Both the position numbers and the translations under genes were made by a program. Below the pieces are notes generated by a model. It did no database searches and was not told the DNA's origin. It was given only the letters and a program-made list of their open reading frames with translations. Source: an uncultured Candidatus Saccharibacteria bacterium (GTDB lineage Bacteria > Patescibacteriota > Minisyncoccia > Phycocordibacterales > UBA2100). Taken from it: a stretch of DNA of 64,000 bases. Location: contig CAZELA010000001.1 of assembly GCA_964512835.1 (NCBI GenBank), positions 425,372 through 489,371 on the forward strand, written 5' to 3'. Shown here one piece after another: positions 1 to 64,000 of this stretch (position 1 is its first letter; the number at the start of each line of letters is the position of its first letter).

Positions 1-648
1 CACTGGCCGGAGCGCGAAACGAACTTTTTTGGAATACGCGGCTTTGAAAAGATGGGGTCCCTCGGTACTCCGATCGAGGAAACGCTTGAGGCGCTTTCGG
101 AAATCGTTCGGGCGGGGAAGGTTCGATATATCGGTATTTCAAATGAGACACCGTGGGGGCTTACTGAATACCTGCGGCTCGCAAAGGAAAAGAACCTGCC
201 GCGGGTTGTCACTATCCAAAATCAGTACTCGCTGCTGAATCGGACATTTGAGATCGGTCTGTCGGAGATATGTATGCGTGAAGGGGTCGGCCTGCTTCCG
301 TATTCGCCCCTATCAAAGGGGGTACTTTCCGGAAAGTATCTCGGCGGCGTGATACCTGAAAATTCGCGGTTTGCATATTCGTTGCGCGACATCAATCGCT
401 ACAATCCACCCCAAGCACAGGAGCCTATCCGTAAATACGCGGAACTTGCCCGTTCTATCGGTATAAGTACGGCTGAACTTGCGCTCGCATGGGTCAATTC
501 GCGCCCGTTTGTCACATCCAACATTATCGGGACGCGTTCAATGGAGCAAATGATAACCGATGTCGGTTCTGCGGATATTGAGCTCTCGGCAGATGTGCTC
601 GCTGAGATACAAAAAATCCATCTAGAGCTTCCTGATCCGCATCACTAG
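1..648 (+). CDS. aldo/keto reductase, C-terminal part (5' end lies outside window)
   Basis: Translation holds AKR motifs (RYIGISNETPWGL ... LLPYSPLSKGVLSGKY); the frame is open from position 1 and stops TAG at 646-648. Confidence 0.7.
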   Translation, partial: HWPERETNFFGIRGFEKMGSLGTPIEETLEALSEIVRAGKVRYIGISNETPWGLTEYLRLAKEKNLPRVVTIQNQYSLLNRTFEIGLSEICMREGVGLLPYSPLSKGVLSGKYLGGVIPENSRFAYSLRDINRYNPPQAQEPIRKYAELARSIGISTAELALAWVNSRPFVTSNIIGTRSMEQMITDVGSADIELSADVLAEIQKIHLELPDPHH

Positions 649-709
649 GTCCGCGACGAAGCAGGGCTCTCCTCATAGTCGAATGGGGTGATTATGGTAC
701 AGTACCGCG

Positions 710-2740
710 ATGCAAAAGCCGCCCCAGCCGCCAAAAGCGCCAAAAAAGCCAGTAAATACGCCATTTCATGGCGATTCTCGGGTTGATGAATATAGCTGGC
801 TGCGGAACGCGGAAAGTGCCTCGGTCAAGAACTACATTAAGGCAGAGAACGACTACGCGGACGCCGTAATGGCACCGACACGGAAGCTTCAGAAGGAGCT
901 CTACACAGAGATTCGTGCACGCATGAAGGAGAACGATATGTCGGTTCCCGTCAAAGAGGGTCCGTACGAATATTACTCTCGCTCAAAGAAGGGAAAGCAG
1001 TACATGATTCACTGCCGAAAACGTATCACCGGCGGCAAGGAACAGGTCGTGCTCGACGAGAACAAGTTGGCTGCGGGCGAAAAATACTTCAGTCTCGGTT
1101 TGTTTGAAACATCACCGGACCATCGTCTTCTTGCGTACGCTACGAACACCTCCGGCGATGAAAAGTACACGCTCCGCATCAAAGATCTGCGAACAGGTAA
1201 GCTGCTCGCCGAAAAAATCGAGTCGATCGCCGATTTCGAGTGGGCTGAAAACGGGGAGCATTTTTTCTACACCGTGGAGGAGCATCCACATCCGCCGCGC
1301 AAGATCTACCTGCACCGACTTGGCGAGGACACCAAAGAGGATGTTCTTGTATACGAGGAAAAAGATCCGCAGTGGTACGTCGGTCTGGACAAAAGCCGCT
1401 CCCGCAAATACATCTTTTTCATTGCCGCGAATTTTGATTCGACGGAGGTCCGCGTTATGCCGGCACATCATCCCTTCTCGCCGGTCCACGTGCTTGCTCC
1501 GCGAAAAAAAGACGTTAAGTACTATGTCGATCACCACGACGGCTATTTCTACATCATGACCAACGAGCGGGCGGTCAATTTCAAAATCATGCGGACGAAT
1601 ACTGAAACGCCGACCAAACAGTATTGGCGCGAATGGATGCCGCACGATATTGATCGCCCCATTAGCGGCATGCTCATGTTTGAGAACTTTTTTGCGATAA
1701 CCGTACGCGAAAAAGGGTCCGAGGAAATCTACATTCACGAGCCCGGTAATCCGAAAGGGAAGAAGGTGCAACTCCCCGAGAATGAACATTCCATCGGAAT
1801 AAACGACGACCTCGAGTATTTCTCGAAATTCATCCGCATCTCGTACCAGTCGCTCGTGACTCCGCGAGTAGTTTTTGACTATTTCGTGGAAGAAGATAAG
1901 TTCAAGGTGCGTAAAAAACAAGACGTGCCCGGTTGGAACAAAAAAGGCTACGTATCCGAGCGCGTTTGGGTAAAGTCGGGTGACGTAAAAGTTCCGGTCA
2001 TCCTGGTGCGGTCGAAAAAGGTAAAGCTCAACGGCACGGCGCCCATGCTGCTCGAAGCCTACGGTTCGTACGGCATCTCATCGGACCCGTATTTCTCGAT
2101 ATCGAAGCTTTCTCTTTTGAAACGCGGGTGGATCATCGCGGTTGCACATCCTCGCGGCGGAGGCGAAATGGGGTGGCATTGGCACAAGCAGGCCAAGCTG
2201 CTGACGAAGCACCGAACTTACGAAGATATGATTGCGGTCGCGGAGTATCTTGCCAAAAACAAGTACACAACCGGTAACCGTATCGCACTGATGGGTGGGA
2301 GTGCAGGCGGCATGCTTGTGGGGGCAGTGCTCAACATGCGGCCGGATCTGTTCGGGGCGGGCGTCGCGCTCGTACCTGCTGCTGACATCATTACCTCGAT
2401 GTTCGATGAGTCGCTCGGGGGCACGCGGCTGCACTACGACGAAGTGGGTGATCCGAGGATCAAAAAGTTCTACGAGTATTTCAAAAAATATTCGCCGTAT
2501 GAAGGTGTACGGGCACAGCAGTACCCGGCAATGCTAGTGCGAGTGAATATGAACGATATTCGAACGCCCTATTGGGAAGGGGCCAAATGGGTTGCACGAC
2601 TACGCGCCAAAAAAACAGACTCCAATCAGATATTGCTCAAAACTGAAATGGTTGCAGGACACTTCGGCAAATCGGGACGGTACGAGTGGATCAAGGACCG
2701 CGCATTCGACTTTGCGTTCTTGCTGCAATTGTTCAAATAG
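710..2740 (+). CDS. ptrB: oligopeptidase B / prolyl oligopeptidase family S9A serine peptidase
   Basis: 676 aa with an N-terminal beta-propeller-like region and a C-terminal catalytic domain carrying the GGSAGG nucleophile elbow (MGGSAGGMLVGAV), the S9A family hallmark. Confidence 0.75.
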   Translation: MQKPPQPPKAPKKPVNTPFHGDSRVDEYSWLRNAESASVKNYIKAENDYADAVMAPTRKLQKELYTEIRARMKENDMSVPVKEGPYEYYSRSKKGKQYMIHCRKRITGGKEQVVLDENKLAAGEKYFSLGLFETSPDHRLLAYATNTSGDEKYTLRIKDLRTGKLLAEKIESIADFEWAENGEHFFYTVEEHPHPPRKIYLHRLGEDTKEDVLVYEEKDPQWYVGLDKSRSRKYIFFIAANFDSTEVRVMPAHHPFSPVHVLAPRKKDVKYYVDHHDGYFYIMTNERAVNFKIMRTNTETPTKQYWREWMPHDIDRPISGMLMFENFFAITVREKGSEEIYIHEPGNPKGKKVQLPENEHSIGINDDLEYFSKFIRISYQSLVTPRVVFDYFVEEDKFKVRKKQDVPGWNKKGYVSERVWVKSGDVKVPVILVRSKKVKLNGTAPMLLEAYGSYGISSDPYFSISKLSLLKRGWIIAVAHPRGGGEMGWHWHKQAKLLTKHRTYEDMIAVAEYLAKNKYTTGNRIALMGGSAGGMLVGAVLNMRPDLFGAGVALVPAADIITSMFDESLGGTRLHYDEVGDPRIKKFYEYFKKYSPYEGVRAQQYPAMLVRVNMNDIRTPYWEGAKWVARLRAKKTDSNQILLKTEMVAGHFGKSGRYEWIKDRAFDFAFLLQLFK

Positions 2741-2843
2741 GGCTCAACTCAGCCAATTGACACGACCCTGAAATCGAGGCACAGTAGAGGCCGACTTTTA
2801 TCGTGGTATATCCACACTGACCTTTGACAAGGGAGAGCAATCA

Positions 2844-3620
2844 ATGGCTTTTAGGCCAATACACGGCACATTCGATGAGTGCCTCAGTCACTACAGAAAA
2901 TACGGCGGGGACCACTCGTTTAAGCGGATGCTGGATTTCGGCGTCTCCAAGAACGAGGGCACGTTGCGCCGGTGGTTTGTCGACTCCGCACCGAACGGTG
3001 TGTATCGCATCCGCCTGCAGCAGTATCTTTCCGACGTCGGCTACAAGATCAAGGAGCTGCAAACCGCTGCCGAAGAGATTCGTCTTGCGTGCCAGCTGCT
3101 CTCGTACGACCTCGCTTCTGAAGAGGAGATTGCATCCGGATTCGGTATTCCCGAACATCGGTGGTCACGACTTCCCAATATGTTGGTCCGCGGCACGATG
3201 GCGGACGACCGACTCGCGAAAGGCCGGTTGTACCTCTCGCCGCTCAGGACAATCCTTGCAGAAGTGCATGAGGGGCGCATTCTCGCGCTCAGCAACACCG
3301 TTCCGTCGACCGCTCCGAAACCGGGTTCGGCCAAGGCCGAACCTGCCGCTCTGCCTGTTCCCTCGGTACCGACGTCGTCGGCTCCGCCGGAACACGTGAT
3401 CAAGGATCACGACGCAGTCATTCAGGCGACGGCAGCAATGCTGACGTCGGTGTACCCGCTTCTACAGCTGGTCAATTCAGATCAGTACTCGGCTGAGGAA
3501 CGTGCCGATCTTCGAAAGAAGCTCGGATTCTTCGGGGCGATGCAAATCTCTACGGAACTCAATCGCCTGTGCTCTGAACGCGCACGGGATCAATTCAAAT
3601 CTGAAGGGAACTGCAAATGA
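2844..3620 (+). CDS. hypothetical protein, first gene of candidate island; possible HTH-like segment
   Basis: 258 aa ORF with RBS AAGGGAGA upstream. Its TGA overlaps the ATG of the next gene (ATGA at 3617-3620). No recognisable catalytic motif. The C-terminal half is Pro/Ala/Ser-rich. Confidence 0.5.
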   Translation: MAFRPIHGTFDECLSHYRKYGGDHSFKRMLDFGVSKNEGTLRRWFVDSAPNGVYRIRLQQYLSDVGYKIKELQTAAEEIRLACQLLSYDLASEEEIASGFGIPEHRWSRLPNMLVRGTMADDRLAKGRLYLSPLRTILAEVHEGRILALSNTVPSTAPKPGSAKAEPAALPVPSVPTSSAPPEHVIKDHDAVIQATAAMLTSVYPLLQLVNSDQYSAEERADLRKKLGFFGAMQISTELNRLCSERARDQFKSEGNCK

Positions 3621-5380
3621 ACGCACAGACTCCGCAGGCCGGCGGCTCGGACGAAGCTCGCATTGAATACATGCCGCTCGGCCTTTTCATGGGCTCTGCG
3701 CTATGTGTCGTTGCGGGGCGGTATGAAACGCTGAAGGAAGCAATTCTGGAGGCGGTGCAGAACGCACTCGACAAGAAGGCTCGCAACATCAATATCGCAC
3801 TCAATCACAAAACCAACTATGTCGCGATCCGCGACAACGGCAACGGTGTCGGCCCGGCGGAATTCAAGGAGAAGCTGGCGACCGTGTGTCGCAGTCTCAA
3901 GTTGAACGACAAGGGTAGCCTCGGCCGGTTCGGCATGGGGCTGATTGCGCCGCTCGGCAAGTGTCGCGAGTTTACCTTCACGTCATGCGAGAAGGGGGCC
4001 AGCGAGTATTTGCAGTGGACGTTTAACACCGCTGAGATCGAGAAAAGCCCTGATGAGCCCTCGATTCCGTGCGTTGTGCAGCCGGACCTCGTGTTCAGGC
4101 CGCAGGGCGCCGGCTCGATCAAGGGCAAGGTGAAGAAGGCTACATGGTGGCGAAGCCAGCTTGTGATCCACGATTACAAGAAGGACAAGCTGCTTGCGCG
4201 CATCGACTCCGCGCAATCCTTGGTCGACGAGATCAAGCGACGGTATCGGCTGAAGATGCTGGAGAACGACACTGTTCTCACGGTGAAGTTCACCAACAGC
4301 GACGGCAGTGAAGATCGTGTCGACGATGCGGTTGCTGAACGATACTCCGGTAAGGAGTTGCCTCCGTATGTAGCCCGCTCGCGCGGACTTTCACCAAGTC
4401 GCACGGATTTCGAGCTGTATCTCGCGATCCGTACGAAAGAGGGACAAGGCGGACAGGTTGAAGTCGGTGTGATCGGAGATCCCTTCGCATTCGAATTCGA
4501 AACATTCGTCGATTCGGTTCCCGGTGTGCTGCCAAAGGAGGTCGTCGACGCACTCACGTCGGGGATTTTCGAGGGCGTCATTCGCGGCGACAAGGTCGAA
4601 CTTGAATCGTCACGCAAGAGCTTCAAGCGCAGTGATGCGGTTGAGGAGTTCTGTAAGGCGATCGTTGAATGGTACGAGAAGGTCGGCAAGGCGCATGTGA
4701 CCGAGATCTCAGAAGCTCGGCGCGAGGAGCGATGGCAGAACATCATGCGCAAGGCGCTCGGTAATCTGCAGGAACTCCTCAAGGATGATCCGTCATTCGC
4801 TCATCTTCGCAGCGCATTCGATAATCTCAGTCGCGGTCGCGGCGCGAGGCGATCATCAGGAACCGTTCAAGGCGGTGAAGGTGAGAACGTGCAGGGTGTC
4901 GGCGGGGCGCCGGAATCGGCGACACCGTTTCCGGATATTCCGCCTGGTTCAGGCGGCGGATCGGGAGGCGGTGATTCGGATCGTGATCCGAAAGCCGACG
5001 ACGCATCGTCCATCGGTGCCTCCGGGCCCGACGGTAAACCGAGGCGCGCCGTGAAGCACGGTGCATTCGGCCTGCAGCTCTCTACGACGCCGACCGAGGC
5101 GATGTTGCGTTCGAATGTGCTGTTCATGCTCGATGTTCCGTCGGCAACACTGCACTTCAATACGCGTCATCCGACGTGGGAAGCGTGCGATACGACGCCG
5201 ATGAAACTGCAGCAGATGCAGGAAACGGCGATCATTTTCGCTCTGACTTCCAACGCGATGCCCGAAAGCCAGCAGGCTGCTGCGATGCTCGCGTTTGAGA
5301 CTGCGATCACTCCGCTCGTTGCGGGTGTGTATCACAACTCTGACGCGTTCGTGCTTTCAAAGCGACGCCGCGAAAGCTGA
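3617..5380 (+). CDS. GHKL (Bergerat-fold, HATPase_c_3/MORC-like) ATPase domain protein with Gly-rich low-complexity linker
   Basis: The N-terminus holds the GHKL N-box (EAVQNALDKKA), G1 box (IRDNGNGVG) and G2 box (GRFGMGL). GAAGGGA RBS. It is translationally coupled to the upstream ORF. Confidence 0.6.
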   Translation: MNAQTPQAGGSDEARIEYMPLGLFMGSALCVVAGRYETLKEAILEAVQNALDKKARNINIALNHKTNYVAIRDNGNGVGPAEFKEKLATVCRSLKLNDKGSLGRFGMGLIAPLGKCREFTFTSCEKGASEYLQWTFNTAEIEKSPDEPSIPCVVQPDLVFRPQGAGSIKGKVKKATWWRSQLVIHDYKKDKLLARIDSAQSLVDEIKRRYRLKMLENDTVLTVKFTNSDGSEDRVDDAVAERYSGKELPPYVARSRGLSPSRTDFELYLAIRTKEGQGGQVEVGVIGDPFAFEFETFVDSVPGVLPKEVVDALTSGIFEGVIRGDKVELESSRKSFKRSDAVEEFCKAIVEWYEKVGKAHVTEISEARREERWQNIMRKALGNLQELLKDDPSFAHLRSAFDNLSRGRGARRSSGTVQGGEGENVQGVGGAPESATPFPDIPPGSGGGSGGGDSDRDPKADDASSIGASGPDGKPRRAVKHGAFGLQLSTTPTEAMLRSNVLFMLDVPSATLHFNTRHPTWEACDTTPMKLQQMQETAIIFALTSNAMPESQQAAAMLAFETAITPLVAGVYHNSDAFVLSKRRRES

Positions 5381-5398
5381 TAGTTCTCCCAATTACGA

Positions 5399-5428
5399 GG
5401 GCCCCGGAAGGATTTCCGGGGCCTTTTC
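5399..5428 (+). terminator. rho-independent terminator after GHKL ATPase gene
   Basis: GGCCCCGGAA-GGAT-TTCCGGGGCC hairpin followed by TTTTCT. Confidence 0.7.
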
Positions 5429-5434
5429 TGTATG

Positions 5435-5460
5435 TTGACACAGTCATACATTTGTATAAT
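5435..5460 (+). promoter_or_regulatory. sigma70-like promoter candidate for ParB-like gene
   Basis: TTGACA (5435-5440) and TATAAT (5455-5460), but the spacer is only 14 nt. A TG sits immediately upstream of the -10. Confidence 0.4.
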
Positions 5461-5536
5461 AGTCGGAAATGGAGGCAGTCATTCCGACTGTTCGTTGATT
5501 ACCTTCATACCGAAACGCCAACCAAGGAGAAAAGTA

Positions 5537-6475
5537 ATGGCTGATCAGGCCGAAAAATTCACCATTCGCCTCGGCGACATCGTACGTGGTCCGCGCGTCC
5601 GCACTCAGCTCAGTGAACCTCGCATCGAGATGTTCATGCAGCTTTACGCATCAGGTGCCGACGTCGAGCGGATCGAGCTGTACCGCGGCACCAACGAGTT
5701 GTTCGCCGGCGATCACCGGACGACTGCGATGGAGCGTCTCGGCTGGCACAATCGCCAGATCGAGTACAAGCCCGTCGCAAAGCCGCGTGATCCGATCACG
5801 ATGCTCGTGGACAAGTACGCGGATAACGTCGGCGGCTCGCAGCCCCCGACGTTCGCCGACGCCGTCTTCGTCGCGAAGAAGCTGATGGAGGGCGGTGCGT
5901 CACCGGCCAAGATCTCGCGCGGCTTCACGAAGCGCATGGGCGAAACCTATCCGCCGTCATTCGTTCGCAAGCTCATGTCGCGCGCGCGGACCGAATTCGT
6001 CTCGGAGCAGACGCAGTCCGCACTCGCGGCCATGGCGGCGAAGGGTCTCACGATCGATCAGGCCGAGAAGGAGTTCAAGCTCGAGGCCGGGTCCCTGAAG
6101 AAGGTCATCACGAAGCGTTCCAAGGACAAGCCGGACATTGACGCCGTAAAGGCAGCCATGTCGGGCCGCTCCAAGGGCTTCAGCCGTAAGAACGGCAGCG
6201 CGCTGTCCGACCTGCTTGATCGGTTCGCTGAAAAGGGTGTCTCGGCGAAGGACGTCACCGACGTGTTCAAGCACGTCGAGTATCTTCTGGACCGGCAGTT
6301 GAGCGCCTTGTCAAAGCTGCGCAAGCGTTTTGCGTCGCTCGGCGGCCCCAAGATCGGCAAGTCGAAGAAGCGCCGCAGCGCGAGTGTTCGCACGGCGAAG
6401 CGCGGCAAGAGCTCGCGGCGCGCGAAGTCGCGCAAGCCCAATCTCAACGGATCGGGTGCGCACGCTTCCGCGTGA
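5537..6475 (+). CDS. ParB/sulfiredoxin (ParB N-terminal/DGQHR-like) domain protein with Lys/Arg-rich C-terminal tail
   Basis: RBS AAGGAG 9 nt upstream. The N-terminus matches ParB/Srx fold signatures (IRLGDIVRGPR...; GDHRTTAM, cf. GxxR/DGQHR/GGCHR motif). The C-terminal approx 60 aa is extremely K/R/S-rich (KKRRSASVRTAKRGKSSRRAKSRK). Confidence 0.55.
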   Translation: MADQAEKFTIRLGDIVRGPRVRTQLSEPRIEMFMQLYASGADVERIELYRGTNELFAGDHRTTAMERLGWHNRQIEYKPVAKPRDPITMLVDKYADNVGGSQPPTFADAVFVAKKLMEGGASPAKISRGFTKRMGETYPPSFVRKLMSRARTEFVSEQTQSALAAMAAKGLTIDQAEKEFKLEAGSLKKVITKRSKDKPDIDAVKAAMSGRSKGFSRKNGSALSDLLDRFAEKGVSAKDVTDVFKHVEYLLDRQLSALSKLRKRFASLGGPKIGKSKKRRSASVRTAKRGKSSRRAKSRKPNLNGSGAHASA

Positions 6476-6499
6476 TCGGTAACGGGTAGTGTACTCACG

Positions 6500-6532
6500 A
6501 GGCCGTCGTTCGCGACGGCCTCTTTGCTTTTT
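6500..6532 (+). terminator. rho-independent terminator after ParB-like gene
   Basis: AGGCCGTCG-TTCG-CGACGGCCT hairpin followed by CTTTGCTTTTT. Confidence 0.7.
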
Positions 6533-6564
6533 CACGCTCTCGCGATACGCTCATTTAAATACAT

Positions 6565-8487
6565 ATGAAAGTAAACGACGTACGCACCAAATTTTTCGAA
6601 TTTTATAAAGCCCGCGGCCACGAGATCGTCCCGTCTGCTCCGATTGTTCCTTTGAATGATCCGACGACTCTGTTTACCGGATCCGGTATGCAGCCGATCC
6701 TGCCGTACCTGCTCGGCGAACCGCACCCGAAGGGGAAGCGTATAGCGGATTCACAAAAGAGCTTCCGAGCCGAAGATATTGAAGAGATCGGCGACAATCG
6801 GCACACAACGTTTTTTGAAATGCTCGGCAACTGGTCATTCGGAGACTACTTTAAAGAGGAGCAATTGTCGTGGGTGTTTGAGTTTTTGACCGCAGAAATC
6901 GGGCTTGATCCGCAGCGCATGTATGTAACGGCATTTATCGGTGACGAAAAAAATAATCTGCCGAAAGATAATGAAGCGGCTGCCATATGGACCCGGCTGT
7001 TTGCCGAAAAAGGGATCGATGCATCGGCGGTCGACATCGGTAGTGAAGCGGACGGATACGTGAAAGGTATGCAGGGCGGACGCATCTTTTTCTATGAGGC
7101 TAAGAAGAATTGGTGGTCGCGCGCCGGTGTTCCGGAAAAAATGCCGGCCGGAGAACCCGGAGGACCGGATTCCGAGATATTTTATGACTTCGGGACCATG
7201 CATGACCCGAAATTCGGCGACGAGTGTCATCCGAACTGCGACTGCGGACGATTTGTAGAAATATGCAATTCGGTCTTCATGCAGTACATCAAACAACCTG
7301 ACGGGTCTTTCGAATTGCTGCCCCAACGCAACGTAGACTTCGGCGGAGGGCTGGAGCGCATTGCCGCCGCATCGAATGACAACCCTGACGTGTTCAGTAT
7401 CGATACGCTCGCGGACATCATTACGTTCTTGGAACGGATGTCCGGCAAAACGTACGAGGACGAATCCGCGCGCCGTTCCTTCCGAATCGTGTCCGATCAT
7501 ATGCGGGCCGCCACGTTTATGCTTGCAGACGGCGTGCGACCGGCCAATTCGGACCGGGGATATGTGCTACGACGACTACTCCGACGAGCCTCGCAGCATG
7601 CACAAAAGCTCGGCATTACGTCGGAAAGCCTCGAGGATAGCGCACTCGTGCGCGCCGCGGTCGTAATCATCGAAAAATACAAGGCTGCATATCCGGAGCT
7701 TGCAAGCGATGAGGCCTACCAGATGATCCGAGGAGAGATCTGGAAGGAGGAGCTGCAGTTCGGACACACGCTCGTCCAGGGTCTCAAAGAATTCGAGCGG
7801 ATAGCAACCACTGCTATTTCTGCCGAACAGGCCTACACCCTCTTCACGACCTACGGATTCCCGTTTGAAATGACGCAGGAGCTTGCTGCCGAGAGAAAGC
7901 TGTCGGTCGACGAGACGGGGTATAAGGAGCTCATGGTAAAACACGCTGATCTTTCGCGTGCCGGATCGGAGCAGAAATTCAAGGGAGGTCTTGCCGATGC
8001 GTCGTTGGAAACGACACGCCTGCACACGGCACATCACCTGCTGCTCAAAGCGCTTCAGATCGTGCTCGGTGACCATGTAAAGCAGCGCGGGAGCAACATT
8101 ACCGCCGAACGGCTACGAATCGACTTTTCTCACGGTGAAAAAATGACACCGGAGCAAAAGGCGGAAGTGGAGCGCATCGTAAACGAACAGATAAAAATGC
8201 ATCTCCCGATGGTGCGGTCTACACTCCCGAAGGAAGAAGCCGAACAGCTCGGTGCGGAACATGAGTTCGGTGCAAAGTATCCGGACGTCGTTTCTGTGTA
8301 CTCGCTCGGACCGGTCGGAGCCGATGTCGATAATCCTCAGTTTGATAAAGCATTTTCGATTGAATTCTGCGGCGGTCCGCACGTGTCGAACACGAGCGAG
8401 ATAGAGGAAGGCGGCACATTCAAGATTCAAAAAGAAGAGGCTGTAGCGGCCGGGATTCGAAGAATCAAAGCGGTACTCACAAAATAA
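6565..8487 (+). CDS. alaS: alanine--tRNA ligase, short form (catalytic + tRNA-binding + editing domains, lacking C-Ala)
   Basis: The class II AlaRS N-terminus (FFEFYKARGHEIVPSAPIVP...TLFTGSGMQ) and the editing-domain HxxxH motif (HTAHHLLLKALQ) are present. Only 640 aa. Confidence 0.85.
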   Translation: MKVNDVRTKFFEFYKARGHEIVPSAPIVPLNDPTTLFTGSGMQPILPYLLGEPHPKGKRIADSQKSFRAEDIEEIGDNRHTTFFEMLGNWSFGDYFKEEQLSWVFEFLTAEIGLDPQRMYVTAFIGDEKNNLPKDNEAAAIWTRLFAEKGIDASAVDIGSEADGYVKGMQGGRIFFYEAKKNWWSRAGVPEKMPAGEPGGPDSEIFYDFGTMHDPKFGDECHPNCDCGRFVEICNSVFMQYIKQPDGSFELLPQRNVDFGGGLERIAAASNDNPDVFSIDTLADIITFLERMSGKTYEDESARRSFRIVSDHMRAATFMLADGVRPANSDRGYVLRRLLRRASQHAQKLGITSESLEDSALVRAAVVIIEKYKAAYPELASDEAYQMIRGEIWKEELQFGHTLVQGLKEFERIATTAISAEQAYTLFTTYGFPFEMTQELAAERKLSVDETGYKELMVKHADLSRAGSEQKFKGGLADASLETTRLHTAHHLLLKALQIVLGDHVKQRGSNITAERLRIDFSHGEKMTPEQKAEVERIVNEQIKMHLPMVRSTLPKEEAEQLGAEHEFGAKYPDVVSVYSLGPVGADVDNPQFDKAFSIEFCGGPHVSNTSEIEEGGTFKIQKEEAVAAGIRRIKAVLTK

Positions 8488-8534
8488 CGTGAATACCCCG
8501 CAATGAGGTGTTCGTGCGCGTTATACTTGGTTGA

Positions 8535-9680
8535 ATGCTAAATATCCGTCTTCCGTTCCGCGAAGATGTATTCGCGATTGTTGATATCGGGCCGGGTGGC
8601 GCACGAGCTGCGCTCGCTTCGCACGTCAACGGCGCGGTTCACGTATATGCCCAAACGCATACGCTTATCAGTATCGAAAGCGAAACCCCCGAGCATTCGA
8701 TCGCCGCGATAGGCGAACGATTAGACGACGTGTGCAAACGGCTTCTAGAAAAAGGCGCACAGAAAGGACTGAATGCGCGGGTCTCCCGTGTGTATTGCGT
8801 CGTTCATCAGCCATGGACACATTCTTTGACTGTTCGAAAACGTGTCGACTACAAAGAAGAGAAAAAAATCTACGAGGCCGATATAAGCGCGCTTGCAAAG
8901 GAGATGTTGGGTGAGATCAAGGGGATTGATATGAACGCCATGATGGAGGCGGCGGTCATTCGTACGTGGCTCAACGGGTATCCGGTGGTAAAACCCGAAA
9001 ACAGAACCGCTCACGCACTCGTTGTCTGCGCACTGGTCAGCGATATAGACCAGACCGTAAAAAAGAACGCCGAAGCGGCAATTCTGCGAGCGTTTCCTAC
9101 GGCGGCCGTTGAATGGCGTTCTGCGGCACGAGTAATGCAGGTGGTGCTCGGCAGTGTTTTGCGCGACGATGAGAACTATCTTGCGGTGGACATGGGGCTC
9201 GATGTGTCGCATCTGATCTCGGTACGCGACGGATTTCCGATGGGCGAGCGCGTCGTCCCGCAGGGTCTGCGAACGATCCTCACCCGTATCGATCCCAAGC
9301 GAGTCGCCGAAGAAACACTCGGGTTCATCCGTATGCTCAGCCGAGATGCCTGTGAAGGCACGGCGTGCGAAGCGATATCAGCAGCAATGGCGTCGGCGGA
9401 GCCGGAGTTTGCAAAGATTTTCGGAGAGGCATTCGGCGGTCTTGCTGCAGACCGACGGCTTGCCAACACGCTCGTACTGCTCGCAAACCCTGACGTTGTG
9501 GATTGGATGCGGCAGTTCTTTTCGCGACTTGATTTTACGCAGTTCACCGCCACGACGCTACCGTTCAATGTGACTGTGCTCGACGCGACCGATTCCCGAC
9601 TCAAAATTTCTACCGATGAAGATCTGCATGCGCAGATCATTTTTGCGGCCGCACTTGTTAACAGGGAATTGAGCGAGTGA
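8535..9680 (+). CDS. actin-fold ATPase, FtsA/PilM-like
   Basis: 381 aa. The N-terminal segment (AIVDIGPGGARAAL) and second-half segment (LAVDMGLDVSHLISVRDGFPMGERVVPQGL) resemble the two phosphate-binding halves of FtsA/PilM. Confidence 0.4.
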   Translation: MLNIRLPFREDVFAIVDIGPGGARAALASHVNGAVHVYAQTHTLISIESETPEHSIAAIGERLDDVCKRLLEKGAQKGLNARVSRVYCVVHQPWTHSLTVRKRVDYKEEKKIYEADISALAKEMLGEIKGIDMNAMMEAAVIRTWLNGYPVVKPENRTAHALVVCALVSDIDQTVKKNAEAAILRAFPTAAVEWRSAARVMQVVLGSVLRDDENYLAVDMGLDVSHLISVRDGFPMGERVVPQGLRTILTRIDPKRVAEETLGFIRMLSRDACEGTACEAISAAMASAEPEFAKIFGEAFGGLAADRRLANTLVLLANPDVVDWMRQFFSRLDFTQFTATTLPFNVTVLDATDSRLKISTDEDLHAQIIFAAALVNRELSE

Positions 9681-9717
9681 ATTGCGGTAAGCCCTACCGT
9701 GATATACTTCCATTTCA

Positions 9718-11160
9718 ATGGCAAAGGATTATTTTCAGGATATCCTGCCCCCGCAAAACGGCGGTCGTAAAGCACCTGGCCGATCGACCAAGCTTGCGCG
9801 GGACCCCGATGTTCGGCCGGCTGCGACCGTAGAAGAGGAGGCGCCGCTGCCTGCAATGGATAGTGACGAAGACGAAGTCGCCGTACCGACCGAAGCTGAA
9901 GATGCCGGACCGGCGCATGAGGCTGCGCCTGAACGCTCCATCCGAAACATATCCGCACCGCGAAGACGCGATGACTTACAAGACGCGCCGCGGTATTCTC
10001 CGCCTATGCCGACCGCTAAAAAATCCCGCCGCATCTGGTTGTGGCTGGTTGTTTTCGTCCTTGTTGCAGTCCTCGGTATATTGGGGATGATTGCGCTGCG
10101 CGGCACGTCCGTTTCGGTCGTCCCTCGATCTCATAATGTCATCTTCGACGAAACGTCTCGCTTTACGGCATATCCGAAGGACGCTGCCTCGACAGGATCG
10201 CTGTCATACACGATACAGCTCGTGGAAATAGAGGATTCGGAGCCCGTAGAGAGCACGGGTACCGTTCACGCCGAGGAAAAGGCAAGCGGATCGATCACTG
10301 TATTCAATAATTATCAGACTGCGCCGGTCAAACTAGTCAAAAATACTCGCTTTGAAGCACCGGGTGGTCTCATTTTTAGAGCACCGGCAGATATCGTTGT
10401 GCCCGGTAAGTCAGGCAACACGCCGGGGCAAGTAACCGTTACCGTCGTCGCCGACGCCGCGGGTGATCAATACAATATTGCGCCCTCGAAGCTCACGGTC
10501 CCCGGACTGAAGGGTAGTGCTGAATTCGATCAGGTTTACGCACAGTCAGCCGCAGCATTTACGGGAGGTTTCAGCGGAGACCGCCCGGGAGTTTCTGAAA
10601 GCGCTCTTGCCGGTGCGCGTTCCGCGGTACGGGCTCGTCTAGAGCAGAAAGTGCGTGAGGCAATCACTGCGCTTTCAAACGAATCGGTTGCAACATTTCC
10701 CGAGCTTGCGCTGGTTACATACGTAGATCTTCCGACAACGCAGGAGACCGCCGGGGCTCGTATTCACGAAAAAGTATCGGCATCCGTCCCGCTCATGTCC
10801 GCCCCGGATTTTGCGCTTGCGGTCGCACGAACAGTCTCTGCGGAAACGGATAATGCACAGATCAAAATGGTCGGCATGAAGGACTTTGGCGGCCTGCTGG
10901 TCTCGGCTTCGACAACCCCGGGCGTTGATCCTGTCCAGTTTCAGCTGACAGGCCAGGCTATGCTCGTGTGGCAGGTAAACGGTGACGAACTCGCCCAGGC
11001 GCTCGCAGGGCGTGATCAGAGTGCCTTCCAGACGATTGTGACAGGGTTCCCGGGTATACAGTCGGCAACCGCTCGCATTGAGCCGTTCTGGTCGAGCACA
11101 TTCCCCGGGGATGCATCGCGTATTCGCATTAAAATAGCCGACCCGGCGGTATCAAATTAG
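9718..11160 (+). CDS. hypothetical membrane-anchored protein (disordered acidic/Pro-rich N-terminus, single TM, large extracytoplasmic domain)
   Basis: 480 aa. There is one hydrophobic span ([22 protein letters not shown]) at about aa 105-125. No recognisable motifs. Confidence 0.45.
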
Positions 11161-11221
11161 GGTGCACCAGGCCAAAAGCTTGACTCAAAGCCACCTAATT
11201 GATACTCTACTCCACGCAGAT

Positions 11222-11428
11222 ATGGCTGAAGCAGAAGTTGTGGAAGGGACCGTCGAAGAGGCGCTTCCGAACACGCTATTTCGCGTAAAGCTCGACAAAG
11301 GCGAAACGGTACTTTCGTACCTTGCCGGGAAAATGCGTCTGCACAGAATTAAAGTGCTCGTCGGCGATCGTGTGCAAGTGCAACTCGATCCGTACGGCGG
11401 CAGGGCAAGGATCGTCCGCCGTTCCTAA
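11222..11428 (+). CDS. infA: translation initiation factor IF-1
   Basis: [67 protein letters not shown] matches the IF-1 S1-like fold consensus. Confidence 0.85.
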
Positions 11429-11497
11429 ACCCGTCTCTATAGTCCCGCCCGCCTGAGAATGTCTTGGGAGGTAGGGATAACGGTGGTATTCAAAAAC

Positions 11498-11611
11498 ATG
11501 AAAGTTAAAGCATCCGTCAAAAAAATTTGTATGCATTGCCGACACGTCAAGCGACGCGGTCGACTTTGGGTTATTTGCAGCAATCCGCGCCATAAACAGC
11601 GACAGGGTTAA
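11498..11611 (+). CDS. rpmJ: 50S ribosomal protein L36
   Basis: A 37 aa ORF ([37 protein letters not shown]) absent from the ORF track. It has the canonical L36 zinc-ribbon pattern C..C..C..H. Confidence 0.85.
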
Positions 11612-11634
11612 TTAGTAGGCTTCATCATTATTTC

Positions 11635-12015
11635 ATGCGTGTAGCAGGCATAACAATTCCGGACGATAAGCGACTTGAGGTCTCCCTCACGGCTATCTAC
11701 GGCGTGGGACGACCGCGCGCAAAGGCGACGCTCGATGCGCTGGGTATCGATTGGGGATTGACCGCAAAGGAGCTTTCTGCGGCCCAGGAGTCTTCGCTCC
11801 GCGAAGCGCTTGAGAAGTTCACGGTAGAGGGTGAACTGCGCCGACAGATCAGCGCCAACGTTCGCCGACTCAAAGACATCAAGTCGTATCGAGGCTCGCG
11901 GCACCAGAAGAAGCTGCCGGCTCGCGGCCAACGCACCAAGACAAACAATCGTACGATCCGCGGTAACAAGCGAACGACGATGACATCAGGCCGACGTAAG
12001 CTTGAAAAGACATGA
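11635..12015 (+). CDS. rpsM: 30S ribosomal protein S13
   Basis: MRVAGITIPDDKRLEVSLTAIYGVGRPRA... is the canonical S13 N-terminus, with the basic C-terminal tail. Confidence 0.9.
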   Translation: MRVAGITIPDDKRLEVSLTAIYGVGRPRAKATLDALGIDWGLTAKELSAAQESSLREALEKFTVEGELRRQISANVRRLKDIKSYRGSRHQKKLPARGQRTKTNNRTIRGNKRTTMTSGRRKLEKT

Positions 12016-12050
12016 TCCGCGGCTAGCGAATTGTGTATTGAACTAAATCT

Positions 12051-12485
12051 ATGGGAAAGAAACGAATCATTCGAAAATCAGGCGGTAGCGTTGACGCGGG
12101 ACTCAAGTCGCGAGCTTTGGCGCGTGTCGCAAAAAAGAACATCGTACAGGGTACGCTTCATATTCATGCGACATACAACAACACGAAAGTGTTGCTCGCA
12201 GATAAGAACGGAAACGCGATCGCATGGTCGTCATCCGGTAGCCTGGGCTTTTCCGGTGCAAAAAAGGGTACGCCGTTTGCGGCGGCAAAGGTCGGTGAGA
12301 TCGTCGGCGACAAGGCGGTCATTATCGGCGTCAAGGAAGTCGATGTCATCATTCGTGGTGTCGGTTCCGGCCGTGAGTCCGCTCTTCGTGCATTCGCAGG
12401 AAAGGGGGTTGACGTTACCCGAATCTCGGACGATACGCCGGTTCCGCACAACGGACCGCGACCGCCGAAGCCGCGACGCGTCTAA
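12051..12485 (+). CDS. rpsK: 30S ribosomal protein S11
   Basis: GTLHIHATYNNTKVLLADKNGNAIAWSSSGSLGFSGAKKGTPFAAAKV is the S11 signature. Confidence 0.9.
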   Translation: MGKKRIIRKSGGSVDAGLKSRALARVAKKNIVQGTLHIHATYNNTKVLLADKNGNAIAWSSSGSLGFSGAKKGTPFAAAKVGEIVGDKAVIIGVKEVDVIIRGVGSGRESALRAFAGKGVDVTRISDDTPVPHNGPRPPKPRRV

Positions 12486-12500
12486 TTTTAAATACCATCT

Positions 12501-13112
12501 ATGTTGCCTGTTAAATCAAAGTACAAGATCGCGAAGCGCCTCGGAGCAGGTGTGTTCGAGCAGACGCAGACACAGAAGTTTGCGTTGTCTGAGCAGCGTT
12601 CGGCTGCAACCAAAAAGAAGCCTCGAGGACGCGGAGGTTCAGACTACGGACGACAGTTGCTTGAGAAGCAGCGTGTTCGATACACCTATGGCCTCAATGA
12701 GCGCCAGCTCTCCAACTACGCGGAAAAGGCGATGAAAGAAGCCGATCCGTCGACCGCACTGCACCGCATGCTTGAACAGCGCGCCGACAGCGTTGTATAC
12801 CGCGCAGGTCTTGCCGGTACCCGCCGTATGGCACGACAGCTCGTTTCGCACGGCCATATCATGGTTAACGGCCGCCGCACAACGACGCCGTCACACCACC
12901 TCAAAAAGGGTGATGTCATCACCGTACGAGAAGGCAGCCGCCAGAGCCCGCTTTTTGCCGGCCTTTCCGAAAAGGAGAACAATCGCTCGGTACCGCAGTG
13001 GGTTGCAGTCGATCTCGGTCTTTTGAAGGCGGAGGTCTCCGGCGAGCCTGCGTACACCACGGTTGAGACAGGCTTGGATTATGCGACCGTGTTTGAGTTC
13101 TACAGCAGATAG
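12501..13112 (+). CDS. rpsD: 30S ribosomal protein S4
   Basis: S4 N-terminus plus the S4 RNA-binding domain (LDSVVYRAGLAGTRRMARQLVSHGHIMVNGRR). Confidence 0.9.
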   Translation: MLPVKSKYKIAKRLGAGVFEQTQTQKFALSEQRSAATKKKPRGRGGSDYGRQLLEKQRVRYTYGLNERQLSNYAEKAMKEADPSTALHRMLEQRADSVVYRAGLAGTRRMARQLVSHGHIMVNGRRTTTPSHHLKKGDVITVREGSRQSPLFAGLSEKENNRSVPQWVAVDLGLLKAEVSGEPAYTTVETGLDYATVFEFYSR

Positions 13113-13183
13113 TGTTATAATCCGCCGAAATTTTGCCACTTACTTTTATTTATTAGTCAAGTCACTAATTTTCAAACAACAAT

Positions 13184-14158
13184 ATGTCTGACTATCACAT
13201 CGCACTTCCGTCTAAGCCTCGCGTCGTCAACGAAAGCGAGCGCAGCGGTACATACGAGATCGACGGTCTTTACCCGGGATACGGATACACCCTCGGTAAC
13301 TCGCTCCGCCGTATCATTCTTTCGTCGCTTCCGGGTGCGGCAGTTACGCATGTAAAAATGCCGGGCGTTGCTCACGAGTTCTCTACGATTGAAGGTGTAA
13401 AGGAGGACGTTGTTACGATCCTTCTCAATATCCGAAAGATTCGCTTGAAGCTCTCAACTGACGAACCTCAGACAATCACCTTGAACGTCAAGGGGCCGAA
13501 GACCGTAACCGCGGAAGATTTGAATCTTCCGGGTCAGGTGGAAATCCTCAATCCGGATCAGGTTATCGCCGAAGTAACCGGCAAGGGAACGTTCGAGCTC
13601 GAGCTCCGGGCAGAGCGCGGACTCGGCTATATCCCGAAGGAGGAACACCAGAAGGAGCGCGTAGATATCGGTTCGATCGCTCTTGATGCAATCTTCAGCC
13701 CGATCCGCCGCGCAAACTACGAAGTAGAGAATATGCGCGTCGGTGACCGAACGGACTTCAACCGCCTTCGCATTCTTATCGAGACCGACGGCACACTTGC
13801 TCCGCGCGAGGCACTCGAGACCTCGATCACTACCATGATCCATCAGCTTAAAGCTGTTGTCGGTTTCAAGGAGGAAGAGGCTCCGGAGCTCACCCCTGCA
13901 GCTATCACTGACGTACGCATGGGTTTGCCGGAAAAGGTACAGCCGATGGATGCAGAGATCCTCAAAACCCGAATCACCGAGCTCAGCATGCCGCAGCGCG
14001 TTGAGCAGGCCCTTGATAATGCCTCGATCCGAACAGTCGGCGGCCTTGTACGCAAGCGAGAGGATGACCTCTTGGCGATCGAAGGACTCGGACAGAAGGG
14101 TTTGCAGGATATTAAGCGAGCGCTTTCGAATCTCGGACTCACGCTCCGCAGCCAGTAA
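13184..14158 (+). CDS. rpoA: DNA-directed RNA polymerase subunit alpha
   Basis: 324 aa. The N-terminal dimerisation domain (GYGYTLGNSLRRIILSSLPGAAV) and a C-terminal alpha-CTD are both present. Confidence 0.9.
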   Translation: MSDYHIALPSKPRVVNESERSGTYEIDGLYPGYGYTLGNSLRRIILSSLPGAAVTHVKMPGVAHEFSTIEGVKEDVVTILLNIRKIRLKLSTDEPQTITLNVKGPKTVTAEDLNLPGQVEILNPDQVIAEVTGKGTFELELRAERGLGYIPKEEHQKERVDIGSIALDAIFSPIRRANYEVENMRVGDRTDFNRLRILIETDGTLAPREALETSITTMIHQLKAVVGFKEEEAPELTPAAITDVRMGLPEKVQPMDAEILKTRITELSMPQRVEQALDNASIRTVGGLVRKREDDLLAIEGLGQKGLQDIKRALSNLGLTLRSQ

Positions 14159-14168
14159 TTGAATACGT

Positions 14169-14522
14169 ATGCGACATCACGTTAAAAACCGAACATTGGG
14201 ACGAGACAAGCGACAGCGCACTGCGCTTTTGCGATCACTCGCACGATCAATCATCCTTCAGGAGGGTATCGTGACGACGATTGCGAAGGCGAAAGAAGTA
14301 CGCCCGTTCGTCGAGCGACTGGTGACTACGTCGAAGCAGAACAGCGTTGCCTCACGTCGTGATGTAATGGCGCGCTTGAATTCTGCAACCGCAACCAAGA
14401 AGTTGCACGACACCATCGCACCCCGATATGCAGAGCGAGCCGGAGGATACACTCGAATCGTTCGCCTCGGCCGTATCGGTACTCGTGTTGTTGATTCCGC
14501 CCGAATCGAATTTGTTAAATAG
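14169..14522 (+). CDS. rplQ: 50S ribosomal protein L17
   Basis: MRHHVKNRTLGRDKRQRTALLRSLARSIILQEGIVTTIAKAKEVRPFVERLVT is the L17 consensus. Confidence 0.9.
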   Translation: MRHHVKNRTLGRDKRQRTALLRSLARSIILQEGIVTTIAKAKEVRPFVERLVTTSKQNSVASRRDVMARLNSATATKKLHDTIAPRYAERAGGYTRIVRLGRIGTRVVDSARIEFVK

Positions 14523-14524
14523 TT

Positions 14525-14878
14525 ATGGCTACAAAAACCTATACAATCGACGCAGCAGGTAAGACAATCGGACGCATTGCATCCGAGGCTGCAAAGGCGC
14601 TCATGGGAAAGACCTCGGCTGATTACACGCCGAACGTTCGCTCGGACGTGAAGGTCACGGTCAATAACTGCTCGAAGATCTATACACGAGAGCGAAAGCG
14701 ACAGCAGAAAGTCTATACGAACTACTCCGGACACCCGGGAGGCCTTAAGAAGGAGACGCTCGCGAACCTCAACGCCCGCAAAGGACACGGTGAGGCCGTC
14801 CGTGTGGCCGTTTCGCGAATGATCCCGCGCAACACGATGCACACTGCCCGCATGAAAAATCTTACCGTTAACGCATAA
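14525..14878 (+). CDS. rplM: 50S ribosomal protein L13
   Basis: GKTIGRIASEAAKALMGKTSADYTPNVRSDVKVTVNN and YSGHPGGLK are L13 motifs. Confidence 0.85.
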   Translation: MATKTYTIDAAGKTIGRIASEAAKALMGKTSADYTPNVRSDVKVTVNNCSKIYTRERKRQQKVYTNYSGHPGGLKKETLANLNARKGHGEAVRVAVSRMIPRNTMHTARMKNLTVNA

Positions 14879-14882
14879 GTCT

Positions 14883-15275
14883 ATGGCAACCAAGGAATAC
14901 ACAGAGGCAGTCGGACGACGAAAGACCGCAAGCGCACGAGTGCGACTGACGGCTGCAAAGACGTCATCCATGATCGTCAACGACAGAACTGCGGAGGAAT
15001 ATTTTCCGCTCGCGCAGATGGTAAAGACGGCATTTTCTCCGCTCTCCGCTCTCGGCGCAACATTCGCGGTTACGGTTAAGGTGCACGGTGGTGGCCACAA
15101 GGCCCAGGCGGATGCAATCCGACACGGCATCTCTCGTGCGATGATCGCGATTGAACCGACCCAGCGAAAAGACCTCAAGGTCCGAGGATTCCTCAAACGA
15201 GATCCCCGTGCCAAGGAACGAAAGAAGTTCGGTCTCAAGGGGGCACGACGATCCCCACAGTGGTCCAAACGATAA
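14883..15275 (+). CDS. rpsI: 30S ribosomal protein S9
   Basis: The C-terminus (GLKGARRSPQWSKR) is the canonical S9 end. Confidence 0.9.
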   Translation: MATKEYTEAVGRRKTASARVRLTAAKTSSMIVNDRTAEEYFPLAQMVKTAFSPLSALGATFAVTVKVHGGGHKAQADAIRHGISRAMIAIEPTQRKDLKVRGFLKRDPRAKERKKFGLKGARRSPQWSKR

Positions 15276-15328
15276 AAGTAGAGGGCTCTCCGAAAGGAGA
15301 GCCCTTTTTAGTTTGGACCACTGTGGGG
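15254..15328 (+). terminator. rpsI terminator module 1 (GAAA-tetraloop hairpin + T-run, nested in an 18-bp inverted repeat that includes the rpsI 3' codons)
   Basis: GAGGGCTCTCC-GAAA-GGAGAGCCC-TTTTT. It is flanked by the pairing arms CCCCACAGTGGTCCAAAC / GTTTGGACCACTGTGGGG. Confidence 0.7.
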
Positions 15329-15394
15329 AGGAGGGGGGCGGGGAACCTATCGGTTCCCCGTGGAGGAGGGTTTGGGAAAACCGTGGGTTTCCCA

Positions 15395-15457
15395 GGACCG
15401 CGAGCGGTCCAAACGATAAAAGTAAAAGATTCCCCGAAAGGGGAATCTTTTCGTTTA
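15395..15457 (+). repeat. tandem diverged copy of rpsI 3' end + terminator hairpin
   Basis: GGTCCAAACGATAAAAGTA is identical over 19 nt at 15262-15280 and 15407-15425. It is followed by a different GAAA-tetraloop hairpin (GATTCCCC-GAAA-GGGGAATC-TTTTCGTTT). Confidence 0.7.
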
Positions 15458-15512
15458 GCTGTCCAAATCCCGGACTGCCTTGTTTTGACAGCAAGGAAAT
15501 ACGTGGGCACAC

Positions 15513-16139
15513 TTGCACAAGAAACAACGGGAGGCTGCATTGAAGGAGATTTCCGTTCGCATCACACTGTCTAACGAAGTCCCGATGCCTGCCGGACCTC
15601 GTCCGGTAACGGATCCGGTCCACATCGACTGCATAAGTGTCGAAGGTAAGGACTGGACATGGAACGGCAGTAATATCGGTCTTGCGCGCTCTACCGCCGC
15701 ACAGACGGTCCGGCAAACTATGGATGCGCTGAAGGCGAGTTGGAGCGAAGGAGGACTGCGGCCCCTGCGCGCCGACGAGTTTACCCAGATCAATGAATTC
15801 GCTGATGACTGGCCGCCGGAGTGGAAAGACCTGCCGGTCGGCTCGCGGATATTCATACCGGGTACCGAATACAATCTTCGGTACACGGACGAAACATTCC
15901 AGCGCATTTTTGCAACCCGCTACGATCACGAGGTGCAAGACTGGCTGATTGAGTGCGAAGATACTTGCACGCTGCTGAAACCCGGAGATCGATTTGCGTG
16001 CGTTCACGACGGCGATATAGGTACTGTAGACTCATTGCTCTTCAGAGGGATGCGGTCATACGATAGGAGACGCTTATTCGTCGCTCATGACAGGCCGCCG
16101 GCGATCAGGAATCGGTATTATCCCGGGATAGAGGTGTAA
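15513..16139 (+). CDS. hypothetical protein (start uncertain)
   Basis: 208 aa ORF with no recognisable motif. Coding-like composition. Confidence 0.4.
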   Translation: MHKKQREAALKEISVRITLSNEVPMPAGPRPVTDPVHIDCISVEGKDWTWNGSNIGLARSTAAQTVRQTMDALKASWSEGGLRPLRADEFTQINEFADDWPPEWKDLPVGSRIFIPGTEYNLRYTDETFQRIFATRYDHEVQDWLIECEDTCTLLKPGDRFACVHDGDIGTVDSLLFRGMRSYDRRRLFVAHDRPPAIRNRYYPGIEV

Positions 16140-16155
16140 GTATTTGTACATTTTG

Positions 16156-16188
16156 AAAGGCGCCGCGCAGTAGAGCGGCGCCTTTTTT
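16156..16188 (+). terminator. rho-independent terminator
   Basis: AAAGGCGCCGC-GCAGTAGA-GCGGCGCC-TTTTTT. Confidence 0.7.
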
Positions 16189-16215
16189 GCACTGCAAATC
16201 TCAGTTTGATATACT
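16187..16215 (+). promoter_or_regulatory. sigma70-like promoter of grpE-dnaK-dnaJ, giving a leaderless or near-leaderless mRNA
   Basis: TTGCAC (16187-16192), 17-nt spacer, TATACT (16210-16215). The grpE ATG is at 16225, only about 3 nt after the predicted TSS. I saw no CIRCE inverted repeat. Confidence 0.5.
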
Positions 16216-16224
16216 CGCACCGTC

Positions 16225-16794
16225 ATGAAGGAGCACGAAGAACACAACGACGCTCCCAACGAGGAGTTCGTCGATGAAATGGATTTTGAACCGGAGGAGG
16301 AGCTGGGATCCATCGGCGCCGCGCACGCAAAAATTAAGAAATTACGCGCAGAATTGAAAGAAGCGCAGACAAAGCGAGACGAATACCTTGCCGGGTGGCA
16401 GCGAGAAAAGGCCGATGCCATCAATCTGAAAAAGGAGCTCGCGCACGACGGCATACGTATGGCGGCGCGAGTAAAAGAGGGCATGATAGAGGACATTTTG
16501 CCTGCGCTCGACAGTTTCGATATGGCATATGCTTCGGCATCCTGGGAAACAGTTGATCCGACATGGCGCGGAGGAGTCGAAGGAATCAGAAATCAGCTAC
16601 TGGACATGCTGTCGCGAAACGGCGTAGAGCGTTTCGGTAAGGCAGGAGACATATACAGCCCGTTTTTACACGAAGCAGTCCAGGAGGTAGACGATGCTCC
16701 GGGTGAGAGCGGGAGTATCGTTCGAGTTCTGCGCTCTGGTTACAAGGCGGGAGAAAAAGTCATACGGCCCGCGCAAGTGATCGTAAAACAATAG
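16225..16794 (+). CDS. grpE: nucleotide exchange factor GrpE
   Basis: An acidic N-terminus, a coiled-coil region and a C-terminal GrpE beta-domain (IVRVLRSGYKAGEKVIRPAQVIV). Confidence 0.85.
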   Translation: MKEHEEHNDAPNEEFVDEMDFEPEEELGSIGAAHAKIKKLRAELKEAQTKRDEYLAGWQREKADAINLKKELAHDGIRMAARVKEGMIEDILPALDSFDMAYASASWETVDPTWRGGVEGIRNQLLDMLSRNGVERFGKAGDIYSPFLHEAVQEVDDAPGESGSIVRVLRSGYKAGEKVIRPAQVIVKQ

Positions 16795-16867
16795 CATCAA
16801 TAAATTTGACCGAGTGAAAAAACATCGTATAATATAGGAATCATTAGATCTTTAATCATCTACGGCT

Positions 16868-18724
16868 ATGGCAAAAATTCTAGGTATTGATTTGGGAACA
16901 ACAAATTCGGCGATCGCCTATGTGAGCGGCGGCGAGCCGAAGATCATAGAAAACTCCGAAGGTGCGCGCACGACACCGTCTATCGTGGCGCTTTCAAAAA
17001 CCGGTGAACGAATCGTAGGACAGATCGCGAAGCGTCAGGCGGTCACGAATCCGAAGAACACAATCTACCAGATCAAGCGATTCATCGGCCACACATACGA
17101 CGAAGCTGCAGTCCAGAAAGATAAGGGCTCGGTACCGTTCGAGATCCGAAAGTCGGAGAATGGCGGTGTGGAAGTACAAATGGGTGATAAATGGTATCGA
17201 CCCGAAGAAATTTCAGCGATGATCCTCCAAAAGCTGAAGGCGGACGCAGAGGCGCGCCTCGGAGAAACGATCACGGAGGCTGTTATCACAGTCCCCGCAT
17301 ACTTCAACGACACGCAGCGCGCTGCTACGCGAGATGCAGGAAAGATCGCCGGCCTCGACGTGAAGCGCATCATTAATGAACCGACTGCTGCGGCGCTCGC
17401 ATACGGATTCAACAAGAAAAAGGATGAAAAAATCGTCGTGTTCGACTTTGGCGGCGGCACATTCGACATTTCGGTATTGGAAGTCGGTGACGACGTCATC
17501 GAAGTCCGATCAACAGACGGCGACGCACACTTGGGAGGCAAAGATATCGACCAGAAGATCATGCATTGGATCGCCGATGAGTTCAAAAAGGACTCAGGCG
17601 TCGACGTGATCAAGGATCCGCTCGCTCGTCAGCGACTCGACGAGGCGGCCGAGAAGGCAAAGATTGAATTGTCGACAGCAATTGAGACAGAGATCAATAT
17701 TCCGTTCATCACATCGACGGATGCCGGACCGCAGCACCTGCTCATCAAAATGAGTCGGGCAAAGCTCGAGGAGCTCACACAGGAATACATTGATCGTGCA
17801 CTCTCCATTACGAAGCGTGCCGTTGAGGCATCACCGTTTAAGGTAGCCGACATCAACGAGGTCGTGCTCGTAGGCGGACAGACTCGGATGCCCGCAATGC
17901 AAAAGGCTGTTGAGGACTTCTTCGGTAAAAAGCCGCACATGGGTGTGAATCCCGATGAAGTCGTGGCACTGGGCGCGGCACTGCAGGGCGGCATCATGCA
18001 GGGTGACGTAAAAGATGTACTCCTGCTCGACGTTATTCCGCTCTCGCTCGGTATCGAGACCATGGGTGGCATCGCAACAAAGCTGATTGAACGCAACACG
18101 ACAATTCCGACTTCGCGATCGCAAGTGTTCTCGACTGCCTCCGACAATCAACCCTCAGTGGAAATCCACGTGGTCCAGGGTGAACGATCGATGGCCGCAG
18201 ATAACAAATCGCTCGGCAAGTTTAATCTCGACGGGATACCGCCTGCGCCGCGTGGTATGCCGCAGGTCGAGGTTACATTCGACATTGACGCAAACGGCAT
18301 ACTTTCCGTCAAAGCAAAAGACAAAACAACCGGTAAAGAGCAGTCTATCCGCATCGAAGCTGCGTCGGGCCTCAGCGATGCAGAGATCGAAAAAATGCGT
18401 ACCGAGGCGGACGCTAATGCGACGGCGGACGCCGAAAAACGGGCGGTCGTTGAGGCTCAGAACATTGCCGACCAAACCGTATATGCGGCAGAGAAAGCCC
18501 TCCGGGAACACGGCGACAAGGCAGGCGATGCGGTTAAAAAAGATATCCAGGAGAAGATCGATGCCCTCAAAGCAGCGCGAAACGGTTCCGACAAAGACCT
18601 GATTTCGAGTGCCACACAAGCGCTGAATCAGTCAATGAGCGCGATAGGTGAAGCAATGCAGAAGTCGCAAGAAGCTGCCCCGAAGCCTGAAAACGATTCG
18701 TCGTCCGAGGGTGACTCGAAGTAA
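16868..18724 (+). CDS. dnaK: molecular chaperone DnaK (Hsp70)
   Basis: [22 protein letters not shown] and [16 protein letters not shown] are Hsp70 signatures. 618 aa. Confidence 0.95.
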
Positions 18725-18727
18725 ACA

Positions 18728-19795
18728 ATGAAGGACTACTACGAAATTCTCGGCGTCAGCCGCACAGCGAGCGACGACGAGATCAAATCCGCATTCCGTA
18801 AACTTGCACAAAAATACCATCCCGACAAAAAAGGTGGTGACGAGGCAAAATTTAAGGAGGCGAGTGAAGCGTACGGCGTACTCGGCGACAAAAAGAAACG
18901 CGCCGAGTACGACACGTACGGAAAAACATTTGCCGGCGGCCAGGGCGGCGGTTTCGGCGGTTTTGATTTTTCGAACTTCCAAGGGTTTCAGGGGGGATTT
19001 AACGGCCAGAATGTTGAGTTTGATTTGGGTGATATCTTCGGTGAGTTTTTCGGAGGGGGCGGTTCGCGACAGTCACGCGGTCGCGATATATCGATCGACA
19101 TCGAACTTTCATTCCACGAATCTATATTTGGTACCGATCGTCGCGTCTTAATCTCAAAGACCGGTGTGTGCGAAACATGCACGGGCACGGGAGCGGAAAA
19201 AGGCAGCTCTATGGTCTCGTGCAGCGCCTGCAACGGCAAAGGAGAAATTCGTGAGACGCGTAATTCGTTTTTCGGTACATTTACATCGTCCCGCACGTGC
19301 CCGAAGTGTCACGGCAAGGGCCAGATACCCGAGAAGCAGTGCAAGACTTGTCAGGGGGCGGGTGTTGCGAAAAAACAAGAGGAGATTCATATCGTGGTGC
19401 CCGCCGGCGTTTCAGACGGTGAGATGATTCGTATGCCGGGGCGCGGTGAAGTCGCAATCGGTGGCGGTGCCGGCGATCTGTACGTCAAACTGCATGTAAA
19501 ATCCGACGCGGCTTTCACACGCGAGGGTAACAACCTCGTTCGAACGCTGCAGGTGAAGCTCACTGATGCCTTGCTGGGTGCCACATATCACGTGCGCGGC
19601 GTCGAGGGCGATCTGCCTCTTGAAGTTCCCGCAGGTGTGGTTCACGGCGATATGCTGCGCATAAAAGGACAGGGCGTACCGCATGGGCGCAATAACCGCG
19701 GCGACCTTTTGGTCAGAATCGATATTCAGTTTCCGAAAAAGCTATCTAAGGAACAGCGAACTCTGATCGACAAGTTGCGCACAGAGGGTCTCTAA
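18728..19795 (+). CDS. dnaJ: molecular chaperone DnaJ
   Basis: J-domain (DYYEILGV...KYHPDKK), a Gly/Phe-rich region and four CxxCxGxG zinc-finger repeats. Confidence 0.9.
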   Translation: MKDYYEILGVSRTASDDEIKSAFRKLAQKYHPDKKGGDEAKFKEASEAYGVLGDKKKRAEYDTYGKTFAGGQGGGFGGFDFSNFQGFQGGFNGQNVEFDLGDIFGEFFGGGGSRQSRGRDISIDIELSFHESIFGTDRRVLISKTGVCETCTGTGAEKGSSMVSCSACNGKGEIRETRNSFFGTFTSSRTCPKCHGKGQIPEKQCKTCQGAGVAKKQEEIHIVVPAGVSDGEMIRMPGRGEVAIGGGAGDLYVKLHVKSDAAFTREGNNLVRTLQVKLTDALLGATYHVRGVEGDLPLEVPAGVVHGDMLRIKGQGVPHGRNNRGDLLVRIDIQFPKKLSKEQRTLIDKLRTEGL

Positions 19796-19825
19796 GCGTG
19801 CTCGTCCCACCGTTATAATACGGCG

Positions 19826-20311
19826 ATGGACATAGGCGCGGTTCAAAGCATTTTTACAACGTTGCCCGTTGATCTTGTGGCGTCGGTATTGTTTGCCACG
19901 TTCATAACAATCGCGACACTGCGTCTTGGTGCAAGTTTCGCAATCGCATTGTCCCTTTCACTTATAGTTTCTAATGCGCTTTTTGCGGCGCTGCCGGGCA
20001 CGTTTATGATAGGGCCCGCGCTTTCCGGGATCGGGCCCATGGCAGCGGCGGGTATCTACGGCGCGATGGTGCTTGTGCTTACATTCATTCTGTACCGCGC
20101 AACATCGACACTTTCAGACGATTCAGCACGACCGATGTTTGCTATAGCGACCGGTCTTGCGACAACAGTGATCGTACTTGTCATGTGGCACGCGACGCCG
20201 CTTGCGAGCTTTTGGACTTTCAACCCGCTCATTCAGAGCGTATTCGGCGACCCGTACAAGCTGTTCTGGATGCTGCTCGCATTTATATCGTTTGCTTTCG
20301 TAAAAAGCTGA
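19826..20311 (+). CDS. hypothetical integral membrane protein
   Basis: 161 aa with four or five hydrophobic spans. Confidence 0.5.
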   Translation: MDIGAVQSIFTTLPVDLVASVLFATFITIATLRLGASFAIALSLSLIVSNALFAALPGTFMIGPALSGIGPMAAAGIYGAMVLVLTFILYRATSTLSDDSARPMFAIATGLATTVIVLVMWHATPLASFWTFNPLIQSVFGDPYKLFWMLLAFISFAFVKS

Positions 20312-20322
20312 CGCATAAGAAA

Positions 20323-20346
20323 AGGCCCGCTGCCGCGGACCTTTTT
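20323..20346 (+). terminator. candidate rho-independent terminator
   Basis: AGGCCCGC-TGCC-GCGGACCT (one mismatch) followed by TTTTT. Confidence 0.45.
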
Positions 20347-20545
20347 ACCACTTGGTATTCTCCGGTATGTGCATGTAGTGCTTGAGTACTGCTCTCCGTA
20401 AAGACCACAGCAATCGGTCTATCAGCCTTAGGAGCGCTCTGTAGTGAATCACTGACCACCTCCGGGGACATAGTAGCCAGAAATAGCATACTGCGTACCC
20501 CCAGCGGTTCGGGCTGTGCCGGTTATCCACACCGTGTCTTGACAG

Positions 20546-20574
20546 TTCACAATATTGTATTCTTGTGCTATTAT
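20546..20574 (+). promoter_or_regulatory. sigma70-like promoter upstream of small-peptide/KAS-III-like operon
   Basis: TTCACA, 17-nt spacer, TATTAT. A strong RBS TAGGAGGAAAACCG precedes the ATG at 20611. Confidence 0.5.
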
Positions 20575-20610
20575 CTGCGCAGGCTCGTTGTCAGATTAGG
20601 AGGAAAACCG

Positions 20611-20718
20611 ATGGCCTCAATAATGCCGAAAAGCATTCTGATGTCGCTGATCGTCATTGCAATGATGATCGCTCTCGATGTTCACTACCGCGTAAAAGCG
20701 GCTTTCCCGCCGCGCTAA
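20611..20718 (+). CDS. small hydrophobic peptide (35 aa), not in ORF track
   Basis: MASIMPKSILMSLIVIAMMIALDVHYRVKAAFPPR. It has a perfect AGGAGG RBS at -13 to -8. A KAS-III-like gene lies 38 nt downstream. Confidence 0.45.
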   Translation: MASIMPKSILMSLIVIAMMIALDVHYRVKAAFPPR

Positions 20719-20756
20719 TGCGGCATAACTGATCAAGTACAGTACAGGAGGTTCAA

Positions 20757-21788
20757 ATGACTGCACGGATCGGAATTGCAGGTACCGGCAGTCATATGCC
20801 GTCCACCGTCATTTCCAACGATGAACTCGCAAAGCTCATCGGCAAGGGTGAGCGCGGACCCGACTGGGCTCTGGGCAAGCTGGGAATCAAGGAGCGACGC
20901 TTCATGACCCGTCTTGATGAGCACGGCCGCCCCGTTGCCCATGCCGACGAACTCGACATGGCCGAGTCCGCCGCACGAGAAGCCATTGCCAACGCCGGCC
21001 TTGCGCCGCGCGATGTCGACGGTATCTATCTCGTGTCGTGCACTCAGTTCGGTCACGACCGTCACCACTTCTCGAAAAGCGTGCTCGAACTCCACAAGCG
21101 TCTGAATCTCCGGAACGATGTTCTCGCCATGGAGATGGACGCCGGATGCGGCGGCGCGCTGCATGCGATGGTGCTCGGGACGAAGATGATCGCCGGCAAC
21201 GGAATGGACAACATGGTCGTTGTAGCGTCGAACGCCCCGTCCCGCTACTACGGCGACTGGGAGTCTTACGTGGTCAGCAACCAATGGTTGCCGATGTACA
21301 TCTTCGGCGACGGCGCAGGCGCTGCGGTCCTCCGTAAAAGCGACAACATCTTCTCGGGCTCCGAGGTGATCGCGTCGTATATCGCCAACGATCCGTCGAA
21401 TCCGTTGATGTACTTTGAGCCTCGCGGCAACCGCCCGGAGCCCTTGTATGTCATCGACGGTCGCGGTGTCGCGGTAGGCTTCAGCAAATACGCCAAGGCG
21501 GCGCTTGAAGGCCTGAAATCCAAACACTCGTTCGAGTGGTCGGATATCAGCCGTTTCTACTTTCACCAGGTGAACGGCAAGGTCCTCGAGAAGTTCGTCG
21601 ACAGCCAGGGGATTCCCCGCGACAAGGTTGCCATGCATGTTGACCGGTACGGCAACATCGCGGCGGCTGCGACGCTCGTTCTGATGGATGAAGACCGCAA
21701 AAGCGGCGATCTGTCGGAAGGGGATCTCTGTGTGTTCTGCACCGTCGGTGCGGGCGCTCAATACGGTGCTGCGCTCGTTCGCATGTAA
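20757..21788 (+). CDS. 3-oxoacyl-ACP synthase III (FabH)-like thiolase-fold condensing enzyme
   Basis: 343 aa with a Cys in DAGCGGALHAM, a His in FHQVNGK and an Asn in RYGNIAAAAT. This is the Cys-His-Asn triad arrangement of the KAS III/CHS family. Confidence 0.7.
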   Translation: MTARIGIAGTGSHMPSTVISNDELAKLIGKGERGPDWALGKLGIKERRFMTRLDEHGRPVAHADELDMAESAAREAIANAGLAPRDVDGIYLVSCTQFGHDRHHFSKSVLELHKRLNLRNDVLAMEMDAGCGGALHAMVLGTKMIAGNGMDNMVVVASNAPSRYYGDWESYVVSNQWLPMYIFGDGAGAAVLRKSDNIFSGSEVIASYIANDPSNPLMYFEPRGNRPEPLYVIDGRGVAVGFSKYAKAALEGLKSKHSFEWSDISRFYFHQVNGKVLEKFVDSQGIPRDKVAMHVDRYGNIAAAATLVLMDEDRKSGDLSEGDLCVFCTVGAGAQYGAALVRM

Positions 21789-21859
21789 CCTGTTCATTCG
21801 GTTGAACATCAGACCCTCCGTGACTGCTATAATGCAGTCACGCGAGGGTCTTTTTTTAT

Positions 21860-23431
21860 ATGTTTTTTCAAATACCCGACGTTCTCTTGATGGTCACGGC
21901 AGTGGTCAATGTCGGTTTGACGTGGTTCATCTACAATCGCAACACCGCGACAACCGCCAACAAGATTTTCTCCGCATTCGTCGCATTCATCGCATTCTGG
22001 GCCATCGATATTCTCTTATTCCGACTTATTTCGGGAGATACCGCTTCGTATTACCTTATGAAGCTGTCATATATTTCGGCGCTGCTGCTCGCATACTTCT
22101 ACTACCGTTTTTCGTTCCTGTTTCCGCATGAAGAAAAGCTCGGTTCCGTACACTACTCATTGGTAACCGGATTCACCGCAGTGCTTGCCGTATACCTCTT
22201 GGTGCCGGGCGTTCTCACGACGGGGATTGTGGTCCACGACTGGGGTAAAGAAATAGTACTGGAACCGGTGACGTACTGGATATTTGCGGGAACATTTGCC
22301 ACGTTCTTTCTTGGCGGAACGCTGCGTCTGTTTCTCAAGATTCCTGGTGCCGTCGGAAAGGAGCGCGTGCAGCTCTCGATTATCAGCGGATCAGTCATTG
22401 CGGCCGGCAGCTTCGGTATGTATTTCAATCTTGTATTGCCGTCGCCGATATTTCACAACTTTCAATACATCTGGAGCGGTCCGGTGTTCACATTCTTTTT
22501 TGCGATCGTGATCACGTACTCAATTTTTCGCTTTAGTCTATTTAATCCGAGAGCGATACTGGCAGAAGCTCTCGTATACCTGCTACTTACGTTCTTATTT
22601 GTACGACTAGTTTTGACGGGAAATTTTACCGATCTCGCGATTAACGGAACGCTTTTGATAGTGGTTGCAATAATCGGCAGCTTGCTCATCCGAAGCGTTA
22701 CAAAAGAAGTCGAGCAGCGCGAAGAAATCGAGCGGCTTTCCCAGGAAAAATCCGAGTTCATGACGTTCGCTTCGCACGAAATCAGGAACCCGATCACTGC
22801 CATGCGTGGGCTTGCGTCCCTTATAGTAGACGGTACGACCGGCCCGGTACCTGCCGACACGCGGGATGCAGCTCAGAAAATCTTGGTTGCAGGCCACGAT
22901 GTGCTGAACATCATTGCCACCTACCTGAGTAAATCAAAGATGGAACTCGGGCAGATTGCATACGATAAGGCGGTCTTCGATCTCGGAGAGGCGACCGCCT
23001 CGATTGCTGATGGGTATGTGCCGCACGCCGAAGTTAAAGGTCTCACATTCTCCATCGTAATCGACCGCACGCATAAATATTCAGTCCTCGGTGATCAGGG
23101 AAAAATCAAGGAGGTGATCGGCAATATGATCGACAATTCGCTCAAATATACTAAGCAGGGCGGTATTACCGTTTCGGTTGAACGTCACGGACCGTTCGTT
23201 CGGTCCGTCATCACTGATACCGGCGTCGGTATTCCGAAAGAAACCATTCCGCAGCTGTTTAAAAAGTTTTCACGGGCCGATGCGCAAAAAGTTAATCTCC
23301 TCGGCACCGGAATCGGACTGTATCTGGCAAAGACGTTCATCGAGGCACAGGGAGGGCGTATTTGGGCTGAGTCAGATGGGGAGAACAAAGGGTCACGGTT
23401 CATTATCGAGTTTCCGGCAGCGCAGCCGTAG
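21860..23431 (+). CDS. sensor histidine kinase with multi-TM N-terminal sensor domain
   Basis: Six or seven TM helices are followed by a HisKA H-box (FASHEIRNPITAMRGLASL) and an HATPase_c domain (N, G1 DTGVGIP, G2 GTGIGL boxes). No response regulator lies adjacent. Confidence 0.8.
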   Translation: MFFQIPDVLLMVTAVVNVGLTWFIYNRNTATTANKIFSAFVAFIAFWAIDILLFRLISGDTASYYLMKLSYISALLLAYFYYRFSFLFPHEEKLGSVHYSLVTGFTAVLAVYLLVPGVLTTGIVVHDWGKEIVLEPVTYWIFAGTFATFFLGGTLRLFLKIPGAVGKERVQLSIISGSVIAAGSFGMYFNLVLPSPIFHNFQYIWSGPVFTFFFAIVITYSIFRFSLFNPRAILAEALVYLLLTFLFVRLVLTGNFTDLAINGTLLIVVAIIGSLLIRSVTKEVEQREEIERLSQEKSEFMTFASHEIRNPITAMRGLASLIVDGTTGPVPADTRDAAQKILVAGHDVLNIIATYLSKSKMELGQIAYDKAVFDLGEATASIADGYVPHAEVKGLTFSIVIDRTHKYSVLGDQGKIKEVIGNMIDNSLKYTKQGGITVSVERHGPFVRSVITDTGVGIPKETIPQLFKKFSRADAQKVNLLGTGIGLYLAKTFIEAQGGRIWAESDGENKGSRFIIEFPAAQP

Positions 23432-23442
23432 TCGATGTATAG

Positions 23443-23464
23443 CGGCTTAATTCAAGCCGTTTTT
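23443..23464 (+). terminator. rho-independent terminator after sensor kinase
   Basis: CGGCTT-AATTC-AAGCCG-TTTTT. Confidence 0.6.
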
Positions 23465-23475
23465 CTGCTATATTT

Positions 23476-24459
23476 GTGCCTATGGCGAGACTTTTGACCG
23501 GGCTTCAGCCCTCGGGAAACCTACACATCGGCAACTACCTCGGAGCGCTGCGCCCTATGGTGGAATTGTCAAAAAGCGGGGAGTACGAGCACATTTTCCT
23601 TATGGTCGTTGACTACCATGCACTCACGACACTCAAGAATCCGAAAGAGCTCAAGCAAAATATCATCGACGTTGTAGCTGATTACGTAGCTGCCGGCATT
23701 GATCCAAAAAAAGTCATAATTTTCAAACAGTCAGATGTGCCGCAGCATACGGAGCTTGCGTGGATATTCAGCTGCCAGATGAACATGTCGTTCCTTGAGC
23801 TCGGGCATGCCTACAAGGACAAGGTGGCAAAAGGACTTGATGCAAACGTCGGATTGTTCACGTATCCGCTGCTTATGGCGGCAGACATTCTTTTGTATGA
23901 CGCAACAGATATTCCCGTCGGCGAAGATCAGCGACAACACATTGAATACACGCGCGAGATCGCCGCTAAATTCAACATCAACTACCCGGGCCGATCTCGC
24001 ATATTCAACGAGGCGGTGAAGGAGAGAATTTTTGAGGGTACCGGCATCGTCCCCGGAGTAGACGGAGCAAAAATGAGCAAGAGCTACGGCAACACCATCC
24101 CGCTCTTTGCGAGCGACGCAGAGATTAAGCAGGCAGCAATGACGATCAAGACCGGATCCGAGCCGTTGGGATCGCCGCTACCCGTCGACGACACCGTTTT
24201 GAAATTAATGGCCTTTTTTGACAAGACAGGAGCCGAATCACTGGCGGCGCGCTATCGTGCGGGGACCGTCGGGTACAAAGAGGCCAAAGAGCTGCTCGCA
24301 CAAGCAATCATTAACGGCACGCATGACATGCGCGTACGCCGCCGCGACATCACGACAGAACAAGTGGAAGCCATACTTTCGGACGGCAAAACGAAGGCGC
24401 GTGCATTTGCCCGAAAAAAGATGGAGCTTGTCCGACGACGCATCGGAGTAGAAGTATAA
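23476..24459 (+). CDS. trpS: tryptophan--tRNA ligase
   Basis: Class I HIGH-like motif (GNLHIGNYLGAL) and KMSKS (GAKMSKSYGN). 327 aa. Confidence 0.9.
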   Translation: MPMARLLTGLQPSGNLHIGNYLGALRPMVELSKSGEYEHIFLMVVDYHALTTLKNPKELKQNIIDVVADYVAAGIDPKKVIIFKQSDVPQHTELAWIFSCQMNMSFLELGHAYKDKVAKGLDANVGLFTYPLLMAADILLYDATDIPVGEDQRQHIEYTREIAAKFNINYPGRSRIFNEAVKERIFEGTGIVPGVDGAKMSKSYGNTIPLFASDAEIKQAAMTIKTGSEPLGSPLPVDDTVLKLMAFFDKTGAESLAARYRAGTVGYKEAKELLAQAIINGTHDMRVRRRDITTEQVEAILSDGKTKARAFARKKMELVRRRIGVEV

Positions 24460-24469
24460 ATAATCAAAT

Positions 24470-25825
24470 ATGGAACGAACATTGATCACAGATCTTGGTG
24501 CACGAACAGGTGAAACCGTACTTATAAAGGGCTGGGTGTCCGTCAGGCGCGATCAGGGCAAGATGGTCTTTTTTGATTTCAGAGACCGTTCGGGAACCGT
24601 CCAGGGAGTCGTGTTGCCGAACTCTGCTGCGATTGATACCGCAAAGGAGGTCCGCGTGGAGTATGTGGTCGCCGTCGAGGGAAAGGTAAATCAACGGCCG
24701 GAAAAGAACCGCAACGCAAAGGTTCAGAACGGGGATATCGAGCTCGAGGTACTCGGACTGACTGTGCTGGCGGAAGCACAGCCGCTTCCGTTCGACATGT
24801 CCGATACCGGGTACAATGTCGACCTTACGACCGAGCTTGATCACCGCGCGCTCACCATGCGTCACCCGAAGCTGCAGGCGATCTTCAAAGTGCAGGCGGT
24901 TATCATCGATTCGTTCCGGGAATACATGAAGCAGCAGGACTTTTTCGAGTTCCAGGCACCGTCGATCGTACCTGCAACCGCTGAAGGCGGGGCTGAAGTG
25001 TTTCAGGTTCAATACTTCGATAAGCAGGCATATCTTTCACAATCTCCGCAGCTGTATAAGCAGATCGTAATGACCGCGTTCGAGCGCGTGTTTTCAGTCA
25101 ACAAAATATTTCGAGCGGAGCCGTCGTCAACAACACGTCATTTAACCGAAGTCGTCTCACTCGACGCTGAAATGGGATTCATTGACTCGTGGACGGATGT
25201 TCGCGATATGTCGGAGGGTACCGTGCGCTACATTCTTGAACAGGTCGGATCGCGATGCGCCCGTGAACTCGAATACTTGGGCGCAACACTGCCGGTCATG
25301 CTCGAAAAAACGCCCACGCTCACGCTCAAAGAGGCGCAGGAAAAGATTCACGCAAAAACCGGTCGCGATGTCCGCGGTGAAAAGGACCTCAACCCTGAGG
25401 ATGAGCGCCAGCTCTGCGAAATGATCAAAGAGGAGACCGGTTCAGACTTTGTATATGTCTACGGCTATCCGACTCGGCAGCGACCGTTTTACGTATTCCC
25501 GAGCGAAGCGGACCCCGAAGTGAACGAGGGTATGGATCTTTTGTGTCGCGGTGTCGAATGGCTGTCCGGGGGACGACGTATACACGACTTCAAGCAGCTT
25601 ATGGAGCACGTCGCCGTATGGGGGATGGATGAGAAGAAAATCGAAATGTTCTTAGAAGCCTTTCGGTACGGGGTACCTCCGGAAGGCGGTTTTGCGTTCG
25701 GCGCAGAGCGCATGACGATGCAGATACTAGGTCTGAAGAATATCCGCGAGGCCACAATGTTCCCGCGCGACATGAACCGTATCGACGGTAGACTGAACGA
25801 GGAGACTCACACCGACGCGTCATGA
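24470..25825 (+). CDS. class IIb aminoacyl-tRNA ligase: aspartate--tRNA ligase (short archaeal-type) or asparagine--tRNA ligase
   Basis: An N-terminal OB-fold anticodon-binding domain with class II motifs 1-3 (FRAEPSSTTRHLTEV; GGFAFGAERMTM). 451 aa. I cannot separate AspRS type 2 from AsnRS by eye. Confidence 0.75.
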   Translation: MERTLITDLGARTGETVLIKGWVSVRRDQGKMVFFDFRDRSGTVQGVVLPNSAAIDTAKEVRVEYVVAVEGKVNQRPEKNRNAKVQNGDIELEVLGLTVLAEAQPLPFDMSDTGYNVDLTTELDHRALTMRHPKLQAIFKVQAVIIDSFREYMKQQDFFEFQAPSIVPATAEGGAEVFQVQYFDKQAYLSQSPQLYKQIVMTAFERVFSVNKIFRAEPSSTTRHLTEVVSLDAEMGFIDSWTDVRDMSEGTVRYILEQVGSRCARELEYLGATLPVMLEKTPTLTLKEAQEKIHAKTGRDVRGEKDLNPEDERQLCEMIKEETGSDFVYVYGYPTRQRPFYVFPSEADPEVNEGMDLLCRGVEWLSGGRRIHDFKQLMEHVAVWGMDEKKIEMFLEAFRYGVPPEGGFAFGAERMTMQILGLKNIREATMFPRDMNRIDGRLNEETHTDAS

Positions 25826-26574
25826 GCGAATCTGAGCAGGTCGTAAACGCTGACCGCTTCAGTCTCGAGACTGAAGCATTTCAGGGACCGCTCGAAGCCT
25901 TGCTGGACCTCATCGAAGCGCGCAAACTTTCGATATCGGAAGTTTCTTTGGCAGATGTAACGGACGCGTATCTCGCATACGTCGAACGCCTACCCGAGCT
26001 CCCGCTCGGAGAGACGGCGCAATTCATTCTCGTCGCATCTACACTTCTTTTGATCAAGTCCCGGTCATTACTGCCCACGCTCACATTGACCGAAGAGGAG
26101 CGTGAATCCGTGGATGAGCTTGAAAAGAGGCTTGCGCGGTACGCGATTGTGCGTAAAGCGGCACGCTCTCTGCGTAAACAGTGGGGCGTGCGACCGTACC
26201 GATTCGTAAAGCGCGCGCCTTTACGACCACCGGTATTCAATCCGGCAGAAACATCCGTACCGGCCGCTGCATCTGTACTGCTGCGTCTTATTTCTTTGTT
26301 CCCAAAGCCGGAAACACTTGCCGAGGCAGCCGTCGCACCGATTCTCGCGCTGGAGGATGTGATCGTCAATCTCAAAAAACGACTGACGCATGCATTCAAG
26401 GCCCGGTTTTCCGAGCTCACCAAAGAGAAAGATCGCCACGAAGTCGTTGTGTATTTTTTGGCAATGCTCGAGCTGGTGCGTCATGGAAACGCTTCAGTTA
26501 CGCAAGATAAATTATTCGGGGACATCATGATCGAGTCAGAGGATGTCGGCGGTGCGCCCCGATACGGCGTATAA
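25822..26574 (+). CDS. scpA: segregation and condensation protein A
   Basis: The N-terminus FQGPLEALLDLIEARKLSISEVSLADVTDAYLAYV is the ScpA kleisin consensus. ATGA overlap with aspS. Confidence 0.8.
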   Translation: MSESEQVVNADRFSLETEAFQGPLEALLDLIEARKLSISEVSLADVTDAYLAYVERLPELPLGETAQFILVASTLLLIKSRSLLPTLTLTEEERESVDELEKRLARYAIVRKAARSLRKQWGVRPYRFVKRAPLRPPVFNPAETSVPAAASVLLRLISLFPKPETLAEAAVAPILALEDVIVNLKKRLTHAFKARFSELTKEKDRHEVVVYFLAMLELVRHGNASVTQDKLFGDIMIESEDVGGAPRYGV

Positions 26575-26575
26575 T

Positions 26576-27172
26576 ATGAACATGTCGGACTCACTGCCGC
26601 TGTCAGATCGCGTTGAAGCACTTCTTTTTATGGAAGGCGGCTCGCTGTCGTTCAAAAAGTTGTCGCAGCAACTCAACTGCACCGAAGAAGAGCTTGTAGC
26701 AGCCGTCTCGGATCTGGCTGAAAAGCGTGCATCGACCGGTATTGCGGTCGTGCGCACCGATACCGAAGTCACGCTCACTATCGCACCGGCTGCTGCAGAA
26801 ACGATTGAAAAGGCATTTGAGCGGGAAATCGGAAAAGAGGTAGGGGACGCGGGTCTTGAGGTGATTGCTATCGTGCTCTACCGTGGTCCGTCGACTCGGT
26901 CACAAATCGACTACATCCGGGGCGTGAATACGTCGTCTACGATCAGAAATCTGGCGGCACGAGGGCTGCTTGAACGCATACCGAACCCGACTGATGCGCG
27001 TGAATACCTGTACCGACCCACGACCGAGCTGATCGCATATCTGGGCGTAACGGAGGCGACAAACCTCCCGGATTATGTTAAAATAACGAACGAATTAGCC
27101 GCTTTTGAGGCCCAGCAACGCAGCCCGTTTGATACACCAGATGCCGAACCAGGAGACGCCCAGCCGGAATGA
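26576..27172 (+). CDS. scpB: segregation and condensation protein B
   Basis: ScpB winged-helix motifs (EALLFMEGGSLSFKKL...; EVIAIVLYRGPSTRSQIDYIRGVNTSSTIRNLAARGLLERI). The start was chosen at ATG 26576 just after the scpA stop; 26543 is an alternative. Confidence 0.75.
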   Translation: MNMSDSLPLSDRVEALLFMEGGSLSFKKLSQQLNCTEEELVAAVSDLAEKRASTGIAVVRTDTEVTLTIAPAAAETIEKAFEREIGKEVGDAGLEVIAIVLYRGPSTRSQIDYIRGVNTSSTIRNLAARGLLERIPNPTDAREYLYRPTTELIAYLGVTEATNLPDYVKITNELAAFEAQQRSPFDTPDAEPGDAQPE

Positions 27173-28109
27173 GCCTTCCGCACACACGCTGACCCGCTAC
27201 GGTCTGACCCTCCTCTGCCTGCTCGCAGCGGCCGCTTTTTTTATTGTATACGGGTATCTCGACGCGATGCAGGAACAGCCGGTCGAGCAACAGGCGGCCG
27301 CCGTGATAAAAGCGGACCTGTTTCAAGGAGTTTCAATCGCAGCTAAATCTGCGGTTGTAATCGACCTCACTACGGGCGAAACATTGTACGAAAAGAACGC
27401 CGATGCACAGCTTCCGCTCGCATCGCTTACCAAGGTGCCTCTCGCCGTTGTCGTCGCGGAGTCAATGAATAAGGACGAACGCGTCACGATCCCGTTCGAC
27501 ACGAATTGGAATTCAAAAGCGCAGCAGTTGCATCAGGGTGAAGTGCTGAAGTTGCAGGATCTTATCGACTACACGCTCATTGCATCTTCCAACGACGGTG
27601 CCGAAATGCTTGGCGCAGTGGCCGAAAGGGCAGTCAATGAGAAATATCCGCAGGCACCGATGGGTGGGGCAACGCTGTGGCGCATGAATAATTTGGTCTC
27701 GGAACTCGGACTGTCGCATACGTATTTCTTGAACGTAAGCGGACTCGACGAAAGCACGACGCAATCGGGTGCATACGGCAGCGCACGAGATGTCGCAAAG
27801 ATTTTTGCTTTTGCGGCTGCCGCCTACCCCGATACATTTGCCGGCACGACGCACGACGGAGCGCTCGTATATGCGAGCGACGGCACGGCTGCGTCGGTCA
27901 CGAATACAAATGAACTGCTCGGCCAGTTACCCGGACTCATTCTGGGAAAGACCGGTTTCACTGATCTCGCCGGCGGAAATCTCGCGGTTGTTTTTGACGT
28001 TGGACTTGCACACCCGGTCGCGGCTGTCGTTATGGGCTCAACGGAACATGCGCGGTTTTCCGATATGAAGATCCTTGTAGACCGCGCGCGTGCGTCGGTC
28101 ATGCAGTAA
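27105..28109 (+). CDS. D-alanyl-D-alanine carboxypeptidase (S11 family, PBP5/6-like)
   Basis: SxxK (ASLTK), SxN (SSND) and KTG (KTGFT) motifs with an N-terminal membrane anchor. An alternative start is at 27170. Confidence 0.75.
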   Translation: MRPSNAARLIHQMPNQETPSRNEPSAHTLTRYGLTLLCLLAAAAFFIVYGYLDAMQEQPVEQQAAAVIKADLFQGVSIAAKSAVVIDLTTGETLYEKNADAQLPLASLTKVPLAVVVAESMNKDERVTIPFDTNWNSKAQQLHQGEVLKLQDLIDYTLIASSNDGAEMLGAVAERAVNEKYPQAPMGGATLWRMNNLVSELGLSHTYFLNVSGLDESTTQSGAYGSARDVAKIFAFAAAAYPDTFAGTTHDGALVYASDGTAASVTNTNELLGQLPGLILGKTGFTDLAGGNLAVVFDVGLAHPVAAVVMGSTEHARFSDMKILVDRARASVMQ

Positions 28110-28113
28110 CACT

Positions 28114-29193
28114 ATGGCCGCGTCTCTTACCGACATGATACGTGTGCTCGTGCCGGCGGCGGTGGCTTTTTCGGTCGGCATCCTGTGCACACCGGTGCTC
28201 ACTCACTATCTGTACGAATACAAGGCGTGGAAGAAGAAGCCGGGGAAGGTGTCGCTCGACGGTACAAAGGCGGAAGAATTCAACCGACTACACGAAAAGC
28301 ACGAGGTGCGAGCGCCTCGCATGGGAGGAATTGTTATCTGGGGCAGTGTTGTTATCACTGCCGTTGCGATCTCGATTGCCGCTCATGTCATTCCGGATGC
28401 GGGCATACTGAAGCTTGATTTCCTGAGCCGAAGTCAGACGTGGATCCCGCTTGCCGTTCTCGTTATCGGTTCGCTGGTCGGGCTCCTCGATGACCTCTTG
28501 GTTATTCAGCCTGAGGGTCAGGGGCTTCCGCTCAGAGCGCGCCTCATCGTTGTTATTTTGCTTTCTGCGTTCATCGGATGGTGGTTCTGGGCGAAGCTCG
28601 ACATCACCATGATCAATATTCCGTTCTCCGAACCGCTCATGCTCGGATGGATGATCGTGCCGTTCTTTATCCTCATGTCGCTCGCACTCTATGCGTCGGG
28701 CGTTATCGACGGTATAGACGGACTCTCCGGCGGGGTATTCGCATCTATCTTTGCCTCCTATACCATCATCGCCTTCGCACAGAGCCAGATCAATCTGGCC
28801 GCGTTTTCGGCAGCGATCATGGGCGGACTTCTTGCGTTCCTGTGGTACAACATTCCCCCCGCACGCTTTTATATGTCGGACACCGGCACCATGGGTCTTA
28901 CACTCACGATCGGCACCCTCGCAATCATGACCGATAGCCTCGGCGGGGGCGTCGGGATCTCCGTACTTCCGATCATCGGCATGCTGCTCGTGCTTACTGT
29001 CATGTCGGATATTTTGCAGGTCCTTTCGAAGCGTTTTTTCGGCCGTAAGTTGTTCCGCGTCGCACCATTGCACCATCACTTCGAAGCGATCGGCTGGCCG
29101 GGGTACAAGGTTGTGATGCGCTACTGGGTGCTTTCCGTCGTATTTGCGGTAGCGGGCGTGATCATTGCACTTGCGTCCATTTCGGTCCTGTAA
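28114..29193 (+). CDS. mraY: phospho-N-acetylmuramoyl-pentapeptide transferase
   Basis: Ten TM helices with the MraY aspartate-rich motifs (LLDDLLVI; VIDGIDGLSGG) and the HHH-loop (PLHHHFEAIGW). The ORF-track start at 28090 overlaps the dac gene, so ATG 28114 is preferred. Confidence 0.85.
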   Translation: MAASLTDMIRVLVPAAVAFSVGILCTPVLTHYLYEYKAWKKKPGKVSLDGTKAEEFNRLHEKHEVRAPRMGGIVIWGSVVITAVAISIAAHVIPDAGILKLDFLSRSQTWIPLAVLVIGSLVGLLDDLLVIQPEGQGLPLRARLIVVILLSAFIGWWFWAKLDITMINIPFSEPLMLGWMIVPFFILMSLALYASGVIDGIDGLSGGVFASIFASYTIIAFAQSQINLAAFSAAIMGGLLAFLWYNIPPARFYMSDTGTMGLTLTIGTLAIMTDSLGGGVGISVLPIIGMLLVLTVMSDILQVLSKRFFGRKLFRVAPLHHHFEAIGWPGYKVVMRYWVLSVVFAVAGVIIALASISVL

Positions 29194-29227
29194 ATAGATC
29201 GCTGAGCCGACGGGTTCGTGATCTGCA

Positions 29228-30355
29228 GTGGTACAATTTGTGCCTATGTCTCGCAGTTCCTCGCGTATTGATCGCCCGCTGATCATCATCCTTGCCGTCC
29301 TTATTTTTGGAGGTTGTTTGATCTTCGCGTCAGCGGCATTCGGTCTGCTCGCGCGCGGCGCCACGCACACATCTTCCGTTGTTTTCAATCACCTTGCACT
29401 CGGGGTGGGTCTTGGACTTGTCGCGTTGGTGGCGTGCACCGTGATCGATGTGCGGCTATGGCGACGATACGCCCCGTATATTTTCGGATTAGCACTCCTG
29501 GCGACCGCACTGGTATTCATACCGGGACTTGGTGCTGAGCACGGGGGTGGTAAGCGTTGGATCATACTGTTCGGTACCTCATTCCAGCCATCGGAGCTCT
29601 TAAAAGTCGCGACAGTTATTATTGCCGCAGCGTACTTTGCTGCGATACGTTTCAAAGTCTCGACCCTAAAGTACGGTCTCGGAGGGTTTCTTGCGATTAT
29701 TGCCGCGCCCGCACTGTTGTTGCTATTGCAGCCCGACATGGGAACGCTCGGCATTATCGTGATCGGCGCATTTTCGGTCTACGTAGCCGCAGGAGCCACA
29801 TGGCGCGATATTGCGCTCGTTGTTCTGATCGGACTGCTGTCTCTTTCGGTCCTTGCGATCGCACGACCGTACGTTCGCGAGCGTGTTATGACCTTTTTTG
29901 ACCCGTCGCAGGGTCAGCACGACCAGGCATACCAGATTAAGCAGTCATTGATAGCTGTGGGCTCCGGCGGTTTTCGCGGACGCGGGTTCGGACAGGGTAT
30001 CCAAAAGTTCACGTATCTCCCTGAACCTATGGGCGACTCTATATTTGCGGTAGCCGCCGAGGAGTTGGGATTCATCGGTTCGGTTGTAATCGTCGTGCTG
30101 TTCGTTTCGTTTGCCTTACGCGGTCTGATCGTTTCCTCTCGAGCGTCTGACCCATTTACGGCGTATCTGGGAATCGGCCTTGTCTCGTATCTTGCGGCAG
30201 AGGCATTCATAAATATTGCTTCTATGCTTGGTATGGCACCGCTCACCGGTGTGCCGCTTACGTTTGTCAGCCAGGGCGGATCTGCCATGCTTGTCTCGCT
30301 TGCGAGTGCCGGCATCCTACTTGCGGTTTCGAGGCAGAAGGGGCGAATACAATAG
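29228..30355 (+). CDS. ftsW: SEDS-family peptidoglycan glycosyltransferase FtsW/RodA
   Basis: Polytopic membrane protein with SEDS signature regions (QPSELLK; GGSAMLVS). Alternative start at 29246. Confidence 0.8.
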   Translation: MVQFVPMSRSSSRIDRPLIIILAVLIFGGCLIFASAAFGLLARGATHTSSVVFNHLALGVGLGLVALVACTVIDVRLWRRYAPYIFGLALLATALVFIPGLGAEHGGGKRWIILFGTSFQPSELLKVATVIIAAAYFAAIRFKVSTLKYGLGGFLAIIAAPALLLLLQPDMGTLGIIVIGAFSVYVAAGATWRDIALVVLIGLLSLSVLAIARPYVRERVMTFFDPSQGQHDQAYQIKQSLIAVGSGGFRGRGFGQGIQKFTYLPEPMGDSIFAVAAEELGFIGSVVIVVLFVSFALRGLIVSSRASDPFTAYLGIGLVSYLAAEAFINIASMLGMAPLTGVPLTFVSQGGSAMLVSLASAGILLAVSRQKGRIQ

Positions 30356-30416
30356 TGACTGCTACGGTCCCCACAGGGCTCTAAAGAGCCATAAAACGTG
30401 GTAAAATCACGCCAAT

Positions 30417-31553
30417 ATGCGCATTGTGCTGGTCGGTGGGGGAACAGGCGGGCATTTTTACCCGCTTATCGCAATTTCGCAGGGGATTGAAGAAATCTGC
30501 CGCGAACGAACCCTGCTTGAGCCGGAGCTGTATTATCTGGGGCCCGCGCCCTTTGATGCTCAGGCACTGCTCGAGCGTGACATCATTCATGTGCCATCGC
30601 CCGCGGGAAAAATGCATCGGCACAAGCTGAATATCTTCGGCTTTGTGAGTACATTCGTCGGTATCATAAAATCGATTTTTCTTTTGTATGATCTGTATCC
30701 GGACGTGATTTTTTCCACGGGCGGATATGCGGCGTTTCCGACACTGTATGCAGCACGACTTCTGGCCATTCCGGTTGTTATTTATGACGCGGACGCGACG
30801 CCAGGACGCGTAACACTATGGTCCGCAAAGTTTGCAAAGTGGATCGGTACGGCGCACCCGGAAGCTGCCACACACTTCCCGGAAAAGGTACGTCACAAGA
30901 TCGCGCGCGTCGGACATCCGATTCGTCTCGAAATTGAGCAGCCCGCCAAAGAGGGCGGTTACGAGTTTCTGCATCTGGACCCGGGCGCGCCCGCTTTGTT
31001 TGTGATGGGCGGCTCGCAAGGAGCTCAGGCCATCAACAATGTAGTACTCGACGCGGCAAAGGACCTCGTGACGCGCTACAACGTCATTCATCAGGCCGGC
31101 ACTGCCAACGTCAAAGAAGTCGACGGCGTATCGAAGCTCATACTCAAAGGATCGGCAAACGAGGAGCGGTATCGCGCATTCGGTCTTTTGAATACGCTTG
31201 CAATCCGCATGGCTGCCGGTATCTCGTCGCTGATCATCTCGCGAGCCGGTTCAGGAACGATCTTTGAGATCGCTTCGTGGGGAATTCCTGCAATCCTTAT
31301 CCCGATACCCGAGGATGTTTCGCACGACCAGACGGAGAATGCGTTTTCGTATGCACGGGCAGGGGCGGCAATCGTTATCGAGCAGCGCAATCTCACGCAG
31401 CATGTACTGACGTCCGAAATTGACCGCCTCATGAGCGACCCGGAGCAGCGCGCACGAATGTCTGAGGCGGCAAAGGAGTACTCGAGGCCCCAGGCAGCAA
31501 AAAAGATCGCCAACATATTACTGGAGACCGCACTCGAACACGAAGCACTATGA
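30417..31553 (+). CDS. murG: undecaprenyldiphospho-muramoylpentapeptide beta-N-acetylglucosaminyltransferase
   Basis: N-terminal GGGTGGH(F)YP glycine-rich motif and a GT-B fold C-terminus (ISRAGSGTIFE...PED..H.Q..NA). 378 aa. Confidence 0.85.
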   Translation: MRIVLVGGGTGGHFYPLIAISQGIEEICRERTLLEPELYYLGPAPFDAQALLERDIIHVPSPAGKMHRHKLNIFGFVSTFVGIIKSIFLLYDLYPDVIFSTGGYAAFPTLYAARLLAIPVVIYDADATPGRVTLWSAKFAKWIGTAHPEAATHFPEKVRHKIARVGHPIRLEIEQPAKEGGYEFLHLDPGAPALFVMGGSQGAQAINNVVLDAAKDLVTRYNVIHQAGTANVKEVDGVSKLILKGSANEERYRAFGLLNTLAIRMAAGISSLIISRAGSGTIFEIASWGIPAILIPIPEDVSHDQTENAFSYARAGAAIVIEQRNLTQHVLTSEIDRLMSDPEQRARMSEAAKEYSRPQAAKKIANILLETALEHEAL

Positions 31554-32905
31554 CCCACGCACAAAACTGCAAAGTACGTTTTCCTCCGAGCCCCACGGGC
31601 TACTGCCACGTAGGTACTGCCCGCATGGCGGTATTGAATTTTATGTTCGCCCGCAAGAACGGCGGCACGATCGTCTTTCGTAGTGAAGACACCGACCGGG
31701 AGCGCTCCAAGGATGAGTTCGAAGAGGACATCAAGGAACAACTGACATGGCTGGGTTTGGGATGGGACGAATTTGAACGGCAGTCTGCGCGTGTGCAAAT
31801 CCATACCGAGGCATTGAAGCGACTCGTAGCAGAAGATAAGGCGTATATCTCCGAAGAGCCGAGCAAAAATGATCCCAACGCGACCGTACGGGTAATACGG
31901 CTTCGAAATCCCGGCACGGTAATCACATTTACCGATATGATCCGTGGCGACATTACGTTTGATACGACGGAGCTAAAAGACTTTGTCATCGCGCGCTCAG
32001 AGACCGATCCTTTGTATCATTTCGCGGTCGTTATGGACGATCACGATATGGGTGTGACGCACGTCATCCGCGGAGAGGATCACATTTCGAACACACCGCG
32101 ACAGATCCTCATTCAGGAAGCACTCGGATTTAGCCGACCGTTTTACGCACACTATCCGCTCCACCTCGGTGCTGATAAGTCCAAGCTATCTAAACGTACC
32201 GGAGACGTTGCGGTAAAAAGCTACCGCGAAAAAGGGTATTTGCCTGAGGCACTTTTGAACTACATTGCTCATCTGGGCTGGACTCCGCCGAGCGGTCGGG
32301 AGATCATGTCGCTCGATGAAATGATTGCCGAGTTCGATATCAGCGACTTGCACAAGAGCGGAGCCGTATTCGATATGGAAAAGCTTCGTTGGTACAACCG
32401 TGAATACTTGCTACGCCTAAGCGACGACGCGTTTAAGGACGGCGCATTCGAGACACTGAAAAGCGCGTTGTATCTTCGCAATATCCCGTGGAATGAAGAA
32501 ATAGGGAACACAGTACTCCCCATCCTCAAGGAGCGCATTTCCGTGTGGTCTGACATTGTCGACCAGGTAAACGAAGGAGAATATGACTACTTTTTTACCG
32601 ACCCGGAACCTGCCGCCGACGCAATCCCACAAAAAGGGGATGATGCTGCAACGGCTCTTCGACACCTCAACTGGATATATGAAGCGCTTCATACGGCGCC
32701 TTCAGAAAGTTTTAACGATGTCTCGCGTCTAAAGGATGTTATGTGGGACTACGCTACCGCCGAAGGCAGAGGCTCTGTGTTGTGGCCGCTGCGATTTTCT
32801 CTTTCCGGACGGGCAAAGTCCCCTGATCCGTTTACCATCGCGTCACTCATCGGCAAAGATGCAACATTGCGACGCATAGAGCGCGCCCGCGCCCTACTGT
32901 CATGA
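31550..32905 (+). CDS. gltX: glutamate--tRNA ligase
   Basis: HIGH region (RFPPSPTGYCHVGTAR) and KMSKS-like KLSKR. 451 aa. ATGA overlap with murG. Confidence 0.85.
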   Translation: MTHAQNCKVRFPPSPTGYCHVGTARMAVLNFMFARKNGGTIVFRSEDTDRERSKDEFEEDIKEQLTWLGLGWDEFERQSARVQIHTEALKRLVAEDKAYISEEPSKNDPNATVRVIRLRNPGTVITFTDMIRGDITFDTTELKDFVIARSETDPLYHFAVVMDDHDMGVTHVIRGEDHISNTPRQILIQEALGFSRPFYAHYPLHLGADKSKLSKRTGDVAVKSYREKGYLPEALLNYIAHLGWTPPSGREIMSLDEMIAEFDISDLHKSGAVFDMEKLRWYNREYLLRLSDDAFKDGAFETLKSALYLRNIPWNEEIGNTVLPILKERISVWSDIVDQVNEGEYDYFFTDPEPAADAIPQKGDDAATALRHLNWIYEALHTAPSESFNDVSRLKDVMWDYATAEGRGSVLWPLRFSLSGRAKSPDPFTIASLIGKDATLRRIERARALLS

Positions 32906-34179
32906 CGCGTATGAGGGCCGTGGTACTGATCACGCTCGTGAGTCTTTTGCCGTTTCCGCTTTTTGCACAGACGGCAAGTGAGCTACAGGCACAAATCGAT
33001 GATCAAAATGCCCAGATCGCCGCTTTGAACAAGGAGATCGATCAATACACGAAAGAGCTCACTAATACGACTAAGCAAAAAAACACACTCCAGAACAAGG
33101 TTGCGCAACTCGATCTCCAGCGCAAGAAGCTGACCTCGCAGATCAGTGTCACACAAAAACAGATCAATACGACCCAGCTGCAGATCCAGCAATTGGCCTC
33201 CGGGATTGAGACCAAAGAAGGTTCGATCGAAGTAAACCGCGCAGGTCTTGCTCAATCAATACGCCGCCTTTCACAGGCTGAAGATGCGCCGCTTTCGCTT
33301 GCGGTACTTTCGTCGGAATCGCTCACCGATACATGGCAAGACATCGATGCGCACGCGGTACTCGAAGACGCGGTTCAGAACGACATCAAAACACTGTCGT
33401 CAGAAAAGAAACTTTTGAGTAATTCAAAAGCGACGGCCGAGGACAAGAAAAAGGAACTCGACAGTCAGAAGCGCACACTTACTACCCAGCAAGGCTCACT
33501 CGACGCGACACGCAAAGCGCAGGCGGAACTGCTTGCAGAAACAAAGAATCAGGAGTCCAGCTATCAGGCACTCATTGCAAAAAAGCGCGCACAGGAGGCA
33601 TCGTTCGAAGCGTCGCTCCAGGATCTTCAGGCCAAACTGAACTACACCATCAATCCCGACCAGATTACGCCTGCTGGCAAAGGCGTCTTGCGGTGGCCGG
33701 TAGACCAAGTGCGTGTCACACAGACATTTGGCGATACCGCGTTTGCACGAGGTGGCGCCTACAACGGCAAGGGTCACAATGGCATCGACTTGGCGGCTTC
33801 TATTGGTACTCCGCTGAAAGCTGCGCTCTCTGGTGTCGTTGTCGGCACCGGCAACACCGATACAGTGCGGGGATGCTACTCATTCGGTAAATGGGTGATG
33901 GTTAAACACGGCAACGGACTTTCCACCATGTACGCGCACTTGTCGCAGATCGGTGTAACGACCGGGCAATCTGTTGCCACCGGACAGGTCTTGGGCTATT
34001 CCGGCGAGACCGGCTATGCCACCGGTCCGCACCTGCATTTTGGCGTCTATGTGTCATCTGCTACGCAAATCATTAACCTCGGCAGCGCAACAAAATCCAA
34101 AACAGCGTGCTCGAACGCGATCATGCCCGTGGTACCTATCTCGGGTTACCTCAACCCGATGGCATATTTGCCGGGGTGA
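32902..34179 (+). CDS. M23 family peptidase with N-terminal signal peptide and long coiled-coil (EnvC-like murein hydrolase activator)
   Basis: Signal peptide, about 250 aa of Q/K-rich coiled coil, then an M23 domain (GHNGIDLAA...HGNGLSTMYAHLS...GPHLHFGV). ATGA overlap with gltX. Confidence 0.8.
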   Translation: MTRMRAVVLITLVSLLPFPLFAQTASELQAQIDDQNAQIAALNKEIDQYTKELTNTTKQKNTLQNKVAQLDLQRKKLTSQISVTQKQINTTQLQIQQLASGIETKEGSIEVNRAGLAQSIRRLSQAEDAPLSLAVLSSESLTDTWQDIDAHAVLEDAVQNDIKTLSSEKKLLSNSKATAEDKKKELDSQKRTLTTQQGSLDATRKAQAELLAETKNQESSYQALIAKKRAQEASFEASLQDLQAKLNYTINPDQITPAGKGVLRWPVDQVRVTQTFGDTAFARGGAYNGKGHNGIDLAASIGTPLKAALSGVVVGTGNTDTVRGCYSFGKWVMVKHGNGLSTMYAHLSQIGVTTGQSVATGQVLGYSGETGYATGPHLHFGVYVSSATQIINLGSATKSKTACSNAIMPVVPISGYLNPMAYLPG

Positions 34180-34252
34180 TAGCAAAAAAAATAACCCCGC
34201 GACTGAGCACGGGGCTTTGCCCAGGTCATCTGGTTCGGGCAGTCATTGCATT

Positions 34253-34948
34253 CTATCGCTTTTTGAACCACTCGACGTGGTCGGCCATTTTGATCTCAAT
34301 AGCATCGGCTTTTCGAAGCGTACGTATTTGAGCCGGGGTAACAATGCGGTGATGCGGCGAATCTTCGAGCTCATTTACAAGATCAATGAGATCTTCGGAC
34401 CCTATAAGCCAGTCCGTACTTTTTTGTTTCGACAGGTCAAACGGATCGGAATACGCTCGGAGCGTTTTTTTACCGTTCTTCTGCAAAAAGTACTCGTGGA
34501 AGTAGGAGAGTGCTAATTCCCGAACGGAGCCATAAATCGGCTCTCGGTAGCGCAACACGCCGTGATTCGTTTTGGATAGAGCGCCCCAGAATTTCCCGGA
34601 CCTAAACAGAGTGACGACATGATCCTGATCGGACTTGTCGGCTTGCAGATCTAACAGGAGCGGCCTCTGGCCGTGATACATGAGTGCTGCTGCAGCGAAC
34701 AAAGCACCTTCAAAGCAATGCGCTGTCTTAGATTCAATTACGCGACGCACTGACATGTATGTCTCGCCGTCGTATTCGTGATTGAAGGGGAGTGAGTTCA
34801 AAAAATCCTGAATTTTTGTAGGGGAGTTGAGCCGCGTGAAAAGTCGCGACTCCCCTTTGGTGAGCACTTTTTTAAGAGCGAAGCTCATACCGCCAGTGTA
34901 CGTCAAATCAATGACCCCGGCAGCAGGTGCAAGCCGGGGTCGTGTCAC
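34253..34948 (-). CDS. hypothetical protein; possible Cys/His papain-like or transglutaminase-like fold
   Basis: 231 aa. A conserved-looking Cys context (TAHCFEGALFAAAALMYHG) and a downstream His. I recognised no definitive family. Confidence 0.35.
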   Translation of the reverse strand: MTRPRLAPAAGVIDLTYTGGMSFALKKVLTKGESRLFTRLNSPTKIQDFLNSLPFNHEYDGETYMSVRRVIESKTAHCFEGALFAAAALMYHGQRPLLLDLQADKSDQDHVVTLFRSGKFWGALSKTNHGVLRYREPIYGSVRELALSYFHEYFLQKNGKKTLRAYSDPFDLSKQKSTDWLIGSEDLIDLVNELEDSPHHRIVTPAQIRTLRKADAIEIKMADHVEWFKKR

Positions 34949-35394
34949 TCGGTTTTCTTGAGTGGCTTTGAAAGATCAGGAATTGTCGGACTTCCGCACG
35001 CTTTGCCGGGCTTCACGATGACCTGCGGCGCCACCAACACCAGACGCTTCTGCTCGAAAGGCTGATTGCAGCGTTGCAGCTGATACTCGATCGCAGTGTA
35101 GGTCGTTTGCAGCCAGATCAGTGCATCGATGGGTTTCTGCCTCGAGAGGTACTCTGCAAGCTGCTCGCGTGTCATGTACTCGGTCTCGATCCTGTTGAGC
35201 AGCAAGTGATTGTCTGTGATCGCGTGTATCGCGACCTCCAGCGACCCGTCTTCCGCAGAGAACGGCTGACTCGACAGGATATCGTAGCCGGCTTTGAACT
35301 GCGTGCAGGTAACCGGCTCCAGATCGACCGTATCCGCACGCGCACCACACATTAAGAGGAGGACCGTGAGCCCTCCGAACAGGAAGACTCGCAT
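34945..35394 (-). CDS. hypothetical secreted protein (signal peptide)
   Basis: 149 aa. The N-terminus MRVFLFGGLTVLLLMCGARA is signal-peptide-like. Its stop overlaps the start of the downstream gene. Confidence 0.45.
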   Translation of the reverse strand: MRVFLFGGLTVLLLMCGARADTVDLEPVTCTQFKAGYDILSSQPFSAEDGSLEVAIHAITDNHLLLNRIETEYMTREQLAEYLSRQKPIDALIWLQTTYTAIEYQLQRCNQPFEQKRLVLVAPQVIVKPGKACGSPTIPDLSKPLKKTE

Positions 35395-35411
35395 GTGATT
35401 ACTCCTCGCAT

Positions 35412-35834
35412 TCAGAACGAAACATGCCTCGGCTTGGCCTTTTGCATGTGCTCGTAGACTGAGTCGAACGATCCGTAGTCGTCAGGCTTCACTGCCGCGA
35501 CCAGCAACGTGAGTCTGTCGTACCATGCGTGATCGGCAAAGTGAGACTCGTACTTCCATTTCTGGATATGAGCCTCGAGATCGGCACGAAGAAACGCTAC
35601 GTAGCGCACGTTACCGCGAATGGTCCATCCGCGAATCATGCGCAATCGGTTGTCACAGATTCGAACACAGGACACCTTGGGTGGCTCGTGCGGCAAAACC
35701 CACGAGTTTGTCGACAGTCGCAATTCCGGCCGCGGCGATCCGCCGCGTTTGGGCTTAGAACCGGCATATACCATGGCTGTATTCCTCGTATTCGCCTCCA
35801 ATGAGGCACTGAAGCCAATATAGCCAGCCTCCAA
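35412..35834 (-). CDS. hypothetical protein (start uncertain, alternative ATG at 35775)
   Basis: 140 aa ORF with no recognisable motif. Confidence 0.35.
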   Translation of the reverse strand: MEAGYIGFSASLEANTRNTAMVYAGSKPKRGGSPRPELRLSTNSWVLPHEPPKVSCVRICDNRLRMIRGWTIRGNVRYVAFLRADLEAHIQKWKYESHFADHAWYDRLTLLVAAVKPDDYGSFDSVYEHMQKAKPRHVSF

Positions 35835-35866
35835 AAAAACGCGAGCGGCAATCCGAGATTCCGCTC
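35833..35866 (-). terminator. candidate minus-strand rho-independent terminator
   Basis: On the minus strand, GAGCGG-12 nt loop-CCGCTC is followed by GCGTTTTTTT. On the plus strand it appears as A7 then a hairpin. Confidence 0.4.
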
Positions 35867-36328
35867 AACAAAGCCACATCTCGGGTCAATCTCGGATTGA
35901 GCAGGGAAGCGACTCCCCCGAATTTTAGGGAATTCAGGGAAGCACAATCACAGCCGGTATACAGAGATTCAAGACCGAACAATACGCAAGCATGCGAGGG
36001 GTACGGGGAATCAATTCGGCCAGATAGTAGGGATACAGTACCGCTTGATCGACCGCACCAATGAGCGCTCTCGGTAATAGAGGATACGAAGTACGAATCC
36101 GGTTCAAGCCGCGTTTACATGTGTATTACTGAGCCTAAGCGTCGCAAAAGATATATTGTGCGACGTATGACAAGTACGCATTACGCCACTCGCCTTCATA
36201 AACATCTCGGCACCACGGGACTTTTTTGCGACACTCTCCTTTTGAATTCGTCACCAAATTTCTTCCGGATATTTTTCCGAGCAAGTGGCTTGTTTCAAAA
36301 AAACCGTTTCGGATTCGGGCGAGTCCCG

Positions 36329-36351
36329 TAGGGGTCGCCTCCCCTCTTTTT
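36329..36351 (+). terminator. candidate plus-strand rho-independent terminator inside ORF-poor gap
   Basis: AGGGG-TCGCCT-CCCCT followed by CTTTTTT. Confidence 0.45.
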
Positions 36352-36446
36352 TGGATATCCGGGGAAGTGGTCACTACAAAAATTGACGACTCGCTCAATC
36401 ATTGAAATAGTTGCCGCGGTTCAAATAGAAATGAACGGAGATTCTC

Positions 36447-36638
36447 GTGGCTGATTGTTACTACCATGGACCAAGCGGCCCCGGCTTTTGTCCGGAGTGC
36501 ATAGAGGAAGGTCGCAGCGTCGTTTTTCGGGGCGGCGTTCGAATCAATGCCGCAGATGCTCGAGCGACTAACGAGCTCAACATTCGTCTGCAGAAGTCCG
36601 AGGAGTTCAAAAAAGAACTTGATGGGAGTCATACGTGA
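36447..36638 (+). CDS. small hypothetical protein with CxxC pair (zinc-ribbon-like), GTG start
   Basis: 63 aa (MADCYYHGPSGPGFCPECIEEG...). GGAG sits 11 nt upstream. Its stop overlaps the start of the downstream ICMT-family gene. Confidence 0.3.
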   Translation: MADCYYHGPSGPGFCPECIEEGRSVVFRGGVRINAADARATNELNIRLQKSEEFKKELDGSHT

Positions 36639-37141
36639 ACACCCATGATCACGCGGAGGTTCGTCGCGCTATTCGGGTGGGTGCGTTCTTCCAAATGCCG
36701 ATGGTGCTTGTGTGGGGATTCATTCCCGCATACGCGCTCGACTTCGATATACAGCGGATGCTGAAGTTCGGATTCACTCTCACGTGGGATTCCGCGTTAC
36801 AGAATGTCGGTCTGACAATCATGATCGTCTCGATGCTGCAGATCTATCTGCGGAAAGAAAAAGATAGACTGCTCACCACCGGTTTGTTCTCACTGACGCG
36901 ACACCCCATGTACCACGGCATGTTCGTCGCATCCCTTGCCTCGTTCTTTCACGCGAATCTTTCCGATGCTATTTTCTGGTTGCTCTGGATCGTCTACGTC
37001 ATCCTCACGCTGATCGCCGGATGGTTCCAAGAACAGGAGACGCTGGCAAGATGGGGCGCGGAAGCTCGAATCTACTACGACCGTACTCCCCGATTCATTT
37101 TCGAGTGGCCGTGGTTCTGGATTCGATTCCTGCCGTTCTGA
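36635..37141 (+). CDS. isoprenylcysteine carboxyl methyltransferase (ICMT)/phospholipid methyltransferase family membrane protein
   Basis: Multi-TM protein with the family motif LxTxGxFxxxRHPxY (LLTTGLFSLTRHPMYHG). Confidence 0.65.
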   Translation: MNTHDHAEVRRAIRVGAFFQMPMVLVWGFIPAYALDFDIQRMLKFGFTLTWDSALQNVGLTIMIVSMLQIYLRKEKDRLLTTGLFSLTRHPMYHGMFVASLASFFHANLSDAIFWLLWIVYVILTLIAGWFQEQETLARWGAEARIYYDRTPRFIFEWPWFWIRFLPF

Positions 37142-37224
37142 CCGCTCGTACAAAAGCAAATAGCGCCGTGCACTGCACGACGCTATTTTTGTTTGAAAGA
37201 TCGATCGGATCAAACGGGAGCTTT

Positions 37225-37353
37225 CATCAGGATGATGAACCCGATGACCGCGGCCACGCCGACGGCCGTTGTTACGATCCGTATGAACACGGTACGCCAG
37301 CCGACTTTGATCAGCGTTTCGGTGTGACGGATATCCTCGCCAGGAAGACGCAT
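37225..37353 (-). CDS. small membrane peptide (42 aa), not in ORF track
   Basis: MRLPGEDIRHTETLIKVGWRTVFIRIVTTAVGVAAVIGFIIL. It lies immediately downstream of a co-directional small membrane protein gene. Confidence 0.3.
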
Positions 37354-37380
37354 CGTTGTGTCCTTTCAGTGTTTGGGCTG

Positions 37381-37638
37381 TTACCAGATTACCCAGAGAA
37401 AATAGAAGAAGCCGAGCACAGCGGCGCGCGGAATGTCGATGATCGCGACCGTCTGCTGCAACCACGAACCGATCTGCTCCCCTTCGGAAGCCGTCAGGTT
37501 GAACCACGCCATCATGACGATGAACGTCATCACGACTTGGTAGACACGGTAGGGCCAGTTATCGAACCCCTCCCTCACGCCATCCCAATAGGCCTTCTTG
37601 AACGTAACGTCGTGGGTCTTTGCATTGGCTTCGATCAT
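37381..37638 (-). CDS. small hypothetical membrane protein
   Basis: 85 aa with two hydrophobic helices. Confidence 0.4.
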   Translation of the reverse strand: MIEANAKTHDVTFKKAYWDGVREGFDNWPYRVYQVVMTFIVMMAWFNLTASEGEQIGSWLQQTVAIIDIPRAAVLGFFYFLWVIW

Positions 37639-37708
37639 CTGATCTCCCGGTTGAAAAAGTCCGCTTTAGAGCGGACCATACTATGCCATTTATACGGAAG
37701 CTGGTCAA

Positions 37709-38209
37709 TCACCACTCCGCCACTTCGTTTCGTATCCCATCGCGATAGGATTCGATGCGGCGGCGGTTGCCGGGAGACAGATCGTCCGGTAGCGAGTCCA
37801 GGTCGAACCACGACCGCGCCATGATCTCCAGATTCGGGCGCATCGCAATGTCACCCGAAAAGTCGCCTGTATAAAAGAATGTAACCCGATCGGCCTTACC
37901 GAGCTTTCCGGTGTAGGTGCCGATCTCTCCCGCAATTGAATTAATAGTGAGTCCTGTCTCTTCCCTCCCCTCGCGCATTGCAGCTTCCTCGGGTGTTTCG
38001 CTTTTGTTCACTCCACCGCCGGGCAATGTCCACGCAAACGGCGCGTACCAATGCGATACAAGCAGTACGCGTCGCTCATCCACAATGATCAGGCGCACGC
38101 CGTGCGAATCGGTGTCGCCGCGCATCACACCAATGCCGTAGCGCGTGTAGTGCACAGTATTGATGATCGAAACAGAAAGCAGCATCCCTAGCTTGCGGAC
38201 TATTTTCAT
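37709..38209 (-). CDS. NUDIX hydrolase
   Basis: Nudix box GGGVNKSETPEEAAMREGREETGL (Gx5Ex7REUxEExGU). Confidence 0.8.
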   Translation of the reverse strand: MKIVRKLGMLLSVSIINTVHYTRYGIGVMRGDTDSHGVRLIIVDERRVLLVSHWYAPFAWTLPGGGVNKSETPEEAAMREGREETGLTINSIAGEIGTYTGKLGKADRVTFFYTGDFSGDIAMRPNLEIMARSWFDLDSLPDDLSPGNRRRIESYRDGIRNEVAEW

Positions 38210-38221
38210 ATACAGTCAGTG

Positions 38222-38992
38222 TTATACGTGTTTCGTAAGCTCGATACACATAAAGAGCGGAAACTCTTTGCGCGCCGTGTCTTCCGCCAGACTTCGCGGA
38301 CCCCTCTCACTTTTCTTGTGTGAGATCCACTCTTCCAGTCGGGTAATCGCAAACCCGCCGTTTGCAAACGCTTTCATATAATCCTGCATTGATCGATGAA
38401 ACGACCATGTCGAGGCCGCCGTCTTTTTTCCCGGCGTCATGTCGATCGCCGCTCGGGATTGCGACAAATAGCTATCGACACGTCGATACTGCACTTTTTC
38501 CTTGTCATCCCACCCCCATGCGGTCTGCTTCGGAATGCGGAACGCGGGATGATTTAACACAAACACAGCCCGCCCTTTCGGCTTCAAAACACGTGAGCAC
38601 TCTTTCATGACAGCATCGAGCTTCTCCATATTTTGAAGAGCGAGTACACAGGTCAGCGAATCAAAGTATCCGCTCTTTACACCGAGCATTGCCTCTGCCG
38701 GCGTTACGTGAAAGGTAATGTCCGGAGACGCGTGTTTCGCCTTGGCGATCAATTCTTTTGCGATATCTGCGCCTTCTACATACGCACCCGACGCGTCGAT
38801 CAATCGCGTAAAGTACCCCTCTCCGCACCCGATATCGAGCACACGCATCCCCTGCTTAGGAGCCAGAATGCGCATCAAATTCGGAGCGATGACTTTCGCG
38901 TGGTAGGTGTCGTCACCTTTCAGGTGCTCTTCGTACCATGCGGCAACACCGCCCCACGATGTTTTCTTGTCGGTATTCTTTTTTGTAGCCAT
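38222..38992 (-). CDS. class I SAM-dependent methyltransferase
   Basis: Motif I VLDIGCGEGYF and post-I acidic residue. 256 aa. Confidence 0.75.
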   Translation of the reverse strand: MATKKNTDKKTSWGGVAAWYEEHLKGDDTYHAKVIAPNLMRILAPKQGMRVLDIGCGEGYFTRLIDASGAYVEGADIAKELIAKAKHASPDITFHVTPAEAMLGVKSGYFDSLTCVLALQNMEKLDAVMKECSRVLKPKGRAVFVLNHPAFRIPKQTAWGWDDKEKVQYRRVDSYLSQSRAAIDMTPGKKTAASTWSFHRSMQDYMKAFANGGFAITRLEEWISHKKSERGPRSLAEDTARKEFPLFMCIELTKHV

Positions 38993-38998
38993 AGCTAC

Positions 38999-39589
38999 TT
39001 ACTTGAACGGTATTTCGTACTGCATGAATTCCGGAAGAAGTTTGCGGCCGTACAAAAGGCGCGAGATCACCTCCGCGTGCGACAGGGCGCCGGTCAGTGC
39101 ATTGTGGGGATTCGGTTCCTCGGGGATGCCGCAGTAGTTGAGCACGGCATCAAGATTAAGCGCCGAACGTCGATGTTGTACCGGCGGCTGCATTCCCCGC
39201 TTAACCATGTGCATATAGCACAGTGTATGTGTATCGATAGTGCGGAACGCGAACGGCCAGTCGGTATGCCCGGCTCGCTCTGCAGCCTCGCGCATAAAAT
39301 CACGATCGAACGATACGTTCTGTCCGGCAAACGTACGCTCCTCGACATCTTTAGACCAATCCAGAAACGCATGCGTGAGGTCCGCCTCGCTCGGCTTCGA
39401 CGGGTCTTTGATCTGCTCCTCCGTAAACCCGTTCACACGCATTGCGTCCGGCATGATGTGCGCACCGTCCCAAATGCGACATTCCATATAAAATCGATTC
39501 TCCGGATGCAAAATATCGAGCGCTCCTACGCTTACGATCGAATGCTTTTTGGAATCCGTTCCCGATGCTTCAACGTCAATTACAATCAT
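38999..39589 (-). CDS. DEDDh 3'-5' exonuclease domain protein (DnaQ/epsilon-like)
   Basis: Exo I motif VIDVEASG, Exo II-region and Exo III HNALTGALSHAEV. 196 aa. Confidence 0.7.
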   Translation of the reverse strand: MIVIDVEASGTDSKKHSIVSVGALDILHPENRFYMECRIWDGAHIMPDAMRVNGFTEEQIKDPSKPSEADLTHAFLDWSKDVEERTFAGQNVSFDRDFMREAAERAGHTDWPFAFRTIDTHTLCYMHMVKRGMQPPVQHRRSALNLDAVLNYCGIPEEPNPHNALTGALSHAEVISRLLYGRKLLPEFMQYEIPFK

Positions 39590-39615
39590 GCGCGTCAGTA
39601 TAGCCCGAGGCTGTA

Positions 39616-40053
39616 TTATTCCGAACCGCCGGCTTTTGGCATTCCCCTGCAGTTCTTGGCAGGTGTGTACCCCGCCGCCTGTGCCGACTTTTCATCCATG
39701 AACCATCGCCGCAGATCCGGCGCTATTTTTAGGGCGTCCGTGCACCAGGGAAAGTAGTAATACGACCCGGTCTTAGCGGCTACATATGCCCCGGCAATCG
39801 GCCCCGAAAGAGGGTCCCCCGGTCCTGCCCCACCCCCTCCGAGCGACGAGCCTGGAGAGGCGGTATTTTGGACCACCACAGCGTTTTGAGGGGTATTCTG
39901 TACAGAGAGCCGCCCAAGCCCAAAAGCGCCCGTTACGGCCAAAATAACCACAAAAAACAGCCCCCAGTCCCCTAAAAGGGTCCGGGAAGCGCCCCCGGCC
40001 ATAGCCCGGCTTCGGACCTTGATTTTTAGGCCTATTTCTCGTATACTCCGCAC
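39616..40053 (-). CDS. small membrane-anchored protein with C-terminal Ada-like Cys-containing metal-binding-type motif
   Basis: TM anchor (LFFVVILAVTGAFGL) and a Gly-rich linker. The C-terminus YYYFPWCTDALKIAPDLRRWFMDEKSAQAAGYTPAKNCRG resembles the YH..C...N..F.S..EA..AGYRPCK.C pattern. The start is likely internal (MAGGAS, about 40002). Confidence 0.35.
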   Translation of the reverse strand: MRSIREIGLKIKVRSRAMAGGASRTLLGDWGLFFVVILAVTGAFGLGRLSVQNTPQNAVVVQNTASPGSSLGGGGAGPGDPLSGPIAGAYVAAKTGSYYYFPWCTDALKIAPDLRRWFMDEKSAQAAGYTPAKNCRGMPKAGGSE

Positions 40054-40096
40054 AACTCAGTATCGCACGTCGGTCCGGGTAATTTAAAGTAACAAT

Positions 40097-40369
40097 ATGG
40101 CACATACAAAAGCTGGTGGTTCAGCCAAAAACCTACGCGATTCAAATCCGAAGTTTCTCGGTGTTAAGCGTGCAGACGGCCAGGCCGTCGGCATCGGTGA
40201 AGTTATCGTCCGACAGCGCGGCACCGCGATCATGGCCGGTAAGAACATCGGTGTCGGTAAAGACCACACCCTCTTTGCGCTTTCTGCCGGAAAAGTGAAA
40301 TTCCGAAGCGCACGTAAGACGAACTTCGACGGCCGCTCGGTTGTCCGACGCGTCGTAGACGTCATCTAA
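40097..40369 (+). CDS. rpmA: 50S ribosomal protein L27
   Basis: [31 protein letters not shown]...GKDHTLFAL is the L27 consensus. Confidence 0.9.
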
Positions 40370-40421
40370 CTCATACCATCGCGCAAAAGACCGCCGACAG
40401 GCGGTCTTTTTGTTTGCTGCA

Positions 40422-40871
40422 CTAGGCAGCGAGTCCTTTGACGATAACCGTCAGTTTCGACTGGCTTTTTCCGAACTTGATCGTCAGATTATGCTCGCCC
40501 GCCTCGCGAATGGACCCGTTGATCATGACCGCGCTCGGCGGAACCGTTGCGCCGAAGATTTTTTGGATCTCAGCAATGATCACATCCTGGCCGAGCTGTT
40601 TATACAGATGACCGTGTTCATTGGTTCGGACGTGCACGGCAAACTTTGCACCGTTCAACCGGGCGGCGAGCGCCTCGTTTTCCTTGTCGCGCTCCGCGGT
40701 TTCCGCCGCAGCAATCTTCTGGTTCTTTTGGTGCGTCGCAATTTTCTCCGGCGTTGCCTGTTCGGCCAAACCCTGCGGTATCAAAAAATTGAGAGCGTAC
40801 CCGTCGGATACATCTTTTATCGTTCCCCGCTGACCGACACCGCCTACGTCTTTTTTGAATAGCACCTTCAT
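40422..40871 (-). CDS. rplI: 50S ribosomal protein L9
   Basis: [36 protein letters not shown] is the L9 N-domain. Confidence 0.9.
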
Positions 40872-40936
40872 GATGCCAGTGTACTTATTCCGGTCGGCAG
40901 TTCAAGTGAAGTCCGCGTGAGAGCGCGCCTCGCGAA

Positions 40937-42195
40937 CTAGCGCGTCGACGTCGCAGCCTTGCTGGCCGCCCTGACGCCGAGGATCTCAAGCGCTTTATCG
41001 AGCTGCGGATCTTTGCCCGCTTTAACATCTTCCTCGGTAATTTTCACTTCGTAATCAGGAACGATACCCGTGAGCGGTATCTGGTGCCCGTCCGGACCAA
41101 GCCAGCGCGCAACCGTTATCTTCAAAGAAGTGTCATCCGAGATGTCGATAAGTTCCTGAACAGAACCCTTGCCGAACGAATTGGTTCCGACGAGCTTTGC
41201 TCCTGTGTTCTGCCGCATTGCTCCCGCGAAGATCTCCGAAGCGGACGCAGAGCCTTTATCCATGAGGATGACCACTTTGAGATTCTTGTCGAAAATGTTG
41301 TACCCCATCGATCGATGCACTATGTTGTCCTCGTGTCCTGCGTAATCCTCCGTCACCACAATCTTCCCGGCCGGCATAAACCAACTCGACATCTTGACCG
41401 CCGCTTCCAGGTAGCCGCCCGGATTGCCGCGCATGTCGATGATCAGTTTATTTGATCCCGACTGCACGAACTCGCGAAGGGCGTTGCGGAACAACTCGGG
41501 CGAATTCGATGTAAAAGTGGCGACGGAAATAACGAACACACCATCCGGACGTTTTGTCGTATTTACGATTGGTACGTTAATGACCTGACGCGTCACCTTG
41601 ATTTCTTTCGGCTCACCCCAACCTTCACGCATCGTCAAAAGCCGAACTTGCGTGCCGCGCGGTCCGCGGATCAGCTTGATCGCAGCATCGACCTCCATCC
41701 CCTCGGTCGACGTGTCGTCAATCTCCAAGATGCGATCGCCGCTTTTTATACCGGCACGCTCTGCCGGCGTACCCTTGAGCGGAGTTACCACAGTCAGGAT
41801 CTGGTCTTTGATTGCAACCTCCATTCCCACCCCCTCGAACAGACCGCTCATATCTTCGGCAAATTGGGTCGCCTCTTGCGGCGGCATAAAATACGTGTAC
41901 GGATCTCCGAGCGACGACGCAAGCCCTTCGATCATTCCATAGACCCGCTCCCGATCACGCTCTGCGGTCGTAGAAGCCTGCTTGGTCGTTGACGCGACCG
42001 ATGCGGGGACGAATTTCTCATCAATTAGCTGCCACGCTTTCCATACCGGCGAAAAATCGACATTCTCCGGAGCACCTGCGCTTGCAAGCGATGCGGTACT
42101 GTTTGAACCGGCTTCGTAGCCTCCTATCACACCGACTATCAAGATGAGGAGCCCGAGTCCGATCGCGGAGCTCAACGGAACGACTCGGTTTTTCA
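40937..42195 (-). CDS. ctpA: carboxyl-terminal processing protease, S41 family (PDZ + S41)
   Basis: PDZ (AERAGIKSGDRILEIDD) and an S41 catalytic region (GNPGGYL; DKGSASASEIFAGA). A likely start is MKNRVV at 42195, though the ORF is open to 42361. Confidence 0.8.
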
Positions 42196-42278
42196 TTGCG
42201 GCATTATCGCACAGCGGACATGTGCAACAAAGTGAATATGCGTGCTCGCACAGCTGCGCACACGGTATACTGTCGGGG

Positions 42279-43190
42279 ATGCTTTCACGCCACAACCACA
42301 ACGGAGTCGTGTGGATCGATCTTTTGTCGCCCACGGCAAAAGAGGTCGCCGACATCGCCATCGAGTTTGATCTCGATCACACGACCGCAGAAGAATTGCT
42401 GCTGCCTTCGCTTAAGCCCCGCGTTGACTTTAATGAGAAGTGGATCTATCTCATTCTCCATTTTCCGGCGCTGCGACACGGCCGCAAAACAAAGGAGCAA
42501 GAAGTCGATTTTGTCGTCGGAGAAAAGTTCATCATCACGACGCACTATGATGCCGTTGATCCGCTTCATAAGTTTTCCAAGGTATTCGAGGCAAACAGTA
42601 TGCTCGATCGTTCCCACATGGGAGAACACGCGGGGTTTTTGCTTTTTTACATGCTCAAGAATCTATACAAGGCCGTCGATCACGAGGGAGAATATATCCG
42701 CCGAGAGCTCGCCCACATCGAGGAGCACGTTTTCACCGGTCACGAAGTGGCGATGGTTGAAGCAATATCAAAAAGCGCCCGCGATCTTTTGAATCTACGC
42801 CAGGCCATTGAACCGCACCGAGAGGTACTCCACGACCTCGAGACAAACGGATCCAAGTTTTTCGGCACTGACTTCGTTCCGTTCCTAAAAGGTATGTCCA
42901 ACGAGTACTACCGAGTGCACAACCACATAATGCGAAACACGGAATCACTCCATGAGCTCCGCGAGACTAATAATTCCCTCCTGACCACTAAGCAGAACGA
43001 GACCATGCGCGTTCTCACGATTATGGCGTTGCTTACATTTCCGCTTGCGCTGTTCGTCGCGATCATCGACACGGATACCGTGGATAATCCGGTCCGTCAT
43101 ATTCCGCACGGATTTTGGATGCTTGTCCTTGCGGTCGTTTCGGCCGGATGGTTTATGTTTTGGTATTTCAAGCACCGAAAGTGGCTCTAA
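42279..43190 (+). CDS. corA: CorA family magnesium/cobalt transporter
   Basis: A cytoplasmic N-domain, two C-terminal TM helices and the near-canonical GMN-type loop region. Start chosen at ATG 42279. Confidence 0.7.
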   Translation: MLSRHNHNGVVWIDLLSPTAKEVADIAIEFDLDHTTAEELLLPSLKPRVDFNEKWIYLILHFPALRHGRKTKEQEVDFVVGEKFIITTHYDAVDPLHKFSKVFEANSMLDRSHMGEHAGFLLFYMLKNLYKAVDHEGEYIRRELAHIEEHVFTGHEVAMVEAISKSARDLLNLRQAIEPHREVLHDLETNGSKFFGTDFVPFLKGMSNEYYRVHNHIMRNTESLHELRETNNSLLTTKQNETMRVLTIMALLTFPLALFVAIIDTDTVDNPVRHIPHGFWMLVLAVVSAGWFMFWYFKHRKWL

Positions 43191-43217
43191 TACGGGATTT
43201 CGGTATACAATGTCTCG

Positions 43218-44738
43218 ATGAAGTTTTTCGGATTTACGAAGCTTTTCGCAAGCAAACCGGACCCGAAACCCCTCGAATCCGCGCTTCCTATCTTTTTGCA
43301 CAATACGCTCGGTAACGAGAAACAGACTTTCACCCTACCCTCTCGGGTACATACGGTGCGCATGTACAATTGCGGACCTACGGTCTACGGTCCGCAGCAC
43401 ATAGGCAATCTGTCTATGTTCGTTTTTACCGACGTTTTGAGACGTATGTTTGAGTACAACGGTTTCCCCGTTCAGCAGGTCATCAATTTCACCGACTTCG
43501 GTCATCTCTCCGGCGACAACGAAGGCAATGCTGATGAAGGAGAAGATCGCATGACCAAAGGGCTCAAGCGAGAAGGCATGAAGCCGACGCTCGAAAATAT
43601 GAAAATCCTTGCCGGTCGCTATGCGGAACTCTTTCTGCACAATCTGGGCGAGCTAAACATCAACACCCAAAAAATAACATTTCCGTATGCGAGCGAGTTC
43701 ATACCGGCGCAGATTGCAATGATCCGAGCACTCGAAGAGAAAAGCTATGCATACAAAACTAAGGACGGTGTGTATTTTGACACCTCGCAGTTCCCCGACT
43801 ACGGCAAGCTCGGCAATATCGATCTCGCCGGTCTTAAGGAAGGTGCCCGCATCGGTGTATCAGAGGCAAAGCGTAATCCGACCGACTTTTTGCTGTGGAA
43901 GTCCGATAAAAAAATCGGGTGGGAATCTCCGTGGGGCTTAGGCTTCCCGGGCTGGCACATCGAATGCTCTGCAATGATCCGCGCAACACTCGGAGAACAG
44001 ATTGATGTTCACACCGGCGGCATCGAACACATCCCGGTGCATCACAACAACGAAATCGCTCAATCCGAGTGTGCAACCGGCAAGAAGCCGCTTTCGCGAT
44101 TCTGGTTGCACCGCGCGCACATTCAAATAGACGGCGGTAAAATCGCAAAATCCAAAGGCAAAGCCATCTACCTAGCGGATGTGACGGCAAAAGGATTCCA
44201 TCCGATTGCGCTCAGATATCTGTTTCTGGGTGCCCACTACCGCACGTCGATGAATTTTACGTGGGATTCTCTAACGGCAGCGCAGAATGCGTATGCGCGC
44301 CTCGTTGCGACCCGACTTTCATTCGTTACCGAACCGGGCCCGGTTGCCGAATCGTTCCGCGCTCGTTTCAACGAGCGGATAAATGACGACCTCGATACCG
44401 CTGGAGCGATTGCAATTGTCTGGGAAATGCTCAAAGACGGCGATCTCGACAGTGCCTCAAAACTCTCGACACTGCTTGACTTTGACCGCGTACTCGGTCT
44501 GAATCTTGCGATACCGGACGCCGCAGCGATTGCACTTGCAAAGGCTGAGTCAAAAGATTATTTACAACCCGAGGAATATTCGGAACAGATTACCGACATA
44601 CTGACGCGGCGCGATGAGGCGCGCGCTCAAAAGAACTGGACGACAGCCGACGCGCTTCGCACAGAGCTTGATGTTCTTGGTCTTGGCGTAGAAGATGCGG
44701 AGAGCGGGGCTCGCGTATACCGCAAAGCGACAAAGTAG
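43218..44738 (+). CDS. cysS: cysteine--tRNA ligase
   Basis: YNCGPTVYGPQHIGN (HIGH), the Zn-binding Cys context, and KIAKSKG (KMSKS). 506 aa. Confidence 0.9.
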   Translation: MKFFGFTKLFASKPDPKPLESALPIFLHNTLGNEKQTFTLPSRVHTVRMYNCGPTVYGPQHIGNLSMFVFTDVLRRMFEYNGFPVQQVINFTDFGHLSGDNEGNADEGEDRMTKGLKREGMKPTLENMKILAGRYAELFLHNLGELNINTQKITFPYASEFIPAQIAMIRALEEKSYAYKTKDGVYFDTSQFPDYGKLGNIDLAGLKEGARIGVSEAKRNPTDFLLWKSDKKIGWESPWGLGFPGWHIECSAMIRATLGEQIDVHTGGIEHIPVHHNNEIAQSECATGKKPLSRFWLHRAHIQIDGGKIAKSKGKAIYLADVTAKGFHPIALRYLFLGAHYRTSMNFTWDSLTAAQNAYARLVATRLSFVTEPGPVAESFRARFNERINDDLDTAGAIAIVWEMLKDGDLDSASKLSTLLDFDRVLGLNLAIPDAAAIALAKAESKDYLQPEEYSEQITDILTRRDEARAQKNWTTADALRTELDVLGLGVEDAESGARVYRKATK

Positions 44739-47630
44739 TTACTCCGCAACAACAAAGTTCACGAGTTTCTTCGGGACCACAATAACTCGCGTAATAGTTT
44801 TCCCCACCAGGCGGCTCGTCATGACTTCTCGCGCATTAATCTCAAGATCCTCCTTCGTGGCGTCTTTTGATATCGTGAACTCGCCGCGCAACTTTCCGTT
44901 GATCTGAATTGCGATCGTTACATCATCGAATTCCAATTTACTCGGATCAGGTTCCGGGAATTTCTCAGTCAAAATCGACGTCTCCTTGCCGAGCACATCG
45001 TGCCACAACTCTTCGGTAATATGAGGTGCAAACGGCGACAACACCTTTAAGAAGTCGGCATAGATATCCGTGGTTACAGTCTGCTCCTTTTGTTCCATAA
45101 GATTCAACAAAGACATCATCTGACTTATTGCCGTATTGAACTTGAAGCCGTCAATATCTTCGCCGATCTTTTTGATCGCGATGTGCATCGAATTATCGAG
45201 GTACGCCGTGATGCCGACGCTCTCCGAGGCAGGCTGTACCTTCTCTTGCAGCTTCCAGACTCGTTCCAAAAATCGTCTTGATCCGATCATGCTCTGTGTG
45301 TTCCATGCAATGGAATCCTGGAACGGGCCCATGAACATTTCGTACACTCGCATCGTGTCGGCGCCGTACATTTCGACGATGTCGTCGGGATTAATCACAT
45401 TGCCGTAGCGCTTGCTCATTTTTCGTCCGTCTTCGGCCATAATGAGCCCCTGGTGTCGAAGTTTCAGGAACGGCTCATCGAAGTTTACATATCCCATATC
45501 GCGAAGCGCCTTGGTATAGAATCGGGCATACAACAAATGCAGAACCGTGTGCTCTGCGCCGCCGATGTACAGATCGACCGGCAGCCAATCACGCAAGACG
45601 TCTTGAGAGGCAAATTCCGTGTCGTTGTTCGGGTCCGCGAAGCGGAAAAAGTACCACGACGAGCACGCAAACGTGTCCATGGTATCGATCTCCGGCGTCC
45701 ATCCCTCACCGAATATCCTTTCCGTTCGCTCTTTTAGTTCTTTCGACGAGCCTAAGGGCGATGTGCCCTTCGGCAGGTACTCGACATCGGTCGGGAGGAG
45801 CCACGGTAAGTGCTGCTCAGGAATAGCATGCGGCACCCCCTCAGGGTCATACACGATCGGAATCGGGGCACCCCAGTATCGCTGCCTGGAGATCAGCCAG
45901 TCACGAATACGGTACGTTTTTTTCACGCGACCGAACTTCTCTGTCATTGCAACTTTCGCATCAGCGACCGACATCCCGTTAAATGCTCCCGAATTCACGA
46001 GGACCTGATCTTCGCCGTGCAGCGCGTCACTGTATGCGCCGACGCGACCCAGTGCGAGATCAAGGGCAAGCTGATTATTATGGAACAATCCTTGTTTCTG
46101 AGCCTCTTCGTAGGTCATCCAGCATGTGTCGTGTTTAGCGCGCTCCTCTTCGGACAGCGGGCCTTTTTGATCACTTTCGAGCTCCATCAAGATCGGCGTG
46201 TCGAGGCGGGCACGCCACTCAGCTTTGTGTTCTGCATAGTAGTGCGATTCAACCGCCAGCGGCGATACATAGACCGGACGCGCGCGGTACCCCGTCTCCT
46301 CGAGCACCTCACGAACTGCTGCGTCCTCCACACTCTCGCCTTCATCCACGCCGCCGATCACGTTCGAAAACCACTTATATTCCTTCCACTTAAGAAACAG
46401 CAGCCGACCGTCGTCGTTTCGGACGACTGCATTTATCGTATTGCGAAACACAGCGTCCGGCCGCTTGTTCTCGGGGCCAAATACAGGCATGACTACCTGT
46501 CGGATCGGGAGATCATAGGCTCGCGCAAACGCGTAATCTCTGTCGTCGTGTGCAGGCACCGCCATAATTGCGCCCGTACCATACTGAGCAAGCACGTAGT
46601 CAGCGATGAATAGTGGAATCCGCTCGTTGGTTGCGGGGTTGATGGCCATCACGCCTTTCAGTTGTACGCCGGTCTTCTCTTTGTCGGCAGCCATTCGTTC
46701 GATGTCCGCCTTTTTCTTCGACTGCGCTACATATGCGGCCACCTCGTCATTATTCTCGAGTACCGTTGCGTGGCCGAGCGCGAGCGTAACCCACTGATGC
46801 TCAGGAGCGAGCACAAGATATGTTGCGCCGAACAATGTATCCGGGCGCGTCGTAAAAACCGTAATGTGGGCCCGCATGCCGTTCTCGTCGGTTTTCGTAT
46901 TCACTGATTCATCGCCAAAATCGAGGAAGAAGTCGATTTCCGCGCCTTCTGATCGGCCGATCCAGTTCCGCTGATTGATCTTGGTAGATTCCGGCCAATC
47001 AATAGTGTCCAAATTGTCCGCAAGCTCATCCGCGTAGTCAGTGATCTTATAAAACCACTGCTCAAGATCTTTCTTTTCAACGACGGCACCCGAGCGCTCC
47101 GCAGTACCGTCCGGCAAAACCTGTTCATTCGCAAGGACAGTCTGGTCTACCGGATCCCAGTTTACGAGCGCTTTCTTTTTGTAGACGAGTCCTTTCTCAA
47201 AAAACTTCGTGAACAGCCACTGCGTCCAGCGGTAATAATCCGGGCGATGACTTCCTATCTCGTGCGCCCAGTCATAGGAAAGACCGAGATTCGATATTTG
47301 TGATTTGAATGTTGCGATGGACTCGTCAGTCGTCTGCTGCGGCGGCTTGCCGGTTTTGATCGCGTAGTTTTCCGCAGGAAGACCGAACGCATCCCAGCCC
47401 ATCGGATGCAGCACGCGATGACCCTCCATTCTTTTTTTTCGGGCTACGACATCCGAGCCGATGTAGCCCTTCGGATGCCCCACATGCAGTCCCGCGCCGG
47501 ACGGATACGGAAACATATCGAGCACATAGTATTTAGGCTTAGAGAGGTCCGTATCGGTTTTGTTAGCACCGGACTTTTCCCATTCTTTTTGCCATTTCTG
47601 CTCGACTTTTTTGTGGTCGTACGACTTCAT
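44739..47630 (-). CDS. leuS: leucine--tRNA ligase carrying an embedded NUDIX hydrolase domain (aa approx 392-515; nt 46086-46457)
   Basis: LeuRS HIGH (PYPSGAGLHVGHP), the CP1 editing domain (TRPDTLFGATY) and KMSKR are present. Between the CP1 C-terminus (YGTGAIMAVPAHDDRDYAFA) and the NSGxFNG region lies about 125 aa with a full Nudix box GGVDEGESVEDAAVREVLEETG. It is a single continuous 963 aa ORF. Confidence 0.85.
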   Translation of the reverse strand: MKSYDHKKVEQKWQKEWEKSGANKTDTDLSKPKYYVLDMFPYPSGAGLHVGHPKGYIGSDVVARKKRMEGHRVLHPMGWDAFGLPAENYAIKTGKPPQQTTDESIATFKSQISNLGLSYDWAHEIGSHRPDYYRWTQWLFTKFFEKGLVYKKKALVNWDPVDQTVLANEQVLPDGTAERSGAVVEKKDLEQWFYKITDYADELADNLDTIDWPESTKINQRNWIGRSEGAEIDFFLDFGDESVNTKTDENGMRAHITVFTTRPDTLFGATYLVLAPEHQWVTLALGHATVLENNDEVAAYVAQSKKKADIERMAADKEKTGVQLKGVMAINPATNERIPLFIADYVLAQYGTGAIMAVPAHDDRDYAFARAYDLPIRQVVMPVFGPENKRPDAVFRNTINAVVRNDDGRLLFLKWKEYKWFSNVIGGVDEGESVEDAAVREVLEETGYRARPVYVSPLAVESHYYAEHKAEWRARLDTPILMELESDQKGPLSEEERAKHDTCWMTYEEAQKQGLFHNNQLALDLALGRVGAYSDALHGEDQVLVNSGAFNGMSVADAKVAMTEKFGRVKKTYRIRDWLISRQRYWGAPIPIVYDPEGVPHAIPEQHLPWLLPTDVEYLPKGTSPLGSSKELKERTERIFGEGWTPEIDTMDTFACSSWYFFRFADPNNDTEFASQDVLRDWLPVDLYIGGAEHTVLHLLYARFYTKALRDMGYVNFDEPFLKLRHQGLIMAEDGRKMSKRYGNVINPDDIVEMYGADTMRVYEMFMGPFQDSIAWNTQSMIGSRRFLERVWKLQEKVQPASESVGITAYLDNSMHIAIKKIGEDIDGFKFNTAISQMMSLLNLMEQKEQTVTTDIYADFLKVLSPFAPHITEELWHDVLGKETSILTEKFPEPDPSKLEFDDVTIAIQINGKLRGEFTISKDATKEDLEINAREVMTSRLVGKTITRVIVVPKKLVNFVVAE

Positions 47631-47662
47631 TCAGACTAGCCTATCACGACTGCTCATGCGCG

Positions 47663-47688
47663 AAAAACCCCGCTATTGCGGGGTTTTT
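47663..47688. terminator. bidirectional rho-independent terminator
   Basis: AAAAA-CCCCGC-TATT-GCGGGG-TTTTT. Confidence 0.7.
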
Positions 47689-47698
47689 CAAATGGGAG

Positions 47699-48664
47699 CT
47701 AGGACTGAACCGTCGGATTACCTTTGGGGAAAATGGGATACCGCTCCGGATCGATTGTTCGTTCATAGCATGTCTGCGACGCACTGTGCTGCCAGTTTAG
47801 GTCGGCATCATTCATGCCGTAATGCATGGCTTCAGTTGCCTGTGCGGGAGCAATGTCTGCAGTTTCAACATTGAAGGTTGCGCACACCTCAAATGAATAC
47901 GGCTCGCGCGTGACACGATAGCCGTAATCCTGTCCGGTCTGCGCATCTTTCGGAACAATCATGCCGCTAAGCGGATCGGACAGTTCTGCAAGATTTGCCG
48001 GCAGACGGCCCTTCGTTTGATAGAAATTCGTCACCTGATACTGAATGCTCTGCAGGTCAGTTACCTTCTGGGAATCAAGCCGCTGCAATCGGATCTGATT
48101 CGGCGAGCCGATAATCAGGAACCCCGACACAATCGTTGCGAGTACGAGCACACCCGCAGCAATACCGACAGAGCGGGCTCGGCCCGGGAATTTGATCCAG
48201 TACCCCCAGTAGTCCGCGAGGAAGTGCATAAATACCGCAGCTGCCACCAAGAGCACCGTTGCTACCTTGAGCACAAAGCGCACCGTCACTTCGCCTCCCA
48301 AAAAGTAATTGATGAGCCAGATGAGGTCGACCGCCATCGCGACACCCGCTATGAACAGTGTGAGATAGAGTGCCCAGCGCCGGATCCAGAGATCGGCCTT
48401 GCCGTGGTCTTTGATGATGTCGCGGCGAATCAGGTTCAAAAGCAAGACTGTAATCGGGACGAGCACGATGAGGCTCGCCATCGAGAAACGAATGGCAGCG
48501 GAAAACGGGTCGTAGTTGTACTGCTGCCCGTCGAGCACATCCGGAAACGCCTGATTAATGTACGCGAATATAAGGGTCAGGAACGATCCGATGCTCCAAT
48601 ACAGAGCAACCATTGCACCTGCCCACAAAAAGAAGTCTTTGGGCGTAACTTTATGAGTATTCAT
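47699..48664 (-). CDS. hypothetical polytopic membrane protein with extracytoplasmic C-terminal domain
   Basis: About six TM helices then a 130 aa soluble tail. Start chosen at ATG 48664 (MNTHKV), although the ORF is open to 48760. Confidence 0.5.
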   Translation of the reverse strand: MNTHKVTPKDFFLWAGAMVALYWSIGSFLTLIFAYINQAFPDVLDGQQYNYDPFSAAIRFSMASLIVLVPITVLLLNLIRRDIIKDHGKADLWIRRWALYLTLFIAGVAMAVDLIWLINYFLGGEVTVRFVLKVATVLLVAAAVFMHFLADYWGYWIKFPGRARSVGIAAGVLVLATIVSGFLIIGSPNQIRLQRLDSQKVTDLQSIQYQVTNFYQTKGRLPANLAELSDPLSGMIVPKDAQTGQDYGYRVTREPYSFEVCATFNVETADIAPAQATEAMHYGMNDADLNWQHSASQTCYERTIDPERYPIFPKGNPTVQS

Positions 48665-48744
48665 GATGAAACTATAACGTACGGCGTACCCGTTGACATA
48701 CAAGCGTAGCCGTTGCACTATTCGTCCGGCAATGGGAGGGTCTA

Positions 48745-49182
48745 ATGGCCGCACTATCACTCGAGTCAGGAGTCAGTCAGTTGGCTCTGCTCGGTATCCG
48801 GGGCTACCGTAAGTATATTTCGCCCTATAAGGGATTCCGCTGCGCACACCATGCGCTGCACGATCAGGGTTCATGTTCCACGTTCGGTCTCCAAGCGTTT
48901 CAGGAGAATCGGCCGCTCGAAGCATGGCGAAAGCTCCGCGGAAGGTTCGTCGAATGTCGCCTCGCCTACGAAGCACTGATGCGCGAGACCAAGGAGGAAC
49001 GCGAGGAGCGCAAGCGCAAAAAGCGCACGGAAAGGCGGGAACAGTATTCCGAATACTGCATGCCGCTGGAAGCATGTCCTCCGTCCGACTGCGCGATGGT
49101 CGACTTCACGCCCGATAAGAGCTGCGACATGCCCGACGTCTCATGCGAAGTCGGCACCTGCGACATCGGTTCGTGCAGCTAG
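48745..49182 (+). CDS. putative YidD-like (membrane protein insertion efficiency factor) domain protein with Cys/Asp-rich C-terminal extension
   Basis: GYRKYISPYKGFRC...CSTFGLQAFQE loosely resembles YidD ([23 protein letters not shown]). It is followed by a charged coiled region and a tail with eight Cys (CMPLEACPPSDCAMVDFTPDKSCDMPDVSCEVGTCDIGSC). Confidence 0.35.
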   Translation: MAALSLESGVSQLALLGIRGYRKYISPYKGFRCAHHALHDQGSCSTFGLQAFQENRPLEAWRKLRGRFVECRLAYEALMRETKEEREERKRKKRTERREQYSEYCMPLEACPPSDCAMVDFTPDKSCDMPDVSCEVGTCDIGSCS

Positions 49183-49197
49183 GTCTTTTTTTGAACT

Positions 49198-49233
49198 AAA
49201 ACGCCGCGGTTTCCCGCGGCGTCTTTTCTTTTT
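49198..49233. terminator. bidirectional rho-independent terminator between convergent genes
   Basis: AAA-ACGCCGCGG-TTTC-CCGCGGCGT-CTTTTCTTTTT. Confidence 0.7.
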
Positions 49234-50329
49234 AGGAGTGGAGAAATTCCATCACATCACCGTCTTGAACGATGTACTCCTTCCCTTCTATGCGCAGCTG
49301 ACCTTTTTCTTTTGCCTTTGCATGCGATCCTGCTTCCAACAGCACATCCCAGCGGACGACTTCTGCACGAATAAACTTATCCTTGAAGTCTGTATGGATC
49401 GCCGCCCCTGCCTCCGGCGCAGTTGAGCCGCGTTTGATGGTCCATGCTCGGGTTTCCTTTTCGCCGGTCGTAAAAAACGAAATAAGATCGAGCAGCTCGT
49501 AGCCGCCACGGATCAGATTGTTGATACCGTCGTCTATAACCCCGAGTTCCCTGCGGAAATCTGCACGCTCGTCATCATGCACCTCTGAAAGCTCATGTTC
49601 GACGCCCGCGTCGACGAACACATATTTCGCTCCGGAGTTATCCAAGTAGTCCTTGAGTTCTCGCCACCGAGGGCCGTTTTCGGCATCAATATTGACCGCT
49701 CCGCTCTTGCGATTCAGCACGTACAAAAGCGGCTTCATGGTAAGCAGGTTGAGTCGCTTAGCGATCGGCAACTCTTTGTCGTCGAATGTTACGGTGCGCG
49801 CGGCTTTGCCGTTTTGAAGCGCGGGTACGATCTTTCGTAAGACGTCCCGCATTGCGACGATATCCTTGTCGTTACCCTTGGAATCGCGCTCTGCGCGTTC
49901 AAGCATTTTTTCGGCAGTTTGCAGATCGGCAAGCACCAGTTCCATATCGATAATCTCGATGTCGCGGCGCGGATCGATCTGACCTGCTACATGATGAATA
50001 TCCTCGTCGTCAAAGAGTCGAACCACTTCGGCAATGGCGTCGGTTTCGCGGATGTTGGTCAAAAACTGATTACCGAGCCCCTCCCCTTCGGAGGCACCTT
50101 TTACGAGGCCGGCAATATCAACGAATTCGACCGCTGCAGGTATTGTTTTCTGCGTGTTGGACATTTTGGCCAGCGCGTCGAGCCGGTGGTCAGGCACCGC
50201 TACCACGCCGACCGACGGGTCGATGGTGGCAAACGGATAATTAGCGATGAGTACCCCTTTTTTGGTGAGTGCATTAAAAAGCGTGGATTTTCCCACGTTT
50301 GGCAGACCCACGATTCCGATAGAAAGTGA
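49232..50329 (-). CDS. ychF: ribosome-binding ATPase YchF (Obg-family GTPase)
   Basis: G1 [13 protein letters not shown]3/G4 motifs and a TGS-like C-terminus (VQDGDVMEF). Start at MSLSIG. Confidence 0.85.
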
Positions 50330-50406
50330 CATTCGGCCCATACTAGCCGAAATTACCCACTCGTGCCATAGTTTTTACGGTACAGACAGCCAAAGGGAGC
50401 CGCACG

Positions 50407-51126
50407 ATGGCATTGCAACTGCATCCCCTGATCAGCCCCGCGACACTCGCGAAATTACCTTCAATCACAGAGGAGGAAAACGTGCAGATTGGCGCACTAG
50501 CCTGTTCGGTGCGTATCCTGTTGAATTCGAGTTCGGGACTGGCGCTCAAGGTGCTCGATGCGATGAAAAACATCTATCGGCGGGCATTTCACGAACAGTT
50601 CGCCGATGAGGTCAAGGATGTTTGGCTTGAACACACGCGAAATCTGATGCTCCGCGAGTATTTCCCGACCGTCTACCACCCGCAGTATTTCGAGGGAAAG
50701 AGCTACGCGGAGTCTATCCGCAAGTTTCTGCGGTTCGCCGATCAGCGTTTCACCCACATTCAGATTCGGGGGACGGATACCGCTGACGACTTCGTGGTGA
50801 CAGCGATCATACCGGGCAGCTGCATGGTGCTGCTTGCCCGAATCAGCGATGAACATGCTGTCACCCCAACGCTCGACGAAGTGGAGCTGATCGTCGCAAA
50901 CCGGCACGCGAATATCGACTACAAGTGGCCGGTCGGTATAGGTCTCGCGGTTGGTATGCTGATCGTCTTCGTACTCGTCAGCTTTCGCATCGACCTGCAT
51001 GATTACGGCGTGCCGGCAATCCTGTTTGCGGGAATGACGATCGCGAGCGGCATCGCCTTCGCCAAGAACCATCTGAAGGATCGCCGATTCGCACGACGAC
51101 ACCCGCAGCTTACGCCGGTTATCTAG
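50407..51126 (+). CDS. hypothetical protein with two C-terminal TM helices
   Basis: 239 aa with no recognisable motif. Confidence 0.4.
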   Translation: MALQLHPLISPATLAKLPSITEEENVQIGALACSVRILLNSSSGLALKVLDAMKNIYRRAFHEQFADEVKDVWLEHTRNLMLREYFPTVYHPQYFEGKSYAESIRKFLRFADQRFTHIQIRGTDTADDFVVTAIIPGSCMVLLARISDEHAVTPTLDEVELIVANRHANIDYKWPVGIGLAVGMLIVFVLVSFRIDLHDYGVPAILFAGMTIASGIAFAKNHLKDRRFARRHPQLTPVI

Positions 51127-51183
51127 TTCCTTAGTTTTCTGCGTATTCGGGCGGCCCATGGCCGCCCGTCTTATTTGAATAGA

Positions 51184-51774
51184 TTACGCGCCGCGCGAGG
51201 CAATAGAACGAACTTGTGAAAGCCACTTTGCCTTTTTCTCCTCGGGCACGTTTTCTGCCGGGCCGTACCACTTCGTGCGTACCGAGAACCCGGCGAACCA
51301 CAATATGCCCCATCGCAGCTGCGCGTTCACGTTACCGGGCAAAAAGCGTACAAGCAGCGGCTGCGTGCCGCTGGTCATAAAAATGCGTGCACTTTTTCCA
51401 CGGAACAGGCGGTGCCAAAAAATCGTGCGCTTGCCTGTTTTTGTTTTGATATAACGGAACGCCGAACCCGGTAGCCATGCCCGGTCAAACAAGCCCTTAA
51501 GAATGGCCGGCATTCCGACCCACCAGACCGGATAGATAATGACGAAGTGATCCGAGTTTGTAACCAGTTCCTGGAATCGCTTCAGATCCGGCTCGAGCTC
51601 CTGCATCGCACGGTAGCCCTTATGCAAGATGGGATCGAATTGCATCTCACCAATATTCATTCGCTCCACCGTGTGACCTGCAGCCTTTGCCGCGGCTTCA
51701 TACGTATCTGCGATTGACCCGCACATCCCGCTCTTATCAGGATGCCCGAGTAACAGAAAAATTTTCTTTTGCAT
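51184..51774 (-). CDS. flavodoxin-like fold NAD(P)H-dependent oxidoreductase (NQO1/MdaB/KefF-like)
   Basis: MQKKIFLLLGHPDKSGMCGSIADTYEAAAKAAGH is the N-terminal FMN-binding loop. A TATAAT sits 5 nt upstream of the ATG, which would make the transcript leaderless. Confidence 0.65.
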   Translation of the reverse strand: MQKKIFLLLGHPDKSGMCGSIADTYEAAAKAAGHTVERMNIGEMQFDPILHKGYRAMQELEPDLKRFQELVTNSDHFVIIYPVWWVGMPAILKGLFDRAWLPGSAFRYIKTKTGKRTIFWHRLFRGKSARIFMTSGTQPLLVRFLPGNVNAQLRWGILWFAGFSVRTKWYGPAENVPEEKKAKWLSQVRSIASRGA

Positions 51775-51802
51775 GAAAAATTATAGGAATCGATATCTGA
51801 TA

Positions 51803-51943
51803 TCAGGATCCGGAGTCATCCTCCGGAGCGGCCGGATTACCCAAGCCGTCCTCAACGATACCGTCATTGTTTTCATCGCGCGCCAGCGGATCGTGAATGT
51901 CCGACAGAATACCTCGGTCCTCCTGGTTCGGTAAAATGGTCAT
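51803..51943 (-). CDS. candidate small acidic protein (46 aa), leaderless; speculative
   Basis: MTILPNQEDRGILSDIHDPLARDENNDGIVEDGLGNPAAPEDDSGS. On the minus strand TATAAT ends 6 nt before the ATG, with no SD. This is weak evidence. Confidence 0.2.
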   Translation of the reverse strand: MTILPNQEDRGILSDIHDPLARDENNDGIVEDGLGNPAAPEDDSGS

Positions 51944-51988
51944 ATATTGATTATATAGCATCCAAAGGCTGAGGTCCCCGTGAACAAC

Positions 51989-52294
51989 TCATGACGCGTT
52001 TGCAGATCGCTCTACGACCGCAAGCACCGCCGCCGGGTCATCATCTGCCGATGTCTTATTGCGACGCCGATGCCCGCACACAGTGCAGGTGTGAACGATC
52101 ACGTATTCAGGAGTGGACCCTTCCACCGAAGTCGGCTCCATCGCACCCCCGCAGTTTGCCGCCCTGTCTCCCGGCTCAATATCGACATGCTTGCTCCACA
52201 AGCACCGAGGGCAATGATTCGTAAACCCGGTGCCGGTAACCGACGCACCGCAGTGTTCGCACGTAAAGTCTTCGATGGTGCGCGTAAACGCCAT
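51989..52294 (-). CDS. RNHCP domain protein
   Basis: The TNHCPRC motif plus additional CxxC pairs (CEHCG; CTVCG) form a zinc-ribbon arrangement. Start at MAFTRT. Confidence 0.6.
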   Translation of the reverse strand: MAFTRTIEDFTCEHCGASVTGTGFTNHCPRCLWSKHVDIEPGDRAANCGGAMEPTSVEGSTPEYVIVHTCTVCGHRRRNKTSADDDPAAVLAVVERSANAS

Positions 52295-52298
52295 GTCG

Positions 52299-54308
52299 CT
52301 ACTGTACCGAAACTGACGCGGTTTGCACGATACCTTGCCCCGAAAGCGCCGCACACGTGATCGCGAATTTCATGACGCCTTTTTTTGATGCGGTGATGAC
52401 GATCGAGCCCTCATTACTCATACCGATCGTACTGGACGCTGCACCCTGTACCATACGAGTGATGCACGGACGATCGGTCCGCATACCGACCGTAGACCAG
52501 GAAACGACCACGTTGCTTCCCACATACGTTGTCTGCGGCTGCGCAATAAGCGACGCGACCGCCTGTGCGCTTCCCTGCGCTCCGTATTGAACCTGCGTCT
52601 GACTGGTCGTCGGATTCGAGTTACCGAACAGCCCGGAAAACAATCCCGAAAGGAACGACGTACCGGATCCGTACGAGTTTGTTGAATACCCGGTCGGAGT
52701 CGAGTAGCCCGTCGTATAGCTATACGAGGTACCGTAATCAAAGAAGCCTGCTCCCGAAAAAGGACTGGCCCCATAGATCTGTGAACCGTTGCCGGAGACA
52801 AACCCGGTCAACGGAGACGACACACGCGAAACACTGCTTATTTGTGTTGTGTTGCCTCCGAGGCGTCGATCGAGCTCACCAAATACACCGGCGACCGTGC
52901 CACCGTTCCTGAAGACGGAAACATTGTTCGTGCACGCATCCATTGTGAGCGCTGATCCGCAGAGCGAGTACGCAGAATTATTCGGATCGTTCAAATATGC
53001 GTTGAATACGCGCTTGTATCCCGTTTCGCCGAATACGTGTATCGCGTATTGGCATGACGTGAGAGACAACCCCGCCTGAGTGCACTGCGTCCCGTACTGG
53101 CTCGCGAACTGATCCATCTTTGCATTCATGACCTGCGTCGAAATAGTCGGGTCATTGCGGTATGCGCAGTTGGCATATTCACTGTTACCCGTCGAATTCG
53201 CGTACGTGGACCACGTACCGCACAAGAAATGATACGGACCCTGTACCGACGAAAGCGGGTTGGAGTTGATCTTGCCGCACTTACTTTCGGCAAACATAAT
53301 ATTGCCCGCAAGTCCGTCTGTCCCGCACTGTGACGCGAGCCCGCCGGGCTGCACTTTGTTCGGATCAAACGTATTCTCATTACGCTGCTCCTGCTGCTGC
53401 CGATAGATCTCGTTGGCCTTTTCCGTCGAGATCTGCTCGGGCGGGGTCATCTGGGCGATATTCTTGATAACATCGTCGTTCAGCTTCAACTGTTTTGCGA
53501 TCTCGGTTGCTCCCGCCACGTCATTCGACAGCGATTTTTGTACCATCTCTTTGACCTTGTCAGGGTTCGTCTCGACGAGCTCCTTTGCCTGATCGGCCGG
53601 CACGCCGTAGCGCTCGCGCAGCATCTGTTGCAGCGCCTCGTCATTGGTAGGAGCCTTCGGCTCCTCTGCAACGCCCGTTCCGACGGGAGTCGGATTGGTC
53701 AGCGGCTTTTCTGCGTTGGGGCGCGGATCCGTTTGCGTCTGCAAATCGCTGAGCGCGGTTTCCATGGTCTTTTGACCTTCGGTCGCACTCGATTCGGTGG
53801 CCTGTTTCAATCCGTTAAAAAATTTCCCCACAGCGCTGTACAGCGCATTCTCGTCGCAGCGCGACTTTGACACATTTTGATCCGGCACCTGGAATCCGTA
53901 GTACCTGGAGTACACTTCTTTCGTTGCGATCTTAATGACAGGCTCCGTCTCCCCCTTTAGGCACCCCCGCTTCGGCACCTGAGCAGGATCGTTCGGCAAT
54001 TTGTCGTTGTATTTACATTTGTCCGTTGCCGTTACTTCAACCTGCACGCCATCATTCAATAATGTGAGTGAGGCAGCGAGGTCATAACATGCATTAGGGC
54101 ACGAGATCGCAGTATTAAGCCATTTCTCTGCTTCCGCTTGCGGTATCTTACTGTTAAATACCTGGCGAACGGTCGGTTGCGGCTCTGACGACGCGCCTTT
54201 CGGGCATTTCGTTGCGGAAAATGGAGGTCGGACAAGGGCACTCGCCGAAAACGGCAGCACAAGCAGAACGGCACACAGAAAAAGTACACACGAGCGCATT
54301 CCCCGCAT
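52299..54308 (-). CDS. large secreted Cys-containing protein with Tyr/Gly/Ser/Thr-rich repeat segment
   Basis: 669 aa with a signal peptide (MRGMRSCVLFLCAVLLVLPFSASA), about 20 Cys, and a low-complexity YGTSYSYTTGYSTPTGYSTNSYGSGTS segment. Confidence 0.5.
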   Translation of the reverse strand: MRGMRSCVLFLCAVLLVLPFSASALVRPPFSATKCPKGASSEPQPTVRQVFNSKIPQAEAEKWLNTAISCPNACYDLAASLTLLNDGVQVEVTATDKCKYNDKLPNDPAQVPKRGCLKGETEPVIKIATKEVYSRYYGFQVPDQNVSKSRCDENALYSAVGKFFNGLKQATESSATEGQKTMETALSDLQTQTDPRPNAEKPLTNPTPVGTGVAEEPKAPTNDEALQQMLRERYGVPADQAKELVETNPDKVKEMVQKSLSNDVAGATEIAKQLKLNDDVIKNIAQMTPPEQISTEKANEIYRQQQEQRNENTFDPNKVQPGGLASQCGTDGLAGNIMFAESKCGKINSNPLSSVQGPYHFLCGTWSTYANSTGNSEYANCAYRNDPTISTQVMNAKMDQFASQYGTQCTQAGLSLTSCQYAIHVFGETGYKRVFNAYLNDPNNSAYSLCGSALTMDACTNNVSVFRNGGTVAGVFGELDRRLGGNTTQISSVSRVSSPLTGFVSGNGSQIYGASPFSGAGFFDYGTSYSYTTGYSTPTGYSTNSYGSGTSFLSGLFSGLFGNSNPTTSQTQVQYGAQGSAQAVASLIAQPQTTYVGSNVVVSWSTVGMRTDRPCITRMVQGAASSTIGMSNEGSIVITASKKGVMKFAITCAALSGQGIVQTASVSVQ

Positions 54309-54352
54309 TGTACCGTCGCTCCGGTTCGTTTGATTCGCGCAATGTGGAGAAA

Positions 54353-55636
54353 CTATCTCCCGAATATATGCACGATCCGCTCGAGGAGCGAACGGAATGA
54401 AGTGAGCACCTTTATCATAAGCGTTTGCTCGTTCACCACCACACCAGCATCGGGTCGAGGATCGACACTGACACTGCTGAACGTGCTGACCGGACGCTCC
54501 ACGGCGGCGCGTACCGGCTCTTCGAAGACCGGCGTCGAGGTTGCGTCGTCCTGCGGCATTTCATCGTTGTATTGCGAAATAGCCATGAACGAAACATTTG
54601 ATACATCACCGGTCGGTTGTAGCTCAGTACGTGCAAACAACGGCGGCGGCTGCACGGTATCAGATGATGTAGGAACTACGAACAGCTCAAATATTGACTG
54701 GGCTACCACCTGTAGTGTGCGGATCCCTGAAGTAGCACTCGTCTCTCGAAACAGGGACGACAGGATCGAATTGGTCGCCTTTGGTACGGTACCTGCATTC
54801 GGTTGCGGTGTGACCGTCAGGACAGGGCTCCCCGGGTACGAAGAATCAGGCTGGTAGTTAACAGGAACCGGTCCGGTATTCGGTAGCGGCTGATTTTGGT
54901 AGAGCGGTTGCGATGTCGGCACCGATTGTGCCTGAGGCTGTGGAGCAGGAGCATACGATTGCGCCGGCGGTTGCGTCAAAAGTTTTGTGAGCGGGTTATC
55001 CGGCGTATCGGTACGCGCCGGTAGCGCCGTCGCAGGGATCGGAGTGCCTGTCTCCCGAACCTGACCGCCGCACGCTTGTATAGGGTTCTGTGACTGACCG
55101 CTCGGCAAGCCGGCAAGCTGAGTCCAATCCTTCGGAGCACGATTCGGATTCTTTGTTATATACGAATTGGCGAACGATCCGTCGTAGCCGGTAAAGTTGC
55201 CGACGGCAATATCCATTTTATCGGTACGAGCTTTCCCGTCACAAAATTGCGCCAAAAAAGCGCACGAGCACGTTCCGTTGAACGCGCACCCGGTGTCATG
55301 TACATACCCAACCACGTTTTCCAGCGTGTGAGTTTTACCGTCTCCGCCGTTGTTCGGGGGCGATGTGTAGGTAACGGTCCCGATACAGTAATAGCGACCC
55401 TTCATCACACTCGCTGAAGCGAGTGTGACGTATGCGGACTTGCCGGTGCGCACATCGTCGAGTGTTCTGATCACATTCGTGCCCTCGAGATTGTTTGATG
55501 CTGCAGACATACCGCCTTGCATCTTGCCGCCTGCGCCGGGGCCGTAAAACGTCCAATTAATGGCATTAGCCGCTTCAGCTTTGCCTAACATGAGAAATAC
55601 GCCGAGTACGACCGTGTACAAAATAATCCGCGGCAT
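54353..55636 (-). CDS. secreted protein with N-terminal 3D/DPBB-like domain and Pro/Gln-rich linker
   Basis: 427 aa with a signal peptide. The N-domain (GKSAYVTLASASVMKGRYYCIGTV...ENVVGYVHDTGCAF) resembles the 3D (MltA/YuiC-like) double-psi beta-barrel fold. The central P/Q-rich region is low complexity. Confidence 0.45.
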   Translation of the reverse strand: MPRIILYTVVLGVFLMLGKAEAANAINWTFYGPGAGGKMQGGMSAASNNLEGTNVIRTLDDVRTGKSAYVTLASASVMKGRYYCIGTVTYTSPPNNGGDGKTHTLENVVGYVHDTGCAFNGTCSCAFLAQFCDGKARTDKMDIAVGNFTGYDGSFANSYITKNPNRAPKDWTQLAGLPSGQSQNPIQACGGQVRETGTPIPATALPARTDTPDNPLTKLLTQPPAQSYAPAPQPQAQSVPTSQPLYQNQPLPNTGPVPVNYQPDSSYPGSPVLTVTPQPNAGTVPKATNSILSSLFRETSATSGIRTLQVVAQSIFELFVVPTSSDTVQPPPLFARTELQPTGDVSNVSFMAISQYNDEMPQDDATSTPVFEEPVRAAVERPVSTFSSVSVDPRPDAGVVVNEQTLMIKVLTSFRSLLERIVHIFGR

Positions 55637-55690
55637 TGCGGGTCATTGTAGCGTCTTTACGAAGAGCAAAGCGTAGTCGCTGTGGAGATA

Positions 55691-55939
55691 TTACAAAAGT
55701 ACGACAACGCGATTGTTCGCACATTCAAGTACACCGCTTTCCACGTCAAATGTGTGCGCTTCTCCCTGCTGGTCCTTTACCGAGATAGTACCGGATTTGA
55801 GCGTCGTAACGATTGCTTCGTGATGAGGAAGCAATTGCATTTCTCCTGCCGCACCGGGTACGGTGACCGACTGAGCGCGGCTATCAAAGAGTGTTTTGCC
55901 GACACTCGCGACAACAAGGTGGAACGTGTTATCCGCCAT
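55691..55939 (-). CDS. atpC: F0F1 ATP synthase subunit epsilon
   Basis: FHLVVASVGKTLFDSRAQSVTVPGAAGEMQLLPHHEAIVTTLKSGTISV is the epsilon N-terminal beta-sandwich consensus. Confidence 0.85.
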   Translation of the reverse strand: MADNTFHLVVASVGKTLFDSRAQSVTVPGAAGEMQLLPHHEAIVTTLKSGTISVKDQQGEAHTFDVESGVLECANNRVVVLL

Positions 55940-55948
55940 ACGTGCGTG

Positions 55949-57760
<1,812 letters not shown>

Positions 57761-57764
<4 letters not shown>

Positions 57765-58360
57765 ACAAATTCGGCCGCGAGAATTTCCCTGGCCTTTCTG
57801 AGCGCCCTCCCGCGATGACTCACACTATCGATCTCTTCCACCGTCATTTCTCCGAATGCGCGACCAAGGTCATTGGAAATAAAGAGCTGATCGAAACCGA
57901 AACCCCCGTCGCCCAGCGGCTCGGTTGCGAGCACGCCCTCGGTCACACCATATGCAAATCGAACTTTGTCCGTAGTCGGATCGTACATCGCTATCACATC
58001 ACGGTAGCGACAAGTACGTTTTTCAGTCGGCACGTCTTTCATCAAATCCAGCAACTGCGCGACTTTTTCCGCACGAGTTCCTTCAAAATAATGTGCCGTC
58101 TGGACCCCCATAGCCTCGGGAAACGCATCAAGCTCGAGACCGGAGTCGTCTGCAACTGCAAGCAGGTTTGTGTGTTTGCCGTACACAAACGCCTTGATGA
58201 TTGCGTGCGCTTCGTAGGTCGTCCCCGGTTCCTCTACGTCGAGTCCGGCAAGCTCCGGAAAATCATTGAGGGTTTTGAACGTAAACGGCGCACCCTTGAG
58301 CCCTTCCATAAGACCGGGAATCTTTCCCTTGTTTCCGGTTGCCAACAGCAGTTCACGCAT
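57761..58360 (-). CDS. rdgB: non-canonical purine NTP pyrophosphatase (RdgB/Ham1 ITPase)
   Basis: LLLATGNKGKI ... EEPGTTYEAHAIIKA ... ADDSGLELDA are the Ham1/RdgB signature blocks. Start at MREL (58360); the ORF is open to 58435. Confidence 0.8.
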
Positions 58361-58370
58361 AGGCACGATA

Positions 58371-58703
58371 TTACAGCGAGTTCGGATCGATCGCGAATCC
58401 GTGTTTTCGCGCGATCGCAGCAAATAATTCCGCACGGGATTTAATAACCGCGTTGTACTCGGATAACGCTCGCTGATCCTGCAGTTCCTGCTGCATATGC
58501 GCCCGCGAACTTCTGAACAGCATCTCCATATCCGAGGACATGTGATTTTGGATATCGTCTTCGTAGAGTGCAGGCGTCGGCGCTTCGGAAAGCGTGTTCA
58601 GTACACCCTTCATGTGATCGCTTACGTAATCAGCGGCATCGAGCGTGTCGTGCATCTCTTTGTAGGCACTTTTTTGAGCAGCTGCGCGATCTTCGAGGGT
58701 CAT
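58371..58703 (-). CDS. hypothetical protein
   Basis: 110 aa acidic helical ORF between the Nudix and rdgB genes. Confidence 0.4.
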   Translation of the reverse strand: MTLEDRAAAQKSAYKEMHDTLDAADYVSDHMKGVLNTLSEAPTPALYEDDIQNHMSSDMEMLFRSSRAHMQQELQDQRALSEYNAVIKSRAELFAAIARKHGFAIDPNSL

Positions 58704-58706
58704 GCG

Positions 58707-59153
58707 CTATTTGTTATCAAATCCGTAATTGCTGAACGGAATTCCCCTTCGGATACAGCTGAGCGCCTGCGCAATGTACGGAATGGTGTTCGCAGGCAGA
58801 TCGTCCTCGGCGTAAAACCACAGATCAGAGCATTTTTCCGGTTCTTTGTTTGAAAGCTCGCCCTCCCACGCTTCTGCTTCGATGTACACGTCGAAGTAGG
58901 TACGGTCCGGGAACTGACGCTGCATCACGTGCACGATCTTGAGTTCACTGTTCGAAAGATCAAGATTCGCTTCTTCAAACACCTCGCGAATCAATGTCTG
59001 CTCTGCCGTCTCCCCGCGTTCAATATGACCGGAGACGAGTCCGTAGTTTCCGTCCTCGTGACCCGTGTTCTGCCGCTGAGAAAGCAAAACAGTATTCCCG
59101 TCTCCACGAAGTACCAGAAACGATGCCCCGTGGAACAGAAATTTGTCGCTCAT
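58707..59153 (-). CDS. NUDIX hydrolase (inside ATP synthase operon)
   Basis: Nudix box SGHIERGETAEQTLIREVFEEANL. It sits 3 nt from atpG. Confidence 0.8.
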   Translation of the reverse strand: MSDKFLFHGASFLVLRGDGNTVLLSQRQNTGHEDGNYGLVSGHIERGETAEQTLIREVFEEANLDLSNSELKIVHVMQRQFPDRTYFDVYIEAEAWEGELSNKEPEKCSDLWFYAEDDLPANTIPYIAQALSCIRRGIPFSNYGFDNK

Positions 59154-59155
59154 GG

Positions 59156-60070
59156 TTATCGCATCGCTTCCATGCCGGAAGTGATTTCGGATACCTCGCG
59201 GGTGATTGCAGCCTGGCGCACTTTGTTGAACGTGCGAGTAAGGTTATGCGCCATCTCCTTTGATTTATCGGTCGCGCTTTTCATGGCGACCATACGGGCC
59301 GAATGTTCGGACGCCTTGCTCTCAAGCAGTGCGTGATACACGGCTATGTTCAAAAGCTTCGGAAGCAATACCGAGAGCACGGCATCGGCATCCGGTTCGA
59401 TTGTGTACGAGGTAGGCGGAAGCGACGGTTCACCCGACGGTGCATATTTGCCTCGCGCCGGGCGGATACCCGCGACGGTTTCGCGCATGATCGCCTGGGT
59501 GACCGGAATGATCTGGCGAGAGGTCGGTTCCTGTTCAAAGGTTGTTACGAAGTTCTGGTACGCAACAATCGCGGTACCGATCTCGCCGCTTTCGTGCCAC
59601 GACAAAATCAGGTTCGTGACCTCGCGCATTTCTGACTCGGTGACTTCGTCACTCTTGTTGAGCTGACGAATGCGGACGTCATACCCGCGAGAAGCAAAAT
59701 GGTCGCCGCCGCGTCTGCCGATACATGCCATGACGACATCTCCTTTGGAAAGGCCGCGGGACTTTATCTCGTCCTCCACCTTCCGGATGACTGCACTGTT
59801 CACGGAGCCCGCAAGACCCTTGTCGGACGTGATCACAATGAACGCCGTCTTGCCTGCGCGTGCCGACATAAGCGGGTGGCGCGACATATCAGCGGTCCCC
59901 GAGACACGCTCAAGTACCGTGAGGGCCGCAGCAGCGTACGAACGGCCGGAAAGAGCACGCTCCTGCGCCTTGCGCATCTTTACAGCAGAAACAGCCTCCA
60001 TCGCGTGAGTTACTGTTCCCGTTTTTTTGTACGAGATGATCTTGGATTTGATTGCTTTAAGATTCGCCAT
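59156..60070 (-). CDS. atpG: F0F1 ATP synthase subunit gamma
   Basis: MANLKAIKSKIISYKKTGTVTHAMEAVSAVKMRKAQ is the gamma N-terminus. 304 aa. Confidence 0.9.
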   Translation of the reverse strand: MANLKAIKSKIISYKKTGTVTHAMEAVSAVKMRKAQERALSGRSYAAAALTVLERVSGTADMSRHPLMSARAGKTAFIVITSDKGLAGSVNSAVIRKVEDEIKSRGLSKGDVVMACIGRRGGDHFASRGYDVRIRQLNKSDEVTESEMREVTNLILSWHESGEIGTAIVAYQNFVTTFEQEPTSRQIIPVTQAIMRETVAGIRPARGKYAPSGEPSLPPTSYTIEPDADAVLSVLLPKLLNIAVYHALLESKASEHSARMVAMKSATDKSKEMAHNLTRTFNKVRQAAITREVSEITSGMEAMR

Positions 60071-60094
60071 GAGAGATGAGGCGGAACCGCTCTA

Positions 60095-61660
60095 CTAGAG
60101 CGTAAAGAGTTCCGGGTGTGCGAGCTTGAATTCCTCTGCCGCCTTGAGGATAGACGCCATCGATTCGTCAGAGAGAACGCCGGTCGTCTTGATGTCGTTG
60201 AGTACGCTCGAGTACTGACCGTCGAGGAAGTCGACGAACAATCGCTCAATTTCGACGACCTTATTTACCGGGGCCGAATTCAACATGCCTTTGTTCGCGG
60301 CAAAGATCATCGCAACCTGACGCTCGAAGGCGATCGGATGACCGTTTTTCTGTTTGAGTACCTCTACCATGCGCTGACCGGATGCGATTCGATCTGCTGT
60401 GGCCTTGTCGAGGTCGGATGCAAACTGCATGAACGCTTCGAGTTCGCGGAACTGTGCGAGTTCAAGTTTCAAGCCGCCTGCAACTTTTTTCATTGCCTTG
60501 GTCTGAGCGTCGCCGCCCACGCGTGAGACAGAGATACCCACGTCGATCGCGGGACGGATTCCTTTGTTGAACAGGTCCGCAATGAGGAACATCTGACCGT
60601 CCGTGATCGAAATCACGTTTGTCGGGATGTAGCCGGAGACGTCGCCTTCCTGTGTTTCGATGATCGGGAGAGCGGTAATAGAACCACCGCCCTTCTCATC
60701 GGAGAGGCGCGCAGCGCGCTCGAGCAAACGGGAGTGGAGGTAAAAGATGTCGCCCGGATACGCTTCGCGTCCCGGCGGGCGTCGGAGCAAGAGCGAAAGC
60801 TCGCGGTACGCAACGGCCTGCTTGGAAAGATCGTCATAGACGATGAGCACATCCTTTCCTTTGTCCATAAAGTATTCGCCGATAGCAACACCTGAAAACG
60901 GCGAGAGATACTGCAATGCTGCAGGGGCTGATGCGGGTGCATCAACGATGATCGTATATTCAAGCGCACCCGCTTCGCGGAGCTGCTGCATGATACGTGC
61001 GGTTTTTGACTCCTTTTGACCGATCGCGACATAGATGCAGATCGGGCGTTTGCCTTCCGGCTCGTTTTTCTGGTTGATGATGGCATCGATTGCAACAGTC
61101 GTCTTCCCCGTTCCGCGGTCACCGATGATGAGTTCTCGCTGGCCGCGACCGATCGGAATGAGTGCGTCGATTGCCTTGATACCGGTCTGCAACGGCACAG
61201 ATACGTGTTTGCGGTCAATCACGCCGTACGCTTCGCGCTCAACCGGCATCATCGTTACATCCTTAAACGGACCCTTACCGTCGATCGGCTCGCCGAGTGC
61301 ATTGACCACACGACCAAGCAACGATTCACCGGACGGCACCGCCAGCACCTTTCCGGTCGATTTGACCGTCATGCCCTCGGAAACACGCGATGTGTCGCCC
61401 AAGATTGTTGCGCGCACACCATCCTCTTCGAGGTTGAGGATGAGTCCGTAGAGCTCGGACTGTTCACCTACCGCATCCTTGAGATGCTTTCCCTTCTCTT
61501 CGTCAAAGAGAATGATTTCCGACATGACGGACTTCGAAAGCCCGTCGATCGCAACGACGCCGTCGCCGACCGAAACGACACGACCGACATGTTCGCTGTG
61601 CGACTTCGGTGCGATGTGTTCGATCTCTTTGATGATCTTCTGTACCGTTGATTGATCCAT
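60095..61660 (-). CDS. atpA: F0F1 ATP synthase subunit alpha
   Basis: P-loop GDRGTGKT and the alpha signature. 521 aa. Confidence 0.95.
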
Positions 61661-61677
61661 AGTAATTGTGTGCTGAC

Positions 61678-62067
61678 TTATGCGCGCGTGACGCCGTTGT
61701 AAATATCAAGTAATCCCTTCTTATACGAAGCGTCCACGAGCCTCTCGTTACCCTCGAGGCGCCAACCGCCGATCAATGAATCGTCGACTTGCGTCTTGAG
61801 GTCCTCGACATCGATTCCCATTTCACTCGTGTACGCCTTTACCTCTTTCTTTGCATGAGCAAGATCGCTCTCGCGCGCGACGCTGAGCGTGTAATCACGC
61901 TTGCGCGATTCGCGCTCGGCAATCCGTGCAAATGCACTCCCTACCCGCGGCATCAGGATACCGCGACCTTCTTTTTCGAGACGCGCGTGGATCGCGTGCA
62001 CAGCCTCCTTTACACCCATGCCGTTCGACACGAGTTCCCAGAGCGCCTGTGCATAGATCTTCTCCAT
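61678..62067 (-). CDS. atpH: F0F1 ATP synthase subunit delta (short form)
   Basis: The C-terminal OSCP/delta region ([21 protein letters not shown]) is present. Only 129 aa. Confidence 0.7.
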
Positions 62068-62076
62068 ACGCGTACC

Positions 62077-62523
62077 TTATGCTTCCTTACGAAGGATCTT
62101 TTCTGCAGCCAAGACTGCAGCGCGGGTAATTTCCTTTTCGCTCTCCATAAGGGCCTGGCGCTTTGCCTCTTCGGCTCGCGCCGTCGCGTCCTTCATCAGT
62201 GCGTGCGCTTTGGCCTCTGCCTCGCGCACGATCTCCTGACCCCGCTCATCCGCTCGCGACCGTGCCGCCGCAACGAGCCCTTCGGCTTCGCGCGCAGCTG
62301 TGCCGACGATACCCTCACCCTGCTTTTTTGAATCCGCGAGCACGCGATCCGCCTCTTGTGCGGAACGAACGCCTTCGGCAACCATTTCCCGTCGTTTCGC
62401 GATCATGTTCATGACCGGCGTATACAAGAAATAGGTCAGGCCCGTGAGCAGCACGGTAAAATTCACCGCCTGAATGACCAGGAGGCGCCAATCCAAACCG
62501 AACGCTGTTGCAAGACCTTCCAT
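62077..62523 (-). CDS. atpF: F0F1 ATP synthase subunit b
   Basis: A single N-terminal TM followed by a long charged helix (AEGVRSAQEADR...). Confidence 0.8.
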   Translation of the reverse strand: MEGLATAFGLDWRLLVIQAVNFTVLLTGLTYFLYTPVMNMIAKRREMVAEGVRSAQEADRVLADSKKQGEGIVGTAAREAEGLVAAARSRADERGQEIVREAEAKAHALMKDATARAEEAKRQALMESEKEITRAAVLAAEKILRKEA

Positions 62524-62534
62524 GCAGGGTGAGA

Positions 62535-62780
<246 letters not shown>

Positions 62781-62843
62781 CTACTAAATTTTGGCTCACT
62801 TTATCACAGAGCCGCACGGACGCACGCACCTGCTGATACACAG

Positions 62844-63635
62844 CTAGTGCTCGCTCCCGTGCGGTTCGGCGATCGCCATTTTGACGAAAAACAGCGTCAG
62901 AAGCGCGAACACGGCTCCTTGCACGATACCGACAAACATCTCGAACGCCATAAGCGGCGCCGGCAAGAAGTACGGTACGAAAAAGGACACGACGGCGATC
63001 AGCACCTCGCCCGCAAAAATGTTGCCGAACAATCGGAACGAGAACGATACAAATCGCGAGAGCTCGGAGACAAGCTCGATGAGACCGACCACAAAATTGA
63101 TCGGTGACGAGAAATTGATGAACTTCCCCGCATAGCGGAATATGCCGAGCGCAAAGATGCCGGCGAATTCGATCGCAAACATAACAATGAACGTAAGCGC
63201 GAGCGTTACGTTCAGGTCGGTGTTCATGCTGCGCAACAGCGGAGCTGTTTCACCATTGTGAGTGATTGTGAACGAACCGACGCCCGGCACGAATTCGAGC
63301 AGGTTTGCAAGCGCAATAAAGAGGAACAACGTGAGCAAAAGCGGAAAAATGCGACGAGCCCACGTGGAATCCTCGAGCGTGGTTTCGATGAAATCGTACA
63401 CGTAGCCGAAGAGCAGTTCCACGAACGTTTGGAACTTGCCGGGGATGAGCGAGAGCTTCGATCGGACCACGATCGCAAATATAAAGAGGAGTACCATGAC
63501 GATCCAACTCATGAGCAGCGTGTTGGTGAGCGGAATACCAAAAATCGTACCGATCTGTTCGGCAGAAAGCGCTACATGAATGCCGCTCGTGTGAGCGGCC
63601 TCCGCTGCGTGTTCGACTACTGCAGTTTCCGGCAT
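62844..63635 (-). CDS. atpB: F0F1 ATP synthase subunit a
   Basis: The conserved Arg-containing helix (LSRFVSFSFRLFGNIFAGEVL) is present. 263 aa. Confidence 0.85.
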   Translation of the reverse strand: MPETAVVEHAAEAAHTSGIHVALSAEQIGTIFGIPLTNTLLMSWIVMVLLFIFAIVVRSKLSLIPGKFQTFVELLFGYVYDFIETTLEDSTWARRIFPLLLTLFLFIALANLLEFVPGVGSFTITHNGETAPLLRSMNTDLNVTLALTFIVMFAIEFAGIFALGIFRYAGKFINFSSPINFVVGLIELVSELSRFVSFSFRLFGNIFAGEVLIAVVSFFVPYFLPAPLMAFEMFVGIVQGAVFALLTLFFVKMAIAEPHGSEH

Positions 63636-63711
63636 GACGCGGGTACTTTAACACGGTTTTCAGCCAAAAAACACCCCGGAGAGGGGTGTTTTTGTGGACG
63701 TTTTTAGGCGT

Positions 63712-64000
63712 TTAGTTGGACTTCTTCGGAGGAAGGAGCACATTATCAATTACGATAACGACGCCGTTGGTTCCTTCGTACTGCGTGACAACAATAGCGC
63801 TGTTCACCATAGGGATCTTGGTCGGGCCGTAGCTGAAGTTCAGCACATCGCGCGAGAGCGCCTCGATTGAGCCCGCTGTCATCTGGTCGGGATCAACTGC
63901 CCGGCCGGATACAACGTGATACTGGATGAGTCGCTTCTTTTCGGCAGCACTCATGTTGCTGATCGTTCCCGGTGGCAGCTGTGCGAATGCACCGTTGGTC
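63712..64000 (-). CDS. fasciclin (FAS1) domain protein, C-terminal part (5' end outside window)
   Basis: LIQYHVVSGRAVDPDQM...GTNGVVIVIDNVLLPP matches the FAS1 H2 region (YHV..G ... NGV.H.ID.VL.P). The frame is open to the window edge. Confidence 0.6.
   Translation of the reverse strand, partial: TNGAFAQLPPGTISNMSAAEKKRLIQYHVVSGRAVDPDQMTAGSIEALSRDVLNFSYGPTKIPMVNSAIVVTQYEGTNGVVIVIDNVLLPPKKSN

Follow-up and report, generated by a model that had tools for sequence, protein, structure and literature searches.

The window (the whole stretch of DNA analysed here, 64,000 nucleotides long) carries a cassette of three genes, all on the forward strand, between a gene of the S9 prolyl-oligopeptidase family (ptrB-like) and alaS; both neighbours had been named in the first-pass annotation, and the three ORFs which it described are real, with products of 258, 587 and 312 aa at the positions given to them. 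The stop codon of ORF1 (2844..3620; f1 family) overlaps the start codon of ORF2 (3617..5380; f2 family) in an ATGA located at 3617-3620, and ORF2 is followed by a terminator-like hairpin (5397..5426; a 13-bp stem, then a T-rich tail). ORF3 (5537..6475; f3 family) has its own signals: a promoter-like region (5435..5484) with TTGACA at 5435-5440 and a TATAAT-like box at 5455-5460 and a ribosome-binding site (AAGGAG, 5524-5529), both as had been claimed, and, downstream, a second terminator-like hairpin (6499..6522; a 10-bp stem with eight GC pairs, then a T-rich tail). The promoter-like region also contains two copies of a CAGTCAT-containing 13-mer (repeat family D2; 5437-5449 and 5472-5484), which, speculatively, might constitute an operator. 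The start of ORF3, placed at 5432 in the mechanical ORF list, is set here at 5537, since three homologues begin with MADQ or MAES and the AAGGAG box lies 7 nt upstream.

The cassette had been described as a GC-rich island, and a comparison of base composition makes it an outlier of the window: its GC content is 58.8% versus a window mean of 54.1% (sd 1.26, over segments of equal size), a value reached by none of 302 such segments, and its tetranucleotide content is the most deviant of the window (0/151 segments as deviant). GC3 of ORF3 is 0.78 as compared with 0.61 +/- 0.05 for the genes of the window, and in 17 of 22 lineages the cassette is GC-richer than its own flanks; part of this excess could derive from amino-acid composition.

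The product of ORF1, passed over as unknown in the first-pass annotation, is a helix-turn-helix (HTH) protein of the XRE type. The profile of its family (27 members) matches PDB 3op9 (E 6.8e-4) and the P22 C2 repressor (E 0.018), and Pfam HTH_3 is matched by five of the 27 members (best E 0.0011); the N-terminal region of XRE/Cro-C1 type identified by these matches lies, with approximate limits, at 2874..3053, and W44, G52 and G66 are nearly invariant in the family alignment. The C-terminal part contains a conserved helical motif (SD..E.R..LR...G...F.LSN.L..LCSE.AR; 3426..3593) with no match to a known family, in which R220 is invariant and R224 and L242 nearly so (alignment A4). A shortened version of 147 aa, found at locus L054, retains only the HTH and this motif, which may be a contact surface with the ATPase encoded by ORF2.

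The earlier assignment of ORF2 to GHKL ATPases of the MORC/MutL-like type is borne out: the protein is a GHKL+S5 ATPase, and its closest folds are those of SMCHD1, MORC3/2 and MutL. The motifs EAVQNALD, DNGNG and GRFGMG are present as read, and belong to a Bergerat-fold ATP-binding domain (3662..4051; Pfam PF13589, E 2.3e-17) whose N-box (E45/N49/D52), G1 (D73-G75-G77) and G2 (G103-F105-G106-G108) residues are invariant in 18 homologues. This domain is followed by a transducer (S5-like) domain (4052..4621) with an invariant SGIFEG...R333..F336 stretch, by a long helical, coiled-coil-like segment (residues 340-403; 4634..4825; helices H340-388 and H392-403 in the AF2 model), by a disordered Gly/Ser-rich linker (residues 407-484; 4835..5068; pLDDT <50) of variable length and sequence across the family, and by a C-terminal domain (residues 485-587; 5069..5377). 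A domain after the linker had indeed been proposed, but its structured part in the AF2 model comprises about 100 aa rather than about 170; it is probably a dimerisation domain.

ORF2 is distinct from the better known members of its superfamily. When ranked by E-value, its top Foldseek matches are Hsp90, TRAP1 and HtpG; the HtpG equivalog models, however, give 23.5 bits against a cut-off of 455. MutL is likewise rejected, TIGR00585 giving 23 bits where its cut-off is 180; the DQHA(X)2E(X)4E endonuclease motif is absent, the C-terminal domain is unrelated in sequence and no mutS gene lies near ORF2. As for MORC and SMCHD1 and the prokaryotic MORC/paraMORC families (Iyer, Abhiman and Aravind 2008; PMC2292703), the MORC signature GhXhhpXXRhl is found in none of 18 ORF2-family members, the linked SF-II helicase, methylase and restriction-fold nuclease do not recur in 35 neighbourhoods, and ORF2 lacks the nuclease or TIR domain fused in paraMORC3 and paraMORC4; moreover, its fixed partner is the XRE-type HTH protein and its family is confined to Patescibacteria-type contigs. 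An ATP-binding domain of the HATPase_c_3 type is shared with MzaB of Mza, TmtA of Tiamat and the GHKL-Shedu protein (VcSduA/paraMORC3; PMC12137116). The PADLOC matches are limited to this N-terminal part of ORF2: those to MzaB and TmtA are weak and cover residues 41-137, about 100 residues of profiles 500-1500 positions long, while the other Mza components and the DUF4263 nuclease of Shedu are missing. ORF1 has no PADLOC match, and each PADLOC model matches at most one of 62 ORF3-family members; as the first-pass annotation had supposed, the three-gene cassette matches no described system.

For ORF3, a ParB/sulfiredoxin (Srx) fold had been proposed from the strings IRLGDIVRGPR and GDHRTTAM, both present in the sequence. 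Structure and profile comparisons agree with this: the top Foldseek matches of the AF2 model (pLDDT 90.8) are Noc, ParB, Spo0J and sulfiredoxin, and the family profile matches Noc (E 3.7e-6). The ParB/Srx N-terminal domain (5537..5791) places R22 at the position of the ParB QPR arginine and G58-D59-H60-R61 at that of GERR, and in the profile alignment the GRHR of the family falls on the GERR of Noc; among 62 members, G58 and R61 are invariant and V21, R22 and H60 at least 90% conserved. A central HTH region follows (5792..5938; A93, N97, G99-G100, P103-P104 and D108 conserved), for which Pfam HTH_psq and HTH_23 are matched by 18 and nine of the 62 members, respectively; the Foldseek alignments to Noc and ParB, of about 200 columns, extend over their N-terminal and HTH domains. 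The CTP-dependent ParB/Noc/Spo0J DNA clamps and the KorB-type ParB-like regulators have the same two domains, and in ORF3 the QPR-position arginine, the GxxR motif and the ENLQR-box Asn are all preserved; a ParA partner is lacking, as in Noc. It differs from them in several respects: Pfam ParB_N does not match ORF3 and matches only six of 62 relatives at E <0.01, the Glu of the ENLQR box, tied to CTP hydrolysis by established work on ParB, is replaced by Ala, and the C-terminal part consists of long helices (residues 140-169, 201-231 and 237-267; 5954..6337; pLDDT >90) and of a basic, K/R/S-rich disordered tail (6338..6472; pLDDT about 50-60), which is also found in the closest homologues.

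The association of these genes was examined in 35 non-redundant lineages carrying the GHKL gene; a word-indexed search of 5.8 billion proteins had turned up only 18 clusters of its family. An f1-family gene adjoins the GHKL gene in 29 of the 35 (in reversed order in two), which makes ORF1 a near-constant partner of the ATPase. The pairing of a GHKL ATPase with a ParB-like protein, on which the first-pass annotation had centred, holds in part: f3 adjoins f2 in five deeply diverged lineages (only 27-61% identity between their GHKL proteins), at several distinct genomic sites and once in divergent orientation, but it is missing from most GHKL loci. Conversely, three of eight ParB-family neighbourhoods (four of the eight sampled from the ParB side) have no ATPase gene; with 252 clusters at 50% identity, the ParB-like family far exceeds that of the GHKL ATPase, and its members usually stand without the ATPase, with small partners of their own (f0, f4), or with the HTH-GHKL pair, in place of ParA. 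The ParB-like gene is a recurrent but optional third partner. This optional character, together with the separate promoter and terminator of ORF3, would also be expected if the genes were neighbours by chance, ORF1 and ORF2 forming an orphan ATPase operon (e.g., of a chaperone-like Hsp90 relative, as the E-value ranking might suggest) and ORF3 an unrelated ParB-family regulator. We regard this as very improbable, given the recurrence of the adjacency in diverged lineages, the low HtpG scores, and the small protein f0, which is common to both sets, being upstream of f1-f2 in about eight lineages and upstream of f3 in three loci lacking the GHKL gene.

The chromosomal site of the GHKL pair varies between lineages, and most neighbours are housekeeping genes, aminoacyl-tRNA synthetases included; no effector, be it a nuclease, a methylase, a helicase or another, is found repeatedly across the 35 neighbourhoods. 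At some loci the neighbouring genes encode a serine recombinase, a KAP NTPase, a type I restriction-modification system with Shedu, or SocA; at L002 the pair lies upstream of a gene for a large serine recombinase, at a distance of about 1.2 kb, and SHOCT and KAP NTPase genes are close by, and two loci, L016 and L017, are on contigs called viral by IMG/VR, the neighbours at L017 being mostly without Pfam families. Among the typical genes of phages and plasmids are those for XRE repressors and ParB-like proteins, and the cassette might accordingly be cargo or a remnant of an integrative element, plasmid or phage of Patescibacteria, comprising a repressor, a partition or regulatory factor and a GHKL DNA-handling or anti-defence protein; its GC content, unlike that of the flanks, and its dS relative to L011, below that of most measured flanking genes (see below) and compatible with recent exchange, agree with such an origin. 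It appears nonetheless decidedly unlikely: the window has no integrase, no tRNA gene, no direct repeats flanking the cassette and no transposase near it, the cassette is only 3.6 kb long and is found at one and the same position in several diverged genomes, and tblastn of ORF3 against 50,697 phage and 72,556 plasmid records yielded no match.

The insertion between ptrB and alaS originally envisaged is not a recent one: in relatives with alaS 64-87% identical, the order peptidase - cassette - alaS is the same; conservation of the alaS-adjacent site over deep divergence is also compatible with a cellular function inherited vertically. The cassette diverges far faster than its flanks: with respect to L001, flanking genes are 87-90% identical, and f1, f2 and f3 only 41%, 61% and 72%. 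With respect to the close relative L011, cassette dS is 0.5-0.9 and that of four of six measurable flanking genes 1.5-1.6, but flank dS varies, AKR and g324 giving 0.70-0.76; dN/dS is 0.05-0.06 for all three cassette genes (0.06 for ORF1), which indicates purifying selection. Such selection and the conserved gene order could reflect a lineage-specific, housekeeping-like module of chromosome or nucleoid organisation, in which the MORC/MutL-like clamp, its HTH adaptor and the Noc/ParB-like protein would serve to shape, segregate or silence parts of the host chromosome and not to fight invaders; consistent with this, the nearest structural matches (SMCHD1, MORC, Noc, Spo0J) all belong to proteins of chromatin or the nucleoid, no effector was found, and the large ParB-like family comes with small partners of its own. 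We consider it somewhat unlikely, in view of the rarity and variable site of the GHKL pair, its foreign composition in most hosts, its divergence far above that of its neighbours, and the loci beside a serine recombinase or on viral-called contigs.

Prokaryotic GHKL+S5 ATPases other than MutL, gyrase and HtpG occur, for the most part, in the context of restriction-modification or defence (PMC2292703; PMC12137116). This precedent, the gene linkage, the rarity of the GHKL family, its variable sites (some beside recombinase or restriction-modification genes or on viral-called contigs) and its decoupled evolution favour an accessory cassette, exchanged between lineages, with a role in defence or silencing; the lack of a recurring effector, the mostly housekeeping neighbours, the conserved alaS site, the large ParB-like family usually found without the GHKL gene, the variable flank dS and a GC excess that could derive in part from amino-acid composition speak against it. 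Of the undescribed defence or DNA-surveillance module first suggested, the absence from known systems is borne out; the defence role, with no effector nuclease found, is a prediction.

The cassette probably acts on DNA. Its conserved core is the translationally coupled pair, ORF1 with its HTH and family-specific C-terminal motif, and ORF2, whose architecture (GHKL+S5, coiled-coil-like helix, long disordered linker, small C-terminal domain) is MutL/MORC-like. The C-terminal domain would hold ORF2 as a dimer and ATP binding would close its N-terminal gate, so that the protein may clamp or compact DNA, with recognition or regulation supplied by ORF1; ORF3, transcribed separately and with the ParB nucleotide-pocket arginines kept, is a facultative third partner and probably a nucleotide-gated switch that binds or spreads on DNA. 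Since the cassette encodes no recognisable nuclease, occlusion, compaction or silencing of the target would be expected instead of cleavage, or, alternatively, recruitment of a factor encoded elsewhere; a phage, a plasmid or another foreign element is the candidate target. With a probability of roughly 0.45, we therefore tentatively propose that the cassette is an accessory, exchangeable DNA-clamping module, restricted to Patescibacteria (CPR), which may serve these organisms in defence or silencing.

The cassette lies at positions 2844-6475 of the window, between a gene of the S9 prolyl-oligopeptidase family (710-2740) and alaS (6565-8487), and consists of three co-directional ORFs, namely ORF1 (2844-3620; 258 aa), ORF2 (3617-5380; 587 aa) and ORF3 (5537-6475; 312 aa), the stop codon of ORF1 overlapping the start of ORF2 in an ATGA. 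This layout had been described correctly in the first-pass annotation, and the transcription and translation signals proposed there are likewise present: ORF2 is followed by a terminator-like hairpin with a 13-bp stem (5397-5426), and ORF3 is preceded by a promoter-like TTGACA/TATAAT element (5435-5460) and by an AAGGAG box 7 nt upstream of 5537, the start of ORF3, which a mechanical ORF list places at 5432 and which three homologues place at the MADQ/MAES position. Together with a second hairpin after ORF3 (6499-6522), these elements indicate that ORF1-ORF2 and ORF3 are separate transcription units. A 13-mer containing CAGTCAT occurs at 5437-5449, and again 35 bp further on at 5472-5484; these two copies lie in and immediately after the promoter-like region of ORF3, where ORF1 or ORF3 could use them as an operator, and a third copy is at 3411-3423. 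The claim that the cassette is a GC-rich island holds: its GC content is 58.8% versus 54.1% (sd 1.26) in equal-sized windows, 0 of 302 of which reach this value, it is the strongest tetranucleotide outlier of the window (0/151), and the GC3 of ORF3 is 0.78 versus 0.61 +/- 0.05 for the genes of the window.

ORF2 belongs to the GHKL (Bergerat-fold) ATPase superfamily, whose members have the motifs ExxxNxxD (I), DxGxG (II) and GxxGxG (III) and exceed the gathering threshold of Pfam; it scores 63.7 bits with HATPase_c_3 (PF13589; cut-off 25), and the residues of the boxes recognised at first reading (N-box E45/N49/D52, G1 D73/G75/G77, G2 G103/G106/G108) are invariant among 18 homologues. It is moreover a GHKL+S5 protein of the "GHL" type (MutL, GyrB, Hsp90, MORC), in which an S5-fold transducer domain directly follows the ATP-binding domain: in the AF2 model built on the 18 homologues (pLDDT 75.5), the GHKL domain and the S5-like transducer are followed by a long helix (340-403), a Gly/Ser-rich linker predicted to be disordered (407-484) and a C-terminal domain of ~100 aa with N515 and H518 invariant. 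Assignment to the named families of this type was rejected. The MORC signature GhXhhpXXRhl of the S5 domain, as defined by Iyer et al. 2008 (PMC2292703), is absent from 18/18 members in a regular-expression search that included a relaxed pattern; MutL is rejected on a TIGR00585 score of 23.1 bits (cut-off 180) and on the lack of the DQHA..E....E endonuclease motif, and HtpG/Hsp90 on the score of its full-length equivalog model, the MutL and HtpG equivalog models giving 14-24 bits against cut-offs of 180-455. The GHKL gene is broken into ORFs of 69 and 501 aa in two of the related loci (L029:6956-8677 and L030:1227-2948), possibly as a result of a frameshift, a pseudogene or an assembly error.

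Single-sequence searches of Pfam, NCBIfam, PHROGs, PADLOC and PDB sequences yielded no usable match for ORF1 or ORF3, nor any HTH match for ORF1, and the two proteins had to be identified through family profiles and, for ORF3, a structure model. The profile of the ORF1 family (f1; 27 members) matches XRE/Cro-C1 repressors (3op9, E 6.8e-4; the P22 C2 repressor, 0.018) and HTH_3 is matched by 5/27 members (best E 0.0011), so that the N-terminus of ORF1 is assigned, by sequence profile, to the XRE/Cro-C1 type of HTH domain. A second conserved block, SD..E.R..LR...LCSE.AR, with R220 invariant, is found at the C-terminus; in L054, whose f1 is shortened to 147 aa, the HTH and this block are all that remains.

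The association of these genes was analysed in 57 related loci (designated by L numbers), whose ORFs were searched with HMMs of f1, of the ORF2 and ORF3 families (f2 and f3) and of f0, a small protein of ~90-110 aa. The loci contain 35 non-redundant GHKL lineages (<90% identity); the taxon names come from metagenome-assembled genomes, labelled Paceibacterota, Parcubacteria and, in one case, Saccharibacteria. In 29/35 lineages f1 immediately adjoins f2, the remainder having either a truncated contig or one of the most distant ATPases, and adjacency is retained even in the two lineages in which f2 precedes f1 (L017/L033/L034 and L039-L041), which is strong evidence that f1 and f2 form a functional pair. 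ORF1, initially regarded as a plain unknown, is thus a near-constant partner of the GHKL ATPase. The pair is preceded by f0 in ~8 lineages. A protein of ~400-435 aa without Pfam family stands just upstream of the pair in L008:5979-7169, L013:3027-4337 and L031:4794-6098, the first two belonging to a thrS-linked clade. When the neighbours of the 35 lineages are clustered, only f0, f1, f3, aminoacyl-tRNA synthetase genes and one ~400-aa protein recur; no nuclease, helicase or methylase recurs beside f2, and a restriction-modification-type system of the MORC/paraMORC kind was rejected, since no SF-II helicase, DNA methylase or restriction-fold/HNH nuclease recurs across the 35 lineages. The synthetase neighbours comprise alaS (window, L001, L005, L023, L053), thrS-type genes (L008, L013, L032), cysS (L006) and pheS/pheT (L013); as a functional clue this adjacency was set aside, because about three independent sites are left after syntenic lineages are collapsed, and it may be due to chance in gene-dense small genomes.

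As to ORF3, an exhaustive search retrieved full-length relatives (~260-320 aa) falling into 252 clusters at 50% identity, with the alignment consensus ...F.VR...PPI.V...EL.DGRHR..A...; a scan of genome contigs with ORF3 alone returned two close relatives and nothing else, and tblastn of ORF3 against phage and plasmid collections gave 0 matches. Its N-terminal fold and GxxR motif place it in the ParB/Srx superfamily, as had been proposed: with the AF2 model (pLDDT 90.8), Foldseek retrieves Noc (7nfu, E 2.8e-5), then ParB/Spo0J, pNOB8 ParB-N, PadC and sulfiredoxin, and the family profile matches Noc at E 3.7e-6 and sulfiredoxin at 5e-4. In the profile alignment the GRHR of the family (GDHR in the window) falls on the GERR of Noc, G58 and R61 being invariant in f3; R22 occupies the position of the arginine of the ParB QPR motif, and N97 that of the Asn of the ENLQR box, the preceding Glu being replaced by Ala. 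In ParB this Glu is needed for CTP hydrolysis. With R22 and N97 kept and the Glu lost, the pocket appears capable of nucleotide binding, though hydrolysis may be poor. ORF3 also carries an HTH domain and a basic tail; among 62 aligned f3 members, HTH_psq is matched by 18/62 and HTH_23 by 9/62. Membership in Pfam ParB_N (PF02195) was rejected, ORF3 giving no match up to E 1 and the family only 6/62 at E <0.01 (best 1.1e-5). Nor is ORF3 the Spo0J of a canonical chromosomal ParABS system, for which a ParA ATPase gene next to it, parS sites and clamping that depends on CTP would be expected: no ParA-type Pfam family occurs in 8 f3 neighbourhoods, where the neighbours are the GHKL pair, alaS and f0 or f4, the latter a small protein. 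With no ParA gene nearby, no Pfam-level match and a different C-terminal half, ORF3 is not an ordinary Spo0J.

The pairing of the GHKL ATPase with a ParB-like protein, on which the initial proposal rested, stands in part. The two genes are adjacent in five lineages (window/L011, L001, L053, L013/L035 and L054), in which the GHKL proteins are only 27-61% and the ParB-like proteins 28-72% identical, at sites of which three are beside alaS, one beside thrS/pheS and one, in divergent orientation, beside msrA; f1-f2 adjoins f3 in 3/4 of the sampled f3 members beyond the closest relatives that have a set neighbour. That the three genes are neighbours merely by chance is, next to this recurrence, improbable. 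In three further f3 loci the ATPase is missing and the ParB-like gene stands between f0 (~85-135 aa) and f4 (~93-102 aa, without Pfam family), at L015:6685-8241, L055:6542-8216 (L055/56) and L057:2827-4368. These contexts, which cover 8/252 ParB-family clusters, describe a mix-and-match network of f0-f1-f2, f1-f2-f3 and f0-f3-f4 sets, and the GHKL-ParB-like link is real but facultative. In L005:4924-5517 and L023:8675-9304 the slot between the ATPase and alaS is filled, instead of by the ParB-like gene, by proteins 31% identical to each other, winged-helix-like by eye, with a weak GntR match (E 0.27) and a basic low-complexity region; these may be a functional replacement, which hints, weakly, that the third position is generally taken by a DNA-binding protein. 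A correlation between f2 and f3 identities (Pearson 0.92) was discarded, as it rests on one close pair (Spearman p = 0.10).

The first-pass annotation read the cassette as an insertion between the peptidase gene and alaS. It is not a fresh one, the same order recurring in L001, L053, L005 and L023, and yet the cassette evolves separately from its flanks. Between L001 and the window, the flanking proteins are 87% (alaS), 90% (S9 peptidase) and 76% (aldo-keto reductase) identical, as against 41% for f1, 61% for f2 and 72% for f3; the corresponding values are 72% for alaS and 26%, 34% and 39% for f1, f2 and f3 in L053, and 64% for alaS and 25% and 37% for f1 and f2 in L005. At synonymous sites the comparison with the close relative L011 shows the reverse of this pattern: dS is 0.94, 0.57 and 0.49 for f1, f2 and f3, below the 1.5-1.6 of most flanks (S9 peptidase, alaS and two downstream genes); as two other flanking genes give 0.70-0.76, the contrast is suggestive, not decisive. 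The cassette genes are under purifying selection (dN/dS 0.05-0.06, versus 0.01-0.02 for the flanks), with a history unlike that of the flanks. Elsewhere in the window, a 234-aa ORF (12031-12735) is 92% identical to L011 in DNA and only 80% in protein, with a dN/dS of ~1, which may reflect a wrongly called frame or a non-coding stretch. Purifying selection, the conserved site and the chromatin-type structural relatives are the points in favour of the main rival explanation, a lineage-specific nucleoid or chromosome-organisation module, which is considered rather unlikely, if the strongest of the alternatives.

In syntenic relatives the cassette region is flanked by a conserved PDDEXK-MGMT-(UDG) block and by alaS, and the locus resembles a variable hot spot, because the upstream peptidase differs between lineages: S9 in the window (710-2740) and L001, M13 in L003/L005 (L005:2-1924) and M16 in L053 (L053:1974-3245). 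The GC content of the cassette exceeds that of its surroundings in 17/22 lineages, with host GC ranging from 32% to 61%. What looks like a mobile or defence island is found at L002:10030-16470, where a DUF4145 protein is encoded upstream of f0-f1-f2 and, downstream of them, a SHOCT-domain protein, a large serine recombinase (its gene ~1.2 kb beyond the pair) and a KAP-family NTPase of 935 aa; in L008 the pair is near SocA and a transposase, in L015 the stand-alone f0-f3-f4 set has a type I restriction-modification system and Shedu as neighbours, and two loci come from IMG/VR contigs, the neighbours in L017 being mostly without Pfam family. At the cassette itself, a search for integration marks (att-like repeats on either side, direct or inverted, and tRNA genes) gave none, and inspection of the ORFs close by in the window revealed no integrase; that the cassette is cargo or a remnant of a mobile element is considered quite unlikely.

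The absence from known systems is confirmed. In PADLOC v2.0.0, where a defence system calls for full-length component matches together with the remaining genes of the system, Mza (MzaB, 27 bits) and Tiamat (TmtA, 26 bits) match ORF2 at residues 41-137 only, ORF1 and ORF3 have no match, and no model matches more than 1/62 members of f3; NCBIfam MzaB gives ORF2 a score of 36 against a cut-off of 850. A literature search found no description of a GHKL + ParB-like system, nor of a GHKL defence system or family of Patescibacteria; in a term count of the Menshen paper (PMC12065111), ParB is frequent and GHKL has 0 mentions. The participation of GHKL+S5 ATPases in DNA-directed accessory systems of prokaryotes is already known; new are the f2 family, its HTH partner, the ParB/Noc-like partner and the f0/f4 links.

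The window thus encodes an XRE-HTH protein and, in translational coupling with it, a GHKL+S5 ATPase of MutL-like layout with a MORC-like helix, and also a recurrent ParB/Noc-like partner that keeps the pocket arginines, the HTH domain and the basic tail. By analogy with MutL and MORC, ORF2 would dimerise through its C-terminal domain and shut its ATP gate around DNA; ORF1 might target or regulate it, and ORF3 might bind DNA or spread on it under nucleotide gating; the target DNA would be occluded, compacted or silenced, or an unlinked effector recruited. The reading favoured here, with a probability of roughly 45%, is an accessory role in conflict, i.e. defence or silencing of foreign DNA; it is preferred because of the rarity, variable location, foreign composition and fast divergence of the cassette, because of the modular exchange of partners, and because there is a precedent for GHKL+S5 ATPases of prokaryotes in systems of the restriction type (PMC2292703; GHKL-Shedu, PMC12137116). 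A bolder reading, in which a nuclease-free, Patescibacteria-specific system of DNA surveillance or silencing combines two switches, is doubtful: an ATP-gated MORC/MutL-like clamp would be targeted by the XRE-type HTH adaptor and linked through f0 to a nucleotide-gated ParB/Noc-like protein, clamp and ParB/Noc-like protein jointly trapping, compacting or silencing foreign DNA. Such a system, if real, would correspond in prokaryotes to silencing of the MORC/SMCHD1 type and would be assembled from the interchangeable parts f0-f1-f2, f1-f2-f3 and f0-f3-f4.

Apart from MutL, gyrase and HtpG, little is understood about most GHKL+S5 ATPases of prokaryotes, and those that are known have nucleases or helicases as partners in systems resembling restriction. 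The present cassette, in which no nuclease is recognisable, joins a GHKL+S5 ATPase to a DNA-binding adaptor and a recurrent ParB/Noc-like switch protein; should its function be to restrict or silence foreign DNA, it would represent a mechanistically distinct immunity, acting by clamping or compaction, and also a bacterial model for the action of MORC/SMCHD1-type ATPases on DNA. The evolutionary pattern, in which the chromosomal site stays fixed, the proteins diverge rapidly, the composition is foreign and the partners can be swapped, provides a search signature for undescribed systems. Patescibacteria have small genomes and few known defences, and the cassette enlarges the sparse inventory of their accessory systems.

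Follow-up and report, generated by a model that had tools for sequence, protein, structure and literature searches.

A putative Nudix hydrolase domain nested within the CP1 editing domain of a Patescibacteria leucyl-tRNA synthetase

Aminoacyl-tRNA synthetases rank among the most strongly conserved enzymes. The leuS gene in the 64,000-nucleotide stretch of Candidatus Saccharibacteria DNA analysed here (the window) raises the question of why a leucyl-tRNA synthetase (LeuRS) would carry a second, hydrolase-like domain, and what that domain might do. An initial annotation had described a complete Nudix domain with a canonical Nudix box, in frame within the 963-aa leuS ORF. This description holds: PF00293 matched the insert with E=7e-15 (55.6 bits against a cut-off of 21.1), and the box fits the pattern GX5EX7REUXEEXGU exactly (G426-x5-E432-x7-R440-E441-V-L-E444-E445-T-G447-Y448). 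The host protein scored 941.3 bits with TIGR00396 (leuS_bact; cut-off 548.4), in two matched stretches that flank the insert. Neither a second leuS nor any tRNA gene was found in the 64-kb window. A summary of all features can be found in Table 1.

Table 1. Features of the Nudix-bearing leuS gene and its upstream neighbour (nucleotide positions in the window; residues of the LeuRS protein).
Feature	Residues (aa)	Position	Strand	Remarks
DUF5671 membrane-protein gene		47699..48760	-	directly upstream of leuS
leuS ORF		44739..47630	-	963 aa; bacterial-type leucyl-tRNA synthetase containing the nested Nudix domain
HIGH motif HVGH	49-52	47475..47486	-	synthetic site
CP1 editing domain, N-terminal part	221-385	46476..46970	-	
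CP1 T-rich motif TTRPDT	260-265	46836..46853	-	
CP1 GTGAIM motif	351-356		-	
CP1 motif AHDDRD	360-365	46536..46553	-	conserved editing Asp
Nested insert	386-533	46032..46475	-	Nudix domain and short linkers
Pfam NUDIX match (PF00293)	396-513	46092..46445	-	profile positions 3-121/134
Nudix box GGVDEGESVEDAAVREVLEETGY	426-448	46287..46355	-	E432, R440, E441, E444, E445
YYAEHK, X-loop position	464-469	46224..46241	-	aromatic pair 16-17 residues past the box, then near-invariant K469
CP1 editing domain, C-terminal part	534-565	45936..46031	-	PF13603 positions ~144-183, recovered upon excision
NSGAFNG	546-552	45975..45995	-	within the C-terminal CP1 part
KMSKS motif KMSKR	737-741	45408..45422	-	
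Anticodon-binding domain	813-926	44853..45194	-	PF08264, E=2e-21

With regard to the location of the domain, it had been placed at 46086..46457 (aa 392-515), between the end of CP1 and the NSGxFNG block. This placement had to be revised. In the native protein PF13603 matched aa 221-383 with profile positions 1-143 of 185 (E=1e-54), and the match became continuous over positions 1-183 of 185 when aa 386-533 were removed in silico. Because this excision restores a continuous match, the Nudix insert is nested within CP1 itself. Alignment with Thermus thermophilus LeuRS, which the initial annotation had suggested for mapping the insertion point, showed that residues 382-537 take the place of a 13-residue loop (Tt 364-376). 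In homologues this site is normally occupied by just a short loop (0-32 residues), in line with the earlier remark that typical LeuRS have only a short linker there. The protein had also been described as about 125 aa longer than usual, matching the size of the insert. The insert is in fact ~148-156 aa long and the agreement in length is coincidental: a segment of ~55 aa (Tt 581-635), which we take to be the leucine-specific domain, is absent from the window LeuRS, and the length excess over E. coli and Thermus LeuRS is therefore small. Compensation for this missing segment was rejected as an origin of the insert, since insert-free LeuRS of the same clade (757-821 aa) have no extra residues there either. 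An intein or mobile-element origin was likewise set aside, as Pfam shows only LeuRS and Nudix families.

The Nudix domain in this LeuRS is real. An artefact, be it an assembly chimera, a frameshift joining two genes or a decaying pseudogene insert, has a negligible probability. At least 10 contigs, obtained from independent JGI and SRA samples and alike in gene order, encode the identical protein, which rules out the chimera that the initial annotation had considered, and the reading frame is continuous without a break in composition. The insert is moreover retained in more than 100 divergent LeuRS. Since dS was saturated, pN and pS are reported instead of dN/dS; the insert had a pN of 0.07-0.12 against a saturated pS of 0.8-0.9, equal to the neighbouring CP1. 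The insert is thus under purifying selection of the same strength as CP1, which together with near-invariant catalytic glutamates rules out decay into a pseudo-Nudix. Within the clade of the window, insert identity was 76-87%, compared with 76-81% for LeuRS outside CP1.

The same architecture recurs well beyond this genome. The insert was present in 85 of the 120 closest LeuRS homologues from a whole-protein search. An exhaustive profile search with the Nudix insert returned 181 clusters (50% identity) at E<=1e-30; among the best 150 of these, 114 were LeuRS or LeuRS fragments, LeuRS and short free-standing proteins made up nearly all matches, and no host other than LeuRS was recognised. A word-index search with the insert only, in which the cluster of the window protein is represented by an 85-aa fragment, gave weak free-standing Nudix matches and no LeuRS. 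Approximately 35-40 of 80 GTDB loci, drawn from a single-sequence scan that is biased to 'EVLEETGY' boxes, had the domain embedded in LeuRS; their MAG labels comprised Paceibacterota, Saccharibacteria, Berkelbacteria, Moranbacteria and Buchananbacteria, and one locus was a Bacilli-type LeuRS with an embedded Nudix. The family is present in LeuRS in one to three copies; its insertion sites, three or more in number, lie within CP1 or next to it, and the same Nudix subtypes occur at differing insertion positions. Members of the family also abut the gene. One Nudix-bearing leuS has a free-standing paralogue 2 bp upstream, locus L025 has one upstream of leuS, related contigs have one between the DUF5671 gene and leuS, and at locus L018 an ORF consisting of a CP1 fragment plus Nudix adjoins an insert-free leuS. 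Judged from these sequences, the LeuRS-Nudix architecture is widespread in Patescibacteria and entered public databases with the Rifle genomes at the latest (one example, UniRef100_A0A1F4Y1K9, bears the public name 'leucine--tRNA ligase' and nothing else), and the Nudix family is specifically tied to LeuRS in this group. As to the initial remark that no such fusion had been described, a full-text literature search indeed found no description (in PMC12077802 Nudix appears merely via a reference-list citation, and neither 'tRNA synthetase' nor 'tRNA ligase' occurs in the Nudix clan survey PMC5389931), but the fusion is widespread in public databases and not a one-off.

Whether the domain could be active was judged from residue conservation over 261 LeuRS-embedded Nudix copies. 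The degeneration of the REx2EE glutamates across homologues that the initial annotation had contemplated was not seen: the metal-binding residues are kept in 260/261 (E441), 252/261 (E444) and 261/261 (E445) copies. Conservation was also high for G426 (256/261), K469 (260/261), R473 (232/261) and W504 (255/261). E432 was found in 210 copies (Q in 37) and R440 in 212. The changes E432Q and R440M/A/K occur together in ~15-20% of embedded copies, sometimes with E444Q, and some copies may for that reason be catalytically altered. This conserved subtype is what speaks for a non-catalytic module, in which the Nudix fold would bind nucleotides or RNA, or play a structural or regulatory part (for example by sensing an alarmone or ApnA, or by contacting tRNALeu), and so modulate CP1 movement or editing. 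In multi-copy LeuRS a canonical copy is paired with a Q-type copy, a combination that resembles catalytic/pseudo-enzyme pairs; the domain is predicted to sit rigidly on the mobile CP1 (see below); and the Nudix clan does include non-enzymatic members (PMC5389931). For a pure binding module, however, one would not expect E441 and E445 to be essentially invariant and E444 to be 97% conserved even in Q-type copies. The box of the window copy is fully canonical, and the free-standing homologues, ~160 aa in length, have the appearance of ordinary small Nudix enzymes. We therefore hold a non-catalytic role to be decidedly unlikely.

Structural models were consistent with a compact Nudix enzyme. AlphaFold2 gave a confident model of the insert (pLDDT 89.5, pTM 0.83) and of CP1 together with Nudix (pLDDT 89.9, pTM 0.85), with ordered linkers, and predicts a Nudix alpha/beta/alpha fold rigidly docked on CP1. 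The predicted CP1 part was 45-49% identical to solved LeuRS CP1 domains in a Foldseek search. With the insert model, Foldseek returned 532 PDB matches at E<=0.001, and the 50 listed were all Nudix with a probability of 1.00. The best of these were the Aquifex Ap4A hydrolase 3i7u, the Thermus Ap6A hydrolase 1vc8, the mycobacterial ApnA hydrolase MutT1/Rv2985, RppH, CT771 and NUDT2, with the Ap4A/Ap6A hydrolases edging out other compact Nudix proteins (RppH, MutT1, NudB) only marginally (E 1e-9 to 1e-7, 16-29% identity). Profile-to-PDB and NCBIfam matches were generic and below family cut-offs (NF006961, 24.7 against 103 bits; RppH models, 20-23 against 116-241 bits). ApnA hydrolases have a specificity tyrosine in the X-loop, ~17 residues past the box (Dunn et al. 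1999, summarised in PMC5389931). By sequence spacing, Y464/Y465 of the window protein would occupy this position, 16-17 residues after Y448. Both X-loop positions were aromatic in 236 of the 261 copies, with Tyr at either one in 198 and often Phe. The NADH motif SQPWPFPQS and the CoA motif LLTxR... were absent from the window protein, as was the X-loop proline of ADPR enzymes (position 463 is His). The nearest solved structures, being Ap4A/Ap6A hydrolases, and the aromatic pair in the X-loop hint tentatively at a dinucleoside-polyphosphate-type enzyme.

Besides Ap4A and related products, the initial annotation had put forward the editing of mis-activated adenylates. In this reading, a form of pre-transfer editing, the Nudix domain would hydrolyse mis-activated aminoacyl-adenylates (such as Nva-AMP or Ile-AMP) that are released from the synthetic site. 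The location of the domain inside the editing domain is the sole observation in its favour. An aminoacyl-adenylate is a nucleoside monophosphate in acyl-phosphate mixed anhydride linkage and not a nucleoside diphosphate-X compound; HIT-family enzymes act on such adenylates, and we know of no Nudix enzyme that does. Free-standing Nudix paralogues also exist, and with intact motifs for post-transfer editing in CP1, no replacement of that activity would be needed. Pre-transfer editing by the Nudix domain is thus highly improbable.

The explanation that we prefer, at slightly better than even confidence, is a bifunctional enzyme: a complete LeuRS with a nested, putative Nudix pyrophosphohydrolase for nucleoside-polyphosphates, predicted to be docked on CP1. 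The LeuRS, with its intact HIGH, KMSKS and CP1 motifs, would charge and proofread tRNALeu as usual, and a compact, putatively competent Nudix domain would be seated in a surface loop of CP1. This module would hydrolyse a nucleoside-polyphosphate compound by the usual Mg2+-dependent mechanism, in which the Nudix box holds the polyphosphate chain for attack. Aminoacyl-tRNA synthetases produce ApnA as side products, and the most likely substrates would be ApnA from such side reactions or related non-canonical NTPs; LeuRS is not known as a prominent producer of Ap4A. For an organism with a minimal genome, fusion would make co-expression and co-localisation of a sanitising activity with an essential synthetase obligatory.

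Alternatively, the domain could be an active general nucleotide sanitiser (MutT, NTP-pyrophosphatase or similar) that has no link to leucylation and is housed in LeuRS because CP1 loops are permissive and nesting in an essential, constitutive gene is economical for the genome. Several observations on other hydrolases are consistent with this. Close relatives have an alpha/beta-hydrolase or Ham1 at CP1 site 1 and a HAD domain at site 2; locus L012 bears two Nudix domains of different kinds and, in the catalytic domain, a further insert of ~140 aa. The window itself contains three other free-standing Nudix genes, and its atp operon has a Nudix-Ham1-Nudix cassette that separates atpG from atpD, which shows a general tendency to join house-cleaning genes to core operons. 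With unrelated hydrolases at the CP1 sites and such a cassette in the atp operon, the association may reflect co-expression and not LeuRS chemistry. In addition, P0029 and the window protein are 86% identical in LeuRS outside CP1 and only 35% in the insert: the Nudix cassette was swapped between near-identical LeuRS backbones. A random permissive host, on the other hand, would not be expected to hold the same family at three or more positions and in up to three copies, with further members abutting its gene, nor is the near-restriction of the best 150 profile matches to LeuRS and short free-standing proteins, or the predicted rigid docking on CP1, readily explained in this way. We consider a sanitiser unconnected to leucylation rather unlikely.

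A more far-reaching version of the bifunctional enzyme can also be envisaged. The Patescibacteria CP1 might serve as a docking platform for nested hydrolases (one to three Nudix domains, including catalytic and Q-type pairs, alpha/beta-hydrolase, Ham1 and HAD), and so form a translation-coupled hub for metabolite sanitation in which Nudix directly processes ApnA or some other adenylate-derived nucleotide made by the synthetase itself, or else a nucleotide signal by which editing is gated. We regard this as speculative and unlikely; if true, it would constitute a new mechanistic layer of aminoacyl-tRNA synthetase quality control and not a passive fusion.

In these minimal-genome organisms, tRNA charging may be physically linked to the metabolism of nucleotides or ApnA, and Nudix nesting is conserved across much of the candidate phyla radiation. 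Since the Nudix domain moves among CP1 positions, multiplies, and gives way to or is accompanied by other hydrolases, the LeuRS CP1 can be viewed as a natural example of domain insertion tolerated by an essential enzyme, at several positions and with up to three copies. Annotation is affected as well, because the fusion proteins are named only 'leucine--tRNA ligase', and so is the logic of LeuRS-CP1-targeted inhibitors for bacteria that bear the Nudix domain.

When compared with known systems, the host part of the protein belongs to the same enzyme family as T. thermophilus (1H3N/2BYT) and E. coli (4AQ7) LeuRS: the alignment (E=5e-202 with 1h3n) covers the HIGH and KMSKS motifs, the T-rich motif and Asp of CP1, and the anticodon-binding and C-terminal domains. 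It differs from these by ~150 aa of Nudix in place of the 13-residue loop and by the absence of Tt 581-635. The Nudix part resembles 3I7U, 1VC8 (Ndx1) and human NUDT2 (TM 0.79-0.80 on the target, 25-29% identity), and has a canonical box and, by spacing, an aromatic residue at the X-loop position, but these are free-standing proteins of ~130-150 aa, whereas the window domain is nested in another enzyme. It also forms a sequence family of its own, with invariant K469 and W504, that reaches no curated subfamily model. Another class Ia synthetase with an extra catalytic domain is NF040702 ('isoleucine--tRNA ligase, N-acetyltransferase domain-containing'), likened here by description only; both the synthetase and the added domain are different, and the window protein scored 66 against 1999 bits, below its cut-off. 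Catalytic domains nested within an editing domain are, to our knowledge, undescribed in bacteria. Nudix domains are often duplicated or fused, as in the bifunctional NadM-Nudix fusion or in double MutT/Nudix proteins, and relatives of the window LeuRS likewise have two or three copies. The double proteins were reported by Lin et al. 2009, as cited in PMC5389931. The known Nudix fusions are joined end-to-end, whereas the Nudix domain of the window LeuRS is inserted within the fold of its host domain.

The window's leuS product was assigned unambiguously, on its sequence, to the bacterial-type leucyl-tRNA synthetases (LeuRS). It scored 941 bits against NCBIfam TIGR00396 (cut-off 548), carried the Pfam tRNA-synt_1, LeuRS editing (PF13603) and anticodon-binding domains, and matched Thermus thermophilus LeuRS (1h3n) with E=5e-202. 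The motifs of the synthetic site (HVGH 49-52, KMSKR 737-741) and of the CP1 editing domain (TTRPDT 260-265, GTGAIM 351-356, AHDDRD 360-365) were intact. Pfam also placed a NUDIX domain within this protein at aa 396-513 (E=7e-15; 55.6 bits, cut-off 21.1), and the Nudix box fitted its consensus exactly. Both results agree with the initial annotation, which had reported a Nudix domain with a canonical box at 46086..46457 (aa 392-515), and the LeuRS-Nudix observation is thus confirmed. The exact 963-aa sequence is present in a public collection under the name 'leucyl-tRNA synthetase', and no base-composition break was seen across the insert. An assembly artefact was ruled out, since independent JGI metagenomes and SRA runs yielded the identical protein on at least 10 contigs, in every case in one shared neighbourhood (YchF, a YidD-like gene, DUF5671, leuS and convergent cysS).

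With regard to these surroundings, cysS and leuS converge with zero intergenic bases and abutting stop codons, a junction with no space for a terminator; the cysS start is placed later by other callers (440 aa). The YidD-like ORF scored just below the cut-off for PF01809 and has a long charged, Cys-rich C-terminal tail; its opening codons (48745..48760) run into the start of the DUF5671 gene on the opposite strand.

Features of the window discussed in the text
Feature	Position	Strand	Remarks
Third free-standing Nudix, 166 aa	37709..38209	minus	PF00293 E=3e-20
Class I SAM methyltransferase gene	38222..38992		adjoins third free-standing Nudix
cysS	43218..44738	plus	
cysS/leuS abutting stop codons	44736..44741		
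leuS ORF	44739..47630	minus	encodes 963 aa
Site of missing ~55-aa segment	45408..45430 region	minus	aa 733-741; Thermus and homologue comparison
Nudix box	46287..46355	minus	aa 426-448; exact fit to GX5EX7REUXEEXGU
YidD-like ORF	48745..49182	plus	
atpD	55949..57337		
House-cleaning cassette in ATP synthase operon	57339..59153	minus	between atpD and atpG
Cassette Nudix, 141 aa	57339..57764	minus	
Cassette Ham1/RdgB	57761..58435	minus	PF01725 E=3e-41
Cassette small ORF	58371..58703	minus	
Cassette Nudix, 148 aa	58707..59153	minus	
atpG	59156..60070		

The interpretation in the initial annotation was partly supported: the architecture stood, but its insertion point, between the end of CP1 and NSGxFNG, had to be corrected. 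Thermus LeuRS aligned in three pieces (residues 1-381, 538-733 and 736-961 of the window protein with Thermus 1-363, 377-580 and 636-876), so that ~156 residues stand in place of the 13-residue loop at Thermus 364-376. In the native protein the PF13603 match ended at profile position 143 of 185; after in-silico deletion of aa 386-533 (the Nudix domain with short linkers, hereafter the insert) the rematched profile ran unbroken from 1 to 183 of 185. This continuity shows that the Nudix domain is nested inside CP1, between the AHDxRD and NSGxFxG segments, rather than following it. The window protein further lacks Thermus residues 581-635, which we take to be the leucine-specific domain, and this ~55-aa segment ahead of KMSKS was also missing in all those of the 120 closest homologues that span that region.

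Residue conservation was counted over 261 LeuRS-embedded Nudix copies. E445 was present in all of them, E441 and K469 in 260 each, G426 in 256, W504 in 255, E444 in 252 and R473 in 232, followed by R440 (212) and E432 (210, with Gln in 37). Against the two closest genomes pN was 0.07 and 0.12 for the insert and 0.10 and 0.12 for adjacent CP1, with pS saturated at 0.8-0.9; these similar values indicate purifying selection on the insert as strong as that on its host domain. AlphaFold2 confidently modelled the insert as a Nudix fold (pLDDT 89.5, pTM 0.83) and gave CP1 plus Nudix, again with confidence, as a single body of two domains whose linkers are ordered (pLDDT 89.9, pTM 0.85). The CP1 part of that second model matched LeuRS editing domains of solved structure.

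Of the 120 best LeuRS homologues, 85 carried an insert of 154-163 residues at the same position and one a 210-residue HAD domain; the other 34, which are 757-821 aa long, had 0-32 residues there. Their source names (Kaiserbacteria, Adlerbacteria, Paceibacterota) point to Patescibacteria. A profile built from 39 diverse inserts and searched against 1.84 billion representative proteins gave 17,356 matches at E<=0.001, a level that corresponds to generic Nudix, 729 at E<=1e-10 and 181 at E<=1e-30; the best 150 comprised 114 LeuRS or LeuRS fragments and 23 short free-standing proteins. GTDB species genomes were also scanned, with a bias introduced by the 'EVLEETGY' seed; copies embedded in LeuRS turned up in MAGs with the labels Paceibacterota, Saccharibacteria, Berkelbacteria, Moranbacteria, Buchananbacteria and Parcubacteria, and one in a Bacilli-type LeuRS (locus L056). 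Five contigs with Patescibacteria-type LeuRS-Nudix or related Nudix genes (L004, L015, L010, L022, L067) bear the MAG labels Woesearchaeota archaeon, Fimivivens or Muribaculaceae and are probably mis-binned.

At least three positions in or beside CP1 host the LeuRS-type Nudix family: site 1 between GRSEG and TTRPDT (Saccharibacteria-labelled loci L027-L031, L035 and L038 and protein P0143, among others), site 2 after AHDxRD, as in the window, and a third just ahead of DWPES at the CP1 edge, where P0138 has a tandem pair. Some LeuRS hold two or three copies, three being found in P0138 and P0139. The box has two subtypes, the canonical one (E...RE) and one in which E432Q is accompanied by R440M/A/K (Q-type), both of which occur free-standing and at differing positions; nearest neighbours group by subtype, not by position (copy 2 of P0138 shares 68-69% identity with Q-type domains at site 2). 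The subtypes tend to co-occur, for example in tandem pairs ahead of DWPES or, in L025 (809..1453), where a free-standing Q-type gene precedes a leuS with a canonical copy; this hints at a catalytic/variant pair. On the P0184 contig, with the YchF...DUF5671 synteny of the window, a free-standing paralogue lies 2 bp upstream of a Nudix-bearing leuS. Locus L018 (1175..4555) has an intact insert-free leuS (813 aa) and then a 281-aa ORF joining a C-terminal CP1 half with a degenerate Asp motif (VPAHIQLH), a LeuRS-type Nudix domain and INSKEYNG, followed by another Nudix-like ORF and RNase HII; it looks like a split or relic form of the nested architecture. Homologue P0029 shares 86% identity with the window protein outside CP1 and 76% within CP1, but only 35% in the nested Nudix, suggesting that closely related leuS genes have swapped Nudix cassettes.

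The chief alternative to a LeuRS-specific role is that the lineage habitually appends house-cleaning enzymes to core genes. Such a habit is suggested by unrelated hydrolases in the CP1 sites of close relatives, namely an alpha/beta-hydrolase (P0025, aa 245-435) and Ham1 (P0083, aa 252-394) at site 1 alongside a site-2 Nudix, and HAD replacing the Nudix at site 2 (P0063, aa 387-542), together with the cassette in the window's atp operon. The window holds three more free-standing Nudix genes, two of which flank the Ham1 gene between atpG and atpD. Locus L012 (a 1237-aa LeuRS, Moranbacteria MAG) likewise combines a different Nudix type at site 1 with the family type at site 2, and has an extra ~140-aa insert in the catalytic domain after the RDW...PVV segment; by eye only, this resembles an ASCH/PUA-like domain. 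The LeuRS-type family itself, however, is tied near-exclusively to LeuRS, recurs at several LeuRS positions and includes genes that adjoin leuS, all of which weighs against this alternative.

The initial annotation knew of no described LeuRS-Nudix fusion; our full-text literature search likewise found none, and a survey of the Nudix clan (PMC5389931) does not mention tRNA synthetases. The architecture is already in public databases, for example as UniRef100_A0A1F4Y1K9, whose name is simply 'Leucine--tRNA ligase'. A Nudix enzyme nested in LeuRS should interest aminoacyl-tRNA synthetase and CPR specialists, and is readily testable.

As to its substrate, specificity marks of Nudix enzymes lie in the X-loop ~17 residues after the box, where hydrolases of dinucleoside polyphosphates (ApnA) have Tyr (PMC5389931). 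The window protein has Y464-Y465 16-17 residues past the box, then the near-invariant K469; both positions of the pair are aromatic in 236 of 261 embedded copies, with at least one Tyr in 198. The NADH motif, the CoA motif and the ADPR proline are absent from the window's Nudix domain, which approached no NCBIfam equivalog cut-off. Given these marks and the Foldseek ranking, ApnA or nucleoside polyphosphates are rated the most likely candidate class of substrate, and the putative function is weakly consistent with ApnA hydrolysis. In that ranking the best PDB matches of the predicted insert were Aquifex Ap4A hydrolase (3i7u) and Thermus Ap6A hydrolase Ndx1 (1vc8), followed by mycobacterial MutT1 and the ApnA hydrolase Rv2985 and then by RppH, DR1025, CT771 and NUDT2, with a small lead of ApnA hydrolases over other compact Nudix enzymes.
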